DNA of 64,000 nucleotides from Candidatus Latescibacterota bacterium (GCA_963667175.2 CAXXXF010000004.1:18361-82360); one strand, 5' to 3'. Positions 1-64,000 are shown, counted from the first letter of the stretch. Notes: a model not told the origin generated them from the letters alone. Made by a program: numbers and translations.

Positions 1-455
1 GTGCCGCCCGGCAGCCATGAGACGTGGCCCGGGAGATCCAGGCCGCGGCGAAAGTCGGATACGACGTGTTCGGGATCCACGAAACCCATCACGGATAGCG
101 CGGCGTAATATCCGACGCTGGTGTGAGCGTGTTCGATGGTGTACTCGATGCGTTCGAAGTCGACCACCGCCAGGGTGAGCAGCAAGGGCGGGATCAGGCC
201 GATGCCGCCGCCCAGATGGTCCGCTTCGCCGATTTCGGAGAGGGAGGCCAGCGAACGCACGGCCGTGCGGGCGGCCTCGATCTGCAGGGCGGTGAACGCG
301 TCGGCTTGTGTCTTTGTCAACGTAAGGGTATGGCGGACGTCGATATGCAGTGGCAGGACTTCGGACGTGACGGATTCGGACAGATACCGCGAACCGTCCA
401 GCAGCGCGCGGTTGCGATGTTCCTGCTGCGTTGTCGCGTGCTGCAATGCGGACAT
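1..455 (-). CDS. Transketolase-like TPP-dependent enzyme, N-terminal part (CDS continues past the left edge)
   Basis: Minus-strand frame is open from ATG at 455 (GGAG 7 nt upstream) to the window edge. It is absent from the ORF track because it is truncated. Translation MSALQHATTQQEH...ADHLGGGIGLIPPLL...EHAHTSVGYYAALSVMGF...DLPGHVSWLPGG has the GHxGG / GH / GHP motif spacing of transketolase N-terminal domains, but is divergent. Confidence 0.55.
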   Translation of the reverse strand, partial: MSALQHATTQQEHRNRALLDGSRYLSESVTSEVLPLHIDVRHTLTLTKTQADAFTALQIEAARTAVRSLASLSEIGEADHLGGGIGLIPPLLLTLAVVDFERIEYTIEHAHTSVGYYAALSVMGFVDPEHVVSDFRRGLDLPGHVSWLPGG

Positions 456-718
456 AGACAGGCTCCTCTGCGAGGGAGGCAGGTTCGATTGATACCGGGG
501 GACGGCGCAAAACGAGGGAGGGATTGGGGAGCGAAGACGGCGAACTAAAAATACAGTGGTTTCGGAAAAAAACCAGCTAAAAATCCTTCAGACTGTCGTC
601 GCGGGCTTCCGCCTTCCGGCGGGAAAACTTGGCTTGGAAGTTCGGCGGTCCTTTGGTATTTTGTACTCGAATTTGAGCGTTTTCAGGTTGCACGGACGAT
701 CGCGGAAAGGAGCGGAAG

Positions 719-1489
719 ATGGCCGGCACGGTTTTGGCGGCGCAGATGTACACGGTGCGCGAATTCACACAGACACCCGCGGACGTCGCGGCCAGTCTGA
801 AAAAGGTGAAGGCGCTGGGATACGATGCCATGCAGGTATCGGCATTCGGAGAACTCAGCCCGCAGGAACTCAAGGACCTGGCGGACGGTGAAGGCCTCGA
901 AATCTGCGCCACCCACACCAGCTACGAACGCATGCGGGATGAAACCCAGGCCGTGATCGACGAGCACCTGTTGTGGGGGTGCAGGTATCCGGCAATCGGC
1001 GGGCTTCCCCAGAGTTATCGCGAAGATGGAGGCGACGGTTACAGGCGGTTCGCCCGCGAGGCATCCGAAGTCGCGCGAAAACTCGCGGCGGCAGGGCTCA
1101 CCTTCGGGTATCACAACCACAGTTTCGAACTGGAGCGTTTCGGAGATCGCACGGGCCTGCAGATCCTGTTTGAAGAGAGCGACCCCGATGTCTTTCAGCT
1201 CGAGATCGACACCTACTGGATCCAGCATGGAGGCGGCGACCCCGCCGAGTGGATTCGCAAGGCCGCGGGCCGCGCGGACCTGGTTCACGTGAAAGATATG
1301 GCCATGCGCGGCCGGGAACAGCTCTACGCCGAGGTGGGCGAGGGCAACCTGAACTGGCCGGCCATCCTGGATGCCTGCGAGGCGGCGGGCGCCCGGTGGT
1401 ACATCGTGGAGCAGGACACGTGCCAGCGGGACCCGTTCGAGAGCCTGGGTATCAGCCTGCGGAATCTGCAGGGAATGGGGCTGGAATAA
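719..1489 (+). CDS. Sugar phosphate isomerase/epimerase (xylose isomerase-like TIM barrel)
   Basis: 256-aa ORF with AAAGGAG 6 nt upstream of the ATG. Family-typical motifs GYHNHSFE, LVHVKD, YIVEQD. Confidence 0.85.
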   Translation: MAGTVLAAQMYTVREFTQTPADVAASLKKVKALGYDAMQVSAFGELSPQELKDLADGEGLEICATHTSYERMRDETQAVIDEHLLWGCRYPAIGGLPQSYREDGGDGYRRFAREASEVARKLAAAGLTFGYHNHSFELERFGDRTGLQILFEESDPDVFQLEIDTYWIQHGGGDPAEWIRKAAGRADLVHVKDMAMRGREQLYAEVGEGNLNWPAILDACEAAGARWYIVEQDTCQRDPFESLGISLRNLQGMGLE

Positions 1490-1519
1490 ATCGTCTGTGA
1501 ACCCGTGGCGAGGATTCGT

Positions 1520-3508
1520 ATGTCCGTTGCAGGCAATCCGTCCTTTGGCGCCATCCTGCAGTCCGACGACAGATCGATCTACGATGTCCGCACGCGTGCG
1601 CCCGGGCCCGAGGGCCGGCTGATTTCCCTCACCGAAGAGCGCGTGATCGAATCGCCCAGCGGGGACATCTTCGGGTACAGCCAGAACGCCGGCATGGGCT
1701 GGAATCCGGCGGAGCTGGGCCGGCCGGAGGTCCTGATCCTCAGCACGATGGGGGGCATCCGCGAGCCGGACGGCCGCCCCGTCGCGCTGGGATATCATAC
1801 GGGACACTGGGAGGTGGGGCTGTTGGTGCGGGAGGCCGCCCTGGAAATCCATCGCCTGGGCGGCATTCCCTTTGCGGGGTATTGCTCGGACCCCTGCGAC
1901 GGACGGACCCAGGGCACGACCGGCATGATGGACAGTCTCGCGTATCGCAACGACGCGGCGACGGTGCTCCGGCGCCTGGTCCGCTCCCTTCCCACCCGCA
2001 AAGGGGTGATTGGCGTTGCAACCTGCGACAAGGGATTGCCCGCGATGATGATCGCCCTGGCGGCGATGCGCTCGCTGCCCACGGCGATCGTTCCGGGGGG
2101 CGTGACGCTGCCGCCGGAAGACGGGGAAGACGCCGGCAAGATTCAGTCGGTGGGCGTCAGGCTGGCGCACGGAGAGATGACGCTTTCCGAGGTGCAGGAC
2201 CTGGGCTGCCGGGCGTGCGCGTCTCCGGGCGGCGGCTGCCAGTTTCTGGGCACGGCGGCCACTTCGCAGGTGGTGGCCGAAGCGCTGGGTCTCGCGTTGA
2301 CCCATTCGGCCCTGGCGCCGTCGGGAGAGGCGGTCTGGCTGGACATGGCGCTCCGGTCCGCCCGCGCGGTGTTCGCGATGCAGGGCTCGGGACTCACGAC
2401 GGCCGACGTGGTTACGGATGCCGCGGTCCGCAATGCGATGGTCACGCACGCCGCGTTCGGCGGATCGACCAACCTGCTCTTGCACATTCCCGCGGTGGCC
2501 TACGCGGCCGGGCTCTCCCGGCCCACCGTGGCCGACTGGAGCCACGTGAACCGCCAGGTTCCCCGCCTGGTGGACGTGCTGCCCAACGGTCCGGAGTTCC
2601 ATCCGACCATCCGGGCGTTTCTGGCCGGCGGCGTCCCGGAAGTGATGCTGCACCTGCGGCGACTCGGGTTGCTGGAAACGGGCGCACGTACGATTACCGG
2701 TAGGACGCTGGGTGAGAATCTGGACTGGTGGGAGGGGTCCGAGCGAAGGTCCGCGCTCAGGGCGGCGTTGCGCGATCAGGACGGAGTCGACCCCGACAAT
2801 GTGATTATGGATACCGGCCGCGCGCGGGTCCGAGGGTTGACCAGCACCGTCTGTTTCCCCACGGGGAATATCGCGCCGGAAGGGTCCGTGGTCAAGAGCA
2901 CGGCAATCGACCCGTCGGTCGTCGACGCGGACGGCGTGTACCGGATGACCGGTCCGGTCAAGGTGTTCACCACCGAACGCGCCGCCGCCGCCGCGCTGAA
3001 GGATTCCGGTCCGAAAGGCGTAAAACCTGGAGACGTGATGGTGTTGATCGGGCGCGGCCCCATGGGCGCGGGGATGGAGGAGATTGCGCAGATCACCACC
3101 GCGCTCAAGTACCTGGACTTCGGGAAACACGTCGCGGTGCTGACGGACGCGCGCTTTTCTGGATTTTCCACCGGGGCCTGTATCGGCCATATCGGCCCGG
3201 AAGCGCTGGCTGGCGGTCCGATCGGCAAGTTGGAGGATGGCGACGTCGTGGAAATCGCCATCGACCGGAAGGATCTCTCGGGCAGCATCGACTTCGTCGG
3301 TGTGGGCAAGACCCGGTTCGGACCTGAGGAGGGGGGTCGCATTCTGGCGGACCGCGCCACACGGGCCGACCTGTCGCCCGACGCGGACCTGCCGGACGAT
3401 ACCCGGCTGTGGGCGGCCCTGCAGAACGTTGGCGGCGGCACCTGGGGAGGGTGCGTGTACGACGTCGATGCGATCATGAACCGGTTGAACGGCGGTACCC
3501 CCTCGTGA
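1520..3508 (+). CDS. yjhG: YjhG/YagF-family sugar-acid (D-xylonate-type) dehydratase, IlvD/Edd superfamily
   Basis: 662 aa from ATG 1520 (the ORF track starts at GTG 1505). Long colinear similarity to my recollection of E. coli YjhG: [94 protein letters not shown]. Substrate specificity is not determinable from sequence alone. Confidence 0.9.
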
Positions 3509-4284
3509 ATCAAGTCGACCGATCAGCGACCGAATCCTGGCTTCCGCCGCCCGAACGTCCGGTGGCGTTGGACGACGAGGTTCAGGTCTGGCGGATATTC
3601 CTGGACCTGCCGGCTTCCGAAATCGATGAAATGAAGGGTGTGCTTTCCAACGAAGAGAAGGCACGCGCCGCCCGGTTTGCTTTCGAGAAGCACCGGGCGC
3701 GTTTTATTTCGGGACGGGCGTCCCTCAGGCGGATTCTGGCCAGGTATCTGGGGCGGGCGCCCCAACGCCTGGAATTCGGCTACGGGCATCGGGGAAAGCC
3801 ATATCTGAAGGACGATCCTCCGGGAAACCCGCTTCGCTTCAACCTGTCTCATTCGAGCGAACTCGCGCTGCTGGCGGTGGTGGGATCGCGGGATATCGGT
3901 GTGGACGTGGAGCGGGTGCGGGCGGTCCAGTACCACCTGAAGATCGCGGGACGTTTCTTTTCTCCAGGGGAGGTCGCCACGATTCGGGCCCTTCCCCCGG
4001 AGGTCCAATACGAGGCGTTTTTCAATTGCTGGACGCGCAAAGAGGCCTATATCAAGGCATTGGGCGACGGCCTCGCCTACCCGTTGGACGCATTCGAAGT
4101 TTCGCTCGCGCCCGGAACTCCCGCGGCTTTGCTGCGCGTGAACGATGACCCGAACGCGTCGACGGAGTGGTTTATGAAAGCGCTGGACCCCGGCCACGGG
4201 TACGTGGGCGCCGTGGCGTTGAAGGGAACGGGGTATCGGGTGACCCGCTGGGAGTGGGGGGAAACCGAACGCCGGGTGGATTGA
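3505..4284 (+). CDS. 4'-phosphopantetheinyl transferase (Sfp-type)
   Basis: GTG at 3505 overlaps the dehydratase stop (GTGA). Motifs [29 protein letters not shown]. The ORF-track start at 3409 lies inside the upstream gene and is unlikely. Confidence 0.85.
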
Positions 4285-4323
4285 TCTCGACGTCACGCGC
4301 ACGGATTTGTCATTGCGACCAGA

Positions 4324-5313
4324 TCATGCTCCGGGAGCAACTCCGGATTGCTCCCGGATTTCTCTGTACGCTTCGGTGGCCGACTGGGGTTTTCCGTAGT
4401 CCGCGGCCCATTCGCGATCTTCGGCGGGCTTTTTACCGATGGCGCGCGCCATCTGGCGGAGGTGCGACCCCTCGCATCCGCAGCAGCCGCCGATATAGTT
4501 CACGCCCAGGCCCAGAGCTGTTTTGGCAAAGTCGCCCATTTCATAGCGGCTGATCTTGTAGTCGTCGAGCCTGTCCGGGAAGCCGGGCTGCCCCGTGAAG
4601 AACGGCACCTCCGGCGTGCATCGATAGGCGACCGGCTGGGCGGCCACGTGGCACGTTACCGCGTCTCGCATCTGCTCGATGGCTGGGAGCATGTAGGTGG
4701 GGTCCTGCCAGCAATTTGCGCCCACCACGTCGGCGCCCGCGCCTTCCAGCATCCTCGCGGCCTCGCCGGGGGACTTTCCGTCACGGGTTTGGGGCCCTTC
4801 GAACGCCAGCGTGATCATGGCCGGAAGGCCCGTCTTTTGTACGCGTTCGAGGGCGATGAGGGCTTCGCCCGCGTGGAGAAACGTCTCGCCGATGATGAAG
4901 TCGACGCCTTCGGCCATCTGGTAACCGATCTGGGCATCGAACAGGCGCCGGCATTCGTCCTCCGATTCGGGGTACTTCCACGTGAGGCAGATATTCCCGG
5001 CGACCAGCGCCCGGTCGCCGGCGGCCTCGCGTGCGACTCTCACTGCCGCGCGGTTGATCTCTTCCAGTCTGCCCGCGTAGCCGATCTGCGCCAGCTTGTT
5101 CTCGCTGGCGTAGAACGTGAGCACCTGCAGGACTTCCGCCCCGGCGTGCACGAATTCCTCGTGCAACGCAAGAAGCGCGTTCGGATTCTCAATGGTTACT
5201 TCCGGTGTAAACGGACCGGCCTGGACGTAGCCCCGGTTCTCCAGGGCGAGCAGGTACCCCCCGTCGCCCAACACCACGCCGCCTTCCAGTTGTTTCAGTA
5301 TCGATTCGGGCAT
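4324..5313 (-). CDS. Homocysteine S-methyltransferase family protein (betaine-homocysteine methyltransferase-like)
   Basis: 329-aa ORF. Pfam S-methyl_trans-like motifs: VLGDGGY, VGANC, zinc site IGGCCGC. Confidence 0.85.
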   Translation of the reverse strand: MPESILKQLEGGVVLGDGGYLLALENRGYVQAGPFTPEVTIENPNALLALHEEFVHAGAEVLQVLTFYASENKLAQIGYAGRLEEINRAAVRVAREAAGDRALVAGNICLTWKYPESEDECRRLFDAQIGYQMAEGVDFIIGETFLHAGEALIALERVQKTGLPAMITLAFEGPQTRDGKSPGEAARMLEGAGADVVGANCWQDPTYMLPAIEQMRDAVTCHVAAQPVAYRCTPEVPFFTGQPGFPDRLDDYKISRYEMGDFAKTALGLGVNYIGGCCGCEGSHLRQMARAIGKKPAEDREWAADYGKPQSATEAYREIREQSGVAPGA

Positions 5314-5353
5314 TGGAATTCCCCCGTATCCTTAAAGTGAACGTGATTTGTGC

Positions 5354-5373
5354 GGGCGCCCACAAGGTGCGCC
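5354..5373. repeat. REP-like GC-rich hairpin (GGCGC-CCACAAGGT-GCGCC)
   Basis: Member of the ...CCACAAGGG... / ...CCCTTGTGG... palindromic family, seen six times in intergenic DNA of this window. Confidence 0.6.
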
Positions 5374-5484
5374 TATGCAAATGCAATTTTGCCTCAGATA
5401 TTGTTGAGCATTGTAACGGATTTTACAATTGCAATGCAACGAAATTCGACGCGCGTATCTCAGAGCCCGTTTCCACGTCCTGCA

Positions 5485-5511
5485 CAAGGGCAACCTTTGT
5501 GGTTGCCCTTG
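5485..5511. repeat. REP-like hairpin (CAAGGGCAACC-TTTGT-GGTTGCCCTTG)
   Basis: Perfect 11-bp inverted repeat around the CTTTGTGG core, in intergenic DNA. Confidence 0.7.
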
Positions 5512-5532
5512 TTGTTCGCACAACGAGGGTAT

Positions 5533-6741
5533 TCATTCATGTATCCAGTGCTCTACCGGTTTCGAGAGGAACTCATCGAGGGCAATGCCGTCGCCCCCGA
5601 CGAGCAAGCTGCGGGTCGGGCGAAAGGCCTCGGCGAAGGCGGCCATTCCGGCCGGGTTCCGGCCGGTTCGCTCGCTCTTGACTTCAATGGCCGTGACCGT
5701 CCGTCCGGAGCGCACGACGAAATCCACCTCGTTGTGGCGGTCGCGCCAGTAGAAGACCTCGCACGCGCCGCCGGCAGCGGCATTCACCAGGTGAGCGCCT
5801 ACCGCCGACTCGACCAGCCGTCCCCAGAATTCGTGATCGGCGCGCGCCTGGGCGAAGTTGAGGCCTGATCCCGCTGTCATCAGGGCCGTATTGAAGACCT
5901 GCAACTTGGGGCTGGAACTCCGGCGCCGGACGGCCGCTCCGGCGTATTTCTGTATTCCCCGGAGCATTCCTGAGGCCGACAGCAGATCGAGATAGTGGGC
6001 CAGCGTCGTCGTGTTTCCGGCGTCATGGAGTTGGCCCAGCATCTTCGAATAGGATAGGATCTGGCCGGAATAGGCGCAGCCCAATTCGAACAGCCGACGC
6101 AGCAGGGCCGGTTTGTCCACGCGTGAAAGCAGCAGGACGTCACGCGAAATGGTCGTTTCGATGAGTGAGTCCCTGATGTACCGGGACCATCGGCCCGGCT
6201 GCTTCGCAAGCGGCGCGGCCCCCGGATAGGCGCCGTAGAACAGAAACTGCTCCAGAGACCAGCCGAACGCGGTTCGCATCTCCAAAAAGCTCCAGTGCGG
6301 AACGTGCAGAAGCTCGAAACGCCCGGCAAGGCTCTCCGTAAGGCCTCGTCCGATCAGGAGTTGCGCCGAACCTGACAGAACTACCTTGAGCCGTCGCTGG
6401 CTCAGCGTATCCTCGTCCCACATCCGCTTGACCGTTTCCGACCAGTTCGGTGCTTTCTGGATTTCGTCCAGGATGAGAAGCGCGCCATCGTCCCCCGCAT
6501 CGCCCGCGAGAATCCGCGCCGCGTCCCACTGTTGCGCAATCCATTCCGGCCCGCGTAACGTGGGTTCGTCGGCGCTGGCATAGCGAAACGGTAGCCCGGA
6601 CCTCTCCGCGACCTGTGTGATCAGGGTCGTCTTGCCCACCTGCCTCGCTCCGGCAACGACCTGAATAAAACGCCGCGGCTCACGCAAACGGCGCAGCAGA
6701 TCCTCCGCTTGCGGACGCGTATATGACAATTTACTCAACAT
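5533..6741 (-). CDS. AAA-family ATPase with DUF4143-type C-terminal domain
   Basis: 402 aa. Walker A GARQVGKTT, Walker B LLILDEIQ, and a C-terminal region typical of the AAA_14/DUF4143 'ATP-binding protein' family. Confidence 0.8.
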   Translation of the reverse strand: MLSKLSYTRPQAEDLLRRLREPRRFIQVVAGARQVGKTTLITQVAERSGLPFRYASADEPTLRGPEWIAQQWDAARILAGDAGDDGALLILDEIQKAPNWSETVKRMWDEDTLSQRRLKVVLSGSAQLLIGRGLTESLAGRFELLHVPHWSFLEMRTAFGWSLEQFLFYGAYPGAAPLAKQPGRWSRYIRDSLIETTISRDVLLLSRVDKPALLRRLFELGCAYSGQILSYSKMLGQLHDAGNTTTLAHYLDLLSASGMLRGIQKYAGAAVRRRSSSPKLQVFNTALMTAGSGLNFAQARADHEFWGRLVESAVGAHLVNAAAGGACEVFYWRDRHNEVDFVVRSGRTVTAIEVKSERTGRNPAGMAAFAEAFRPTRSLLVGGDGIALDEFLSKPVEHWIHE

Positions 6742-6771
6742 AATGAGTAATTATACTCAATACATTGAGTA
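6742..6771 (-). promoter_or_regulatory. Putative leaderless promoter (TATAAT 8 nt before the ATG) with two TACTCAA-N4/5-TTGAGTA palindromes
   Basis: Minus strand reads ...TTTACTCAATGTATTGAGTATAATTACTCATT-ATG-TTGAGTAA. One palindrome spans the start codon (6731-6750) and one sits upstream (6754-6771). Confidence 0.3.
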
Positions 6772-6856
6772 AATGGTAGTGTTTTTTTGGTCGGAGGGTG
6801 ATGGAGCAGATGGAAATGAATCGATAGCACCGACGACGAAAATAACGCGTCGATGT

Positions 6857-7621
6857 TCAAGCCGCCAATTCCATTCTCGCGTCTTCACGCTGACTCCAAA
6901 CCACTGGTCTGACGTCGTAGCTCCGTAGTGCGGCCATCACTGTCTGATCGACCTTTCTTTCCGAATCGTTCAGAAATGCGTACACACGTGACCCCGGCGT
7001 GCGGACTTCCTTTGTGTCAATCCAAGCAAGTACAACGTTCTGAGCGGTTGAACGACTTGGGCGGTTGACTGTCTGTATGAGCCGCTCCGGCCGCTCCCGA
7101 GATTTCGGAATCACGAAATCAAAGAGATGATCATACCCCGTTTGACCTGTAAACTTCACCCTTGGCGTGTGGCGAATATCGCAGAGATCAAGCCAAGCTT
7201 CCACATCTTCATAAAAGATGTTCGCCACCGTGGGCGCCGCCATATAGAACATATCGTTGACGGCCAGCATCGCCTGTAAGAGATTGTGTTTTCGGATCGC
7301 AAAGTTGTCGGCTGATGCAAGGACCTGTAACTCACGTCCGTCTCTATGGACTCCAAAACCGTTGAGTGTCATTTGCAGCAGATCTTGCCGTTTGGGACTT
7401 TCGAGATTGCAACCACTTTGGGCAAGATCCTCAATTGTATATCCGTCATCCGTTAACACAAAGCCTCCGTTGGCATCTCTCGCATAGATCTGTAGGTAGT
7501 CGTTGTGTCTATCCAAATAAGGCGTGGTAATCTCGACCCACTGGTCGATTTGGTTCAGGACTGTCTTGTCCTTGAGCCAAGCATAATAATCATCAATGAA
7601 AATCTGAATTTCTCGAATCAT
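6857..7621 (-). CDS. DUF1828/DUF1829 domain-containing protein
   Basis: 254 aa from ATG 7621 (AGGGAG 8 nt upstream; the ORF-track start 7699 has no RBS). Recognised from memory of the DUF1828 N-terminal and DUF1829 C-terminal families (MIREIQ.FIDDYY.WLK...; ...[11 protein letters not shown]...). Low-GC gene. Confidence 0.6.
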
Positions 7622-7810
7622 GTAAAAAGCTCCCTTACGACATTCGGCGGTCGCGTGACGTTGGAAAATTTCAGGAATCCAACAAACGTCACGGACCATT
7701 GGCGGCGTGAGGGCATATTGAACAGAAAAACGTCCGGGCGATACTCTCAGTTCTTCCTCCGAATGTAGCCTTCACAAGATGTGAATTGAAGAATGCATGT
7801 CCGAACCCTA

Positions 7811-9550
7811 CTATCGACGCAGTTTCGGCAAAAACTCCTTCAATTTCGTTAAGGCGTGTGTACACTCCTCCGCACTCGCACCGAAGATTCCGCTCGTTAC
7901 GTACGGCGACCCATCCTGCAATGTTACAAGCGACTCTTCCATCTCTTTGAAGACCGAACCTTGGTCTCGTCGGTATGCGAAAGCTCCCGGTGGCGCCCAG
8001 TACCTGTCATAGGGCTTGTAATGGGCGCAGCCAAGCGCCATCAGTATCTCTAGCTTGTTGAATAAAAGTGTGTACTGATTAGTACCGGGTACGATTCGCT
8101 TGGCATGTGATCTTATTGCCTGGTGTATCCAGTCATTGAGTGGTGCATGGCTCCTTTCCATTCCTTGCAGTTTACACATTGCCTGTCTGCCATCCACAGA
8201 AAAACAAGAAGGTGGCAATAGCCTGACAGCGGGTAAATCCTCCTCGTATTTTCTGTGAATAGTTGTCCCAAACACGCTTCCAACAAAGCTAAGCCGACCA
8301 GCTTCGACCGCACCCAATCCCAGCGCGAATAACAAGAGCGTTGCCGGGTATTTTTCTAAATCAAGCCAGATGACATTTCCCCCGGTAGATGTCGTCGATC
8401 CAAGACGCTGCAGCGACCTTTGCCAAACTTGGTAGTGTTCCTCTTCTGCCCAATGACCACCCACCGCCGCCATTGCCAGCAGTGTTGAACAGGCGGCATC
8501 GTATTTGCGAACACGCTTGGTAATCGATTCACTATCTGGAGTCGAACCACCTTGCAGGGCGAAATCTTCGCCTGATGTCACGTCGATAACTCGCTCGACG
8601 GCGTCATGGATCAGATTTGATAACCGAATTCGGTATCGGGTATCCGGAAGATAGCGTTCCAGACTTGCTACTGCAGCCTCGGTGGAAAGCGGGTGGGGCT
8701 TAGAGTATTCTTCAATGGACTCTACATGTTGCTGAACAGCCGTGAAGAATGAATCAGCATCGTCAATCGGAACCATATCTGCTTCTCGATGCTCAATCAA
8801 CCTTCGCGCCTCTTCGCCTGGTTCGCCCCTGGACGCCCAGTACGTGGTGAATCGGCGCGATGGCGCACGGATCAATGCGCTTCGCATTGCACCGTCCCAT
8901 TCAGCCGACCATCCGCACACGATAAGGCCGAACTCGTCGAAGATCTGGTCCAAGAGTTTATCGTACTCCGGCGGATACTCATCAAGTTCGGCGGGGGTAT
9001 TTCTTATGCGGGTATCGACATAATCGCCATTTACCTTGAAAACGCAACACTGCGTGTGTATCAATGGTAGGGCGCCCTCGACCTGATCGGACGAACTGAG
9101 GGTCGTCGGTACAACGCCAACATCATTCAGGGCGGTTTCGACGAGACGGTCGAAATTCGTCGTGACGATAACCTTGATGAAACCTTTCGCGGCCAGTGCC
9201 GCGATAGCCCGATGCGCCGCTGTCGGCGCTTTAAACCCTTCCTGGCGCTCCTCGTCAGTCGGCTCAAAATATCCACGGAGCAACTGTTGTCGCTCGGCTT
9301 GCGTCCTCGCGAGTTCGTTGAGTAGATCTGAGTACGACGCCTCTTTGTCGAATTTCTCCACGTACCATCGTTCCGGATCCGGCTCGCATGTTTCGCCACT
9401 GAGTTTAGCCAGTTTGCGGATCAAATCCAGCGTGATCTCCCAGCCCGTCGGAATCTTCGCCGAGCGGGTTACCCCTGATCCCTCGAGAATGGCATATACA
9501 CCAGGATTGGCCTGAATCGAGAATGACAGTGAGTGGATTGGATCTATCAA
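7811..9550 (-). CDS. SIR2-like (SIR2_2 family) protein with uncharacterised ~300-aa C-terminal domain
   Basis: 579-aa ORF with TTG start. N-terminal SIR2_2 motifs: GSGVTRSAKIPTGWE, VTTNFDRLVE, FKVNGDY, IVCGWS. I do not recognise the C-terminal half. Confidence 0.8.
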   Translation of the reverse strand: MIDPIHSLSFSIQANPGVYAILEGSGVTRSAKIPTGWEITLDLIRKLAKLSGETCEPDPERWYVEKFDKEASYSDLLNELARTQAERQQLLRGYFEPTDEERQEGFKAPTAAHRAIAALAAKGFIKVIVTTNFDRLVETALNDVGVVPTTLSSSDQVEGALPLIHTQCCVFKVNGDYVDTRIRNTPAELDEYPPEYDKLLDQIFDEFGLIVCGWSAEWDGAMRSALIRAPSRRFTTYWASRGEPGEEARRLIEHREADMVPIDDADSFFTAVQQHVESIEEYSKPHPLSTEAAVASLERYLPDTRYRIRLSNLIHDAVERVIDVTSGEDFALQGGSTPDSESITKRVRKYDAACSTLLAMAAVGGHWAEEEHYQVWQRSLQRLGSTTSTGGNVIWLDLEKYPATLLLFALGLGAVEAGRLSFVGSVFGTTIHRKYEEDLPAVRLLPPSCFSVDGRQAMCKLQGMERSHAPLNDWIHQAIRSHAKRIVPGTNQYTLLFNKLEILMALGCAHYKPYDRYWAPPGAFAYRRDQGSVFKEMEESLVTLQDGSPYVTSGIFGASAEECTHALTKLKEFLPKLRR

Positions 9551-9588
9551 GGTGTGTTAATCCCCAACTGGTTATTGCTTCATGAGAC

Positions 9589-9627
9589 TTGACCGTCCAA
9601 AAAAAACCAAATCCGTGTTGGACCAGG
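9589..9627. repeat. Hairpin repeat related to island repeat family 2 (GTCCAA-N17-TTGGAC)
   Basis: TTGACCGTCCAAAAAAAACCAAATCCGTGTTGGACCAGG lies between vsr and the SIR2 gene. It shares the CCGTCCAAAA / TTGGAC motifs with 13578-13889. Confidence 0.4.
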
Positions 9628-9777
9628 AATAGAACGATCAGCACTTGCGCTGAGCAAACGCTTCGCCAAAACAGACGACTGAATCCACGGCAACACGGCG
9701 ATAATCGGTCTATCGGAACTTGGTCCACCTGCACGGATCCTCTCAACTTCCACATCTTTCTGCCAGCGTTACGTGGT

Positions 9778-10224
9778 TCATCTACTCTCTTCGAGTTTGC
9801 GTTTTATTCGTCGCATACAGACGTCCGGGGCTTTTGCCAGACGACACTCCCAAATGCGGATGACTTTCCATCCCAACTGGCGAAGGAGACGGTTTGCCCG
9901 CCGGTCTCGAGCCTGGGTTCGTGTAATCTTGTCATGCCACGCTTTCGGATTTGTCTTCGACGTCAAGTTTCTGCAATTGTGCCCGTGCCAAAAACAGCCG
10001 TCCACAAAGACAGCGACCTTCTCCTTCAAAAATGCGAAATCTGGTCGTCCCGGAAGCGGTTGGTTTCGTCTCCATCCAGGTAAACGCCACTCGCGCAAGA
10101 GACGTGCAAGGCGTTCTTCGGTCGTTTTATTACCCTTGCTACGCACGCGGGTCATCAGTTCACCACGACGCAAACCGCCAAACGTCGTACGTTCCTTTCT
10201 TGGGTCACCGGGCCAATGACTCAT
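9778..10224 (-). CDS. vsr: Very short patch repair endonuclease
   Basis: 148 aa. Motifs MTRVRSKGNKTTEERL, GRPDFAF, VFVDGCFWHGH, WHDKI. Lies 14 nt downstream of the dcm stop. Confidence 0.9.
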   Translation of the reverse strand: MSHWPGDPRKERTTFGGLRRGELMTRVRSKGNKTTEERLARLLREWRLPGWRRNQPLPGRPDFAFLKEKVAVFVDGCFWHGHNCRNLTSKTNPKAWHDKITRTQARDRRANRLLRQLGWKVIRIWECRLAKAPDVCMRRIKRKLEESR

Positions 10225-10238
10225 GGTCTCGCACCACG

Positions 10239-11327
10239 TTAATTTTCGGGTAATTCCCCAATTACGGAATGGACCTTCTGCGCAGCTAATTTTGCATATA
10301 AAGGGGGAACCGCATTGCCAATAAGATCACAAACTCTCTCCATGCTATCCGTGGTGAATCTGTAATTTTCGGGAAACGTCTGAAGCAGCGCTGCTTCTCG
10401 AACGGAGATCGTGTATCTGGATTTATCGGGATGGCCGAAACGGCCTTTGGATGCCGTGGTACACCCACCGGTTATGGTGGGAGAGACCTGGTCCCACGCC
10501 ATCCTTCCATACGTATTTGTGAAACCCCGATAGTCGCTTCGGTGACATTTCGGACGTACCGATTCATCAATTGCCAACCACGTTTTACCTGGTTCCGCGG
10601 CTTCTAATCTTTTCTTGACCTGAGGTTGAAGATTTCTAACTACGTGCCAGTTATGAGACTGAGGTCCACCATTCCCGCGTGCTGCCTTTAACGTGATGGG
10701 TGCTCCCAAATGGCCGATCGCTTGCTCTACCGTTTTCCACGGCCGCAGCCCGGATCCATCCTCCGGGACACGAGCATGAGTGGGTTCCGGTAACGGAACT
10801 TCGAATCCAAGTCCTGCTACGAGGACCAGTCGCCGTCGGGACTGCGGTACTCCAAAATCGGCCATCTGTTCAACCCGCCAACTGTACTTGTATCCAAGAT
10901 CGTCCATGACGCCAAGGAACTGATCGAAAATTCCCTTGCCCCGATTTAGGACGCCAGGGACGTTTTCCATAAATACCGAACGTGGAAGAATCGCTTCGAT
11001 GACGTCGGCCATCGCAAGTAGAAGCTCATTTCGCGGGTCGGCTTCCTGGTATTTGCTTGTAAGCGAACAGAAACCCTGACAGGGTGCGCAACCCGCCAGA
11101 AGCGAAATTCGGTCGCTACCGGCCGCCTCCAAGAGAGCCGAACCGGACACGTCGCGAATATCGCTTGTCAGCAACTGTGTTCGTGGATGGTTCCGTTTGT
11201 AGGTTTTCGCCGCGTCAGAGTCTATTTCAACGGCTGCCGCGACGTTGAATCCCGCATTGCGGATGCCTTTTGTCAACCCGCCGCACCCGGCGAATAGATC
11301 GATTGCAATTGGTCTTGCTGTGCTCAT
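10239..11327 (-). CDS. dcm: DNA (cytosine-5)-methyltransferase
   Basis: 362 aa. Canonical C5-MTase motifs DLFAGCGG (I), APCQGF (IV), ENVPG (VI), QSRRR (VIII), GNAVPP (X). Confidence 0.95.
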
Positions 11328-13321
11328 TGTTCTGCCTGTTCTCTTCCAGTCTCAATTGATGCGGACGTTGATTCTTCTGCCAATTTCACGATTCTAGGGT
11401 CATCCGCGGGAACACGCGTCCTTACCACATCGAGAAACTCCGAGTGCAGAATTTCTGCTGCGCTTAGAAGATTATTCCAGCTACGTATATCGAACGTTCC
11501 TGCTTTTTGATGGGTCTGCGCGTGGATTTCGTCTTCTTTTCGTATGCGGTCAGCTATCAACAACCCACCCACGGTAGTACGACGGTTTGCTTCATCAGCC
11601 TCATCCTGGAGCCTTCTTTGCAGGAATAACACGTAATCTCGCAATTGGTCGAATTCCTGTCGTCCAACCATAGCTCCAGGTCGTTTTGTTTCAACGACAT
11701 ATGCCGTCTTAAACCTATCCCCAAGACAAAAGAAATCAAGTCGTCTCCTTCCTTCACTGCTACCAATGTTACCGATACCGTATTCTTCTGCAATTAGCCC
11801 GTCGAGCGTCTTTTCGTGAGCCAGAGATGCCCACTTCGGATCGATCAGCCACGGGTGACCACGTACGTAGTCCTGCATATCCGGTTTTTCCGGAACTTTA
11901 TCGCGGATCATTTCTTTAAACTTGCGGATAATTTCAACTCGGCCCTTCACGAGATTTGCAGTGTTGACGAGTTCAATGATGTCCCACTCTGAAAGAACTT
12001 CGCTGAATTTTTCGTATTCACTGGGAGAAGCTGCATTCAATCGTCGTATCGCATCGAGAAAACTTCGATTCGTCAGCGCATTGTAGGCGAATTCCACAAG
12101 CTCATCTGCTATATCCCTTCCCTCTTGGTCCTTATCGAGTTGAGGTATAGCACAAATTCGGTCAACCACTTTCGTGAATATCTGACGTTCTCTTTCAGGC
12201 AATTTTTCCGCCTGTCGCAGATAATCCGACACTTTGGGACTCTTCCGCTTTGCTTCTCGTCTCTTATCAGACCAGGTTTCCAACAACTCCCTGATCTTGC
12301 TTCTTCCCCATTCCTTCAACGGTACTGCCGCAGGATCCTCCCATCGTACAGTACCTCGATCAGTGGCAATCAAATCTACACTTTCGTCCAAAAAATCAGC
12401 TTGAACCTCGCCAGTGAAATATTGCATACCGTGCTGACCCCACACGCCACCACTAAGGTCGAAAAACCACGGCGTCTGAGCCAGTTTGCCTCTCACGTAC
12501 ACGACAAAGCCACGCTGTTCTTCGTCGGGTATTGTATCCTTGCAAAATCCCGCCCACCACTGAAATTGCTGTCCGTTCGAAAGTTCATCGGTTTGCCATG
12601 TGCCTGGATCTCCAGGAAATCTGAATTGAAATGGAATCTCTTGTCTCGATATTTGTGAATCATTTACATGGACAGTAAAAGATTCGTCAATCACAAGGAG
12701 TCGCCTTGCAATACTCTTGATAAATCGTTCTTCGTTAATCGATCGCCTGAGCTTAAGCCTCGATAGCCTAACCGTTGTACCGGTCTGGTCATCGGTTTCT
12801 CCGCCGTCATCTTGCAGTCGTATGGGTGTATAACCTTCCCGATCTGCAAAATTCGAACTCCGAGTTAGTTGGTCATAATCCAGTCTAAAATGGGCCACTT
12901 GCCCATCCTTAATCGATCGGACGTCGATCAAGTTCGCAATACCGAATCCGGCAAGCTTTCCGATACCCTTTCTTCCCTGAACTTTCCGTGAGGCTAGCCC
13001 ATTGTACTCCTCAGTCCACTCATCGTGATCTGATCGTCTGTCTCTTCCTACGGTCAGATAGCGGGCGTTACACTCATTAAAACTCATACCGTGTCCATCG
13101 TCCTTCACTACAATTTCGTCACTTGATGTGATCGCGGTTTGAGTCGGTAGTTCGATCCAGACGTTTCTCGCCATGGCATCGTATGCGTTCGAGATGAGTT
13201 CTGAAATTGCCGGGACTGCCCCTGAATACATCTGCAAACCGAGATGTTTGAACAACTGACCGGCAACGGTCATCTTGTATTCACGCCCATTCCGTGAAGT
13301 CGGCGTTTCTTGTTTATTCAT
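11324..13321 (-). CDS. GHKL (HATPase_c_3) ATPase fused to a PD-(D/E)xK-like C-terminal nuclease domain; putative restriction component
   Basis: 665 aa; its stop overlaps the dcm start by 4 nt. Bergerat-fold motifs [28 protein letters not shown]-terminal candidate nuclease motif LDFFCLGD...[10 protein letters not shown]. The start could instead be Met17 (13273). Confidence 0.75.
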
Positions 13322-13577
13322 GGAAGAATCCCAATTATAGCGAACAAGAATCTCGTTACCGTCGGCAGCAACTCTTATTTCTGCCGGTTAAAATTATCGG
13401 GAATTTATCCCGAGAAAACAGATGTTTCAAACGTATCCCAAATACTGGCATTGCGCCGAAATTCTCAGCTTGCAAAACGTAACGGCGTTTTGTTCAGGTC
13501 TTCGAATCCCGATAGTACCATTATTGTAGCCACAGTTTTGGCGCCGGTCAAGGATTGCCGGTAAATCTTCTCGCGAT

Positions 13578-13889
13578 TGGGTATCCACCCACTGCTGTCC
13601 AAGAACCGTCGGATTCCCAGAGATAAGGTTCGAAAAATGGCTACAATAGGCGATTTTGGACGGGTTTGACCCGGATAATGAAAACCAGGTTTGCCATCGT
13701 CTGCGCAATGCTGTCCAAGAACAAGGTGACGTTTCCAGCGGCCATAATTGTGCTGTTTCCGTCTCAATAAGCCCGTGAAATAAGCACTTTGTGAATCTCA
13801 GGCAATCTTGGTCGAGGGATTGCTTCGCGGAAGTGAACCAGATGCTGTCCAAGACTGAAACCGATTTTGGACAGGTGTGGTATCCACCC
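13578..13889. repeat. Island repeat family 2 (GGTATCCACCC ends; 3x GCTGTCCAAGA; 2x GATTTTGGAC)
   Basis: GGGTATCCACCC occurs at 13580 and GGTATCCACCC at 13879-13889, abutting the MmeI-like stop codon. CTGTCCAAGA occurs at about 13603, 13711 and 13844. TTTTGGAC(G/A)GG occurs at about 13655 and 13865. The CTGTCCAA/TTGGACAG pairs are inverted repeats able to form hairpins. Confidence 0.6.
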
Positions 13890-16681
13890 TAACGCCGGGC
13901 TGTTGTTCGCCCCCGCCGCTTCGGTTTCGCCTTGGCCGCAAGCGGCGCGACTATTTTTTCATACAGCCCCAGCAAATGTTCCACGCGCTCACGCTCAGAA
14001 GCGAAGCCCGTACGCCGGTATAGTCTATCGACGGCGCTGTCCAGCCTCTGGTGCGCCTTGCGAAGGTCAGGAGGCATCAAGTCGGGGTCGTACAGGTCGG
14101 CAAGCGTCGCGTCAGGATGATTCGCGCGAGCGGATAGAACGGCGTAGGCGTGGGTTGCAAGCCGTTTCAGGCGTTCTGGCGGTACGGGGGGCATCGGAAA
14201 CGTATTGTACACGATGCCGATTCCGTATGAAAAGTCACTTTTGAGCCTTCCTCCGATATTCCTGACCCATGCCATGTGCAATGTCGATGTTAATAGTCCG
14301 AATTGCCAAAGGGAGGCGTTTAGCAGTACACGTATCTTATTGCTCGGAATCACAGGAGGTTCCAGCCATGCAATCGGAATATAGTCGCGCCGTTCGGAGC
14401 TGACTTCCGGCACCACCATGAAAGGGGCCGCTGGAATGACGTTGACGTGGTAGAGCTTTGGCGTCATTGCAAGTGTGCGGGTAGGCGCGCTCCTGCTCGC
14501 TAACCGATAGTCGCGAACGGCAGCTATGCGTTCCCTGACTTTCGGTAGTGTCTTGAGTATCTGAGGAGGAACGTCGGCGAGGTGAAGAATCCAGCGCATT
14601 CCACCCTGGAGAAACTCGCGGCTGCCGACGAACGGGCGCAAATACGGTTCAGCGGCCGGTTCATCGCGGAGGAAAGCGGCGCGTTCGTCTGCCTTGAAGA
14701 TATAATGCCCACCATCGATCGGCTTGGAGCCGATGATCAGCTTCGGCAGCCCATTGACAGGTAGATGTGACTCCCTTACCACGACTCGCGGATTGGTCAA
14801 ACTTCCCGCGTCGAAGAGGTAGGGCGAGAGTGCGGTGTGTTGGCTCTGTTGCGGATCACCATTGGCTGTCTCGTACGAAAACAGACGTTTCTGTCGCGGT
14901 GAATCGTCGCGCTTCGTCAATCCAATGATGACGACGTGAACGTGCGCCATCCCGCGTGCGTCCGATCCCCAGGCAAAGGTACGGTGGGCAAAGGCGATTT
15001 CGAGTTTGCAACGGTCAAACAGGACCGGCCAGAGTTGTGAGACCTGCTCGCCCTGCGTGATCGAATTGGTGGCCACAAAACCGATTCGTGCCTCGCTATT
15101 CTGCACGTATTCCCCAGCCTTGATGAACCACGCGGTCACATAGTCGAGCGTGCCGCCGCTCTTCCCCAGCGCGGCGAGGCGGCGCACCTGCTCTCGCTGC
15201 TCGTCCGACTGAAACTTGGCGCCTATGAACGGCGGATTCCCCAGAACGAAGGAACATTCCTCCGGGGGCAGAAGTTCGGACCAATCGAATTCGAGCGCAT
15301 TGCCCTGCCGGATGTGCGGCGACTTCGCCAGTGGGATGCGTGCGAAAGTCTCACCAAACTCAAGGCTCAAACGGACATTCATGATGTGATCCATCATCCA
15401 AAGCGCTACTTCGGCGATGCGCGCTGGAAACTCCCCTAACTCGATGCCGAAGAACTGGTCCACGTTGACAATAACAAGCTGTGTTGGAAAGACGTCGGTT
15501 TGGGTTTTCGGGTGAATCTCTCTTAAAACCTCGATTTCCAATGCGCGCAATTCGCGGTACGCGACAATGAGAAAATTGCCGCAGCCGCAGGCCGGGTCGA
15601 GAATGCGCAGGTCGCGGAGCCTCTGCCGGAACGTGTGAAGCGCGGGAATCCGGCGCGTATCACGACGGGCCTTCAATTTGCGAAACTCTTCCCGCAATTC
15701 GTCGAGGAACAGCGGCTCGATGACCTTGAGGATGTTCTGTTCCGTCGTATAGTGGGCACCCTGCCGGCGACGTTGGTCCTTGTCCATTACCGACTGGAAT
15801 AACGAGCCGAAAATTGCCGGCGAGATGTTCGACCAATTGAAATTGCAGGCGTCAATCAGCTTTTCGCGCATCTCAGAATTGAATGACGGGATGGGCAATG
15901 GGTCACGAAACAGGTCGCCGTTGACGTATGGGAAGCGGTCGAGGTCTTCATCGAGCGTGGTAGGGCGCTGTTCTTCGTGGGTGTTGAGAACCTGGAACAA
16001 GTGCATGAGGCGGCTTCCGAGATCCGTCCCGTCAACATTCGTACGGTTTTCCAGGTAATCGAGAAAGACGTCGCGCGGCTCGAAGATGCCAGTGTCGTCC
16101 GCAAAGAAGCAGAAGACAATGCGAACGAGGAATTGCTCCAGGTCGTGTCCGGTGTAGCCGGATGCAGCCAGCGCGTCATGGAGAAGACCGACGCGTTCCG
16201 CCGCCGCGATGTTGACCGGATCCTGATCCTTAAAGGTCCGCTTCTGAACACCGAGGATAAAGCCGAACTTTTCAACATGATCAGGAAGGTCGGCGAGCGA
16301 GAAACGAACTTCCTCGCGTTCATCCCGGTCGATCAGATCGAACGTCTGGAAGTCACACTGCAACTGGTAACGAGGTCTTTCGTGCTCCTGCAAGGCGTCG
16401 AAATAGGCATCCGCCTGCTCTCGCGCCTTCTCCAGATCGACACCCGCGCTCTTCTGCTCGACAAGCAATACGCCCGGCCAGAACAGATCGATGAATCCTC
16501 TGGAATCATCCACGCGCTGGACATGCTCCTCATAGCGGGCGACCGTACGGCGTTTCACGCCGAAAATCTCGAAGAATTCGTTGTAGAAACTTTGAGTCTC
16601 GCCCTTCTCGTATCCCGAATCCTTCCACTCATCAGCAAATCGGGAGGCACGAGAGCGGATTTCATTCCACGATAGACGCAT
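13889..16681 (-). CDS. MmeI-family type IIL (IIG) restriction-modification enzyme (nuclease + N6-adenine MTase + TRD in one polypeptide)
   Basis: 930 aa, colinear with my recollection of MmeI. N-terminal PD-ExK (FIDLFWPGVLLVEQKS); LVR.VFC.FA.DT.IFE; FPYVNG.LF; ISPAIFGSLFQS; GAHYT; motif I DPACGCGNFL; motif IV GNPPF; TNSITQGEQV; AGLYDP..MP..L.KAH..LD. Confidence 0.9.
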   Translation of the reverse strand: MRLSWNEIRSRASRFADEWKDSGYEKGETQSFYNEFFEIFGVKRRTVARYEEHVQRVDDSRGFIDLFWPGVLLVEQKSAGVDLEKAREQADAYFDALQEHERPRYQLQCDFQTFDLIDRDEREEVRFSLADLPDHVEKFGFILGVQKRTFKDQDPVNIAAAERVGLLHDALAASGYTGHDLEQFLVRIVFCFFADDTGIFEPRDVFLDYLENRTNVDGTDLGSRLMHLFQVLNTHEEQRPTTLDEDLDRFPYVNGDLFRDPLPIPSFNSEMREKLIDACNFNWSNISPAIFGSLFQSVMDKDQRRRQGAHYTTEQNILKVIEPLFLDELREEFRKLKARRDTRRIPALHTFRQRLRDLRILDPACGCGNFLIVAYRELRALEIEVLREIHPKTQTDVFPTQLVIVNVDQFFGIELGEFPARIAEVALWMMDHIMNVRLSLEFGETFARIPLAKSPHIRQGNALEFDWSELLPPEECSFVLGNPPFIGAKFQSDEQREQVRRLAALGKSGGTLDYVTAWFIKAGEYVQNSEARIGFVATNSITQGEQVSQLWPVLFDRCKLEIAFAHRTFAWGSDARGMAHVHVVIIGLTKRDDSPRQKRLFSYETANGDPQQSQHTALSPYLFDAGSLTNPRVVVRESHLPVNGLPKLIIGSKPIDGGHYIFKADERAAFLRDEPAAEPYLRPFVGSREFLQGGMRWILHLADVPPQILKTLPKVRERIAAVRDYRLASRSAPTRTLAMTPKLYHVNVIPAAPFMVVPEVSSERRDYIPIAWLEPPVIPSNKIRVLLNASLWQFGLLTSTLHMAWVRNIGGRLKSDFSYGIGIVYNTFPMPPVPPERLKRLATHAYAVLSARANHPDATLADLYDPDLMPPDLRKAHQRLDSAVDRLYRRTGFASERERVEHLLGLYEKIVAPLAAKAKPKRRGRTTARR

Positions 16682-16814
16682 TTGGACATGTTCTCTTTTT
16701 TCTGAGAAACCGGATTAACGGAGATTGACGTCGTAATGTGCCGATTTTACTACACGGGACATCACGGACGCCTGGTGCTGTGTAAGACAAATCAGCCCCG
16801 AGAAATCTACGGTC

Positions 16815-16909
16815 GTTGCCTGTCACCTATTGCCGACAATGTCGTTTGACGGCCACTTTTCGACGTTATTGACCGACAACAGATGTTGTGGGACATAAGT
16901 GACCGTCAA
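16815..16909. repeat. Island repeat family 1, copy A
   Basis: GTTGCCTGTCAC-CTATTGCCGACAA-...TTTGACGGCCACTT...ATTGACCGACAAC...GTTGTGGGACATAAGTGACCGTCAA. About 95 bp, aligns end to end with copy C. Confidence 0.7.
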
Positions 16910-16966
16910 AGGGCTCTTCTTTCTTCCAGGTCACACACGCATGGGGACGCGCGACGAAATCAAACC

Positions 16967-17021
16967 GTTGCCGGTCATTGATGGCCGACAACTGGCGTTG
17001 TAGGACATAAGTGGCCGTCAA
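16967..17021. repeat. Island repeat family 1, copy B (short form lacking the central hairpin)
   Basis: GTTGCCGGTCATTGATGGCCGACAACTGGCGTTGTAGGACATAAGTGGCCGTCAA. Its last bases contain the stop codon (tca 17018-17020) of the DUF4276 gene. Confidence 0.7.
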
Positions 17022-17638
17022 AACACGCTTCTTTCCTCCGCAAGCCCCATCAGCACGTTGATAAATCGTTTTGCGTGGGGCGATGCACTTGTGACTTTCG
17101 TTGGGTCGATTATCGCGAGGATTTCAAAACTGTGTCTTCCTTTGTCATAGGTGCCTTTCCTGGTGTTACGGGCAGCACGACGAATTCCGTCGTCTACATC
17201 TTTCTTTGGTACCTCTTCAATTTCCGGATTCCGCGGAAGCGCGTTTGCCTGGAAGCCCTGGCCGTAGTATTCTCCAAGGGCTGTGCGATCTGCAAGAAAC
17301 CAGGACTCCATCGCTTGCACCATCAAATGGCATTGGTCGTCCTTCGCGCCGTCGGGTCGGTCCCAGTCATCACGATCCTTGAGGTGCTGCCACGGTCCCG
17401 GTTTCCGGACCGGCTCTTCAGCGTCTACTAAGAGCAGAGCATATTCGCTTTCATTTGCAGCATCTTTGCTTCTTTTTGCAAAACGGCTGAACGCGTTCGT
17501 ACGACTGCCGCCGGCTACGAATTCAGGCATATTTCCCTGTAATCCGGATTTCTCGATGAACCTCATAAAGCCCCTGCGACAGGCGCTGCTTGTGGTCTTT
17601 TTATTGCCACCGCCTTCCACGTATACCTTTATTTTCAC
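17018..17638 (-). CDS. DUF4276 family protein (TOPRIM-like signature)
   Basis: 206 aa from GTG 17638, which overlaps the upstream ATPase stop (GTGA). KIKVYVEGGG and LLLVDAEEP resemble a TOPRIM Glu / DxD arrangement. Family assignment is from memory. Confidence 0.7.
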   Translation of the reverse strand: MKIKVYVEGGGNKKTTSSACRRGFMRFIEKSGLQGNMPEFVAGGSRTNAFSRFAKRSKDAANESEYALLLVDAEEPVRKPGPWQHLKDRDDWDRPDGAKDDQCHLMVQAMESWFLADRTALGEYYGQGFQANALPRNPEIEEVPKKDVDDGIRRAARNTRKGTYDKGRHSFEILAIIDPTKVTSASPHAKRFINVLMGLAEERSVF

Positions 17639-18828
17639 CACCGATTGCCTCCAATTTCCCCGCTTATCCATAGCTCACCAAGCCGGTAGTCTTTAAGCCA
17701 TATCTCGAGCTCCGAGGCGTCAAGACGACGGAGTTGTGTCGCGCCGTCCGATTTATCGCAAACAATCACCGCTTCCGGTGTATCGGTGAGTGCATCAATG
17801 AGAATGTCGGAGTGCGTTGTGACGAAAATCTGGCTACGAGAAGACGCCTCGACCAAAAGCGACGCAACCTCCGGGATCACATCCGGATGGAGACCAGTCT
17901 CCGGCTCCTCAATGCAGACGACAGGCGGCGGATCGGGATTGCAGAGCACAGCGAGCAGGCAAAGATACTTTAGTGTGCCATCGGAAAGCCGGGTGGCCGG
18001 TACGGCATGTTGCAGGCCTTTCTCGTGGAAAGAAACCTGGACCGTGTTACTTTGTGTTCTGCTACGCATATCCTCAATTGACGGATGAAAGGAATTTAAG
18101 CGATCCATAATCTGGCGCTTTACGGGAGGCTGGTTCAGCAGATTGTCAAGAATCAGTCCGATATTTGAAGCGTCCTCGAACAGGTTGTCCTGCGGGAGGT
18201 CGGCCTGCTGAGGAAGGCGGGATGGCGCAGACCGACCGAGGTTCCACTCCCGGTAGAAGCGCATTTGCTCGAATTGTTCGGCCAGGTAGGTCAATTCCGG
18301 AAAGGAGTCGGGATCTCGGCGCTGCGAGAGAATGGACTGGTCGGGAATAACTTCGTCTCGCGTGAGACGTCGGTCTGGTCGAGACTCCTGCGTGAAGACG
18401 TTGAGCACTGGCTGGCCATCCCGGTATCGATAGAAGATATATGGCTCTTCGTTCCCTGGGGTCGGTGTCTCATTCTCGATTGCCTCTTCCAGCAGTTCAA
18501 AACGTGCACCTGTTTCGGTGAATGACAGCCGATACCTGAGTGGCTGTTTGTCCGCGTAATCGACGGCTACATCCACGGCTGCCGTACCGAGTCGAGTGGC
18601 TCCCTTCCATAGCCACTCGATAACGCCTCCTCCCTTTCGAATCGGCGCCTGAAGATCCCGACCAGGCGCGGCTGCAATTAGCGACAGCACTTCGATCAAG
18701 TTTGATTTCCCGGAAGCGTTAGGGCCGATAAGCACGTTTAACGGCTCTAACTCAAACTCTGCGTCCCAGGAACCGTAGGATAGGATATTTTCCAGACGGA
18801 TCGTTCGGATAAACCTCCTGCCATCCAT
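17635..18828 (-). CDS. ABC/SMC-like AAA ATPase (AAA_21/AAA_15 type)
   Basis: 397 aa. Walker A GPNASGKSN, Q-loop region, Walker B/D-loop VVCIEEPETGLHP, H-loop FVTTHS. Translationally coupled to the DUF4276 gene. Confidence 0.85.
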   Translation of the reverse strand: MDGRRFIRTIRLENILSYGSWDAEFELEPLNVLIGPNASGKSNLIEVLSLIAAAPGRDLQAPIRKGGGVIEWLWKGATRLGTAAVDVAVDYADKQPLRYRLSFTETGARFELLEEAIENETPTPGNEEPYIFYRYRDGQPVLNVFTQESRPDRRLTRDEVIPDQSILSQRRDPDSFPELTYLAEQFEQMRFYREWNLGRSAPSRLPQQADLPQDNLFEDASNIGLILDNLLNQPPVKRQIMDRLNSFHPSIEDMRSRTQSNTVQVSFHEKGLQHAVPATRLSDGTLKYLCLLAVLCNPDPPPVVCIEEPETGLHPDVIPEVASLLVEASSRSQIFVTTHSDILIDALTDTPEAVIVCDKSDGATQLRRLDASELEIWLKDYRLGELWISGEIGGNRW

Positions 18829-19049
18829 AGGCGACTCCCTTCAGATTTCCTACACTAACCATGACCAATCGAGTCTTTTTCCGTAATCTAGCCTTGATTC
18901 GTCATTTTTCGGGGACGTTAATTCGAATATACGCAAGTTGATAAGGGCGATATGGCATCGGATTTCCAGGAACCTTCAGGTCACTGGATGTGAACGGAAA
19001 AAATGTGCTTCCGGACGACGTCTTCGGCCCGTTGAGGAAACAACTGCAG

Positions 19050-19148
19050 GGTCACGGCGTTACGACACATGCCGTATCGCACGGATGCCCTTTGTGCCTT
19101 TTGTGCTTTTTGTGGCCAATTTTGCGGTTTTCTTTTTTCGAATTGAGG
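19050..19148. repeat. ~95-bp intergenic repeat, copy 1 (GGTCACGGC.TTACGACACA...TGCTTTTTGTGGCCAATTT..CGGTT.TCTTTTTTCGAATTGAGG)
   Basis: Near-identical second copy at 43242-43331. Confidence 0.75.
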
Positions 19149-19257
19149 CTAGAATCGTCAACGTAATGGTGAATTCAAGCGTGTCTCAATGCCAATCGCT
19201 GGCGCTTCCCGGACTCGCTACAAGTAGGTCCGTTTGGCTACCGGCCACAATCAACCC

Positions 19258-19352
19258 GTTGCCGGTCATCCATTGCCGACAAATGAGTTTGTTGGCCACT
19301 TTCTCTCGATATTGGCCAACAAATGGCGTTGTGGGACATAAGTGACCGTCAA
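19258..19352. repeat. Island repeat family 1, copy C
   Basis: GTTGCCGGTCATCCATTGCCGACAAATGAGTTTGTTGGCCACTTTCTCTCGATATTGGCCAACAAATGGCGTTGTGGGACATAAGTGACCGTCAA. Contains a perfect 10-bp stem, TTGTTGGCCA/TGGCCAACAA. Confidence 0.7.
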
Positions 19353-19447
19353 GATACTTCCCTGCCTTCCGCAACATTTATGAGTTCGGGAAACGCAAGG
19401 ACTGCTGCCTTGCGGCCCCTTCCTTAATTCCGTAAAAGCGCCAGGGT

Positions 19448-19732
19448 TCAGGCATCTTCCAACAGCGCCTTTGCATCCGGCATTACATCCTCAACGGATT
19501 TGCCGGTAAGCCGCAAATAAAGAGCATCCGGACACAGTTCCACGTCCTTACCCCAGGCGATGCCTCCGTTCGTCGTAATATGTACAGTTTTAAAGAACGT
19601 CCGGCTGTTCCAGGACTCGAAGACACCGCGCCCGGCGAGATCAGACAGGTCGATTTCTCCCGCGGCGCCGTCCGAGAAGCGAAGCCAGATTCGGTAGCCG
19701 CTTCGCGGCTCGACGTCGGTTGGTCGGATCAT
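19448..19732 (-). CDS. DUF2442 domain-containing protein
   Basis: 94 aa from the internal ATG (MIRPTDVEPRSGYRIWLRFSDG..GEIDLS...). Typical DUF2442 N-terminus and size. The ORF-track start at 19798 adds 22 unlikely residues. Confidence 0.65.
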   Translation of the reverse strand: MIRPTDVEPRSGYRIWLRFSDGAAGEIDLSDLAGRGVFESWNSRTFFKTVHITTNGGIAWGKDVELCPDALYLRLTGKSVEDVMPDAKALLEDA

Positions 19733-20008
19733 GTTTCCTCCATATGGCAGGTTATTCCATATCCGTACGGATAGTATACAGATTCTTTGGAACCACAAGG
19801 CCCAGAGAGTCGCATTCCGATCGCTTCGGCACAGTCATTCATGCATCACCTGGGAAATCCATACATCAATCCAGACCATCTGCGACCGTTGCGTCAAAAT
19901 CGCCCCAGTCTTCGCCGGCGGATGCCATGGCGCGGTATGTATCCTCCCACGACGGCGGGTTCGGTTCTCTTCCATAAGAGAGAACAGCCTCTTCCCTTTC
20001 TCTGTCGG

Positions 20009-20428
20009 TCACGGTGTTTTCCATGGATTCGTGACGTCGACGTCCAGGCCGTTGAAATCCGTGACGTTTCTCGTTGCAACGGACAGATCGTGGGCCCTGG
20101 CGGTTCCGGCGATGAGCGCATCCCCCAAATCCAGCACTCGTCCGGCGCGATGCGCCTGCGTTCGAAAGTGAGCCGCCCATTCCGCGCCCGCTCTGTCGAC
20201 AGGAAGAACGCGGTCCTGGTAGTCCGTGATGATCCCCGACAGCGCCGCGCGCAGTACGTCGCGCCGTCGTCCCTGAGGCAATCGCTGCAGACCGAACTCC
20301 AACTCATGCACCACAACCGCCGACAGCCACAGATCGTGCGGCTCAGTCAGAAATGCCAACACATTCGCGTCCGGCGCAGTCCGGGTCAGTTCAGAGACCA
20401 CGTTGGTGTCCACGAGAAATCCGTTCAT
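20009..20428 (-). CDS. vapC: Type II toxin VapC (PIN-domain ribonuclease)
   Basis: 139 aa. FLVDTNVVSE (first acidic PIN residue), LSAVVVHELEFG, ATRNVTDF. ATGA overlap with the upstream antitoxin. Confidence 0.9.
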   Translation of the reverse strand: MNGFLVDTNVVSELTRTAPDANVLAFLTEPHDLWLSAVVVHELEFGLQRLPQGRRRDVLRAALSGIITDYQDRVLPVDRAGAEWAAHFRTQAHRAGRVLDLGDALIAGTARAHDLSVATRNVTDFNGLDVDVTNPWKTP

Positions 20429-20709
20429 TCCGCGCCGCCGTCAGCGAACGGGATCTCCCGCCGGGACGTACGATCGGAAGGAACGTCGAGATTCGTGCCG
20501 CGCGGCATGTTGTCGATCAACCACCGGCCAAGCGGCTTGCGTGGTGACGCCTGAGCCTTCCAAATATGCTCGGGCACCACAACGAAAGCCTTCCGCGCGC
20601 CGATTCGCTGCGGGCCTTCCGCCTCGGACAGACGAAGGATTTCAGACAGCCGCGCCTTGGCCTCTGCGACAGTCCAGACCCGGACTGGTTTGGGATATTG
20701 GATGGTCAT
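20425..20709 (-). CDS. Phd/YefM-family type II antitoxin
   Basis: 94 aa. N-terminus VWTVAEAKARLSEIL is typical of Phd/YefM-type antitoxins paired with PIN toxins. Confidence 0.8.
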   Translation of the reverse strand: MTIQYPKPVRVWTVAEAKARLSEILRLSEAEGPQRIGARKAFVVVPEHIWKAQASPRKPLGRWLIDNMPRGTNLDVPSDRTSRREIPFADGGAE

Positions 20710-20866
20710 ATCGTCTCCTTTTGTTGACTAATAGTCCAATATAGACTATATTTGCAATTGAGTCAAGGGGTTTACACAGGGAATCTACAAAAACAGCCGA
20801 TCCAGGAACCATGCGGATCGGCAAACTTTGACGGCAACGCTGCCCTGCGCGCCAACGTCAAAATGT

Positions 20867-20892
20867 AAGGGCGCCCACAAGGGACGCCCCTT
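20867..20892. repeat. REP-like hairpin (AAGGGCGCCCACAAGGGACGCCCCTT)
   Basis: Same family as 5354, 5485, 20948, 32796 and 47582. Lies at the right edge of island 1. Confidence 0.6.
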
Positions 20893-20947
20893 CGTCTTAC
20901 CCCTACGTCGGCCACCCTCAACCCCAATCGAAGCCACCATCCTGTGT

Positions 20948-20970
20948 AGGGGCGACCCTTGTGGTCGCCC
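20948..20970. repeat. REP-like hairpin (GGGCGACC-CTTGT-GGTCGCCC), inverted relative to 20867
   Basis: Perfect 8-bp stem, intergenic, just downstream of the DMGDH-like gene stop. Confidence 0.7.
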
Positions 20971-20980
20971 GAAAGATGCG

Positions 20981-23431
20981 TCAGCATTTCATTTTTTCAC
21001 TTCGGGGATCGTAAAGCGGTTCGCGCGAGACGGTGGCGCGATGGCGATTGCCGAAGGTTTCGACGTCCACGGATGTTCCCGGCTTCGCGTACTCCTGTGG
21101 GAGGTAGCCGTACGCGATGAACTTGCCGACGGTGTACCCGTGGTTGGCGCTGGTGACGTACCCGAGTACGCGGCTGCCGTCCAGAACGGGCTCCTTCCCC
21201 ATCACAACCGCGTCCGGATCGTCCAGGGTAAGGCAGCAGAGCTTCCGGTCGATTCCCATCTCGCGGATTTTCAACAGGGCATCCCGTCCCAGGAAGTCAC
21301 CCTTGTCGAGCCTGACGGCCCAGCCGAGCCCGGCTTCGTAGGGGTTGTATTCCGTATGGAGTTCCGCTCCCCAGAGGCGGTATCCCTTTTCGAGCCGGAG
21401 CGCGTCGAACGCGCCGCTGCCGAGGGCAACGAGGCCGTGCCGGCGTCCGGCCTCCCAGAGCGTGTCCCAGAGCAGAAGCCCGAATTCAGCAGGCGCGTAG
21501 ATCTCCCATCCCAGTTCCCCCACGTAGGAAATGCGCAGCGCGAGGGCGGGAATGGACCCGATTTGGATCCGCCTTGCTGAAAAATAGGGGAACGCCCGGT
21601 TGGTGAGATCGTCGCTGCAGACGCCTTGAAGGATCTCTCGGGCCTCGGGCCCCCACAGGCCAACGCCGCACCAGGCGGAGGTCACATCGGAAATCTGAAC
21701 GGCGACCTCATCCCGGGCGTGGCGGGAAAACCATGCCAGGTCCCGCATCCCCGCGGCGGCCCCGGTGAGAACCAGGAAGCGGTCCGCGGCCAGCCGGGTG
21801 ACGGTCAGATCGGCGGCGATGCCGCCCCTTGAATTGAGCAGGGCCGTATAGATCACCGTTCCGACCGGACGGTCCATCCGGTTGGCGGCGATGCGCTGGA
21901 GAAAATTCAGAGCGCCCGCGCCGGCGATTTCGATCTTCGTGAACGGCGTGATGTCGCACAGCCCCGCGCGGTTTCGGGTGGCCCGGTGTTCCATGCCCTG
22001 AACAGGAGACCAGTACCGCGCCTCCCAGCCGGTTCGCGACGGCAGACCTTCCTCTTCGTCTAGCCGGACGTTGTTGGCTTCGAACCACTGCGGGCGTTCC
22101 CAGCCCGCCCCTTCGAAGAACACGGCATCGAGTGCTTTCAGGCGGGGATGGAACGGGCTGAGACGCAGGCCTCGCGGATGGTCCATCTGATCCAGCGGAT
22201 GGATGATATCGTAGACTTCCCGGTATTGCTGCGCCCCCCGGGCTTCGACGTATTCACGGGTGTGGACGTGCGGGCCGAAGCGGTTGATATCGGCGTCCCT
22301 GAGGTCGATTTCCGGCGCGCCCGAGTCCATCCATTGCGCCACGGCCTGCCCCACGCCGCCGCCGTGGGTGATCCATACGGCTTCGGCAACCCAGAGCCCG
22401 CGAACGTCGACGGACTCACCGAGCAGGGGCAACCCGTCCGGCGTGAAGGAGAAGAGGCCGTTGATCCTGTAGTCGAGACCGGCGTGTTTCAACGCGGGAA
22501 TCAGTTCGTCGGCGGCCTCTCGCGCAACCGCGAAGTGTTCCGGCGTGAAGTCCATGATCGAGGGCGAGAGCCTGGCTTCATCCGGGCTGAGGAGGTCGTC
22601 CGGACTCACCGGGAGCGGCTCGTGTTTGTAGGAGCCGATGCCGTACCGGTCGGCCTGCTGCCGGAAATACATGGCGTAATCCTGGTGGCGCAGGATCGGG
22701 TGGACGACTTCCCGGGTTTCTCCCGCCAGTTCCGGGAGGGGCGTCGTGAGCGCGTACTGGTGCTGTACGGGCGTGAGCGGGATGGAGATTCTCGCCATGC
22801 GTCCGACGCGCGGCCCCCAGATACCCGCGCAGATCAACACCTGGTCCGCGGCTATATAACCCCGGTCGGTGTCGATTCCGCGGACGCGGCCGTTGGACAC
22901 CTCGATGCCGGTCACCGTGGTTCTTCCGTGAAACGCGGCGCCGGGTTCCGACGCGCGCGCCATGGCTTCGCAGGCTCGGACGGCTTTGGCAATGCCGTCG
23001 GAGGGAACGTAGTATGCGCCATGGATTCGGCCGGCGTCCAGAAGGGGGAGCATGGACCGGGTCTCTTCGGGCGAAGTGAGCCGGGCTTCCAGGTTCCAGG
23101 ACCTGGCGGCGCCCAGTTTACGCTTCAGGTCTTCCATCCGTTCGGTCGTGTACGCGACTTCGAAACTGCCGACAGGATAGAAACAGGGCTGTCCGTCCAG
23201 GTTCAGCGAGTTGTACAGGGCAACCGTGTTCCGGGACAGATCGGTCATTGTCTTCGAAAAGTTCGTCTGGAACACCAGCCCCGGCGCATGGGACGTCGAC
23301 CCGCCGGTATCGAACAGGGGCCCCTGGTCCAGGACCACAATGTCCTTCCAGCCCTGGCGTGTGAGATGGTAGACGGTGCTGCAGCCGACAATGCCGGCGC
23401 CGATGACAACCAGACGCGCGTGGGATTGCAT
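20981..23431 (-). CDS. FAD-dependent oxidoreductase fused to GcvT-type aminomethyltransferase domain (dimethylglycine/sarcosine dehydrogenase family)
   Basis: 816 aa from ATG 23431 (GGAGGG upstream; the ORF-track start 23620 adds 63 low-complexity residues). N-terminal VVIGAGIVGCS dinucleotide fold and a DAO-like domain. The C-terminal half has GcvT-like motifs (...GLCDITPFTKIEI.G..A..FLQ..., ISYVGELGWEIY). Confidence 0.85.
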   Translation of the reverse strand: MQSHARLVVIGAGIVGCSTVYHLTRQGWKDIVVLDQGPLFDTGGSTSHAPGLVFQTNFSKTMTDLSRNTVALYNSLNLDGQPCFYPVGSFEVAYTTERMEDLKRKLGAARSWNLEARLTSPEETRSMLPLLDAGRIHGAYYVPSDGIAKAVRACEAMARASEPGAAFHGRTTVTGIEVSNGRVRGIDTDRGYIAADQVLICAGIWGPRVGRMARISIPLTPVQHQYALTTPLPELAGETREVVHPILRHQDYAMYFRQQADRYGIGSYKHEPLPVSPDDLLSPDEARLSPSIMDFTPEHFAVAREAADELIPALKHAGLDYRINGLFSFTPDGLPLLGESVDVRGLWVAEAVWITHGGGVGQAVAQWMDSGAPEIDLRDADINRFGPHVHTREYVEARGAQQYREVYDIIHPLDQMDHPRGLRLSPFHPRLKALDAVFFEGAGWERPQWFEANNVRLDEEEGLPSRTGWEARYWSPVQGMEHRATRNRAGLCDITPFTKIEIAGAGALNFLQRIAANRMDRPVGTVIYTALLNSRGGIAADLTVTRLAADRFLVLTGAAAGMRDLAWFSRHARDEVAVQISDVTSAWCGVGLWGPEAREILQGVCSDDLTNRAFPYFSARRIQIGSIPALALRISYVGELGWEIYAPAEFGLLLWDTLWEAGRRHGLVALGSGAFDALRLEKGYRLWGAELHTEYNPYEAGLGWAVRLDKGDFLGRDALLKIREMGIDRKLCCLTLDDPDAVVMGKEPVLDGSRVLGYVTSANHGYTVGKFIAYGYLPQEYAKPGTSVDVETFGNRHRATVSREPLYDPRSEKMKC

Positions 23432-23661
23432 AGAGATCCCTCCGATCAGGCGGGAGAACGGCAGGGTCCGCGGCGCAGAGCGGACGGGACGGCCCCGACT
23501 TTCAATAAATCGCTTGACATTGATATTTCCGTTGCCTTTTTTAGTATCCTGTCCGATACCTGATTGAGGGTTGCGAAAACGCGTTGCAGGCGTTTCGGTT
23601 ACCGGAGGGTTGCGGTTCACCGGAACATCTCAGCGAATCACACGAAAGAGGGAGGTCTGCT

Positions 23662-24297
23662 ATGCCATTGCGATTGGGGGACGACGCACCCGATTTTACC
23701 GCCGAGACAACCGAAGGTACGGTCCGATTTCACGAATGGCTGGGAGACAGCTGGGGCGTCCTGTTCTCCCATCCCGCCGATTTCACGCCGGTCTGCACCA
23801 CCGAACTGGGCGTGGTCGCCAAGCTGAAGGCGGAGTTTGCCAAGCGCGACGTCAAGGTAATCGGCGTGAGCGTGGACCCGCTGGATGACCATAGGGGCTG
23901 GGTCAGCGATATCAACGAGACCCAGAACACCACCGTTAACTTCCCGTTGATTGCCGACCCGGACAAGACGGTGGCCAGCATGTACGATATGATTCACCCG
24001 AACGAAGACGACAAGGCCACGGTACGGTCCGTATTTGTCATCGGCCCGGACAAGAAGGTCAAGCTGACGTTGACCTATCCCGCGTCTACCGGCCGGAACT
24101 TCGCCGAGATCCTGCGGGTGATCGACTCGCTGCAACTCACGGCCTACCACCAGGTGGCAACGCCCGTCAACTGGGAGGACGGCGAAGACTGCATCATCGT
24201 TCCCGCGGTGACCGACGAAGAGGCAGTCGAAAAATTCCCCAAAGGATTCACAACCGTCAAGCCGTACTTGAGGTATACCCCGCAGCCGAACAAGTAG
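23662..24297 (+). CDS. Peroxiredoxin (1-Cys/Prx6-type)
   Basis: 211 aa from ATG 23662 (GAGGGAGG upstream). Motifs LGDDAPDF, FSHPADFTPVCTTE, and a C-terminal extension typical of 1-Cys Prx. Confidence 0.9.
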   Translation: MPLRLGDDAPDFTAETTEGTVRFHEWLGDSWGVLFSHPADFTPVCTTELGVVAKLKAEFAKRDVKVIGVSVDPLDDHRGWVSDINETQNTTVNFPLIADPDKTVASMYDMIHPNEDDKATVRSVFVIGPDKKVKLTLTYPASTGRNFAEILRVIDSLQLTAYHQVATPVNWEDGEDCIIVPAVTDEEAVEKFPKGFTTVKPYLRYTPQPNK

Positions 24298-24320
24298 CCG
24301 GCATCTGAATCGGTACCCTT

Positions 24321-24369
24321 CAGCCTGCGATGCGCCTCCCCTGGAGATGCGTTCCAGGCTGTTTTTTTA
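24321..24369 (+). terminator. Probable intrinsic terminator of the peroxiredoxin gene
   Basis: CAGCCTG (24321-24327) pairs with CAGGCTG (24355-24361), with imperfect inner pairing, followed by TTTTTTTAT. Confidence 0.45.
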
Positions 24370-25098
24370 TACGACGATTGCGGCAATTTCCCGCAGGCTG
24401 GAAATCTCGTGGTCCGGTTCCGGAACGTTCGGCTTGAGTGCTTCACCGTTACGGTTCAGCCAGGCAACCCGGATGCCGACCCGCCGCGCGCCGACGACGT
24501 CGTCGTCCTGGGAATCGCCCACGTAGAGGGTTTCCTCCGGGCGGCTGCCGATCAGGCGCAGGGCTTCGTGGAAGATGTCAGGCGCGGGTTTGTAGGCGCG
24601 TGCGGATTCGGAACTGACGACCACGGGAAACGCCAGGTTGTTTTTCCCGAGCGCACGGGTCAAGTGACCGTGGTCGGCATTGGAGACCACGCCTGTACGG
24701 AACGACTCAAGACCGGCCAGCGCGGGCTTGACGTCATCGAAGACGGGCACCTCGGCAAATGCCGCGAAAAGGTCGTCGGTGTAGTGTTCGAAAGAAACGC
24801 GTCTGCCGACGTTTTCGAGCGTCTGTTCAAGGCTGATGAGATGGGCTTGCCGCATCGTAAAAAATGTCTCGCCCTCGAGAAGCGGAAAAAACGACCGGTC
24901 CCAGGTCTCGAAGAAATCCCGCCCGGACAAATCGAGGTCCTGTTCACGGACGATGCGGTCGCACAGGGAATGGAGTTCCTCCATGGCGCCCGCCAGAAGG
25001 GTCTCGTAAGCGTCGAAGAGTATCGTGGTGACGGGCGATGTCAAAATCGGGGTCCTTCCCGGCGGCTGCGGCTGATCGCGCGCGGACATCCATTCCAT
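24367..25098 (-). CDS. HAD-superfamily hydrolase (haloacid dehalogenase-like)
   Basis: 243 aa. Motif I ILFDAYETL and motif IV YVGDSQDDDVVGA. Start is ambiguous (Met1 or Met4). Confidence 0.8.
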   Translation of the reverse strand: MEWMSARDQPQPPGRTPILTSPVTTILFDAYETLLAGAMEELHSLCDRIVREQDLDLSGRDFFETWDRSFFPLLEGETFFTMRQAHLISLEQTLENVGRRVSFEHYTDDLFAAFAEVPVFDDVKPALAGLESFRTGVVSNADHGHLTRALGKNNLAFPVVVSSESARAYKPAPDIFHEALRLIGSRPEETLYVGDSQDDDVVGARRVGIRVAWLNRNGEALKPNVPEPDHEISSLREIAAIVV

Positions 25099-25146
25099 GC
25101 GCGCTGCCGAGCCTGGCGACTTATGTCGGAACGTGAGGGGGCGCGA

Positions 25147-26922
25147 CTATCCCGTGCTCTTTCCGGATACGTCACCGCCTTGTTTTGCGACCGGACCGGT
25201 GGGTGCATCCTTGCTATATAGGGCGCCGCCGCGCTCATACGAAACCGAAACACGGCCGTCGTGGACTTCGAGCCGCGGGACGTTCTGGTTGAAGACGTCC
25301 CGGTCCGGTCCGCGCATCACCGCCAGCTGGGCGTCGGTCATCTCCTCGACGAGATCGCCCCATCGGTTCTCGGGGTGCACCATGTCGCCGCCGCTGCGGT
25401 TGAAATTGCGGGATGAATATTTGATCAGGATGGCGCGACGGCCGATCTCGTTCTTCCACGCCAGGGCGCCGTGCGTCTGGCCCCCATCCATAAAGAAGAG
25501 CACGTCGCCGGCCTTCATTTCGGGCTGGACGACCAGGCCCATGGGGTCATCACAGGACCGCACCCCCCGGGGCACGCGGTACTGGGCTTTATGGCTGCCG
25601 GGCACGCATGCGAACCCGCCCAGACCCGCGGGCACGTCCCTCAGCTGCCAACTGACCGTTACGGCCTCGCAAAAGCTGCGGCCGTTCTGGTACACGTATC
25701 CCCGGCCGGGATTCAGCGGTTCGTTCGCGTCATGCAGGGAATGACCCGACCCGCCCTTCACGGAACAGAAGGCGGTGGCGTCGCCGAACCTCACGCCGCT
25801 GGCGCCCATCCAGTTGAGACGATGCTCCACCACAGGGTGTGCGACCATGCGCCGGAATGGATCGCAATAAGGTTCCGGAAGGCGCAGCAGGTTGGGCAGC
25901 AGCGGCCGGCCGGTCCCGGCCAGCGCTTTCGATCCGCGGGAGAGTTCCCCGCCCACTTCGATCCTGTCTTCGAATCGATCGATGGCCTGGTTGGCCTGTT
26001 CCAGCCACGCTTCGTCCATCACGTTCCGGAGGACGAGGTGCCCGCAGAGGTCCCAGAAATAGAACTCCTTCTCGTCGATGTCGGAGTCCGGATTCCTGAC
26101 GTAGATGGACGGATGGTAGACCTCCCGGGATTCGTCGAGTCGTACCGTCCTGCCGTCCGTGCGGACCGTTGGCGGCGGCGAAGTGCTCCGGTAGCCGGGT
26201 CGCCAGATCGAGGCCCTTTGTTCGGCCGTCATGGCGGACATCCATTCGGGCATGGGGGCTTCTCCGGTTTTCGGACCGGTCCCGGCCGAGCGGATGGCGC
26301 CCCTGCCCGCGAAGTCGTACGACAGCAGGCGCTGCGGACCGCTCCCCTTCCTGGGTCGCATGCCCTGAAGCAGGGCGCCGGCGACAAGGAGAAGGTCGCC
26401 CGCCTTGAGCGCGGGTTGAAGCGTAAGGCCCATATCGTCTTTTCCGGTGAGAACGTCGTCCGGGGTTTCCACGTTGGATTTGTGTGAGCAGGGCACAATG
26501 ACGAAACCGCCTGTACCCGCCTCCGCGTCCGCGAGGGCCCACACGGCCCGAACCGTCTCACTGAAACGGCGTCCGTTCTGGTAATAGTAGGCCCGGGTGG
26601 GGTCGCGCGGTTCGTTGCCGCCTTCGAGGGGCGCATCCGGATCGCACGCGTCGTCGCAGAGCAATTCCGGTTCGGTTTCCAGTCGGAAGCCCTGCCCCAC
26701 AATCTGATTCAGGTACCAGACGAGCTGGGGATGGACCAGCAGGTCGCGAAAGGGTTCGCGAAGGGGGCGCCGCCACCCCAGCATACCCTGCGACTTCCCG
26801 CTGGTATCGATCGCCGAATTCAGGGCGGCGACCTCGCCCCCGCCGAGGACGCCCCTGACAATGAGGTAACCTCCAACGTCGAAGCAGTAATTCTCTTCGT
26901 GGCTCATCGATTCGCGGTCCAT
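25147..26922 (-). CDS. Tandem (duplicated) phytanoyl-CoA dioxygenase-like protein
   Basis: 591 aa from ATG 26922 (AGGAGG upstream). Two homologous halves: NYCFDVGGYLIVRGVL...YYYQNGRRFSETV...GGFVIVPCSHKS, and EFYFWDLCGHLVLRNVM...YVYQNGRSFCEAV...GGFACVPGSHKA. Confidence 0.8.
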   Translation of the reverse strand: MDRESMSHEENYCFDVGGYLIVRGVLGGGEVAALNSAIDTSGKSQGMLGWRRPLREPFRDLLVHPQLVWYLNQIVGQGFRLETEPELLCDDACDPDAPLEGGNEPRDPTRAYYYQNGRRFSETVRAVWALADAEAGTGGFVIVPCSHKSNVETPDDVLTGKDDMGLTLQPALKAGDLLLVAGALLQGMRPRKGSGPQRLLSYDFAGRGAIRSAGTGPKTGEAPMPEWMSAMTAEQRASIWRPGYRSTSPPPTVRTDGRTVRLDESREVYHPSIYVRNPDSDIDEKEFYFWDLCGHLVLRNVMDEAWLEQANQAIDRFEDRIEVGGELSRGSKALAGTGRPLLPNLLRLPEPYCDPFRRMVAHPVVEHRLNWMGASGVRFGDATAFCSVKGGSGHSLHDANEPLNPGRGYVYQNGRSFCEAVTVSWQLRDVPAGLGGFACVPGSHKAQYRVPRGVRSCDDPMGLVVQPEMKAGDVLFFMDGGQTHGALAWKNEIGRRAILIKYSSRNFNRSGGDMVHPENRWGDLVEEMTDAQLAVMRGPDRDVFNQNVPRLEVHDGRVSVSYERGGALYSKDAPTGPVAKQGGDVSGKSTG

Positions 26923-26953
26923 CAAACTTCCTCCTTGAAATGGGGAACGGGAA

Positions 26954-27865
26954 TCAGGACACGGCCGCCCATTTTTCCCGTTCCCACTGCTTCTGTCCGA
27001 TCCTTTCCACGTAGGACGCGCCCCTGTGCTCCAGTAGCCATCCCTTGAGCGGTACGTCCGCATCCGTCGGCTGCCACCATCCCTTGACGTCCGCCCCGTC
27101 CCCCAGCAGCTGGCGCCGGATCGGATCGCATTTTTCGAGGATTTCGTCCGGAATCAGGTTATAGTCCAGTCCTCTCAGCCAGCGATAGCTGTATCCCAGA
27201 AACAGCACTTTCCTCGTAGTATCGGACGTATTCAAGCCGCGGGAATGCCACAGTCGCCGGTCAAACAGGACCGCAGTCCCCGCCTTTACCCGGACCTGCA
27301 TCATGTCTTCGAACCCCGCAGTTCCGGAGGTCCCGTTTCCATCTTCGGGCCAGCGGTCCGGCGGGATATCGCGCTTGTGGCTGCCCGGTACGATGCGGAT
27401 CCCGCCCCTGTCGGGGTCGCGGGTATCGGACAGCCAGAATGCGACTTTCAGCGAGAGCCGGGGATGCGGACGCTCCATTTCCGGTACGGGACGGCCGCCG
27501 TCCTGATGCCATCCGCCGGTCTTCGAATCAGCTTTTTCACGCGGCTCCGGCGGGTAGTAGATCAGGTGTGAAATATAGTGCTGGACATTCCAGCCCAGTA
27601 TGTCCCAGACAAGCGGGAACGTCTTCGGCAGGTCCAGCAAGTCCAGAAACGCGTCGTCTTCGACAATGGTCCGGAATTTGTTCATGAGTTGATCCGGCCC
27701 GAGCCCCTGGTTTTGGCGTTCACGCGCATCGACGCGGTCGCATGCGTCCAGCAGCCGTCCCAGCGTTTTCGAATCCAGCGCGTCTTCGACGATCAGAAAA
27801 CCCCGCTGATCGAAGTGTTCCCGCTGTTCGTCCGTCATACAATGGTCAAGGCAGGCTCGATCCAA
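26954..27865 (-). CDS. Phytanoyl-CoA dioxygenase (PhyH) family protein
   Basis: 303 aa, TTG start with GGAGGAA 5 nt upstream. Motifs FDQRGFLIVEDAL, WHQDG, VPGSHK, LWHSRG. Confidence 0.85.
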   Translation of the reverse strand: MDRACLDHCMTDEQREHFDQRGFLIVEDALDSKTLGRLLDACDRVDARERQNQGLGPDQLMNKFRTIVEDDAFLDLLDLPKTFPLVWDILGWNVQHYISHLIYYPPEPREKADSKTGGWHQDGGRPVPEMERPHPRLSLKVAFWLSDTRDPDRGGIRIVPGSHKRDIPPDRWPEDGNGTSGTAGFEDMMQVRVKAGTAVLFDRRLWHSRGLNTSDTTRKVLFLGYSYRWLRGLDYNLIPDEILEKCDPIRRQLLGDGADVKGWWQPTDADVPLKGWLLEHRGASYVERIGQKQWEREKWAAVS

Positions 27866-28104
27866 TTTGATTCCTCCGATCGGTGGCGAAAGGCGTCAAT
27901 AACGACTGATTTAGAATATCGGGCAGATTCCTAAAAGGCAAGGACAAAAGAAGCGGGGGCGCAGGGCATTCGCGTTGATTTTTTCGTCCGTCGGCGTTAG
28001 ATTGCGGGAGACTCTTCGACGCGCGGCCCAGCGGCCCGCGCAGTTTGTCCGGGCAGGAAACAGGACGTTGTCATTCGCAACATTCCTGGAGAGTGAGACG
28101 GATT

Positions 28105-29502
28105 GTGGGACCCCGCAAAACAAACGTGGTGTTCATTCTGACCGATGACCAGGGTGTCTGGGCGGCGGGGTGCTACGGCAATTCCGAGATCCGCACGCCC
28201 AATATCGACCGGATCGCGAACACCGGCGTGCGTTTCCAGAACTTTTTCGTGGCAACGCCGGTCTGTTCGCCCAGCCGGGCGACGTTTCTTACGGGCCGCA
28301 TTTCCTCTCAGCACGGAGTGCACGATTGGATCAGTGGGGGAAACGTTGGGGAGGACGCGGCATCCTACCTGGAGGAGGAAATCACGTACACGGACGTGCT
28401 GGCGGAAAATGGATGGACGTGCGGAATCAGCGGCAAATGGCACCTGGGCAACAGCCGGATACCGCAGCACGGGTTCGCGCACTGGTTCGTGCACCAGCGG
28501 GGCGGCGGCAAATACAACGATGCGCCGATGGTGCGCGACGGCAGGCTGATCGATGCGCCGGGATACGTGACCAACGTCATTACGGACGACGCGCTGGCAT
28601 TCATCGACCGGCATGCGGAAGGCGAAGACCCGTTCTACCTGAGCGTACACTATACCGCGCCGCACAGCCCGTGGACCGGTCATCCGCGGGACGTGGTGGA
28701 TTCCTACGACGATTGCGCGTTCGATTCCTGCCCGCAGGAACCCCGGCATCCATGGGCCATCGGATTGACGGACCAATGCCTGGGCAACCGCGAGACGTTG
28801 AAGGGATATTTCGCGGCCGTGACGGCGATGGACGCGGACGTCGGCCGGATTCTGGACAGGCTGGAGGCGCACGGGATCCGGGACGAGACGCTGGTGGTCT
28901 TTGTCAGCGATAACGGGTTCAGCTGCGGGCGCCACGGATTCTGGGGCAAAGGGAACGGCACGCGCCCCCTGAACATGTACGAGAATTCGGTCAAGGTACC
29001 GGCCGTGATGAGCCATCCCGGACGGATTCCTGAAGGACTCGTTCAGCCGGCAATGGTGAGTGCGTATGACTTTATGCCGACGCTTCTTGAGTACCTGGAG
29101 CTGCCGCTTCCGGAGGGCCGCAATCTACCGGGGAAGAGTTTCCTGCCCGAGTTGCTTGGCCGCGACGATTCGGGCCGGGAGTCAGTGGTGGTCTACGACG
29201 AATACGGCCCTACCAGAATGGTCAGGACGCGTGACCGGAAGTTCATTCTCCGCCATCCGGATGGACCGAACGAACTCTACGACCTCGTGAACGATCCCGA
29301 TGAACGCACGAATCGGATTGGAGACGCCGTTCATGCGCCGTGTGTTGCGGAGATGAGGGCAATGCTGGAAGATTGGTTCGCAACCTATGCCGACCCGGAA
29401 AAGGATGGGCGCGAGCGCGGCGTTACGGGCAGCGGCCAGCAACGGCCGCTCGGAAGGGAATGGGAGAACCGAGGCCATGCGTTTCGGGGGAAGAAGCGAT
29501 AA
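28105..29502 (+). CDS. Formylglycine-dependent (Cys-type) sulfatase, no obvious signal peptide
   Basis: Motifs NVVFILTDDQG and CSPSRATFLTGR (C-x-P-x-R), GKWHLG, DNG. Start is uncertain: GTG 28105 (GGAGAG upstream) is preferred over the ORF-track TTG 28045. Confidence 0.85.
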   Translation: MGPRKTNVVFILTDDQGVWAAGCYGNSEIRTPNIDRIANTGVRFQNFFVATPVCSPSRATFLTGRISSQHGVHDWISGGNVGEDAASYLEEEITYTDVLAENGWTCGISGKWHLGNSRIPQHGFAHWFVHQRGGGKYNDAPMVRDGRLIDAPGYVTNVITDDALAFIDRHAEGEDPFYLSVHYTAPHSPWTGHPRDVVDSYDDCAFDSCPQEPRHPWAIGLTDQCLGNRETLKGYFAAVTAMDADVGRILDRLEAHGIRDETLVVFVSDNGFSCGRHGFWGKGNGTRPLNMYENSVKVPAVMSHPGRIPEGLVQPAMVSAYDFMPTLLEYLELPLPEGRNLPGKSFLPELLGRDDSGRESVVVYDEYGPTRMVRTRDRKFILRHPDGPNELYDLVNDPDERTNRIGDAVHAPCVAEMRAMLEDWFATYADPEKDGRERGVTGSGQQRPLGREWENRGHAFRGKKR

Positions 29503-29509
29503 GCTAAAG

Positions 29510-29660
29510 GCGGGGAGACGTTAGACGTAAGAGGGGATAGGAAATGAGTGCCCTATGGTTTTTCTAGTTGTTACGATAACGAAAAATAGACTGGCACGGT
29601 TAATGTGAAAACACTATGCTAACGTTATCCTCTACCGTCTACCGGCTCACGTCTCACCGC
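29510..29660. mobile_element. MITE-like element, family A (imperfect TIRs GCGGGGAGACGTTAGACG... / ...CGTCTACCGGCTCACGTCTCACCGC)
   Basis: The left end GCGGGGAGACGTTAGACGTAAGAGG resembles the reverse complement of the right end (GCGGTGAGACGTGAGCCGGTAGACGG). A 30-nt block TCTACCGTCTACCGGCTCACGTCTCACCGC is identical to 36928-36957. No coding capacity. Confidence 0.5.
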
Positions 29661-29745
29661 TTTTAAGCAACCTCTCAACCAGGCCGTCGAAGCGCAGCAA
29701 TAAGGGATCAGCTGAAATCTATAACGTAAGCGCAAGGAGCAACCC

Positions 29746-31380
29746 ATGAACGTCGCAGATGCGGTAGCCCATATTATGAAAGCGGAGGGCGTGGAATACC
29801 TCTTCGCCTATCCTGTGAATCCCCTCATCGAGGCCGCGGCCAAGGTGGATATCCGGCCCATTCTGGTCCGCCAGGAACGCATCGGCCTGCACATGGCCGA
29901 CGCGCTGAGCCGGATGACGTCCGGCAAACAGATCGGCGTCTTCTGCATGCAGAGCGGCCCCGGTTCCGAGAACGCATTCGGCGGGGTCGCCCAGGCATAC
30001 GGGGACTCGGCGCCGATCCTTGTGCTGCCGCTGGGTTATTCCAGAAAGCTGACCAACGTACAGCCGAATTTCAACTCGGCGCTGAACTACCGTCACGTCA
30101 CCAAGCTTTCCGAGCAGGTGATCCTTGCGGAAACCGTGCCCGAGGTGATGCGGAGAGCATTCACGCAGGTGCGCAACGGCCGCCCCCGCCCGGTGCTTGT
30201 GGAATTCCCGGGGGACGTGTTCGACGAGGAGATTGCCGGGCCTCTCCACTACCGTCCTGCGCCATCGCTGAGGACCGGTCCGGACCCGCGCGACGTCGAG
30301 AAGGCGGCGACCTTGCTGCTGGACGCGCACCGGCCCGTGATCTATGCGGGGCAGGGCGTGCACTACGCGGAGGCCTGGGAGGCTCTGCGCGACCTCTCGG
30401 AACTCCTCGAAGCGCCCGTCACCACCAGTCTGGGGGGAAAGAGCGCCTTTCCGGAGAACCACCAACTGTCGTTGGGTTCCGGCGGCAGGTCCATTCCCAA
30501 ACCCGTGCACCACTTCCTGCAGGAGGCGGACCTGATCTTCGGGATCGGATGCAGTTTCACTCGCACCAATTTCGGAGTGCCCATGCCCGAGGGGAAACGG
30601 GTTGTCCACGCCACGCTGGATCCGGGGGATATCAACAAAGACGTGGACGTCGAGCACGGGCTGGTTGGTGACGCGAAACTCACCCTGGAGGCTCTGGCGG
30701 AGGAAGTCAGCGCGCGGTTGGATGGAAAAGCCCGGGGCCTGGCGGAAGGGGTGGCGCGGGAGATTGCATCAGTGAAGCGCGAGTGGCTCTCTCAGTGGAT
30801 GCCGAAGTTGACGCTGAATGAGGCGCCTCTGTCGCCGTATCGGGTGATCCGCGATTTGATGCGGACCGTCGACGTTCCGAACACGATCATCACACACGAC
30901 GCCGGCAGCCCCCGAGACCAGCTCTCCCCGTTCTGGGAGTCCCATACACCGCTCTCCTACATCGGCTGGGGAAAAACGACCCAGCTCGGTTACGGTCTGG
31001 GCCTTGCCATGGGCGCCAAGCTGGCCAGCCCGGACAAGCTGTGTATCAATGTCTGGGGCGATGCCGCCATCGGCTTTACCGGAATGGACTTTGAGACGGC
31101 CGTGCGCGAGCGCATACCCATACTGTCGGTGCTCTTCAACAATTTCAGCATGGCGATTGAACTTCCGATCATGCCCGTTTCCACGGAAAAATACCGCAGC
31201 ACGGACATTTCCGGTCACTACGCAGACATGGCAAAGGCGTTCGGAGGCTACGGGGAGCGCGTGGAATCGCCCGACGACGTCGTGCCGGCCATCGAGCGGG
31301 GAATCAGAAAAACGGAGGAAGGCGTCCCGGTGCTGCTGGAGTTCATCACGGCGAAGGAGATCGAATTCTCACTCTTCTGA
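29746..31380 (+). CDS. Thiamine-pyrophosphate-binding enzyme (acetolactate synthase-like large-subunit family)
   Basis: 544 aa, AAGGAG upstream. N-terminal TPP_enzyme_N features (GVEYLFAYP...QSGPGSENAFGG...A..DS.PILVL) and a C-terminal TPP-binding region (GDAA.GF.GMDFETAVR...P...V.FNN). Confidence 0.85.
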   Translation: MNVADAVAHIMKAEGVEYLFAYPVNPLIEAAAKVDIRPILVRQERIGLHMADALSRMTSGKQIGVFCMQSGPGSENAFGGVAQAYGDSAPILVLPLGYSRKLTNVQPNFNSALNYRHVTKLSEQVILAETVPEVMRRAFTQVRNGRPRPVLVEFPGDVFDEEIAGPLHYRPAPSLRTGPDPRDVEKAATLLLDAHRPVIYAGQGVHYAEAWEALRDLSELLEAPVTTSLGGKSAFPENHQLSLGSGGRSIPKPVHHFLQEADLIFGIGCSFTRTNFGVPMPEGKRVVHATLDPGDINKDVDVEHGLVGDAKLTLEALAEEVSARLDGKARGLAEGVAREIASVKREWLSQWMPKLTLNEAPLSPYRVIRDLMRTVDVPNTIITHDAGSPRDQLSPFWESHTPLSYIGWGKTTQLGYGLGLAMGAKLASPDKLCINVWGDAAIGFTGMDFETAVRERIPILSVLFNNFSMAIELPIMPVSTEKYRSTDISGHYADMAKAFGGYGERVESPDDVVPAIERGIRKTEEGVPVLLEFITAKEIEFSLF

Positions 31381-31471
31381 TCGTTCCATTTGAACCATCC
31401 GAGCCCAATCCCGCGCAGCGCGAACCCGTTGCGCCAAACAACGTCGCTACACACAAACGGAGGGGATTTCA

Positions 31472-32008
31472 ATGAAGCGAACATCGATTTTCGGCTTTGC
31501 CGTTCTTGCCAGTGTGGCACTGTCCTGCGGTGACGACAAACCCACGGAGCCAGTCCACGAACTGGTAGGATCGTGGACGTTACAGGGATCCAATTTGGTT
31601 GCTACGTTCTCAACAAACCTGCGGAATTACCTTTTGGACCAGGGCGTGGACGAGGCGACCGCGCGAAACGTAGTCGCGGAGTTCATCAGCGGGATAGAAA
31701 ACAGCATCGGCGGGTTGAACATCGTGCGAATTAACGCAGACGGGACGTATCAAGATAATTCGGGAGGCGCCGGTACCTGGTCTGTCCAGGGCGACGTGTT
31801 GACGCTCAATGATAACGATGGGTCTACCATTCAGATGCAGTATTTTTTGGACGGCGATGACCTGACGCTCATCCTGACCAGGGAGCGATACCTGAACCTG
31901 TTCAGGCGGTCGCAGGATTCCGATCAAATTGACGCGGAGACACTGGCGTTTCTCGATGTCCTGTTTGGGGACGGAGACACGATCCGTTTTTTCTATAAGG
32001 CCAGATAA
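31472..32008 (+). CDS. Lipoprotein (lipocalin-like), paralog 1
   Basis: 178 aa, GGAGGGG RBS. Signal peptide plus lipobox ALSCG, then DDKPTEPVHELVGSW. Confidence 0.75.
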   Translation: MKRTSIFGFAVLASVALSCGDDKPTEPVHELVGSWTLQGSNLVATFSTNLRNYLLDQGVDEATARNVVAEFISGIENSIGGLNIVRINADGTYQDNSGGAGTWSVQGDVLTLNDNDGSTIQMQYFLDGDDLTLILTRERYLNLFRRSQDSDQIDAETLAFLDVLFGDGDTIRFFYKAR

Positions 32009-32083
32009 CGACCGGAAATTCCCGCGGAACCTGGCAGGCGCAGGGATGAAAATGGCGTTGCGACAATGCCGGAGGACGACCTG

Positions 32084-32626
32084 ATGAGCCGGATATCGAT
32101 GGTCGGATTGACTGTGCTTGTTGGCGTTGCGATGTCCTGTGGTGACGACAAACCCACGGAGCCGGTCCACGAACTGGTTGGATCCTGGGTTTACCAGACA
32201 TCCGAATTCAGTGCCACGGCAGCCAGAAACCTGCAGAATTACATGGTGAATCAGGGTCTGGACCTGACAGCCGCGGTTCGCCTGGTCTCGGAATTCAGGA
32301 ATGAGATGGATAGCGGATTCCGGGATACGGGATTGGAGATGGTGCGATTTAATCAAGACCGAACCTACGAAGGAAATTCCGGCAATTCCGGAATCTGGTC
32401 GGTCCTGGGCGACGTCCTCACGATGGTGGGCGAAGATGGGTTTACGATTCAATGTCAGTACTTTGTGGATGGCGAAAACCTGACGATCATCCTGAACAAG
32501 CAACGATACCTGAACATTGTCAGGGGGCCCGGAGGTTCGGTTGAGATTGACCCGGACAAAGTGGCGCTTCTGGATATCTTGTTTGGAGACGGCGACTCAC
32601 TCCGACTCTTCTATGCGGCCAATTAA
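32084..32626 (+). CDS. Lipoprotein (lipocalin-like), paralog 2
   Basis: 180 aa from ATG 32084 (GGAGGA 7 nt upstream). Lipobox AMSCG, then an identical DDKPTEPVHELVGSW. Colinear with paralog 1 through to ...LFGDGD..R.FY.A. Confidence 0.75.
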   Translation: MSRISMVGLTVLVGVAMSCGDDKPTEPVHELVGSWVYQTSEFSATAARNLQNYMVNQGLDLTAAVRLVSEFRNEMDSGFRDTGLEMVRFNQDRTYEGNSGNSGIWSVLGDVLTMVGEDGFTIQCQYFVDGENLTIILNKQRYLNIVRGPGGSVEIDPDKVALLDILFGDGDSLRLFYAAN

Positions 32627-32795
32627 CGTTCAGGACGGATACGCCGACGATGCTCGGCCGGCATGTCATTCTGTGCGCAGCGAAGAATCTCCCGTCTTCT
32701 CGGCTTGACGTGCGGCCGAAGCCTTCACCAACCCCTATGCGCGGAGGCCGGCTTTTCATCGGCGCCACCTTACCGTGCCCCCTCTGGCCAATGCA

Positions 32796-32817
32796 GGGGC
32801 GTCCCTTGTGGACGCCC
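32796..32817. repeat. REP-like hairpin (GGGGCGTCC-CTTGT-GGACGCCC)
   Basis: Same family as 20948. Intergenic. Confidence 0.65.
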
Positions 32818-32938
32818 GGCCTCCCGAATCGGAAATGATCGGCCGCCCTGTCATTCTCCGAAGAATTTTCCGCCCAACGGATTGTACGTCGGCCGAAGGC
32901 TCTCGTCATCCAATCAGACAAGGTATCGAACATACGTA

Positions 32939-32967
32939 TTGACATTACAATTATAAAAGTCTATTTT
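32939..32967 (+). promoter_or_regulatory. Putative sigma70-type promoter (TTGACA-17 nt-TATTTT) giving a leaderless or near-leaderless mRNA
   Basis: TTGACA at 32939-32944, a 17-nt AT-rich spacer, TATTTT at 32962-32967, and the ATG of the ATPase gene at 32976. Confidence 0.4.
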
Positions 32968-32975
32968 AGATATTC

Positions 32976-34142
32976 ATGTATAATCGAATATTGAATATAG
33001 ATTTAATCGATCAACAGACGTGTTTTCTGTGGGGTCCGCGCCAGACAGGGAAGAGCACGCTCATGCGTGGGTTGTTTCCACGGGCAAAGCGTTACGATCT
33101 GCTGCTGGCCGACGTGTATCGCGCTCTGATAGATCGTCCGGAGTTGATTCGCGAGGAGTGCCTGGCGGCCGGATTGGACGGCGATTCACAGGTCGATCCG
33201 ATCGTCATCGACGAGGTCCAGCGGATCCCAGACCTGTTGAACGAAGTGCATTGGCTCGTGGAAAACAGGGGACTGCGCTTTCTTCTCTGTGGGTCGAGCG
33301 CGCGAAAGTTGAGGCGGGGCGGCAGCAATCTGCTGGGCGGGCGTGCCATTCGTTATCAGTTGCATCCCCTGGTCTATTCCGAGATTCCTGATTTTTCACT
33401 CGAACGAGCGTTGAATGCCGGCCTGCTGCCGAGGCACTACCTGAGCGCGCGGCCAAGCCGGTTGATTCAAGCGTACGTTGGCGATTATCTTCGTGAGGAA
33501 ATCTCGGCGGAAGCGCTGACGCGAAATATCCCCGCGTTCAGCCGGTTTCTCGAAGTTGCGGCCTTGTCGAACGGCGAATTGATCAATTATAGTTCAATTG
33601 CCGCGGAATGCGGTGTCAGCGCGCCCACGGCAAGGGAATATTTCCAGATTCTGAACGACACCCTGATCGGAAGCCAGGTACCTGCGTTTCGCAGGCGTGC
33701 AAAGCGCCGCGTTGTGGCGGCGCCCCGGTTTTATTTCTTCGATATCGGCGTTGTGGCGCATCTCACGGGCCGCGGACAGGTCCGTCCGGGTTCGGAGTTA
33801 TTCGGGAGAGCATTCGAACACTTCATCTATATGGAGGTGTCAGCGCATTCCAGCTATTCCGGGTCTCTCTATCCAATCACGTACTGGCGCACGACGTCCG
33901 GTTTCGAGGTCGATTTCATCCTTGGTACCGGCGACGCCGCCCTCGAAGTGAAGTCGACGTCCCGGATCCAGGACAGACACCTGAAGGGCATCCGGGCGTT
34001 CAAGGAAGAATTCGACGTCGCCCGATGTCTCGTCGTTTCACAGGACGCGTCGCCGAGGATGACCACCGATGGCATCCTGATATTGCCCTGGCAGGATTTT
34101 CTGGAGCGTCTCTGGAACGGCGCGATCGTCCCAACGGCGTAG
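32976..34142 (+). CDS. AAA-family ATPase with DUF4143-type C-terminal domain (second copy of the family)
   Basis: 388 aa. Walker A GPRQTGKST, Walker B IVIDEVQ, and a PD-(D/E)xK-like C-terminus (EVDFIL...ALEVKS). Confidence 0.8.
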   Translation: MYNRILNIDLIDQQTCFLWGPRQTGKSTLMRGLFPRAKRYDLLLADVYRALIDRPELIREECLAAGLDGDSQVDPIVIDEVQRIPDLLNEVHWLVENRGLRFLLCGSSARKLRRGGSNLLGGRAIRYQLHPLVYSEIPDFSLERALNAGLLPRHYLSARPSRLIQAYVGDYLREEISAEALTRNIPAFSRFLEVAALSNGELINYSSIAAECGVSAPTAREYFQILNDTLIGSQVPAFRRRAKRRVVAAPRFYFFDIGVVAHLTGRGQVRPGSELFGRAFEHFIYMEVSAHSSYSGSLYPITYWRTTSGFEVDFILGTGDAALEVKSTSRIQDRHLKGIRAFKEEFDVARCLVVSQDASPRMTTDGILILPWQDFLERLWNGAIVPTA

Positions 34143-34271
34143 CCGCCGTTCCTCGCGACCCGCCCCTGCGCTGCTTCCCCGTTAGCCCTCTCCGCAGTTT
34201 CCCTCGCCGCTTTGTATTACTTCGATCACCCGCCCTCGCGTCGTTCACGTCCGCCACCGGTCCTGTGTAAC

Positions 34272-35132
34272 CTATCCCACGATCGCATTGATGTCCTGTA
34301 CGACGATATCCGTCGCGCCGAGCGTGCGCAGGCGAATCAGGAGTCCGGCCGTCTGCGATCTGGGCACGACGGTCTCGATCGCGCTGGCGCTGTCCGACGT
34401 GGGGCTGAGCGTGGGGGCGCGTCGCGCGGGCAGGGTCTTCAGAACGGCGGGCCGGCGCCGGTTGTCGACGTTCAGTTTGACGAGCTGATAGTTTTCGGCC
34501 TCGAGTGCGCCCGCCATGAGGTCTCCGAGCGCAACAAATTCGGGCCGGGGTTCCCGCGCGATAAGCACGATGGGCGATACCATGAACTCCTCGACGATTT
34601 CAAGCCCGTTCTCGCGGAGGCTGTCGCCCGTGATGGTGACCCCCACACCGTAGTCGAAGAGCTTCATCGCCACCTTGATTTCCGTGCTGCCGTGCGAGAA
34701 ATCAACCGCCGCATGGGGATAGCGCGCGCGGGTAATCGCCGGATATTCGGAGCTGATGGCGGCTGTCGCATTTTGCGACGGTGGTCGACTGTCCTGCCGT
34801 CGGAACAGCACGACGCGCGCGGGCGTACGGGTCTCGCGGCTGATATTGAGTTCCGCCAGGCGCCGGAGCCGGGTGTCGGATCCCGCCTCGTGGGCGAGTT
34901 CGGTTTCGACAACGCAGTCCAGGCCGCAGATGCCGCAATCGATCTGCCGTTTCAGGAGCGCCCCGGGAATATCCTGGGGACGCATATAGACGGCCTGACC
35001 GAAGAGGTCCAGTCCCTCCATCGCAACCTGGCCGTTGCGTCCCGTGGGGCGAACGTCCAGGCCGACTCGGGAAAGCAGGTCGCAAAGCGGACCCTGCATG
35101 CTGCCGTTGGGCAGACCAAGTGTGAAATTCAT
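34272..35132 (-). CDS. hisG: ATP phosphoribosyltransferase (long form)
   Basis: 286 aa. LGLPNGS, RPQDIP, HGSTEIKV....D.GV..T.TGDSLRENGL, and a C-terminal regulatory domain. Confidence 0.8.
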   Translation of the reverse strand: MNFTLGLPNGSMQGPLCDLLSRVGLDVRPTGRNGQVAMEGLDLFGQAVYMRPQDIPGALLKRQIDCGICGLDCVVETELAHEAGSDTRLRRLAELNISRETRTPARVVLFRRQDSRPPSQNATAAISSEYPAITRARYPHAAVDFSHGSTEIKVAMKLFDYGVGVTITGDSLRENGLEIVEEFMVSPIVLIAREPRPEFVALGDLMAGALEAENYQLVKLNVDNRRRPAVLKTLPARRAPTLSPTSDSASAIETVVPRSQTAGLLIRLRTLGATDIVVQDINAIVG

Positions 35133-35135
35133 GGT

Positions 35136-35564
35136 TTACTCCGAAACGGTTCCGGGATCCACAAACGCCAGATTCCCGTTGTCGATGCTGCGGTAATAGC
35201 AACCATACCGGGCGCGGCCGTTTTCCTTCGTGTGACACGATCCCTCGCCCTTCAGGCGCACCATGTATAGCAGGGAATTCTGCTCGCAGTTCACCCGCAC
35301 GTCGACCAGCTCGAGCATGTTCCCCGACGTTGCCCCTTTGATCCAGAGTTCGTTTCGGGACGTACTCCAGAACGTCGCCACCCCATGTTCGAGCGCGTGG
35401 TCCAGCGCCTTTCGATTGGCGTAGCCGATGAGAAGGACGGCTTTGCTCTCCACGTCCTGTACTGCGACAGGGATGACTGAGTGGCCGGTCTGTGCAACCC
35501 GGTTCAATTTCCCGAAGTCGAGTTGAATCGATGTGCCCTCTTCGAGTTTGACGTCGACAGCCAT
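35136..35564 (-). CDS. hisI: Phosphoribosyl-AMP cyclohydrolase
   Basis: 142 aa from ATG 35564 (AGAGGAAA upstream). VIPVAVQD, FWSTSRNELWIKGATSGN, VRVNCEQNSLLY.V...G..CHT. The ORF-track 5' extension to 35864 overlaps the next gene and is rejected. Confidence 0.85.
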   Translation of the reverse strand: MAVDVKLEEGTSIQLDFGKLNRVAQTGHSVIPVAVQDVESKAVLLIGYANRKALDHALEHGVATFWSTSRNELWIKGATSGNMLELVDVRVNCEQNSLLYMVRLKGEGSCHTKENGRARYGCYYRSIDNGNLAFVDPGTVSE

Positions 35565-35604
35565 GGCGATTTCCTCTTTGAGCGGGATTCGGGGTCGATT
35601 CTCT

Positions 35605-36327
35605 TCATGCTTTCTCAATAATTGCGACGTATACGGCGCCGGTTTCGGGAATGGTCCTTGAAATTCGCCAGCCGGTGTCCTCCAGAATGAACGCCATCTC
35701 CTTTCGGGACACCTGAAGGTAGTCGAACCACGCGTCCATGTATCGTTCGTACCGGATCCGGATTCTGAGCTGGCACGAGAACCTGCCGCGCCTGCGGTTC
35801 GATTCGTGATAATCCAGATGCACTTTACTGGTGGTTGCATAAGGGTCCCTGGTTTCCGCGACAATCCGTCCGCCGGAAGACGTCATATTGCGCATTTTCC
35901 GCAGCAGCCACCGGGCGCGTTTCAGGTTCCCGAACAGACCGAAGTTGGCGCCCAGCATGAGAATCGTATCGAACCGGCCGAGCCGCTGGGAAACCTGCGT
36001 TACGTTCAGAACCATGGCATTCGTCAGGCCGCGTTCACGGGCGACTCTGATCGCCAGGGGAGACCGGTCGATGCCCAGGACGTCGAACCCCTTCTGCTGA
36101 AGGTGGAGGGCGTGCCGTCCCGGCCCGCAGCCGACGTCCAGGACGCGTCCCGACACAAAGCTCATCGACTCCTGTTGCTGAGGCGGCCATTCGGAGAAGG
36201 GCTTGAAGTAGTCGCTCGACTTGCCGGCGGAGATGCACCCGTCTTCTCGTTCCACGATTTCCCGGGCGGGAATGCCGCGATGGAAGTCCCACATCATCCG
36301 TCCGTAAGCGTCGTCACTGTGTGGCAT
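35605..36327 (-). CDS. Class I SAM-dependent methyltransferase
   Basis: 240 aa. Motif I VLDVGCGPGRHA, post-I GIDRSP. Confidence 0.85.
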   Translation of the reverse strand: MPHSDDAYGRMMWDFHRGIPAREIVEREDGCISAGKSSDYFKPFSEWPPQQQESMSFVSGRVLDVGCGPGRHALHLQQKGFDVLGIDRSPLAIRVARERGLTNAMVLNVTQVSQRLGRFDTILMLGANFGLFGNLKRARWLLRKMRNMTSSGGRIVAETRDPYATTSKVHLDYHESNRRRGRFSCQLRIRIRYERYMDAWFDYLQVSRKEMAFILEDTGWRISRTIPETGAVYVAIIEKA

Positions 36328-36403
36328 TTTTCCGTTTCCTTTCCAGGATAAACCCGCCTGGTCGGATTACCGTCCATGGCTGAACCGTTCATCGATGCCC
36401 AAT

Positions 36404-36439
36404 AAAAAGGCCCGCTGTCTCTCGACAGCGGGCCTTTTT
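36404..36439. terminator. Bidirectional rho-independent terminator
   Basis: AAAAA-GGCCCGCTGTC-TCTC-GACAGCGGGCC-TTTTT. Perfect 11-bp GC-rich stem flanked by A and T runs. Confidence 0.85.
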
Positions 36440-36456
36440 GTTTCTGCGCAATCAAA

Positions 36457-36606
36457 TCAGGTCCAGTCCACCACCGAGCGAATTTCGCGAAGGGTCGCGG
36501 TAGCGCAATAATGCGCATGCCGATGGGCGGTGTGAGCGTAGAGGTACCCCGTTGGGGTGCTTACCGAATTCCTGAACGTGTCCCGGATGTCATTCATTGT
36601 CTTCAT
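36457..36606 (-). CDS. Small hypothetical protein (49 aa, His-rich)
   Basis: Below the ORF-track length cutoff. ATG 36606 to TGA 36457: MKTMNDIRDTFRNSVSTPTGYLYAHTAHRHAHYCATATLREIRSVVDWT. It ends 18 nt before the strong terminator. No clear SD and no recognised homolog. Confidence 0.3.
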   Translation of the reverse strand: MKTMNDIRDTFRNSVSTPTGYLYAHTAHRHAHYCATATLREIRSVVDWT

Positions 36607-36726
36607 CACGATCTAAAAATAGAAAAGCAGTATTTGCGCGTCAAGTTTTTTCTTTCTGGCGCACACCCTCGAGGCCGCGTCCTTTTGCGTTGTATCCGAA
36701 GTTTTCATTGGCTATTTTGTTGCAAA

Positions 36727-36957
36727 GCGGGGAGACGTTAGAGGGTAGACGGGAGAGATTGTCCGCCTCGTCCGGTTTCACTTTTTGCCGCAGGCATAAA
36801 GAAAAAACCAAACGGGCAAAGACGTCATCTACCGTCTCACGTCTTGCGTCTCACGGGTTTTGCTGCCCTGTGCGGTTTCATCTCTTGCCGGAGGCATAAA
36901 GGAAGGACAAATCTGGCAAGGATGTCATCTACCGTCTACCGGCTCACGTCTCACCGC
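36727..36957. mobile_element. MITE-like element, family A, with internal ~100-bp tandem duplication
   Basis: Left end GCGGGGAGACGTTAGAGGGTAGACGGGAGAG; right end ...TCTACCGTCTACCGGCTCACGTCTCACCGC. The internal unit CGGTTTCA..T.TTGCCG.AGGCATAAAG...GGCAA.GA.GTCATCTACCGTCT occurs twice. Confidence 0.5.
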
Positions 36958-37045
36958 AGTTAGGCGACCTCTCCCCCCAGCCCCCTCTCCCGGAGGGAAA
37001 GGGGGAGAAAACCAGGCGTCAAACGATGATTGAGAGGATCTGGAA

Positions 37046-38806
37046 ATGTCAAAGGTGAATCCCAATGGGTTGACCGTTTCGATCGAGACGCCCATGCCGC
37101 CGCCGGAATGGGCGTTGCTCGAACGTGCGTTGATCAGGGCACAGACACGGGCCTGCGAGGAATTCTTCAATCGCTACTTCGATGCGCGCGGCTATCTGCA
37201 GTGCGTGCCCCGATGGGGCGGCAACGACGGGCCGGACGACGCGATTGAGAACCTGACGGGCTGGCCCATTCTGCACGCGATTGGCGCGCCGGATTGCATT
37301 CTGGATATGTACAAACTGGGATGGGAAGGACACCTCTTGCAGTATACGGAGGCGAAAACCGTGGAGGTACCGCTCGCCCGGGACGGGATGATCTACAAGG
37401 AGTTTCCGGTGAGCCTGGACTGGTTCCACCACGGCGAGAGCCTGGCCGTCTTCAATCTGCAGGGATTGTCGGATCCGTACGATATGAACTTCAGGCGCCG
37501 GACGCGCCGGTACGCGGGACTCTATATGGATGAGGACCCGCAGGCGAAGAATTACGATCCGGAGCACAGAATCATCCGCAGCCTGTTTACGGGCAGCCGC
37601 GGACCCCTGCTCCGGAAGGCGACGGCGCTGGACTGGGCGGGAGACCCCATCGAAGTGGAGGGGCGGTTCGATCCCGCGCACGGTGAGCGCACTTTCGAGG
37701 AAATGCTGGCGCATTTCGAGGATTATACGGACGTGGTAGGCGACCATCCCATCAATCTGGCGGCCACGACCCTCGGCCTCAACGCTTTTATGGTCGATGC
37801 GGAGGAAAAATACAGGGACTGGGTCGTCGACTACGTGGACGCCTGGGCGGAACGGGCCGCCGCGAACAACGGCATCCTCCCCAGCAATATCGGACTGGAC
37901 GGCACGATCGGCGGCGAGTGCGACGGCAAGTGGTATGGCGGGTGTTACGGCTGGGGGTTCACGGTGGTCGTCCCCCAAACGGGTGAACTGGCCAACAGGA
38001 ATGCGATTTCCCGGGGCGTCGCGGGCTTCGGCAACGCCCTTTTGTTGACGGGCGAACAGAAATACGTGGACGTATGGCGCGGGATGCTCGCGGCCGTGAA
38101 CGCGAACACCCGCACGGTGGACGGAAGAACGATGTACCCGCACATGTGTGGCGACGACGGCTGGTACGACTATCAGGAGTCGCCCTACAATCAGGGCGCG
38201 CTGGACGTCTACTACTGGTCGATGGATCGTGCGGATCTGAAATACGTGCCGGAAAACGCGTGGCTGAAGTTTCTGGATGGAGAGAACGGGGGATTTGCCG
38301 AGGCGTCGCTACGCCGGGAATTCGCGTCCATCCGCGAAAAGGTGAACGGCCTGCGCGCGGACACCAGTACCCCCGATACCCGGATGTCGGACGATACGCT
38401 GAAGTTCAATCCGGCCATCAACAGCTGTCTGACCCAGTTGATGCTGGGTGGATTGAACCCCCGGTACGGCGAACCGCTGCACTGCCGCCTGCGGTACTTC
38501 GACCCCGCGCGGCGGCGGGCCGGGATACCCGCGGACGTGGCTGCGCTCGTCGAGGGGCTGACGGACGAAACGGCCACGGTCTCGCTCATGAACGTGAATC
38601 CGGTGGATCATCGGACCGTGATCGTCCAGGCAGGGGCCTATGCCGAGCACCAGGTGACCGCGGTCGAGGCTGATGGAAGGACTCAATCCGTGGATTGTCC
38701 CTTCTTCACGGTACGACTGGCGCCCGGAAGCGGCAGCCGGCTCGTGGTCGCCACGAAGCGGTACGTGAACCCGCCGACGTTTGTTTTTCCATGGGACAGG
38801 GAATAA
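37046..38806 (+). CDS. Conserved hypothetical protein (possibly carbohydrate-active; fold not recognised)
   Basis: 586-aa ORF with coding-like composition and a GAGAGGA RBS. First gene of the long plus-strand cluster. No motif I can assign. Confidence 0.7.
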   Translation: MSKVNPNGLTVSIETPMPPPEWALLERALIRAQTRACEEFFNRYFDARGYLQCVPRWGGNDGPDDAIENLTGWPILHAIGAPDCILDMYKLGWEGHLLQYTEAKTVEVPLARDGMIYKEFPVSLDWFHHGESLAVFNLQGLSDPYDMNFRRRTRRYAGLYMDEDPQAKNYDPEHRIIRSLFTGSRGPLLRKATALDWAGDPIEVEGRFDPAHGERTFEEMLAHFEDYTDVVGDHPINLAATTLGLNAFMVDAEEKYRDWVVDYVDAWAERAAANNGILPSNIGLDGTIGGECDGKWYGGCYGWGFTVVVPQTGELANRNAISRGVAGFGNALLLTGEQKYVDVWRGMLAAVNANTRTVDGRTMYPHMCGDDGWYDYQESPYNQGALDVYYWSMDRADLKYVPENAWLKFLDGENGGFAEASLRREFASIREKVNGLRADTSTPDTRMSDDTLKFNPAINSCLTQLMLGGLNPRYGEPLHCRLRYFDPARRRAGIPADVAALVEGLTDETATVSLMNVNPVDHRTVIVQAGAYAEHQVTAVEADGRTQSVDCPFFTVRLAPGSGSRLVVATKRYVNPPTFVFPWDRE

Positions 38807-38807
38807 G

Positions 38808-39024
38808 TAGCTGTCAGGCGTTAGCTGTCAGCGGTCAACTCCCCGCCCGACCACCCCCAAGGCACTCTGGCTCCGCTCCTCCTTTCCGTCCGGGAGAGGG
38901 ACCGGTTTCCCGGGAGCGAGGGCATCTTGCCGTCGTTGCGCCCGTAATAGCCCTGCCGTTTCACGGCGCTCACGTCAACGAATTGAGATTTTGATTCAAG
39001 CTGAAAGCTGACCGCTGATAGCTG
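38808..39024. mobile_element. MITE-like element, family B (TIRs built from CAGCTGTCAGC/GCTGACAGCTG-type units)
   Basis: Left GTAGCTGTCAGGCGTTAGCTGTCAGCGGTCAAC; right ...GCTGAAAGCTGACCGCTGATAGCTG (inverted). Related to 47471-47769. Confidence 0.5.
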
Positions 39025-39113
39025 TTTTTGCTGCATTTCGACGGCCACGGGAGCGGTCGTCCTTAAAGGTATCTTGAAATTGTCGTTACGTTCAAACCTT
39101 CGGAGGATTTGAA

Positions 39114-39956
39114 ATGCGTCTGGATATCGAAAGATGGCGCCGCCGGCCCAAGATCGACGTGCATTGCCACGTCTGGAATCTTGGGAACGAGGCGGACGAA
39201 GCGACGTCCGCCGAGCGGCTGATCTCGACGGGCGACATGCTGGGCATCACTGAATTCTGGTGTTCGTCGCCCATTACGGGCGGACGGCTTGCCGGTATCG
39301 AAGAAGTACGCGCGGAGAACGATGCCGTGCTGCGGGCCATGAAACGCTTTCCCGACCGTATCCGGGGTCTGTGTTTCGTCATTCCGGGACATTATCGGCA
39401 CGCGTTGGACGAGATTGACCGTTGCCTGGACGCGGGAATGATCGGCCTGAAACTCTACAACCAGTACCGCATCGACGATCCGGCCGTGTTTCCGGTCATC
39501 GAACGCATCATCGAGCGCAAGGTCCCGCTCCTGGAGCACGCGGGTCTCCCCACCTCCAGGGAATTCCTGGACGCGCAGCCGCTGATCTCCAACGGACGCC
39601 ACTTTGCCGCAATGAATCGTCGGTATCCGGAAGCGATGGTCATCCACGCGCACATCGGCGGCGGCGGCGACTGGGAAAACACCATTCGCGCGATGCGGGG
39701 CACCTCGCGCAGCCTGGTCTGCGACGTCAGCGGCAGCAATCTGGACGACGGGCAGGTCGAGTTGGCGGTGGCCGAAATGGGCGCCGACCGGGTGCTGTTC
39801 GGCACCGACGGGACCATGACCGGAAGCGTGGGAAAGGTTATCGACGCAACGCTGACGGACGAGGAAAAGGACATGATTTTCTGGGACAACGCGGAGCGGA
39901 TTCTGGCCGCGCAGGGCGCGGCGCCGCTACGGACGGGGAAGGAGGCCGTGGCATGA
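39114..39956 (+). CDS. Amidohydrolase-family metal-dependent hydrolase (TIM barrel)
   Basis: 280 aa, GGAGGA RBS. N-terminal IDVHCHVW (HxH), later HAHIGGG, FGTDG. Confidence 0.8.
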   Translation: MRLDIERWRRRPKIDVHCHVWNLGNEADEATSAERLISTGDMLGITEFWCSSPITGGRLAGIEEVRAENDAVLRAMKRFPDRIRGLCFVIPGHYRHALDEIDRCLDAGMIGLKLYNQYRIDDPAVFPVIERIIERKVPLLEHAGLPTSREFLDAQPLISNGRHFAAMNRRYPEAMVIHAHIGGGGDWENTIRAMRGTSRSLVCDVSGSNLDDGQVELAVAEMGADRVLFGTDGTMTGSVGKVIDATLTDEEKDMIFWDNAERILAAQGAAPLRTGKEAVA

Positions 39957-40753
39957 AGGTTATTGATCTCAACGCCTGGTTGGGTTCGTGGCCTTTTCGG
40001 GGGCTGCGGGACAATACGCCCGACACACTGATCCGGCGGCTGGAACGGGCCGGCATCGATACCGCCGCCGTCTCCCGGATCGAGGCGATACTGCACCGGA
40101 GCGTCCAACCGGCAAACGAACGGCTGGCGGAGGACCTGGAGGGGTCTACCGATCGGTTGATCGCAATGGCAACGATCAACGCGGCCGACGCGAACTGGGA
40201 GGGCGACCTGCGCCGGTGTCACGAAGACCTGGGCATGAAGGGCGCACGTCTGTTCCCGCAATATCATGGGTTCGACGTGGACGGACCCGAGGCGCGCAAG
40301 GTCGTGGCGGCGTGTGTGGAACGATCGCTTCCCGTGTTCATTCCCCACCGGATCGAGGACGTCCGGCAGCGGCACTGGATGGATCCGGGACGGACGTTGG
40401 ATCTCGATGGCGCGGCGAACCTGATCGCCGCGGTATCCGGGGCGACAATCGTGATCCCCAATGCGCGGGGTATTGCTGATTCCCCCGTGTGGCGACGACA
40501 AGACATTCGAGACCGTGACTGGTATTTCGACCTCTCCCTCGCTGAAGTCCACTACTCATTGAACCGAAACGTGAACGACCTGGGAGATCTGGCGAATTTC
40601 ATCGAACAGGGCGGCGCGGGCCACCTCGTATTCGGCACGCACGCGCCGTTCTCTTATCCCTCCGCCGCGACGGTGAAGTGTGCGGTGTTGCCCGTGGATG
40701 AGGAAACGCTGGAAGAAATCTGCCACAAGCGGGCGGAACGAATGTTGAGTTGA
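39953..40753 (+). CDS. Amidohydrolase-related protein (second subunit/paralog)
   Basis: 266 aa from ATG 39953, overlapping the upstream stop (ATGA). MKVIDLNAWLGSWPF..., ...FGTHAPF. The ORF-track start 39422 lies inside the previous gene. Confidence 0.7.
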   Translation: MKVIDLNAWLGSWPFRGLRDNTPDTLIRRLERAGIDTAAVSRIEAILHRSVQPANERLAEDLEGSTDRLIAMATINAADANWEGDLRRCHEDLGMKGARLFPQYHGFDVDGPEARKVVAACVERSLPVFIPHRIEDVRQRHWMDPGRTLDLDGAANLIAAVSGATIVIPNARGIADSPVWRRQDIRDRDWYFDLSLAEVHYSLNRNVNDLGDLANFIEQGGAGHLVFGTHAPFSYPSAATVKCAVLPVDEETLEEICHKRAERMLS

Positions 40754-40778
40754 TATTCTGTTTAAGGAGCGACAAGGC

Positions 40779-43193
40779 GTGGTAACGGCTGACATGATCA
40801 CCCGTCTGGAAGGCGCGTGCATACCCGCCGTCGAGACCCCGATGAGCCGGCGATATCTGCGGATGGCGCAGAAGTGGCTTCCCACCGCGCTGAGCTATTT
40901 CCAGGATTGGGGGGAGCGCCCCAACTGCGGACACTTTTTCGGCGGCGTCCATTGGTACGGCATAGAGACGGCCGTCCCGCTGCACGCCCTGGCCGCGGTG
41001 GGCGCCTCGCCGGAGTACGACGAAAAGACAACGGGACTCTCCATCGACGACCTCCGGGAGGTCGTCATAAAGGCCATCCGATACCTTTGTTTCACGCACG
41101 ACACGGGCCCCGAGGAATGCCTGCGGCCGTCAATCGGACTGGGCATGCCGCGGTCCTGGGGCACCAAGTGGGGGGAACGGGGTCGGGGGTTCTTCCCGGA
41201 GAGCCAGTGCGGCGGGACCGTCGCGAATATGACCTCCGCCTCCCTCATGCTGCAGCAGTACGTGGACGACGAAACGCGGATGATGCTGGCGGGAATCTGC
41301 CTGGACTATCTCGAACGGTTCGGAGACATGGCGCCGAAGAGCGGGGTATTCGCCGATACGCAGATGGAAGAGAACGCGTGGACGGCGCACGGCCTGGCGG
41401 CGTGTTATCTGTTTCTGTCCGGACACGAGCATGCGGAAGCCTGGGAAACCTGCGCACGACGATGGATGTTTTCGGCATGCGCGGCGCCGCAGGACAGGTT
41501 CAACGAGGGGGCGCTGGAATCCGGGTTGACGGCCGCTGCGCTGACCGGCAAGACGTTTACCACGCTGCCGGACTACATGGCGGAGAACCACGGGATGGTC
41601 CACCCCGGGTACACCGCCTCCGGGGTCCAGTCGGTGGCCGCCCTGGGTTTGCTCTACCGGATGTACGGAAGGACCGAACCTCCGGAGGCCTACTGGAACC
41701 GCCAGCGCGTCTACGATGCGATTAAACTGCTGACGGACGAGACCGGATCGGCGATGCCGACACAGGGGATGGACCGGCTGTATCTGGGAGAACAACACGC
41801 GCTGCACGCATCGGCTTATCTGTTTCTGAAGGACCCCGATGCCGGGTATTTCGAGGAAGTTTCACTTGCGCTGAGAGAAAAAAAGCAGGAAGGGAACGGC
41901 GGGCGGTTGATTGATCCCGTCGTTTCGGCAACCTGCCACGAGGTGGAAGACCCCATGGAGATCAAGGAATCGGAGATGATCGCCTTGATCGTGAAGCCCT
42001 ACCTCCTGCACCGGCTGATGGATGCGGAAGCGCCGGCGCCGACGTCCGCCGAGGAGATCGCGAGCAAGTTCAATGGCGTCCGATTGTTCCCGCATTCGGG
42101 ATTCGTACATCACCGACACATGAAGGGACAGAATTCCCTCTCCTGGCGAAATTACATGATGGCGCTGCCGTTCACGCGCGACGGCGTGCATACAGTCGGG
42201 CCCAGCCGGTGGAGTCTGCTGGCCAACGTGACCGTGAAGGACCGCCCGGAAAGCCACGACTTAATTGTGATGGAGGTGAACCGGAAGGACGACGGCTTTG
42301 CGGCGTTGATGGTCAACCATCGGGCCCAGGACGCCATTCGCCAGCGCGTGTTGTGCTGCTCGCTTCCGGACGGACGAATGGTGGTCAGTGAACAACTCGA
42401 TGCGTTGGAAGACTGTATCGTAGAGCGGCTCGATCAGGGATTCATCAGAGTCGTCAACGAGAACTTCCCGCTTGTCGGCGGCGCGTGCGACGGAAAGCGA
42501 ATTTTATATCATGCGAACGGAGCCGAGACGTTTCCGGGGTTTCCAGGCAACGATCCCGACGCCGACGTCGTGTTCGACCTGCGCGATCCGGGGTGGCTGA
42601 ACGTGGACGATCAGCTGGGGATCGTCTTCAAAGGGACCGGCGGGACCCGCTACGTGAACCGCCACTATTTTCCGCCGTTCGCGTTCAGGGCGGTGGCCGA
42701 CGATCTGTTCCTGAGTCTGGACGAGACGGCGAAGGAGTGCCGCGCCGGCGAGCAGGTGGGCGCGCTGGCGATGCTGATCTGTCCCGAGCAGCCTCACGAG
42801 GAAACGCCGGCCCAGTTCCTGAGCGTCGCCGACTCGTCCGATGATACGGTCGGTCTGATCGTGGACGGATATCTGTGCGCCGGCAACTTCGGAACGACGC
42901 GGAAGTTGTGCACGTTTGAGACCGTCGCCGGGAGTGGGGCGCCGGTTTTCGGAAGTACCACCCGTGTATCGGGACAGCGCGTCGAGTATACAGTGCCAAT
43001 CGAAGGAGGAGCGGCCGTCTACGCGAAGGAGGTGCTGAAGGTCCGGACCGACGGCGATATCCGGATCGAAACGGTCCCCGGCGGCAGCGCATACGTCACC
43101 AACGAAGCGGGACGCAGCGTGAAAGTGAATATTCAGAAAGGCGGCAGAGAACGCGAATTGTGTCTGGACGTGGGCCAGGTGGCGCCCGTATGA
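40779..43193 (+). CDS. Large conserved hypothetical protein, paralog 1 of 2
   Basis: 804 aa (GTG 40779, AAGGAG 9 nt upstream). Shares long identical runs with 47793-50207: CGHFFGGVHWYG, SPEYDEK, RYLCFTHD, TKWGERG, MAPKSG, DTQMEENAWT, PDY.AENHGMVHP.YTASGV. Confidence 0.8.
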   Translation: MVTADMITRLEGACIPAVETPMSRRYLRMAQKWLPTALSYFQDWGERPNCGHFFGGVHWYGIETAVPLHALAAVGASPEYDEKTTGLSIDDLREVVIKAIRYLCFTHDTGPEECLRPSIGLGMPRSWGTKWGERGRGFFPESQCGGTVANMTSASLMLQQYVDDETRMMLAGICLDYLERFGDMAPKSGVFADTQMEENAWTAHGLAACYLFLSGHEHAEAWETCARRWMFSACAAPQDRFNEGALESGLTAAALTGKTFTTLPDYMAENHGMVHPGYTASGVQSVAALGLLYRMYGRTEPPEAYWNRQRVYDAIKLLTDETGSAMPTQGMDRLYLGEQHALHASAYLFLKDPDAGYFEEVSLALREKKQEGNGGRLIDPVVSATCHEVEDPMEIKESEMIALIVKPYLLHRLMDAEAPAPTSAEEIASKFNGVRLFPHSGFVHHRHMKGQNSLSWRNYMMALPFTRDGVHTVGPSRWSLLANVTVKDRPESHDLIVMEVNRKDDGFAALMVNHRAQDAIRQRVLCCSLPDGRMVVSEQLDALEDCIVERLDQGFIRVVNENFPLVGGACDGKRILYHANGAETFPGFPGNDPDADVVFDLRDPGWLNVDDQLGIVFKGTGGTRYVNRHYFPPFAFRAVADDLFLSLDETAKECRAGEQVGALAMLICPEQPHEETPAQFLSVADSSDDTVGLIVDGYLCAGNFGTTRKLCTFETVAGSGAPVFGSTTRVSGQRVEYTVPIEGGAAVYAKEVLKVRTDGDIRIETVPGGSAYVTNEAGRSVKVNIQKGGRERELCLDVGQVAPV

Positions 43194-43241
43194 GATCGGG
43201 AGCACAATCCCGGCGGGACGGTCGATGATACGTACCTGCTG

Positions 43242-43331
43242 GGTCACGGCCTTACGACACACGCCGCTTCGCACCGAACCCTTTTATGCTTTTTGTGGCC
43301 AATTTGACGGTTATCTTTTTTCGAATTGAGG
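43242..43331. repeat. ~95-bp intergenic repeat, copy 2
   Basis: Matches 19050-19148. Its 3' end (CGAATTGAGGG) supplies the SD-like sequence 5 nt before the mlrC-like ATG. Confidence 0.75.
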
Positions 43332-43335
43332 GTAA

Positions 43336-44724
43336 ATGCGACTGGCGATTTGCGGGATCAGGCATGAAACGAACACGTTTTCGCCGCTTCGGGCGGGTAT
43401 TGAGGACTTTCGCGTTTTACGCGGGGATGAAGTCATGGCCGACGTCCCCCGGCAGGCGTTCGACAACGTCGAATGGTCGCCAACGCTGGTCTCGAAGGCG
43501 CAGCCGCATGGGCTGGTCCTCCAGGAGGCGTACGAGTCCATGGCAGCGGAGATGGTGGATCGTCTGCGCCGGGCATTTCCGCTGGACGGCGTGTACCTGG
43601 ACCTGCACGGGGCAATGGAGGTGGAGGACGTTGGCGACGGGGAGCGCGACCTGGTCTGCCGCGTGCGCGAGACGGTCGGCGACGAGATTCCGATCGTCGC
43701 AAGCCTGGATCTGCACGCCAATCTGGCGCCCGAGGTCGTGGAGAAGACCAATGTACTCACCGCGCTGCGGACCGCGCCCCACGTGGACCGGCGCGAGACC
43801 CAGGTACGCGCGATCGGACATCTGGTCCGCTGCGTAAAGGAAGGCGTCCGGCCGCTGAATGCCATCGTAAGGCTGCCCATGCTGCTTCCGGGCGAACACG
43901 CGGCTACGGGGGTGGAGCCCGCCCGGTCTCTGTACGCGGGGCTTCAGGACGTGGAAGCGCAGTCCGACGTTCTGGACGCGTCGCTCATGATCGGGTGCGC
44001 GTGGACCGACTCGCCGTATACATCGGTGGCCTCGATCGTGGTTTCGGAGAATCGCGACGCGGCGGGGGAGCAGGCGGAACGCATGGCGCGGAGAATCTGG
44101 CTGCGGCGCGATGAATTCGCGCCGGACGTGGTGACGCTGCCCGTGGAAGACGTCGTTCGCCAAGCGATCCGCGAGACCCGCTTTCCCGTATTTCTTTCCG
44201 ACTCGGGAGACAACGTCACGGCAGGGGCGGCGGGGGACGTCCCGGTGGTCCTTAAGGCGCTGCTGGACGCGGGCGCAAGAGACGCGGTTGTCGCGGGGAT
44301 CGCTGACGCCAAGGCCGTGGCGCGGTGTCTTGAAGGGGGGATCGGGGCTGGACTGACCCTGAACGTGGGCGGCAAGCTCGACAGGATAAACGGTTCTCCT
44401 CTGGAGGTAACGGGCCGGGTCGTCTCCACGAATCCGCCGCGGATTGCCGTGTTTCTGGTGGAGGACGTCAGGGTCGTGTTGACTGCCGACCGCATGCCGT
44501 TCCTGGACCTGCGGGCCTTTGCAGAGGCCAACGTGGATCCCGCTGCACACGAGATCGTGGTTGTAAAACACGGATATCTCGCCCCGGAACTGCGGGAAGT
44601 CGCCGGCACGGCGCTGATGGCGATCAGCCCGGGGTGTACGACCCTGGCACTGGAGACATTGCCCTACAAACGGATTCGACGGCCCGTGTTTCCACTGGAC
44701 GAGGACGTCGAATTCCCCGTGTGA
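43336..44724 (+). CDS. M81 family metallopeptidase (MlrC-like)
   Basis: 462 aa. N-terminus MRLAICGIRHETNTFSP and overall length are typical of the MlrC/M81 family. Confidence 0.8.
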   Translation: MRLAICGIRHETNTFSPLRAGIEDFRVLRGDEVMADVPRQAFDNVEWSPTLVSKAQPHGLVLQEAYESMAAEMVDRLRRAFPLDGVYLDLHGAMEVEDVGDGERDLVCRVRETVGDEIPIVASLDLHANLAPEVVEKTNVLTALRTAPHVDRRETQVRAIGHLVRCVKEGVRPLNAIVRLPMLLPGEHAATGVEPARSLYAGLQDVEAQSDVLDASLMIGCAWTDSPYTSVASIVVSENRDAAGEQAERMARRIWLRRDEFAPDVVTLPVEDVVRQAIRETRFPVFLSDSGDNVTAGAAGDVPVVLKALLDAGARDAVVAGIADAKAVARCLEGGIGAGLTLNVGGKLDRINGSPLEVTGRVVSTNPPRIAVFLVEDVRVVLTADRMPFLDLRAFAEANVDPAAHEIVVVKHGYLAPELREVAGTALMAISPGCTTLALETLPYKRIRRPVFPLDEDVEFPV

Positions 44725-47444
44725 TGGACCGCGAAATGATCGTGATCTTAGTGGTGTCGGCCCTGGTGTTTCTGCTGATTCTGATGCCTGGACGTCTTTG
44801 CGCGGGACCCGTGTTTCATCCTGGCGTCGACCAGGGTCATGTTGCGGGTCTCGAGAAGAGCCTGGCGCCCCTTATGGCGCTGACCGAAGACGAGCTTAAG
44901 CGATTGATTCCGGACCGGTCCGGCTTCAGGTTTGTGGACTGTCCGAATTGCGAGGGGGGCGCCGAGGAGAATCAACTGTCGTGGTCGATCGAGGAGCCCG
45001 ACCGGGTCTTCTGCCTGTTCTGCAAGATGCGGTTTCCGAACCCGACGTTTCCCGAAAACGGGGTGATGCGGGTAACCAATCCGCGGGGCGAGGTCCAGGA
45101 GTATCCGTACTGGGAGGCGCCGTTTCCCCCGCCGGCTGAGCTGCCCGGATCGCTCTCGCATTTTGCGCCCGACAGGAAGTACCGGCACTATTTCCGGGCC
45201 AAGGGATGGTACGTGGCCCGGATGTATTTTTCGGATGCGGCCCTTCGTCTCGGAAAGCTGTATTTTCTCACCGGCAAACTGGAATTCGCCCGCAGAGCGG
45301 CGTTGATCCTGGATCGCTTCGCCCATGTCTATCCCGGATACTGCGCACGGTTCGACGCGCCGTTCCGGCCCAAGGTGGTTTTTGAGGGAGACCGGACGTT
45401 CCCCTTTCCGGTGTCACCGTATCTGGCGGCGAAGTGGGACTACTGGGCGTATGGGGATATTCCGTCGAACCTGGTCCTCGCCTACGATCTGATTCGCGAG
45501 AGCGGCCAGGTTGCCGACGGAATGAAGCGGAGAATCGAAGACGATCTGATTCGGGGAAGCGTTTCGTTTGTGCGTTCCTATCCGATTACGCTCAGCAATA
45601 TGGATCCGGCGATCCTGCACGGCCTGATTTCGGCGGGACGGGTCCTTGCCGAGCCCGCGTACGTGCACGACGCGGTGCAATGGATCACCGACCTGATCCG
45701 CAAGCAGTTTTTCGTGGATGGGATGTGGCGGGAAGCGTCGGTCTCGTATCATAATCAGACAGTGGGCGGCCTGGCCGGCGCGATGGACCTGCTGGATGGG
45801 TATAGCGATCCGGAAGGCTATGTTCATCCCGAAACCGGAGCGCGTTACGAGAATCTGGACCTGTCGGACCGGTTCCCGCTCTTCGAAAAGGCGAGGCGGA
45901 TTCCGGATCTTCTGCGATACCCGAACGGGCGCGTGGTTGCGGTACACGATACCTGGGCGCGGGAGCATCGTGCGCCCACCGAATGCTCCCGCCCTTATCT
46001 GCTTGGCGGCGCGGGGCACGCCTGGCTTGGTCGCGGCGATGGCGCGAATCAGATTCAGGCTCACCTGCACTTTTCCGGCGCGTACGGTCACGCGCACGCG
46101 GACCTGTTGAGCATTACGCTGTTTTCTCATGGTCAGGAGCGGCTGTCCGACATAGGATACACCTGGACCCACCAGCGGCAGTGGGCGTCCAGCACGCTGT
46201 CACACAGCACCGTGGTCGTGAACGGCGAGGACCAGGCGCGAGGCAATGAAAACAACCCTTCCGATGGCAACCTGCTGTTGTTTGTGCCGGGTAACAGCGG
46301 GTTTCAGGCGGTGGCCGCGCAGGGCAACCGGGCGTATCCCGGGGTCGTACAGGATTACAGTAGATTGCTGGTGCTGATCGGCGTTTCGGCGCGGGACGCG
46401 TATCTGGTTGATGTGTTTCGCGTGGACGGCGGAGCGCGGCACGAATACGTGCTTGTGGGAGACGCGAACAACGACGGCGCTATCGAGACGGACCTGGAAC
46501 GGTCGGCCTACGGCGAGACGCTGCTGCCGCCCGACGTGAAGGTTGTGCTGCCCAGCGGGGAAACCGTACCGGGATATGCCGAGGGACACAACTTCGTCTA
46601 CGCGTACGTGGGAGACGTCAACCGAGCGGAAATTGCGGCGCCGTGGCAGGTGATCTTTACGAGCGACGGCGAGCCGACGGGCGGGGTCCGCGTCCATGGG
46701 GTCTCGGAGTTGGACGGGGAACTGCTCTTCGGGAGCATGCCGTCCGTGCGGCGCGCGGAAGAAAGCGAAGCCAGACTGGATGACTATACGATGCCCGCGA
46801 TGATCCACCGGCGGGAGGGGAACGATCTCTCCAGCGGATTCGTGAACGTTCTGGAACCGTTCGGCGAAGCGCCGTTCCTGCGCTCGGTGGAGCGACTGGG
46901 CGCCGATTCCAACGGTGTGGCGCTGAAGATCGTAGGGGAGGACTACACGGATTATATGCTCTGCAACCCGGATGGTAAGCGGATGGTTGCGGGAGACGCG
47001 GTGCTGGATGGCCGGATCGGGTTTGTCCGCGAGCGAGACGGCGGCGTCGAACGGATGACCCTGGTGGGCGGGTCGCTGCTGCAAAAGGGCAACGCCCGAC
47101 TCACGGGAGACGGAATCTATAGAGGTTCGATACAGGAGGTGTTGCGAAAGGAAGCCGGTTCCGACGTCAACGGACTGGTCGTGGCTGGCGGTGTTCCCGA
47201 AGGGGACAGGATGGCAGGTTTGACGGTTGTGGTCAAAGACGGTGCAGGCTTTACGCTGGGGATCGGGTTGGCGGACGTCGTAAAACGGGACGGCCGGACC
47301 GTCCTGGTCCTGGACGACGATCCCGGGTTCGAAATCGACCCGGACGGGACGTCCCGGCATGTCTATTTCCCGCGCCGGACCTGGACCGGAGAGAATCGAT
47401 ACGAGATTATGGACGTGAAACATCTTGTTCGGCCTCCGAAATAG
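44724..47444 (+). CDS. Heparinase II/III-like protein with N-terminal membrane anchor/signal
   Basis: 906 aa from ATG 44724 (overlaps the upstream TGA). Hydrophobic N-terminus IVILVVSALVFLLILMP, a Cys cluster CPNC...CLFC, and Hepar_II_III-like FSGAYGHAHADLLSITLFSHG..LSDIGY...SHSTVVVNGEDQ. Confidence 0.8.
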   Translation: MDREMIVILVVSALVFLLILMPGRLCAGPVFHPGVDQGHVAGLEKSLAPLMALTEDELKRLIPDRSGFRFVDCPNCEGGAEENQLSWSIEEPDRVFCLFCKMRFPNPTFPENGVMRVTNPRGEVQEYPYWEAPFPPPAELPGSLSHFAPDRKYRHYFRAKGWYVARMYFSDAALRLGKLYFLTGKLEFARRAALILDRFAHVYPGYCARFDAPFRPKVVFEGDRTFPFPVSPYLAAKWDYWAYGDIPSNLVLAYDLIRESGQVADGMKRRIEDDLIRGSVSFVRSYPITLSNMDPAILHGLISAGRVLAEPAYVHDAVQWITDLIRKQFFVDGMWREASVSYHNQTVGGLAGAMDLLDGYSDPEGYVHPETGARYENLDLSDRFPLFEKARRIPDLLRYPNGRVVAVHDTWAREHRAPTECSRPYLLGGAGHAWLGRGDGANQIQAHLHFSGAYGHAHADLLSITLFSHGQERLSDIGYTWTHQRQWASSTLSHSTVVVNGEDQARGNENNPSDGNLLLFVPGNSGFQAVAAQGNRAYPGVVQDYSRLLVLIGVSARDAYLVDVFRVDGGARHEYVLVGDANNDGAIETDLERSAYGETLLPPDVKVVLPSGETVPGYAEGHNFVYAYVGDVNRAEIAAPWQVIFTSDGEPTGGVRVHGVSELDGELLFGSMPSVRRAEESEARLDDYTMPAMIHRREGNDLSSGFVNVLEPFGEAPFLRSVERLGADSNGVALKIVGEDYTDYMLCNPDGKRMVAGDAVLDGRIGFVRERDGGVERMTLVGGSLLQKGNARLTGDGIYRGSIQEVLRKEAGSDVNGLVVAGGVPEGDRMAGLTVVVKDGAGFTLGIGLADVVKRDGRTVLVLDDDPGFEIDPDGTSRHVYFPRRTWTGENRYEIMDVKHLVRPPK

Positions 47445-47470
47445 GTCGCCGAAATTCGACGGCTCAGAAG

Positions 47471-47769
47471 CAGCTATCAGCAGTCAGCCGTTAGCTTGAA
47501 GCAAGAGCGAAAATCGGCTCACACGGAGACACGAAGACACAAAGAAAACCAAAGGCTAAGATTCTGAAACACCGTTCAGGCGGACAACCACAAGGGTTGA
47601 CCCTACGAATACAATATGGACGCAGGCAGACGCGAATTTCGCGCGTTAAGGGTTTACCGTAACAAATCTCGCAAGACACCATCAAACGCACGATGGCGGT
47701 GCGGGGGAGAGGTTCCGCCTTTTGGTTTCAGGTTCAGGCTGACCGCTGATGGCTGATTGCTGACAGCTG
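47471..47769. mobile_element. MITE-like element, family B, carrying a nested REP hairpin
   Basis: Left CAGCTATCAGCAGTCAGCCGTTAGC. The reverse complement of the right end is CAGCTGTCAGCAATCAGCCATCAGCGGTCAGCC. A REP-like hairpin lies inside at 47582-47602. Confidence 0.55.
47582..47602. repeat. REP-like hairpin (GGACAACC-ACAAG-GGTTGACC)
   Basis: Same CCACAAGGG core as the other five copies. Confidence 0.55.
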
Positions 47770-47792
47770 TATTGACGCAAGGAGAAAACGAA

Positions 47793-50207
47793 ATGGTCCA
47801 GATGTCAGATACGACCGAACTGAAAGCCCCTTTCCTTCCGTCGGAAGAGAACGAACTCAGCCGGCGCTACCTGCGGATGATCGAGAAGTGGATTCCCACG
47901 GGAGTCGAGTATTTCCAGGAATGGCCGGACCGCCCGGACTGCGGGCACTTCTTCGGCGGCGTCCACTGGTATGGCGCCGAGACCACGTCGCCCGTGGAGA
48001 CGTTTGCCTTCGCCAGCATCTCGCCGGAGTACGACGAGAAAGGGGTCGGCGTCTCCCGGGACGACCTTCAGCGCATGGCGATTATGGGGCTGAGGTACCT
48101 TTGCTTCACGCACGACTCCGGGCCCCCGGACTGCGTCCGGCCCAGCGTGGGACTGGGACGTCCCGAGATCTGCGGTACCAAGTGGGGCGAACGCGGCCTG
48201 GGGTTCTTCAAGGAGAGCCAGTGCGGCCATGGGATCTCGACGCTGGCGCGGGTGTGTCTGTTGCTGCGGAACCGGATCGACGACGAGACGTGGATGATGA
48301 TGGCGCGCGTGCACGCGGACTATGCCGGCAGATTCGGGAACATGGCGCCGAAGAGCGGGATTTACGTGGATACGCAGATGGAGGAGAATGCCTGGACGTC
48401 CAACGGTTTGACCTCCTGCCATCTGTTTCTGGAGCGCCACGCAGACGCCGCCGAATGGGAGGCAACATGCAGGCGGTGGATGTACTCCACCTGCTCGGCG
48501 CCGCAGGACGCGAAGGACCGCGGCGCATTGGGCCGGACGACGGCGGCGGCGCTCGCGGGAAAGATATTTACCGCGTTGCCGGACTACTGGGCGGAAAACC
48601 ACGGGATGGTGCACCCGAACTACACCGCGTCGGGCGTCCGTCCGCTCAGTTCGGCGGGGGTGCAGTTGAAGCTGTGGGGCCGGGAACTGCCGCCGGAGTT
48701 GTTCTGGAACCGGCGCAGGGTGTACGAGAATCTCAAGGCGATGACCGACGGGTGGGGGTACGCCCAGGCCGTGCAGGGAATGGACTGGCATTATCTGCCT
48801 GCCGCCGGTAGCGAGAACCCGCATTCGGCGGCCGCCGTGTTCTTCGACGACGCGGATGCCGCCGCGCTTCTGCGCAGAGGGCTCCGGAACGCGGAACTGC
48901 GGCAGGATGGAAACGGCGGGCGGATGTACGACAGGGATTTCGCGGAACGGGCGCACGATCAGCAGGACCCCATGATCATGCGGGAAGTCACCATCAGCGC
49001 GGTTGCGCACCAGTACCTGTTCCACCGTTTGTTCGGACCTGGGCCGCCGCCCACCCCGGAAGACGAACTCGAGCGGCGACTGGCCGGGGTGCGTGAATAC
49101 CCGCACGCGGGTTTCGTCCATCACCGGCATCCGAAGGGACAGACCTCGTTTTCGTGGCGAAATTCCGTGATGGCAATGCCGCTGACCAGGGAGGGCATTT
49201 ACACGTTCGCGCCCTGTTCGGACAGCTGGTTGGGCAGGCCGGTGGTAAAGGGGCGCCCGGACAGCCATCGCCTGAAGCGGGCGCGCGTGACCGACTATGA
49301 CGACGGGTTTGCGGTGGCGATGACCATGGACCGGTGCCAGGAGTCATTGCGGCAGCAGGTGTTGTTCGCCAGCCTGCCGGATGGACGGACGCTGTCCTTC
49401 GAACGGTTCACGGCCCTGGAAGACCTGACGCTGGAATCGCTCGACCAGGGGTTTCTGCGGATTACCAATGAGCATTTCCCGCGGCTCGAACCGAACTGCA
49501 GAGGGGTCCGCACACTCTACAGACCCGATGGGTCGACCGACTACAAAGGCTGGCTCGGCGAACGTGAGGCCGAGGATATCGAGGATAGCCTCGGAAGGCC
49601 GGAATGGCTGAATGTCGACGACCGCCTGGGCATCGTTTTTTCGGCCACCGGCGAGGCGGGTTATCTGAATCGACACTACTATAAGCCGTATCGCGCGATC
49701 GCGGACGACCTCACGCTTTCGCGCCAGGCGGACGAGGAGGCGTTGCGCGCGGGCGAGGAAGCCGGGTCCCTTACGGCGTTGCTGATTCCCGAACAGACCC
49801 ACGAAGACACGCCTGCCAGCCGGCTCGACGTATTGACGGGGCCGGACGGGAGCGCCTGCCTGGTGACGGACGGGTACCTCGCGGCGGCGAATTTCGAGGA
49901 GAGACGCAAGGTTTGTACGTTTAAGCAGGCGCGGCAGGAGGACGTCCTCGTCTATTCCGGCGCAACGGTTGACGTGAACGGCGATGCTGTGCGCTATCGC
50001 GTGCCGCTCAACAGCCAGAGCGCGCGTCTGCTGGCCGGGACGGTTACACTGCGCGCGAATGGAGATATCAGGGCCGATGCCGCGCCCGGCGGCGAGGTCT
50101 ACGTGACGAACACCGATAGCGGTCAATCGGTCGTCGAAATCGCGAAGGGTGAAGGCGCAGGCACAGAGCATTCCGTCGACGCGGGGCAGACGATTCGCAT
50201 AGGATAG
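47793..50207 (+). CDS. Large conserved hypothetical protein, paralog 2 of 2
   Basis: 804 aa from ATG 47793 (AAGGAGAAAACGAA upstream). Colinear with 40779-43193 along the entire length. Confidence 0.8.
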   Translation: MVQMSDTTELKAPFLPSEENELSRRYLRMIEKWIPTGVEYFQEWPDRPDCGHFFGGVHWYGAETTSPVETFAFASISPEYDEKGVGVSRDDLQRMAIMGLRYLCFTHDSGPPDCVRPSVGLGRPEICGTKWGERGLGFFKESQCGHGISTLARVCLLLRNRIDDETWMMMARVHADYAGRFGNMAPKSGIYVDTQMEENAWTSNGLTSCHLFLERHADAAEWEATCRRWMYSTCSAPQDAKDRGALGRTTAAALAGKIFTALPDYWAENHGMVHPNYTASGVRPLSSAGVQLKLWGRELPPELFWNRRRVYENLKAMTDGWGYAQAVQGMDWHYLPAAGSENPHSAAAVFFDDADAAALLRRGLRNAELRQDGNGGRMYDRDFAERAHDQQDPMIMREVTISAVAHQYLFHRLFGPGPPPTPEDELERRLAGVREYPHAGFVHHRHPKGQTSFSWRNSVMAMPLTREGIYTFAPCSDSWLGRPVVKGRPDSHRLKRARVTDYDDGFAVAMTMDRCQESLRQQVLFASLPDGRTLSFERFTALEDLTLESLDQGFLRITNEHFPRLEPNCRGVRTLYRPDGSTDYKGWLGEREAEDIEDSLGRPEWLNVDDRLGIVFSATGEAGYLNRHYYKPYRAIADDLTLSRQADEEALRAGEEAGSLTALLIPEQTHEDTPASRLDVLTGPDGSACLVTDGYLAAANFEERRKVCTFKQARQEDVLVYSGATVDVNGDAVRYRVPLNSQSARLLAGTVTLRANGDIRADAAPGGEVYVTNTDSGQSVVEIAKGEGAGTEHSVDAGQTIRIG

Positions 50208-50342
50208 GAAAACGATATGGACGACGGTCTTTCCAAAGCGCGTTCATCGAGCTTGTCGAAATGTGCGCTTTGCAAGCCAGTCGGAGCGGGCTAAGCGAGC
50301 ACGCCATTTCCAGGTTGATTGACACGTCGGGGAGGTATTCTT

Positions 50343-52877
50343 GTGACCGATCAATGGATACTCGAGAACAACGCCCTCTGTCTGCAGTGGCAGAATGGGC
50401 ATCTGCAGGTGGAGAATCGGCTGTCGGGGTCGCGCCGCGCATTCGACTTTCCCGCGTTCATGATCCGTCTCGGCGACGTGGAGATTCCGGCGGACCTGTT
50501 TGTCCGGACCGATGTCGAACCCGGAAAGGACGGGATCGCGTTCGATTTTCGCCACGAAACCACGGGAATTCAGGCGCGCGTGCGCTACCGGATCGACGGA
50601 GACAACCCCTGGTTCAGAAAGCAGTTGACGCTTCATGCGCCGGACAGCCCGGGCGCGCCCACGCCGGACCGGCTCTGGGTGGACGTTCAGGACGGTCCTC
50701 CAAGGCCCATGAGACGCGTGGGATACGGTGTCCGCGGCGGGCCCGACGCGGAAGAGCAGACCGGGATCGACTCGTACGCACCCCCGGTACCGGGCTGCGG
50801 GTATCCGGTGTGGGCCGGAGACTGGTTTGCCGGGCTGGAGCATCCGGCGGGGTTTGCGGTTCCGGGCGACAGGCTTGAACTGTTTCACCACCCCGTGTGG
50901 GACGACGAACGGCGCATCGAGAGCTACACGGCGGTGTACGGCGCGGCAGAGAGCCACGAGGCCGTGCGAGGCGCATTCATGGACTACGTGTGGCAGATCC
51001 GCCTGCCCCGGCTGTCGAAGCCGATATTCCATCTTTCGGTGGGATGGTCGGTCCGTTATCTGGGCAACCGGGAGTATCTCGACTCGTTCGAAATGAACCA
51101 GGCCTACGTAGAGGCGGTATCGAATCTCGGTCTGAAGCCGGATTCCCTGGCGTTTGACGCCGGTTGGTTCGACAGGAAGTCGATTTACCGGCACAAGGGA
51201 GACGACGAGGACGATTCGCGGCTCATCGCGTTTTCCGAGGATCTGAAACAGAAGGGGTATTCGCTGGCGCTGTGGGTCACGCACAACGGTCCGGTGGGTT
51301 TCGACACCGATTGGATCCAGGAACAGGGATGGCGGGTTGGCGAAGGGCCCGGCTCGTACGGAAGCGGTACGTTCGTGGTGATGGCGCAGCCTTCCTTCGA
51401 AGAAGCGCTCGCCCGGCGCTGGGAGCGGCTGGTAGGAAAGGCGGGCGCGGTGCACCTGAAGATCGACTGGGACAACGAGTGCGCCACCCATCCCGATTTC
51501 GCGGAACGCTACCCGTCACCCCATCACATGCGCGAGGCGTCGGTGAACGCGTTCAACAGAATCGACCGTCGCCTTCGGGCCGTCAACCCGGACCTGGTGA
51601 CGCGGAACGGGTGGTGGCCGAGTCCCTGGTGGCTGTGCCTGGCGAACCACGTCTGGCTGATACACTCGGGAGACTGCGAATACGCGTCGTGGCCGTCTCG
51701 CACCCAACGCGACCGGGCCCTGACGCATCGGGACTCGGTCTATTACCAGATCATGCGCCGTGCGGAGACGCCGATCTTCTTCGACGCGTATGACAATCAC
51801 GAATTCGTGCAGGCCTTGACCAACGCGTTCGGCGATCCGCCCCATACATGGCTGGACAATCTGGTGTTGGCTTCCTGCCGCGGCACCACCTATATGCCGA
51901 TGCCGATCAATCCCGAAAGCCTGCGGGCGGACCGGGCCGAACAACTGCAGGCGATGATGGACTGGATGCGTTTCAACGCGGACGGACTGGGCACGAAGGA
52001 GACGCGCATGGTGCTTGGGAATCCGGCCTTCGGCGAAGTGTATGGCTTCCTGCATCCGTCGGAGGACAGCGCGTGGCTCCTGCTGCGAAATCCTTCCCCC
52101 GAACCGCAGGTCGTGGATCTCGGTCAGGAGGATGAATTGGGATATGCGCCGGGCACGGTTCGGCAGGTCTATCCCTTCTGGCAGGACCTGGAAGGGTCGA
52201 TGACGATATTGGGGAACGAAGTACGGTTGTTGAAATTCTTCGCCGACGCACAGGAGGACGCGTCACCGATACCCGGAGCGGCGTTCATGGCCCGGTTGTG
52301 CGATCAGGGATGCGAATACCGGTTTCCCGGCGACCGGCGGCTGACGGGCGACGTGGGGCCCGCGGTGCATCCGGACATGCAGATCCACGGGCTCTCCGCG
52401 GAGGCAACGGCCGACGAACGGAGTGACGGGACGCACCGGATGCAATGGTACGTTGCGGTTCCCCACCGATTCGAGCGGCCCGAATTCCAGGTTGTCCTGC
52501 GCGGTCCGGAGAAGGTGCTGGACGGCGTGGACGTCCGCGCCGGCGGATCGCGCTATCGTGGGGTACCGGCGAGATACGCCTACGAGACCCGGCGCATCCA
52601 CCGTCAGGGCCGAAGCAGCCACGGATCGGCCAGATTCCTGCCGCCCGTGGGTCCGAGGGAACGCGACGACTACCTGTTCACAATTCACGACAGCGGATGG
52701 GCATCGGTTACATTGGACGTTACCGGCGACGGTCTCGACGAACTGAAGGTGGAGGCTTGGGTCACCGGATACGAAGCGCCCGCCAGGCAGGCGATTGTCC
52801 AAGACGCACCGCCGATGCCCGGCGCCCTGCTTCCGGCGCATCCGTACGGGTTTTCGAGATGTCTGAGAATCAGGTGA
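50343..52877 (+). CDS. Alpha-galactosidase-like (GH clan D-like TIM barrel) protein
   Basis: 844 aa from GTG 50343 (GGAGG 7 nt upstream). FDAGWFDRK and LKIDWDNE resemble the DDGWF and KWDMN motifs of GH36/GH27 enzymes. The call is tentative. Confidence 0.6.
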   Translation: MTDQWILENNALCLQWQNGHLQVENRLSGSRRAFDFPAFMIRLGDVEIPADLFVRTDVEPGKDGIAFDFRHETTGIQARVRYRIDGDNPWFRKQLTLHAPDSPGAPTPDRLWVDVQDGPPRPMRRVGYGVRGGPDAEEQTGIDSYAPPVPGCGYPVWAGDWFAGLEHPAGFAVPGDRLELFHHPVWDDERRIESYTAVYGAAESHEAVRGAFMDYVWQIRLPRLSKPIFHLSVGWSVRYLGNREYLDSFEMNQAYVEAVSNLGLKPDSLAFDAGWFDRKSIYRHKGDDEDDSRLIAFSEDLKQKGYSLALWVTHNGPVGFDTDWIQEQGWRVGEGPGSYGSGTFVVMAQPSFEEALARRWERLVGKAGAVHLKIDWDNECATHPDFAERYPSPHHMREASVNAFNRIDRRLRAVNPDLVTRNGWWPSPWWLCLANHVWLIHSGDCEYASWPSRTQRDRALTHRDSVYYQIMRRAETPIFFDAYDNHEFVQALTNAFGDPPHTWLDNLVLASCRGTTYMPMPINPESLRADRAEQLQAMMDWMRFNADGLGTKETRMVLGNPAFGEVYGFLHPSEDSAWLLLRNPSPEPQVVDLGQEDELGYAPGTVRQVYPFWQDLEGSMTILGNEVRLLKFFADAQEDASPIPGAAFMARLCDQGCEYRFPGDRRLTGDVGPAVHPDMQIHGLSAEATADERSDGTHRMQWYVAVPHRFERPEFQVVLRGPEKVLDGVDVRAGGSRYRGVPARYAYETRRIHRQGRSSHGSARFLPPVGPRERDDYLFTIHDSGWASVTLDVTGDGLDELKVEAWVTGYEAPARQAIVQDAPPMPGALLPAHPYGFSRCLRIR

Positions 52878-52926
52878 AGGGACGCGTTACCCGGTTGTGG
52901 CTGGAGATCTGAAAGGAGACGTTGAA

Positions 52927-53805
52927 ATGACGCTGAGGCACGATGCGGAGCAGAACGTCTGGCACTTTGAGACGGAGCAGATGATAGGACACATTCAGCC
53001 GGACGGAGACCGGCACGGGATCAAGGAATTGACCCACAAACCCACCGGGGCTCAGGTGGCGCACCCGAAGTACGACCTCCTGAATCTGTTTTTCATGTTT
53101 TCGCAGAATCACTGCATGGGGCAGGCCCGGGAAAACGCGCGCAGCATCACGTCCGGGGGTAATGCGATCGACGTGCGCTGGACGCCGACGGACGATCACA
53201 AGGCGGAGATGACGGCCAGGTACGAAGTTGTCGAACCCAATGCGGTGGACCTGTCCATTACCGTGAAGTCCAACTGGCCCTACCCGGCGTACGAAGTGTT
53301 CCTGTCGAACTATTTCGATCTGTCGCTGCGGCCGTACGTTTACGTTCAGGGGAGCCCGTTCGATATTCCCGCGGACCGCGCGCGGTGGATCGCGCCGGAG
53401 GTGAACGACGTCTTCGTGGGAACGGGCCTGGTCTTCTCGAGGGACCAGCACGCAGCCAGGCGGTCGACCGACGGGCGATGGGACCGGATCTGGGGCCTCT
53501 ATCAGTGGAACCCGCAACGGTATTTCGAGGCGCCCGTGATCATGAGCGCGAACCTGGAGAAAGGCGTTGCGGGGGTGCTGATGTCGCGTCCCCAGGACTG
53601 CTACGCGGTGATCAGCGGGTACGCGAGCGAGAACATGAAGGACCCGTTCAGGGACCAGAACCCCCTCTACCTCTCGCTCTTCGGGGACGATTTCCGCGTT
53701 GGCGACGAGCGGACCGTGGAGGTCCGGTTCGCCGTCACCGAAATCGACGACTCGCTGTCCCAACCACTGGCGCTATACGAAGCGTTCATCGCGGAGAAAG
53801 GGTAA
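52927..53805 (+). CDS. Hypothetical protein (last gene of the high-GC cluster)
   Basis: 292 aa from ATG 52927 (AAGGAG upstream). Coding-like composition, no recognised motif. Confidence 0.65.
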   Translation: MTLRHDAEQNVWHFETEQMIGHIQPDGDRHGIKELTHKPTGAQVAHPKYDLLNLFFMFSQNHCMGQARENARSITSGGNAIDVRWTPTDDHKAEMTARYEVVEPNAVDLSITVKSNWPYPAYEVFLSNYFDLSLRPYVYVQGSPFDIPADRARWIAPEVNDVFVGTGLVFSRDQHAARRSTDGRWDRIWGLYQWNPQRYFEAPVIMSANLEKGVAGVLMSRPQDCYAVISGYASENMKDPFRDQNPLYLSLFGDDFRVGDERTVEVRFAVTEIDDSLSQPLALYEAFIAEKG

Positions 53806-54021
53806 GTGCGGGCGTGTACTGGCGGCCAAGATCCGGAGCCTGGCAAAGCGGGAGTGCGCCTTTCATTCGACAACAGACTCGCAGGGGAAGTCGTCTAACT
53901 CGACACTGACATGTAGGGCTGGTGCTGAAAGTAAGGCGCCGCGAACTCTCGAGGCCGTTGATGAGCAGGGAACATCCAGATGACTGATTTTCATCAAAGC
54001 AAAATAATTGTCAAAAAGCAA

Positions 54022-54050
54022 TTGATTTTCAAATGAGCAATGACTATATT
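54022..54050 (+). promoter_or_regulatory. Putative sigma70-type promoter of the Ubl operon (TTGATT-17 nt-TATATT)
   Basis: TTGATT at 54022-54027, an exact 17-nt spacer, TATATT at 54045-54050, in an AT-rich tract 40 nt upstream of the Ubl start. A direct repeat TGATTTTCA (53985-53993 and 54023-54031) overlaps the -35. Confidence 0.5.
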
Positions 54051-54089
54051 TCTACTACAAACAACAACCATCTACCAAAGGAGAGAGAA

Positions 54090-54359
54090 ATGACTGCTAA
54101 AGACACCGTAGCAGAGGACATTCGGCTCAAGACCGTTACCATTGAAGTCAACGACCACAAGGTCGAGATGCATGCAGGACCAGCGACGGGATTTGAGATC
54201 AAAGAGGCCGCCATCAAGCAGGGCGTAAGTATTCAGCTGAACTTCGTGCTGCAGGTCCAGTTGCCGAATGGATCGAGCAAGGTGATCGGCAACGACGACA
54301 AGGTGCCATTGACCGAACATCTCGCCTTCACCGCCATCGCTGCGGATGATAACAGTTGA
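54090..54359 (+). CDS. Ubiquitin-like beta-grasp protein ('Multiubiquitin'-family, single domain)
   Basis: 89 aa from ATG 54090 (AAAGGAGAGAG RBS; ATG 54033 would lie upstream of the predicted -10). VTIEVNDHKVEMHAGPATGFEIKEAAIKQGV.IQLNFVL...NGSSKVIGNDDKVPL fits my memory of the family that accompanies prokaryotic E2/E1/JAB genes. It ends ...AIAADDNS, with no GG. Confidence 0.65.
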   Translation: MTAKDTVAEDIRLKTVTIEVNDHKVEMHAGPATGFEIKEAAIKQGVSIQLNFVLQVQLPNGSSKVIGNDDKVPLTEHLAFTAIAADDNS

Positions 54360-54380
54360 CCGTAACAGTAAGGACGCACC

Positions 54381-54767
54381 GTGAAGCAGGATGTCGCTAA
54401 CGCGATCGAGGAACTGAAGCGGGCACTTCCGTCTTCGGATGTGCGCAGTAGCGAGGACGGAAGTGGGGGTGCATACGTTGTCGTCGAACCCGTCCACATA
54501 GGGGAACGATATAGGCCTTCATCTACATGGATAGGGGGCCACATCACGGCCCTCTATCCGTACGCCGACATCTACCCTCTGTTTATCGGCGACAACGTGT
54601 GTCGCGTGGACGGCGTGGCCTTTGAGCCGCCAGTAACTGCCGGCGCTCAGTTTTTCGACCGGCCGGCCCTGCAGGTTTCTCGGCGCAACAATCATACTCA
54701 GAACTACCCTCAGGCGGCGGTGGCCAAATTCCTCAAAGTACTGCATTTCCTTAAGGAACTCCAATGA
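54381..54767 (+). CDS. Prokaryotic E2-like protein (family E type)
   Basis: 128 aa, GTG start with AAGGA upstream, sandwiched between the Ubl and E1 genes. UBC-like size. The only Cys is at ...FIGDNVCRVDG. Assignment rests on context plus memory of Prok-E2_E. Confidence 0.6.
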   Translation: MKQDVANAIEELKRALPSSDVRSSEDGSGGAYVVVEPVHIGERYRPSSTWIGGHITALYPYADIYPLFIGDNVCRVDGVAFEPPVTAGAQFFDRPALQVSRRNNHTQNYPQAAVAKFLKVLHFLKELQ

Positions 54768-56131
54768 AACGGGAGTCGTGCGACATCCTGGTGACTTCCG
54801 AGTATCACCAGCGAATCATGGAGCATCTGTTTCCCGGCGACCGCGACGAGTACGGTGCGATTCTGCGCGCTGGCGTCGTTCGCAACGGGTCGACTATGCG
54901 CCTGCTGATTCAACATGTTCAGCCAGCGGAGTTTGGTACCGACTACGTCGCGGGCCAATACGGCTACCGGGCGCTTACTCCAACTTTCATTCACAGAGAA
55001 ATCCTCCAGTGCAGAGACTTGGGCTTAGCCTACCTTGCTGTTCACAATCACGGAAGCGGCCGGAGGGTTGATTTCAGCAGCGTCGATATAGAATCCCACG
55101 AACGCGGTTATCCCGCACTCCTAGACATTGGCCGTGGGGTTCCGGTTGGCGCTTTGGTGTACGGTCGGCGCTCGGTCGCCGCAGATATCTGGCTGCCGGA
55201 TGGCAGCCGTCGATCGCTCGGGACCTATCAGATCATCGGTGACAAGATTACGAGGCTTTACACCAAACCCCGCCGAGTGCGTGGGTCGAACAGCGAGCAC
55301 GATCGCCAAGTGCGCATGTTCGGTGCGGCTGGACAACAGATCCTGAAAGTGAGCAAGGTGGCTGTCGTTGGGCTCGGAGGGGTCGGTTCGCTAGTGGCGG
55401 AATACCTTGCTAGACTTGGGGTTGGGAACCTCGTACTCATCGATCCGGACGAAATTGAGAAAAGCAACCTTTCTCGCGTGGTTGGCGCGACCCCGGTTGA
55501 CGTCGAAATGGGCCAGCTCAAGACACAGATCGCGGTTCGTCATGCACGCGAGATGGCGGTTGATGCCACGCTTCAGCCGGTCGCGGCCGACGTTTCGCGT
55601 CAGTCCGTCGCCCGAGTTCTGCGCGATTGTGACTTCATATTCCTGGCCGCAGACTCCATGCGAGCTAGGCTCGTCGTCAATGCTCTTGCCCACCAGTACC
55701 TCATTCCGACGATTCAATTGGGCGCAAAGATACGTCCAGGGCATCGTGGCAAGCTCGAAGATGCCATGTGTGCGGTACGACATATCAGGCCAGGCACCGG
55801 ATGCCTTTGGTGCAATGAACTGATTGATCCGATGCAACTCGCGGTCGAAGCGAAGTCTGACAGGGAACGCACGGAACAGGCTTACGGAGTTCAGGAAGCC
55901 AACCCTAGCGTGATCACGTTGAACGCTGTCGCGGCCGCACATGCGGTCAATGATTTCCTATTTGACTTCCTGGGGCTCCGATCCGGTGAAGTGGAAGCAG
56001 GTTATCAGCACATCCATTTTCATCGTGGCAAGTTACAACGTGTTATTCCGCGTCGCGATCCGGAATGCAGGGAATGTGTCCACAGACTAGCCATGGGTGA
56101 CGCGCTCGAACTTCCGGTAATGGAGGGATAA
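54764..56131 (+). CDS. JAB/JAMM-domain - ThiF/E1-like adenylyltransferase fusion protein
   Basis: 455 aa with ATGA overlap with the E2 stop. N-terminal JAMM-like residues (DEYGAIL; AVHNHGSGRRVDFSSVD). The ThiF half has VAVVGLGGVGSLVAEYLARLGVGNLVLIDPD, LSR, FLAADSM..R, and CLWC...CREC. Confidence 0.85.
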   Translation: MKRESCDILVTSEYHQRIMEHLFPGDRDEYGAILRAGVVRNGSTMRLLIQHVQPAEFGTDYVAGQYGYRALTPTFIHREILQCRDLGLAYLAVHNHGSGRRVDFSSVDIESHERGYPALLDIGRGVPVGALVYGRRSVAADIWLPDGSRRSLGTYQIIGDKITRLYTKPRRVRGSNSEHDRQVRMFGAAGQQILKVSKVAVVGLGGVGSLVAEYLARLGVGNLVLIDPDEIEKSNLSRVVGATPVDVEMGQLKTQIAVRHAREMAVDATLQPVAADVSRQSVARVLRDCDFIFLAADSMRARLVVNALAHQYLIPTIQLGAKIRPGHRGKLEDAMCAVRHIRPGTGCLWCNELIDPMQLAVEAKSDRERTEQAYGVQEANPSVITLNAVAAAHAVNDFLFDFLGLRSGEVEAGYQHIHFHRGKLQRVIPRRDPECRECVHRLAMGDALELPVMEG

Positions 56132-56225
56132 CGTGGTATCGAAGATGCTTGGCAGGTCGTGGCGGATTGGATAAGTCGAGAGTGTTGTAACCCCATTCGG
56201 CTACCGACCACAAGGGATACAGCCA

Positions 56226-56585
56226 ATGACTCAGCGTCTGAACTTCGACTTTGAAGCCTTCTACAGGGCACTAAGCACGACCGTGACGGCTCGAGAAGTC
56301 AGTTGGAAAGCTGTAAGCGAGCAGACTGGCGTCTCTCAGTCCACGTTGTCCAGGATGTCGAAGGGGCGGCAACCGGATGCCGCCAGCCTGACGGCGCTGT
56401 GCGCATGGTCGGGCCTCAACCCCGTGGATTTCACGACGGCGCCGAAGAACAACCCTGAACCCGTTGCCACGGTAACTAGGCTGCTCCGTGCAGACCCGAA
56501 CCTCAATAAGGACGGCGCGGATGCGTTAGAGGCCATCATCACGGCGGCCTACGAAAGGCTTAAACGGCCGTCGTCAGATCTCTAA
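56226..56585 (+). CDS. XRE-family helix-turn-helix transcriptional regulator
   Basis: 119 aa. HTH VSWKAVSEQTGVSQSTLSRMSKGRQP. Confidence 0.8.
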   Translation: MTQRLNFDFEAFYRALSTTVTAREVSWKAVSEQTGVSQSTLSRMSKGRQPDAASLTALCAWSGLNPVDFTTAPKNNPEPVATVTRLLRADPNLNKDGADALEAIITAAYERLKRPSSDL

Positions 56586-56782
56586 TCTTGCTTGTCCTTG
56601 TCCGCCTGAGACGGCTTTGATGCGGCAATTCGCAGTTCGGCAGCCAATTCCTCACGCTCTCGGATGCTCTTAGCGATTTCCGGGACGGCTTGTTCCATCT
56701 CTTGGCGCAAGTCATCGAGCATGGCTTGGTCCTCCGTTGCCGGGCTGAATTTCCCCAAGTATTCCTTGAACTTTTGGTTCAT
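56582..56782 (-). CDS. Small charged coiled-coil protein (66 aa), translationally coupled to the peptidase gene
   Basis: The ATG overlaps the upstream stop (ATGA) and GGAGGAGAGGA lies immediately upstream. MNQKFKEYLGKF...REREELAAELRIAAS...DKDKQD. No homolog recognised. Confidence 0.55.
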   Translation of the reverse strand: MNQKFKEYLGKFSPATEDQAMLDDLRQEMEQAVPEIAKSIREREELAAELRIAASKPSQADKDKQD

Positions 56783-58302
56783 TCCTCTCCTCCAGTTTCT
56801 GCGGCTACTTCGCTCGTACTCGTGGATGCCGGTGATTCGTGGACCGGACGAAGATTGAGCTCGATCCGTGGTAGAGGTCCGAGGTTTGTGCGACTGAGGC
56901 GGATGGATGTGGGTTTCATCTCTGCCGACGTCCGATCGAAGACGTGCGCCACTTCCTCATCATGTAACAACCAGATCGGTACTTTGTCCGTTGGACTCGC
57001 GGTAGCGTCTACGATCGCCCTTGCGGCAACGTGCCCGGCTTGCCATTGCGCGACGCTGCAGTACTCGACAACCCACACGAATTTAGCCGTGTCTAAATGC
57101 ATCAATAGACCGACGAGGCCGTCGCCGAGATTCGTGCGGTAGTTGCGTGCATGCTCACGAAGATTGGAGACCGTCGTGATGAAATAACGCCGTAACTCGA
57201 GCGGCTCCTGATCTGGTCCGCGCGCACGTCCCAAGGATCCCTCGACTCGTTGGCTCAAGGCGTCTATAGCATCGGCGGGGTAGAAGATTTTGTCAGGCAA
57301 TGCAACGATGAACGCCTCGAACGAGTCGGCGGAATACGACGTCTGTCCGGCTTGGGTTCCGTGCAAGTTTAGCGGAACGGTAGCATAGGGAAGTAGGTTG
57401 TCGTCCACGGTCAGCAGTGTTTCAACTTGCGTCCAGACATGCGATAAAGAAGCCTGCTGTGGTATTGCGGTTTGCTTCCAATTGTGGCCGACGATGACTA
57501 CGGCGTGGGTCTCGCTGGGCATGGCAACGAACAACGGGAAACCCGATTCCAGATAGGCAAGCAACTGGGAGAAAAACGCCGCGTCGGAAGCGGAATTACG
57601 CTTGCCGACGAGCAACGGGAAACAGCCAGCCGCCTGAAATACACGTTCAGCTTCCAAGACATTGAAGCCAAGTGACGGCACCAATCCGCCAGGGTCGAAC
57701 GGGGCGACGAGCTTTGTTACGTCGTGGACGAGATACTCACGATGTCGCGAATATGTCTCGCTGTAATATCGAAGAACAGCCCAGCAAGCCACATGGGCGC
57801 ACACTGCAATGTCAACATGCTGGGCCATCGAGGGGAACCCCCATACGGGTAATCGATGACCAAGCAGGTTGACGTGGTGAACTGACTGAATTGCCCTACC
57901 ACGCGCGCCTAACCGAATGTCGGGAGAGAGCACGGATCGCCCTAACGTGGCGACGATAGTCGGCCTTAACACGATGTATCCGAAGTAATGGTCTTGCGGG
58001 TGGCCGTCATTAGCCACGATATCGGCCAGATCTTCGTCATACCTAACCGTTCCGTCGAAGAAGTGCAGACGGACACAATCTGGGCGGTACTGCCGGCCCT
58101 TCTTAGCATAGAAATTATAGAACGTGCTACGATAATCCTTGTCGACGTATCCGTGCTCGACAAGCAATCCCTTGACAGCGTCTGTTACCTGAGTTTTGAG
58201 ACGCTGGGCGATGTCCTTGGGATCGAATTCCGGTTCTATCACGTCGATAAGACGGTCGTACTTCTTGGGGGAGTCGAGATCGATCCAATCGTAGGAAGCC
58301 AA
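56779..58302 (-). CDS. Papain-fold (C39-like) cysteine peptidase domain protein with unassigned N- and C-terminal domains
   Basis: 507 aa, TTG start (GGGGA upstream). Central SMAQHVDIAVCAHVACWAVLRYY (Gln...Cys nucleophile pattern) and SETHAVVIVGHNW (His). Confidence 0.6.
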   Translation of the reverse strand: MASYDWIDLDSPKKYDRLIDVIEPEFDPKDIAQRLKTQVTDAVKGLLVEHGYVDKDYRSTFYNFYAKKGRQYRPDCVRLHFFDGTVRYDEDLADIVANDGHPQDHYFGYIVLRPTIVATLGRSVLSPDIRLGARGRAIQSVHHVNLLGHRLPVWGFPSMAQHVDIAVCAHVACWAVLRYYSETYSRHREYLVHDVTKLVAPFDPGGLVPSLGFNVLEAERVFQAAGCFPLLVGKRNSASDAAFFSQLLAYLESGFPLFVAMPSETHAVVIVGHNWKQTAIPQQASLSHVWTQVETLLTVDDNLLPYATVPLNLHGTQAGQTSYSADSFEAFIVALPDKIFYPADAIDALSQRVEGSLGRARGPDQEPLELRRYFITTVSNLREHARNYRTNLGDGLVGLLMHLDTAKFVWVVEYCSVAQWQAGHVAARAIVDATASPTDKVPIWLLHDEEVAHVFDRTSAEMKPTSIRLSRTNLGPLPRIELNLRPVHESPASTSTSEVAAETGGEE

Positions 58303-58672
58303 TGTGATTATTCCCCGTCTGCTGTTTCGCCCGAGAAAGAGACCGTCACCTGGTTCTCATAGTTTAAAACCCCACGAAATCGGCGGCATGGACCGAAAAC
58401 TCCGAATCCGGCGCGCGGTTTCTTCTGGCATGGCGCCTGCTGGGACACCAAGTCGATGAGGCACTGCTCGCTTTCCTCGACATACCACCTGGAGGTACCC
58501 GGCCGCGTCCGCTGTTACAGTGTGGTGCGATCTTTTTCAGACGACAATATTGAACGCGCGGGGAATGGAATGCCCCCATAATAGGTTGGAGCAGGAGATA
58601 ATGCAACCGAGCACTTGACTGAGGCCGCTCCGCGAAGCTCCCGGAAACACTGCGCCTGTTCACCCATTAATT

Positions 58673-59443
58673 CTAAGGCATCCAGATGTTCCACCTGCCG
58701 TATTTTTCCCAGATTCGGCAAGTGTCGCACGTGCACATCCACCGGAGCGCGAAACGCGGTTTGCGGCCTGTATTGAGCGATCCGGCGTGTACCAGCAGAT
58801 AGTGAAAGAAGAGCACATCTCCCCGCGAAGGCCGGATCTCGATCGGTTCTCCCAGATCGAACTTCCGCGTCGGGTTCTGGAAATCAGGCAGCATGCGAAA
58901 CCGTTCGGGATCCCGCGCCGCCGCCTCGCCGAGCGTCCGGTGCGACCCGGGCCAGACCACGGTCCCGCCGCCCTGCGCGGCGCCGGAATCGAGATAGGTC
59001 AGGGACGAGACGCGGAATGACCCCGGAAAGACGTTGAACGGTCGATGTTGGCCATCGGCATGCCCGCTGTGATGATTCCAGCTATCCGAAACCGGAAAGA
59101 CACTGCGTGTCCAGACTGCCTCCGGCTCTGACTTCCGGCAGTGAAATGCATCCGCGTTTTCCCGGGCAAGTTGGCTCTGCGCTTCCTGGAATGCAGGAGT
59201 CCAACAGGCCATCATCGCGGGATCATCGAGTCCGAAGTGTTCAATCACCCCCTGGCTGGCGACGGTCGTCACCCCATCTGAATCGTCCGGCAAAGGAGAC
59301 CACGAATCCCGATTGTCCCGGTCCATCCCAAGAACAGACCACATCGCCGCCTCCGCATCGGCAAGGGTCTCTTCCGGAATCAGTCGCGACACCAGCACGA
59401 ACCCATCCCGGTGATATTTCGACAATTGTTCCTGTGAAAGCAT
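58673..59443 (-). CDS. Phytanoyl-CoA dioxygenase (PhyH) family protein
   Basis: 256 aa, GGGAG RBS. YHRDGFVLV, GHADG, WPGSH, LVHAGS. Confidence 0.8.
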   Translation of the reverse strand: MLSQEQLSKYHRDGFVLVSRLIPEETLADAEAAMWSVLGMDRDNRDSWSPLPDDSDGVTTVASQGVIEHFGLDDPAMMACWTPAFQEAQSQLARENADAFHCRKSEPEAVWTRSVFPVSDSWNHHSGHADGQHRPFNVFPGSFRVSSLTYLDSGAAQGGGTVVWPGSHRTLGEAAARDPERFRMLPDFQNPTRKFDLGEPIEIRPSRGDVLFFHYLLVHAGSLNTGRKPRFALRWMCTCDTCRIWEKYGRWNIWMP

Positions 59444-59457
59444 GGATTACTCCCATC

Positions 59458-59480
59458 TATATCGAGAGAACCTCGATATA
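59458..59480. promoter_or_regulatory. Perfect 9-bp-arm palindrome TATATCGAG-AGAAC-CTCGATATA just upstream of the PhyH start
   Basis: Lies 15 nt upstream of the ATG at 59443. It could be an operator or a 5'-UTR hairpin. Confidence 0.35.
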
Positions 59481-59784
59481 TTTCAATTTCATCAAGTTCC
59501 CGGCGTCACAATCTGTTCTAACCCTTGAGACACGTTTTATTGCCCGCCTTCAAGTCGGGTAATCGACCACTCAACGTTTGCTTGGTTTCCGACATCTTTG
59601 CTGTAACTCGATTTACTCACGATGTGCGGTTGTCAGGGATATCGTTGATTTTGGCTGTCATTCATCGATCTCGCCTGCGTTTGGTGACGGGATCCAGTAC
59701 CTGAAGAATTCGGTGTTTTCTATAGATTTCGCTGTTGGGCTCGGTTCACTCAGCATACATCTCGGTTTTTTGACATAGATTGTA

Positions 59785-60219
59785 TCACTTCAATCGTTTT
59801 ACCCGGATTGCTTTGTCGATTCCGTCAACTTTCATCTTGTACGATCCGCCCGACTTATAGATCAGAACTTTAGGCGTATAGGAATAATGATATGTATAAT
59901 AATACTCGTCTTGTTGCCATATTTGTCCGTTCCACAGTTTGACTATTGTCTCGCCATCCCATCCTTCAAAAGATCCGTCAATCTTGGATTCTATAACGCT
60001 TCCCGTTGAACTATTCTCCTGCTGGATAAACTTAAGGAGCAGATTGACAATGTATGCACGAAGAAGCTCTCGTTCGTGGGATGATAGCTTATGCAATCCC
60101 ATTTTCTTCTGATCTGACTTGGAAATGAGTTGGTCAAGGTTAGGTTTCTGCGGTTTTTCTGCGAACGCCGTTCCCTGAAGAAACAAAACGATCACTACAA
60201 AAAGTGTGGTCGGATTCAT
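59785..60219 (-). CDS. Secreted hypothetical protein (signal peptide; low GC)
   Basis: 144 aa, GGGGGA RBS. N-terminus MNPTTLFVVIVLFLQGTAFA-EKP. C-terminus is a Tyr/Trp-rich beta-type domain (GSFEGWDGETIVKLWNGQIWQQ...YKMKVDG...). Confidence 0.65.
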   Translation of the reverse strand: MNPTTLFVVIVLFLQGTAFAEKPQKPNLDQLISKSDQKKMGLHKLSSHERELLRAYIVNLLLKFIQQENSSTGSVIESKIDGSFEGWDGETIVKLWNGQIWQQDEYYYTYHYSYTPKVLIYKSGGSYKMKVDGIDKAIRVKRLK

Positions 60220-60862
60220 GTGGTCCCCCGATTACCGGTCCGAAATGAAAAAACTCGCGTTGAATTGTATCTGTACATAATCTGGTTGTCAAGTAACGAC
60301 GCAATTGCTAATTGAGAAATTCGGACAATCGGAAGAAAGGGCATGGTCGCGGAGATTCGGAGCGCGAGCGCATCTTTGTTGTCTGTTCTTCCGAAAGGTA
60401 CGAGGTTGAAGAAACAGATGTTGTGTGTCTAAGGACCCGAATTGACTGCATCGCGAATGCAATCGTATTCACAACAGAGATTTCGTGTGAATTAGGCCAG
60501 ATTCAATAGTGAATTTGGCTTATTTTTTGTAGATTATCTCATTGTGAATGTCTTCGTCTGAAAGGCTGAGACCTTCCACCACCTCGCGACGTTTTTGAAA
60601 AATCCGTACACATTAAACGGAGCGCAAGGTAGAAGGGAAAGATACCAAGAGTGCTGCTCAGAAGCCAGTTGAAGGCGGTAAGGAAGCAAAAGACTATTGG
60701 AAGCGACGTTCTCACGTAGACGGGCAACGTCCTCATCAAATGAGATTTCGCGGCGACGGTCGGTGTGCCGAACTTTCATGCAATGCGATCTCAGGCTCCG
60801 ATTATTACGCGACCCAATGCGGGAAAGACCCTAGCGGAATGGCAGTTAAAAGAGAGTAACCA

Positions 60863-63800
60863 ATGATCGAGAGAACATTCCAGGATATCCCTGAGGGCAA
60901 ACTCAGCGAGGCGGATCAACAGTCGTTCCTGGTCGATTTAGGTTGGTCGAGAGGGACGACATGGCTAGACCTCCTGCGCTCAAGGCGCGTGCTGATAATC
61001 TCAGAGGCGGGCGCGGGCAAGACGTATGAATGCGGTAAACAAGCGGAGCGCATGGGGGATGCCGGTGAACCGGCGTTCTTTGTTGAACTGGCGGGCTTGG
61101 GGACGGGAGATCTCCGAAGCCTGCTAAACCACGACGAGGAAGAGCGGCTGGACGCCTGGCTTGCCTCACAGTCCGACGTCGCGACGTTCTTCCTGGACTC
61201 GATCGATGAGCTCAAACTGACCCTCGGTTCATTTAGGCAGGCCCTAAAGCGCTTGAATAATGGCATCGGTAGCCAGCTTGGTCGCGCCCGGATCGTCATT
61301 ACGACGCGACCGACCTCATTTGATGAACACCTTTTGCGTAGCATTCTGCCCGTTCCTCCCTCGCCCTCGGCGTTGCCCAGTGAAGAGTCGTTCGCGAGTA
61401 TCGCAATGCGCGATCAGAAGACCCAACAAGCCGAGAAAAGTGACGATCACGCCCCTCCCGATTGGCGAACCGTTGCGCTGATGCCGCTTTCCGACGAGCA
61501 GATTATCGAGTTCAGCAGCGATCAAGGTGTCGAGGACCCTGCGGCGCTCATGGACGACTTGAAGAGACGGAACGCGGAGGAATTCGCGAGGCGCCCACAG
61601 GACCTGATCGAGTTATGCGCAGATTGGCGGGAACACAAGCGCATCCGAACTCATCGTGATCAAGTGGCGGCAAATGTGCGCGTTAAGCTTCTGCACCGAG
61701 ACGACCGGCACGAACCCGCCGAGCTGTCGGTTGACAAAGCCATTGAGGGTGCGAGCCGATTGGCGCTGGCGATGATGGTTACGCGCCGTATGACAATTCG
61801 ACACAGTGCAGCGTCCGACGTTATCGATCAGGAAGCCGCACTTGATCCCGTGAAGATACTGTCGGATTGGAAACCTGATGAGCGAAAAGCGTTGCTTGAA
61901 CGGCCACTCTTCGGTTTTGCCTCCTACGGGCGTGTGCGTCTTCACCATCGTTCCGTGGTTGAATATTTGGCAGCAGAGCGCCTTCGGACACTTCTCGATA
62001 GGCACAGGTCGTTTCGGGCTCTCAGACGGGTGATCTTCGCGCACACAAGAGGCAAGACCATTGTCCGTCCATCCATGCGACCGATTGCTGGTTGGTTGGC
62101 GCTCGCAGAGGATAGGATGTTCGAAATGCTTCGGGACAACGAACCTGCAGTGCTTCTAGACGAAGGTGACCCTGATGCTCTTTCTAAACCGCAACGCAGC
62201 CAAGCACTCCGTGCCTATGTGGAACGCTATGGTCAAGGAGGACGGCGAGATCTGAACGTTCCATACATCCAGGTTCATCGTTTCGCATCGCCCGAACTGG
62301 CGGACGACGTAAACAAGCTTTGGGCTATAGGTGTCGAAAACCCCGATGTTCGGGAGACGCTCCTCTCTCTCATTGTAGCGGGACGAATCGGTGATTGTGT
62401 TGACATTGCACATGGAGTGGTGCTTGATATTCAAGCGTCTGTTGTAGAGCGGTTGATTGCTGTCGATGCAATGGTTGCGATGCGGGATTCAAGACTCAAG
62501 GGTATCGCGTGTGATTTGGCAACTGCTGATAATCAATGGTCGCACGAACTCGCATTGGGAGTCTTGTTGCGACTGTTTCCGAGAGATCTCTCTATCGATC
62601 AGTTTCTACAGACCTTGAGTTGGTTGAAAAATGGAAAGCGGAATATTCGCGAACTGAGTTGGCAACTACCCCGTCTAATCGCAAATGTCGAGCTTGACCC
62701 GGAAGACCTTAGGTCGCTTCGCGACGGTCTGCTTAAATTGCTTTCTATCGGCCTCCGCTGGCAACAAGAATGGCCACATATTGTCTGTGATCGGTCTTAT
62801 CTAAGCGGCGCATTGGCCGCGGCATGCGTGCGCGGACTCGGCCGGAGGGAAACCGATGGCTGGCTGCACGCGAGCGTTCTGGCGCTTCGTTTGCAAGATG
62901 ATCGCGAATACAACAGTAATGAGACGCATATTGCGCTTCGCGAGCGACTGAAGAAATTAGCTGCTGACGAGAACGCGCGCCTCTTTTGGGCGGAAGACGC
63001 TTTGCTTCAATCACTCCGTGCCATCGACGATCCCTGGCAGCGCTTCGCGGAAATTGCGTTACACGACGGACCCGTCGAGCTTCGTGCAGAGCGGGATCTG
63101 GACTGGATCAAGGAAACTCTTGGCGATACGGATCGCTCCGAAAATGACCGAGCAATGCTTTTGGAAGCGGCAATGCGCCTACGGCCAAACCAAAAACAGT
63201 GGCGAGATCATGTCACGAGTTTGAAGGCGCTGGTTGCCGATCTGCCATGTCTCCTTGCGGTAATCGATGAGCGGCTGAAGCAATCCAAGCATGACGAAGA
63301 GAAAGAGCGCTGGAAGAAAAGGAAGGAAGTGCGCAAGAACGAACGAGAGCGGCAGGCTGCCAAGGCCCGGGCTAGTTGGATCAAGTTCTGGCGGTTCGTC
63401 GCGGAACACCCTGACGAAGCTTTCTCCTCCAAACGTGGTGACAACACAGCATGGACTCTTTGGCGGGTAATGACTCAAGACGGTGAAGATAGCCGTGCAT
63501 CTGGGTGGAATCGGCGTTTCATTGAAGAACATTTCGGAAAGGAAACAGCGAATCGATTGCGACATGTTCTGATGAAAATCTGGCGCGAAGACAATCCCAC
63601 GTTACCAAGCGAAAGACCCGAAGACCAGCGGGGAACCTATCTCGTCTGGTGGCAGTTGGGACTTGCCGCACTCTATGCGGAGGCCGAAGATCCTTCATGG
63701 GCAAACAGGCTAACCTTGGAAGAAGCGAAACTAGCCGCACGATACGCCCCGATCGAACTCAATGGATTGCCGAATTGGATAGAGAGTCTCGCCGACGTCC

Positions 63801-64000
63801 ATCCAAACGCAGTGGATGCAATTCTTGGTAATGAGTTGAGCTGGGATCTGAAAAGAGATCCCGCCGACCACGGCCATTCAATGCTTCTGCAGAGCATCAA
63901 CTTCGCATCAAATTCGGTCGCCAGACTGGTTCTGCCACGACTTAAGGAATGGTTAGATATGGGCGGCGATGTTGGCGAAAATGTGAGCGACCTTTCTGGG
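60863..64000 (+). CDS. STAND/NACHT-like P-loop NTPase, large (>1046 aa; 3' end beyond the window)
   Basis: Frame is open from ATG 60863 to the window end; it is absent from the ORF track because it is truncated. Walker A VLIISEAGAGKTYECG near residue 45, Walker B ATFFLDSIDE, then RIVITTRP, followed by a long helical, repeat-like region. Confidence 0.8.
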   Translation, partial: MIERTFQDIPEGKLSEADQQSFLVDLGWSRGTTWLDLLRSRRVLIISEAGAGKTYECGKQAERMGDAGEPAFFVELAGLGTGDLRSLLNHDEEERLDAWLASQSDVATFFLDSIDELKLTLGSFRQALKRLNNGIGSQLGRARIVITTRPTSFDEHLLRSILPVPPSPSALPSEESFASIAMRDQKTQQAEKSDDHAPPDWRTVALMPLSDEQIIEFSSDQGVEDPAALMDDLKRRNAEEFARRPQDLIELCADWREHKRIRTHRDQVAANVRVKLLHRDDRHEPAELSVDKAIEGASRLALAMMVTRRMTIRHSAASDVIDQEAALDPVKILSDWKPDERKALLERPLFGFASYGRVRLHHRSVVEYLAAERLRTLLDRHRSFRALRRVIFAHTRGKTIVRPSMRPIAGWLALAEDRMFEMLRDNEPAVLLDEGDPDALSKPQRSQALRAYVERYGQGGRRDLNVPYIQVHRFASPELADDVNKLWAIGVENPDVRETLLSLIVAGRIGDCVDIAHGVVLDIQASVVERLIAVDAMVAMRDSRLKGIACDLATADNQWSHELALGVLLRLFPRDLSIDQFLQTLSWLKNGKRNIRELSWQLPRLIANVELDPEDLRSLRDGLLKLLSIGLRWQQEWPHIVCDRSYLSGALAAACVRGLGRRETDGWLHASVLALRLQDDREYNSNETHIALRERLKKLAADENARLFWAEDALLQSLRAIDDPWQRFAEIALHDGPVELRAERDLDWIKETLGDTDRSENDRAMLLEAAMRLRPNQKQWRDHVTSLKALVADLPCLLAVIDERLKQSKHDEEKERWKKRKEVRKNERERQAAKARASWIKFWRFVAEHPDEAFSSKRGDNTAWTLWRVMTQDGEDSRASGWNRRFIEEHFGKETANRLRHVLMKIWREDNPTLPSERPEDQRGTYLVWWQLGLAALYAEAEDPSWANRLTLEEAKLAARYAPIELNGLPNWIESLADVHPNAVDAILGNELSWDLKRDPADHGHSMLLQSINFASNSVARLVLPRLKEWLDMGGDVGENVSDLSG

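Follow-up and report, generated by a model that had tools for sequence, protein, structure and literature searches.

The window, a 64,000-nucleotide stretch of DNA from a Candidatus Latescibacterota bacterium, contains three tightly packed plus-strand genes encoding a Multi_ubiq-type ubiquitin-like protein (Ubl), an E2-like protein, and a JAB-E1 fusion, with a promoter of their own and an XRE gene 3' to them (Table 1). All of these ORFs were present where a preliminary description of the sequence had placed them, and the E2 and E1 genes do overlap by ATGA. Two further genes, p66 and p507, lie on the minus strand. The p66 gene has an ATGA overlap with the stop codon of the p507 gene, to which it is translationally coupled, and it also overlaps the XRE stop convergently by 4 bp. 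The low-GC islet described earlier was evident, with a GC fraction of 0.50 at 53750-54500 and 0.57-0.59 over the operon compared to 0.60-0.67 upstream. A STAND NTPase had been listed as a neighbor, but no ORF of the size of a STAND NTPase was found within ~6 kb downstream. We consider it likely that the six genes form a self-contained, horizontally mobile cassette of ~4.35 kb that is a diverged member of the Bub (formerly "6E") family and represents an undescribed subtype.

Table 1. Features of the cassette, with positions counted from the first nucleotide of the window.
Feature	Position	Strand	Length	Evidence
Operator-promoter	54008..54050	+		Promoter scan, palindrome, conservation in 20 related loci
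Ubl (BubA-like)	54090..54359	+	89 aa	Multi_ubiq match; RBS AAGGAGAGAGAAATG before start
Standalone E2-like protein (BubB-like), GTG start	54381..54767	+	128 aa	Family link to Prok-E2_E, BubB hhalign
JAB-E1 fusion	54764..56131	+	455 aa	BubCD match (PDB), ThiF (Pfam)
XRE/Cro-C1-type HTH regulator	56226..56585	+	119 aa	Pfam HTH_26
Small conserved protein p66	56582..56782	-	66 aa	Conserved across most cassette copies
Accessory protein p507	56779..58302	-	507 aa	Candidate papain-like Cys peptidase core

The 6E operons have been renamed Bub, and the Type I system of Citrobacter has been solved and reconstituted (10.1101/2024.11.21.623953; PDB 9ea4 and related). The 455-aa protein matched Citrobacter BubCD (PDB 9ea4/9ea5/9eav) over residues 8-400, nearly its full length, with an E value of 2.7e-31, and matched Pfam ThiF with an E value of 5.6e-40; these PDB and Pfam matches back its earlier reading as a JAB-ThiF/E1 fusion. 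Identity to Citrobacter and other canonical BubCD proteins was ~27-32%. The motifs that had been pointed out, DEYGAIL, HNHGSGRRVDFSSVD, GLGGVGS, and CLWC...CREC, were all present and aligned with the catalytic residues of the solved BubCD, and CLWC/CREC are Zn motifs. Seven functional residues were invariant in 35 of 35 orthologues, canonical ones included: E29, H94, H96, S105, and D108 of the JAB domain, the adenylation Arg (R238), and the crossover-loop Tyr (Y374). A mechanism for the JAB, adenylation, crossover Tyr, and E2 Ser residues of Bub has been published (10.1101/2024.11.21.623953). Type I Bub and the cassette have in common a JAB-E1 that is equal in length, has its domains in the same order, and keeps all catalytic residues, the crossover-loop Tyr among them, a Multi_ubiq-type Ubl (BubA), the gene order Ubl, E2, JAB-E1, an E2 of the Prok-E2_E/BubB lineage in which an invariant Ser replaces the catalytic Cys, and an associated HTH repressor, with some relatives carrying CapH/CapP-like pairs. 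The preliminary description had assigned the operon to the least characterized branch of Ubl machineries, and had named an already characterized and named architecture as a finding that would count against it. The family is now characterized as Bub, and to that extent the assignment is outdated; however, the exact architecture found here differs from the characterized one.

The second ORF of the window, searched alone, had no direct match in Pfam or the PDB. When its family was considered, 26 of 82 representatives matched Prok-E2_E, and hhalign of the family against the canonical BubB E2 domain gave a probability of 94.4% (E 9e-8) with S100 placed on the catalytic Ser; BubB was also the top PDB match of the family profile. 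This profile-level homology supports the earlier E2-like reading and suggests a UBC fold. The AlphaFold model of the protein was poor (pLDDT 47). There were at least 410 homologues, and the best 120 listed were all 127-128 aa. Ser100, within the motif Q-V-S-R-R, is the candidate for the catalytic residue, and a YPYADIYP flap is present. Position 102 was R (55 representatives), K (11), or another residue, and never H in the 82 representatives, in contrast to the canonical motif QRWSRH (S-R-H); the E2 of Type I Bub has an invariant S-x-H and an invariant Asp. An Asp near the site, D63, was found in 73 of 82 representatives, and its equivalence to D299 is uncertain. The change of the S-x-H His to Arg or Lys may mean that E2 catalysis differs or is weaker.

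These features allow more than one possible scenario. The E2-like protein could be a non-catalytic RWD-like adaptor, with the E1 activating the Ubl for a chemistry other than protein conjugation, such as self-modification, or a chemistry on small molecules or of a peptide type like that of MccB/PaaA. At the E2 catalytic position ORF2 carries no Cys, and the His that pairs with Ser in canonical proteins is missing. MccB and PaaA, which act on non-Gly C-termini, are also similar to the E1 half (E 1.7e-10 and 2e-8). Row 6e of Table 1 in Iyer et al. 2006 likewise labels this domain "inactive E2-/RWD like". However, Ser100 was invariant in 82 of 82 representatives and aligned with a Ser that Citrobacter BubB has been shown to require, the E1 crossover Tyr required for the hand-off was also invariant, and the Ubl is a full beta-grasp domain rather than a short peptide. 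We regard the adaptor scenario as very unlikely and favor a Ser-based E2.

The Ubl matched Pfam Multi_ubiq (PF14452) with an E value of 5.8e-7 and 30.1 bits against a gathering cut-off of 24.5, in agreement with the beta-grasp assignment made earlier. Its family profile also gave a weak match (E 0.042) to the multi-ubiquitin protein of E. coli ZDHYS365 (PDB 9cd2). The C-terminus AIAADDNS was confirmed. DDNS followed by a stop codon is the end of the Ubl in the related loci (DDDS in one) and in 3 plasmids of cultured bacteria, and this end was constant in length over a range of 39-100% Ubl identity. Ser89 and Asp86 were invariant in the wider family, fused forms included, and Asn88 was not. Ser89 aligned with the canonical C-terminal Gly (of ...TTTEG and ...EQTDG), and the aligned position is Gly in the canonical BubAB proteins of CIAT894 and NZP2077. 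In fused relatives, DDNS lies at the Ubl/linker junction and the variable linker starts directly after it. The mature Ubl of Type I Bub ends in a conserved Gly, whereas the Ubl here ends in an invariant Ser within DDNS. To our knowledge, no E1-dependent Ubl conjugation through a C-terminal Ser has been described.

It had been suggested that the fused JAB processes this tail before adenylation. The Ubl would then be a precursor, and the JAB would trim DDNS wholly or partly and expose another C-terminal residue. The JAB catalytic residues are fully conserved despite the lack of a Ubl-E2 fusion to cut, the same domain is the Ubl-maturing peptidase in Citrobacter, and no known E1-conjugated Ubl ends in Ser. 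The data presented above do not favor this suggestion. DDNS (DDDS in one case) was terminal in every orthologue and its length never varied, whereas precursor tails are usually variable; the linker of fused relatives begins exactly where DDNS ends, marking it as the Ubl boundary; Ser89 occupies the position of the canonical Gly after which BubCD cuts; and the invariant positions were Ser89 and Asp86 while Asn88 varied. We judge trimming to be decidedly unlikely and prefer the reading in which Ser89 is itself the end that is used.

Type I Bub fuses the Ubl to the E2 as a JAB-cleaved BubAB protein, whereas the two are separate genes here. The Ubl and E2 ORFs of the window share one frame with three stop codons between them (TGA..TAA..TAA), and the GTG start of the E2 has an AAGGA RBS in front of it. 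The split was present in 30 of 30 related loci and in the 3 plasmids examined. The intergenic lengths and frames differed from locus to locus, and the RBS was conserved. The Type I operon also includes BubE, a DUF6527 Ser-His protease, and none was found here. No Pfam match to BubE/DUF6527 was obtained among the scanned neighbor ORFs (XRE, p66, p507, PhyH, and a 144-aa ORF), and DUF6527 was not annotated in the three related plasmid operons. A tblastn search with CIAT894 BubE, of limited sensitivity for a protein of ~95 aa, returned nothing credible in the window or loci L001-L033; it did recover a Planctomycete homologue (E 8.5e-11). Since operons containing DUF6527 were the starting point of the published Bub catalogue, a lineage lacking BubE would have been missed by design.

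Alternatively, the locus could be a decayed Type I Bub in which nonsense mutations have broken BubAB, BubE has been lost, and the remainder is non-functional or becoming a pseudogene. Only stop codons separate the in-frame Ubl and E2 ORFs of the window, and the DUF6527 gene was not found. However, conservation effectively refutes this explanation, to which we assign a negligible probability. The split is common to more than 400 homologues in many phyla, the spacers and frames vary by locus while the RBS is kept, the catalytic residues are all invariant, the proteins are 80-90% identical across phyla, and an identical layout occurs on plasmids of Rhizobium, Mesorhizobium, and Nostoc.

The DNA of the cassette was 72-92% identical across at least 5 phyla, and several of the hosts are sponge symbionts. 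Similarity between phyla was confined to 54002-58350, starting at the operator-promoter, and the six genes were co-conserved down to ~45-55% identity. The 80-90% protein identity between phyla points to purifying selection and to a working unit having been transferred recently. These cross-phylum copies, with similarity confined to the cassette, strongly support the horizontal acquisition proposed in the preliminary description, and the cassette clearly illustrates how genes in symbiont communities have recently moved between phyla. Heterologous testing would also be convenient with this unit, given its tight boundaries, its conserved operator, and copies that are nearly identical between unrelated phyla. 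Cultured Rhizobium, Mesorhizobium, and Nostoc also carry the separate Ubl/E2 layout, on plasmids.

The operon was correctly said to have its own promoter, a sigma-70-like TTGATT-17-TATATT at 54022-50 that was conserved in 20 related loci. The palindrome TTGTCAAAAAGCAATTG (54008-54024; consensus AATTGY-N6-GCAATT) abuts or overlaps the -35 box TTGATT, which is followed by a 17-nt spacer and the -10 box TATATT. In the 20 related loci, TTGY-N6-GCAATTG occurred exactly once per locus and always ~70 nt upstream of the Ubl gene. The XRE protein matched Pfam HTH_26 (E 2.6e-5) as well as HTH_31 and HTH_3, and its gene accompanied the core in 27 loci, lying downstream of it in some and divergently upstream in others. 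It is presumed to be a repressor acting at this operator. XRE was 44% identical to the regulator of locus L025, itself paired with a Peptidase_M78 gene (E 7e-17). Such HTH and M78 pairs were found in L025, Rhizobium p4, and Nostoc; the cassette contains no M78 peptidase and so does not have a CapH/CapP-type pair.

Relative to Type I Bub, the cassette has p66 and p507 as extra conserved partners. p66 was kept in most copies of the cassette at 34-94% identity and had no match in Pfam, PADLOC, or NCBIfam. The more than 1000 homologues of p507 that were found all lack both a name and a Pfam domain. Residues Q161, C168, H266, and D301 were invariant in the p507 alignment, and their order fits the Gln-Cys-His-Asp/Asn of the papain fold; C168, H266, and D301 were retained in a distant 529-aa homologue from Mesorhizobium (HMM E 7.7e-44). 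Peptidase_C39_2 matched weakly in 4 of 18 orthologues (best E 0.047), and divergent homologues had no Pfam match. The top Foldseek matches were weak (E >= 0.1) and were mostly members of the papain superfamily, namely calpain, staphopain, IdeS, phytochelatin synthase, and a Josephin-type DUB; the model had a pLDDT of 64, falling below 50 in the Cys region. p507 is possibly a papain-like Cys peptidase core flanked by N- and C-terminal domains. The minus-strand ORFs of 66 and 507 aa that had been called a convergent protease operon are present, and their label as a protease operon is tentative.

Two gammaproteobacterial copies (L016 and L020) have an internal stop in p507, the match in L015 spans residues 172-492 only, and p507 is absent from Rhizobium, Nostoc, SAR202, and actinomycete relatives; p507 is therefore not essential to the core. 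It could be argued from the intact core in L016 and L020, from the relatives in which the core lives without p507, and from the convergent transcription of the block that XRE, p66, and p507 are an independent hitch-hiking module, such as a toxin-antitoxin or a separate defence unit, that does not work with the Ubl operon. However, all six genes lie within one tightly bounded cassette across phyla, copies in which the block has switched sides relative to the core (L019 and L022-24) still retain it, the distant Mesorhizobium homologue is again paired with a DDNS-type core, and the conserved operator stands in front of the Ubl gene rather than p507. We consider an independent module unlikely and favor a block that works with the core.

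Other known systems resemble the cassette in part. Row 6e of Iyer, Burroughs & Aravind 2006 (Genome Biol 7:R60) lists a Ubl (poly or solo), an E2/RWD-like protein that lacks Cys, and a JAB-E1, components that the cassette also has; the Ubl and E2 of 6e are given as separate or fused, with one solo Ubl recorded. The row includes a metal-binding protein "Y" (now DUF6527/BubE) that is absent here. As far as the 6e entry goes, the E2-like domain was regarded as inactive, and neither a DDNS terminus nor a p507 partner is mentioned. Type II Bub (BubA, BubBD, and BubE) resembles the cassette in encoding its Ubl by a gene of its own, in the Ser-based chemistry of its E2, and in the crossover-loop Tyr; in contrast, it fuses the E2 to the E1, usually without a JAB, whereas here the JAB and E1 are fused, the E2 is free, and BubE is absent. 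Bil (BilABCD) and Type II CBASS Cap2/Cap3 follow the same general logic, in that these conflict systems use an E1, an E2, and a JAB peptidase to attach the C-terminus of a protein to targets. However, they use Cys thioesters, separate JAB proteins, and a Gly (or Ala) C-terminus, and the cassette has neither a CD-NTase nor a BilA-type Ubl. The ThiF domain of the cassette matched the PADLOC Cap2 "E1-E2" models in its adenylation domain only. PADLOC did not recognize the system; no model in Pfam, NCBIfam, or PADLOC recognized the E2 of the window, and none in PADLOC recognized its Ubl.

Taking the chemistry by homology to Citrobacter Bub, the locus most likely encodes a conjugation system with oxyester intermediates and a Ser C-terminus, repressed by XRE. 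XRE would bind the palindrome overlapping the -35 box and repress the operon until a stress or infection signal relieved it. The E1 half would adenylate the carboxylate of Ubl Ser89 with no prior processing needed, and Tyr374 in the crossover loop would accept the Ubl as an oxyester and hand it to Ser100 of the standalone E2, which would move it onto lysines of target proteins. With BubE missing and the Ubl and E2 unfused, so that no fusion needs cutting, the fully conserved JAB domain would most likely act as a deconjugase that strips the Ubl from targets for recycling or proofreading. p507 and p66 may serve as a variable accessory module, with possible roles in sensing or effector output, in XRE inactivation by proteolysis, or in a second route of deconjugation.

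Bacterial ubiquitination-like systems were biochemically characterized only in 2023-2026. If the Ser end is conjugated, the rule that E1-activated Ubls end in Gly would be loosened, and the cassette would be a natural test of how an E1 pocket, a JAB peptidase, and an oxyester relay handle a side chain. We tentatively propose, at somewhat less than an even chance, that the cassette represents a third and mechanistically distinct type of Bub, in which a Ubl is conjugated through a C-terminal Ser, a JAB deconjugase replaces BubE, the partner proteins couple conjugation to an effector or regulatory output, and selection has driven the spread. Were this the case, phage defence or some other conflict within dense communities associated with hosts would have selected strongly for the cassette and would account for its recent spread over at least 5 phyla, sponge symbionts included. 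Protection against phage is not a demonstrated property even of canonical Bub, nor has a biological role been demonstrated for it (PMC13373217). Regarding the earlier description of the locus as a horizontally acquired defence or stress module, the acquisition holds, but an anti-phage role would be guilt by association, the system being one that PADLOC does not recognize. The neighbors of the operon in cultured relatives belong to conflict systems and include AbiEi, NTase-conflict, PIN/DUF499/DUF1156, and CapH/CapP-like regulators.

The open reading frames (ORFs) of the locus were re-derived, and the positions that the preliminary description had given for the Ubl, E2, JAB-E1, and XRE genes were all correct, as was the ATGA overlap between the 128-aa and 455-aa genes. 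The drop in GC content was also present, with values of 0.50 at 53750-54500 and 0.57-0.59 over the operon compared to 0.60-0.67 upstream. A STAND NTPase had been listed as a neighbor as well; no ORF of matching size was found within ~6 kb downstream. The core consists of the ubiquitin-like protein (Ubl), the E2-like protein (ORF2), and the JAB-E1 protein, and the cassette comprises the core, the XRE gene, and 2 minus-strand genes convergent to the core, p66 and p507. A detail beyond the preliminary description is that the Ubl and E2 ORFs share one frame, separated by TGA-CCG-TAA-CAG-TAA and then an AAGGA ribosome binding site (RBS). Near its 5' end, the E2 gene contains a 14-nt inverted repeat with arms that are 93% complementary and 14 nt apart, which may form a hairpin in the mRNA or have arisen by chance.

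Features of the cassette and its right flank, in window positions
Feature	Position	Strand	Detail
Palindrome	54008-54024		TTGTCAAAAAGCAATTG
-35 box	54022-27		TTGATT
-10 box	54045-50		TATATT
Ubl gene, 89 aa	54090-54359	+	RBS AAGGAGAGAGAAATG ahead of start
E2-like gene (ORF2), 128 aa	54381-54767	+	GTG start
Inverted repeat	54424-54465		CACTTCCGTCTTCG / CGAGGACGGAAGTG
JAB-E1 gene, 455 aa	54764-56131	+	ATGA overlap with stop of E2 gene
XRE-type gene	56226-56585	+	Stop codon overlaps p66 stop
p66, 66 aa	56582-56782	-	ATGA-coupled to p507; stop codon overlaps XRE stop
p507, 507 aa	56779-58302	-	ATGA overlap with p66
PhyH-family gene	58673-59443		
144-aa ORF	59785-60219	-	Hydrophobic N-terminus; no Pfam match

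The 89-aa protein matched Pfam Multi_ubiq with an E value of 5.8e-7, exceeding the curated cut-off, and the C-terminal half of the 455-aa protein was ThiF/E1 (Pfam, E 5.6e-40). Residues 8-400 of the latter aligned to the solved Citrobacter BubCD in a PDB sequence search (E 2.7e-31), with pairing of the JAB Glu, His-x-His, and Asp, the adenylation Arg, and the crossover-loop Tyr. ORF2 and the JAB half had no match, even at E 10, when searched directly in Pfam, NCBIfam, PADLOC, and PDB sequences; the JAB half was identified from the whole-protein match to BubCD, and ORF2 from family-level profiles. The AlphaFold2 model of ORF2 was unusable (pLDDT 47), and its input alignment was shallow (18 sequences, ~80% identity). 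When 1.84 billion representatives were searched exhaustively, 201 relatives of ORF2 emerged, and 82 were aligned. Prok-E2_E (Pfam) was matched by 26 of these 82, and Multi_ubiq by 7 longer, fused members. The best match of the family profile in the PDB was Citrobacter BubB, which was weak (E 0.31); comparison of the family to canonical BubB E2 domains by hhalign gave a probability of 94.4% (E 9e-8). Since the Multi_ubiq, Prok-E2_E/BubB profile, and BubCD matches agree, the Ubl, E2, and JAB-E1 reading of the preliminary description is correct.

The "6E/DUF6527" operons to which these proteins are related were renamed Bub (bacterial ubiquitination-like) by Ye, Gong, Chambers and Corbett (10.1101/2024.11.21.623953). 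In Type I Bub, the Ubl and E2 are fused as BubAB, which the JAB domain cleaves behind a conserved Gly; the other 2 proteins are the JAB-E1, BubCD, and a Ser-His protease of the DUF6527 family, BubE. Type II has BubA, BubBD, and BubE. Conjugation occurs via oxyester intermediates on the E1 crossover-loop Tyr and an E2 Ser, the latter with His and Asp (10.1101/2024.11.21.623953). Table 1 of Iyer et al. 2006, in row 6e, lists a polyUbl with a Cys-less E2-like domain, separate or fused, a JAB-E1, and a metal-binding protein Y. A literature search on the Pfam family names returned only eukaryotic ubiquitin papers. The system is a real feature that the preliminary description had recognized correctly, but its family is no longer nameless and one representative has been worked out; therefore, the locus is not categorically new.

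However, the window locus lacks 4 defining features of Type I Bub. Its Ubl and E2 are separate genes instead of a BubAB fusion, its Ubl ends in Ser instead of Gly, its E2 carries S-R-[R/K] in contrast to the canonical Q-R-W-S-R-H with a Ser-His dyad, and BubE, part of the Type I operon, was not found. The XRE, p66, and p507 genes also accompany the core as 3 genes extra to characterized Bub. The neighboring ORFs scanned had no DUF6527 match, and the 3 plasmid relatives had no DUF6527 annotation. Searching by tblastn with canonical BubE recovered a Planctomycete homolog (E 8.5e-11) and nothing credible in the window or 33 related loci. The published Bub catalogue was seeded from DUF6527 operons, and for that reason it probably left out the clade described here, which we refer to as DDNS-type after the last 4 residues of the Ubl. 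The DDNS-type loci form a coherent and widespread lineage that lacks annotation and has partners and an operator of its own. On the canonical Bub plasmid of Mesorhizobium sp. NZP2077, Tn7-like TniQ/TniB genes directly follow BubAB-BubCD in the place of BubE, which suggests that BubE was lost through transposon insertion in that copy.

Separate Ubl and E2 genes were found in 30 related loci, with spacers of 4-21 nt and varying relative frames, and the best 120 of 410 E2 homologs were all 127-128 aa. This split is genuine and dates back to the ancestor of a large clade. Stop-codon recoding at the junction was rejected given the 3 stops of 2 kinds and the frames varying between loci. The Ubl ended in DDNS-stop in nearly all related loci, across Ubl identities from 100% down to 39%, and in DDDS in one locus. 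DDNS-stop was also present in plasmid operons of Rhizobium ruizarguesonis, Mesorhizobium sp. AR07, and Nostoc sp. ATCC 53789, and in fused relatives a short variable linker connected the DDNS motif to the E2 domain downstream. Asp86 and Ser89 were invariant family-wide; Asn88 varied. When compared to the PDB, the Ubl family profile matched only a rice HMA-like protein (E 7e-4) and, weakly, E. coli BubA. Because it missed the Citrobacter BubA domain, the Gly/Ser alignment was drawn from canonical plasmid BubAB sequences, the Ubls of which end in ...TTTEG (Rhizobium sp. CIAT894) and ...EQTDG (Mesorhizobium NZP2077). In this alignment, Ser89 occupies the position of the canonical terminal Gly when the sequences are anchored at the conserved F-x-[AG]-I strand. 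A Ubl with an invariant C-terminal serine is the most interesting testable point of the locus.

The E2 motif was Q-x-S-R-[R/K], in which Ser100, the candidate catalytic residue, was invariant in 82 of 82 relatives and Arg101 nearly so; none of the 82 had His at position 102. Across 35 JAB-E1 orthologs, including that of the window and reaching out to canonical BubCD (27% identity), E29, H94, H96, S105, and D108 of the JAB domain, Arg238 of the adenylation domain, and Tyr374 of the crossover loop were invariant. The JAB domain is therefore still under selection, though no fusion needs cutting. Most economically, its role would be deconjugation, which would fit the absence of BubE too. CxxC...CxxC motifs were present in 33 of the 35, and because canonical CIAT894 carries them, they are no marker of the DDNS clade.

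A conserved operator-promoter forms the left edge of the cassette. The palindrome AATTGY-N6-GCAATT adjoins a -35 box, TTGAC(A/T), followed by 17 nt and a TAnnnT -10 box. There was one match to TTGY-N6-GCAATTG per locus in 20 of 20 loci, ~70 nt upstream of the Ubl gene whatever the position of the XRE gene; the single match in the window is non-significant by itself, and the case rests on this positional conservation. The true Ubl start is at 54090, since an alternative ATG at 54033 precedes the -10 box. No conserved operator was found upstream of p507. The XRE protein is probably the repressor. A SAR202 genome has an ortholog of it (44% identity) that forms a pair with a Peptidase_M78 gene, and Rhizobium and Nostoc relatives have HTH and ImmA/IrrE pairs, which is the DNA damage-responsive CapH/CapP arrangement (10.1101/2024.11.21.623953; PMC13373217). 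The window cassette has no M78 peptidase.

JAB-E1 relatives with 79-91% protein identity were found in genomes labeled Latescibacterota, Gemmatimonadota, Acidobacteriota (Terriglobia, Vicinamibacteraceae), Spirochaetia, and Chloroflexota, and copies with 66-73% identity in Gammaproteobacteria. A look-up of contigs for an exact copy of the window JAB-E1 returned none. Binning error in metagenome-assembled genomes (MAGs) was rejected as the source of this cross-phylum identity, since 8 hosts have single-chromosome assemblies in which the flanks are unrelated. Three host MAGs fall in sponge (Ircinia ramosa, Aplysina aerophoba) bin series, namely SB0662, SB0676, and APA. Co-conservation covered all 6 cassette genes; 4 loci (L019, L022-L024) kept the XRE/p66/p507 block, but upstream and divergent instead of downstream. 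Cross-phylum DNA similarity to the window started at ~54002 and ended at ~58300-58350, between unrelated flanks, and the shared unit is therefore ~4.35 kb. Neither an integrase, a transposase, nor a terminal repeat was found inside the cassette, and no terminal direct or inverted repeats flanked it. Between the PhyH and Ubl genes of 2 close relatives of the window genome (L001:6889-8031, L002:7452-8042), additional small ORFs and genes for DDE transposases (DDE_5, DDE_Tnp_1) mark an insertion hot spot.

In the window and its nearest relatives (L001-L006), the cassette is flanked by genes of the PhyH (phytanoyl-CoA dioxygenase-like) family. These genes, with 2 or 3 paralogs in L001 and L002, lie outside the cross-phylum shared region. 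Upstream of the cassette, 3 successive large plus-strand ORFs (816, 852, and 302 aa; 47757-53805), with orthologs in L001 and L002 that have no recorded Pfam family, are host-specific flank and outside the cassette. A second, deeper low-GC stretch (0.42-0.45) lies past the cassette and PhyH gene at 59500-60750, and there are few ORFs of at least 100 aa at 60.2-64 kb.

More than 1000 homologs of p507 were recovered, none of them named and none with a Pfam domain or PDB sequence match. Pfam scans of divergent homologs gave no match, and the p507 model had no significant match in PDB and viral structure libraries. Foldseek with this mediocre model (pLDDT 64) gave weak matches only (E of at least 0.1), mostly to papain-superfamily proteases and a Josephin-type DUB, and Peptidase_C39_2 weakly matched 4 of 18 orthologs (best E 0.047). 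Q161, C168, H266, and D301 are among the invariant residues and follow one another as in a papain-like catalytic set; a 529-aa Mesorhizobium homolog (HMM E 7.7e-44) kept C168, H266, and D301, and not C173. Taken together, these data slightly favor the presence of a papain-like Cys peptidase core in p507.

Rhizobium, Nostoc, SAR202, and actinomycete relatives have no p507, and relatives without it have another large neighbor (an NTase-conflict protein or an unrelated 562-aa protein) or an M78 peptidase instead. Given this absence and internal stops in 2 loci (L016:8050-9555, L020:8059-9546), p507 is an accessory module and not core. The accessory block was damaged in some gammaproteobacterial and spirochaete copies with intact Ubl, E2, and E1 genes; one locus had a p507 match confined to residues 172-492 (L015:7999-8970), and another had ~840 bp extra between XRE and p66 (L010:7803-8642). 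No relatives of p66 were detected beyond the cassette. Our preferred option, held tentatively, is that p507 is a variable effector or sensor partner. Less probably, it is a CapP-like protease that acts on XRE, for which it is notable that none of the examined loci had both p507 and M78. A role as a deconjugase in the place of BubE has the same, lesser probability.

The mechanism that we propose combines homology and residue conservation, which the sequence comparisons show, with conjugation chemistry transferred from Citrobacter Bub. The operon would be held repressed by XRE until a signal arrives. E1 would adenylate the carboxylate of Ubl Ser89, the putative reactive end as judged from sequence, and the Ubl would be taken by Tyr374 as an oxyester and handed to E2 Ser100, with Arg/Lys102 in the place of His as its neighbor. 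The E2 would then move the Ubl onto target lysines, the JAB domain would undo the modification, and p507/p66 may modulate or execute the output.

Phage protection by Bub had not been demonstrated as of 2026 (PMC13373217). An anti-phage dCTP deaminase adjoins the canonical operon, and neighbors in cultured relatives include an AbiEi gene, NTase-conflict, PIN/DUF499/DUF1156, and CapH/CapP-like regulators. The gene context in cultured relatives suggests a possible conflict or stress function. The DDNS operon on plasmid pNsp_c of Nostoc sp. ATCC 53789 (L033) lies beside PIN, DUF499, DUF1156, and an unrelated convergent 562-aa protein, and that on p4 of Rhizobium ruizarguesonis (L031) lies beside a 520-aa "NTase-conflict" protein (Pfam E 6e-35) and an N-6 DNA methylase. 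These 2 cultured strains are handy experimental sources of DDNS-type operons.
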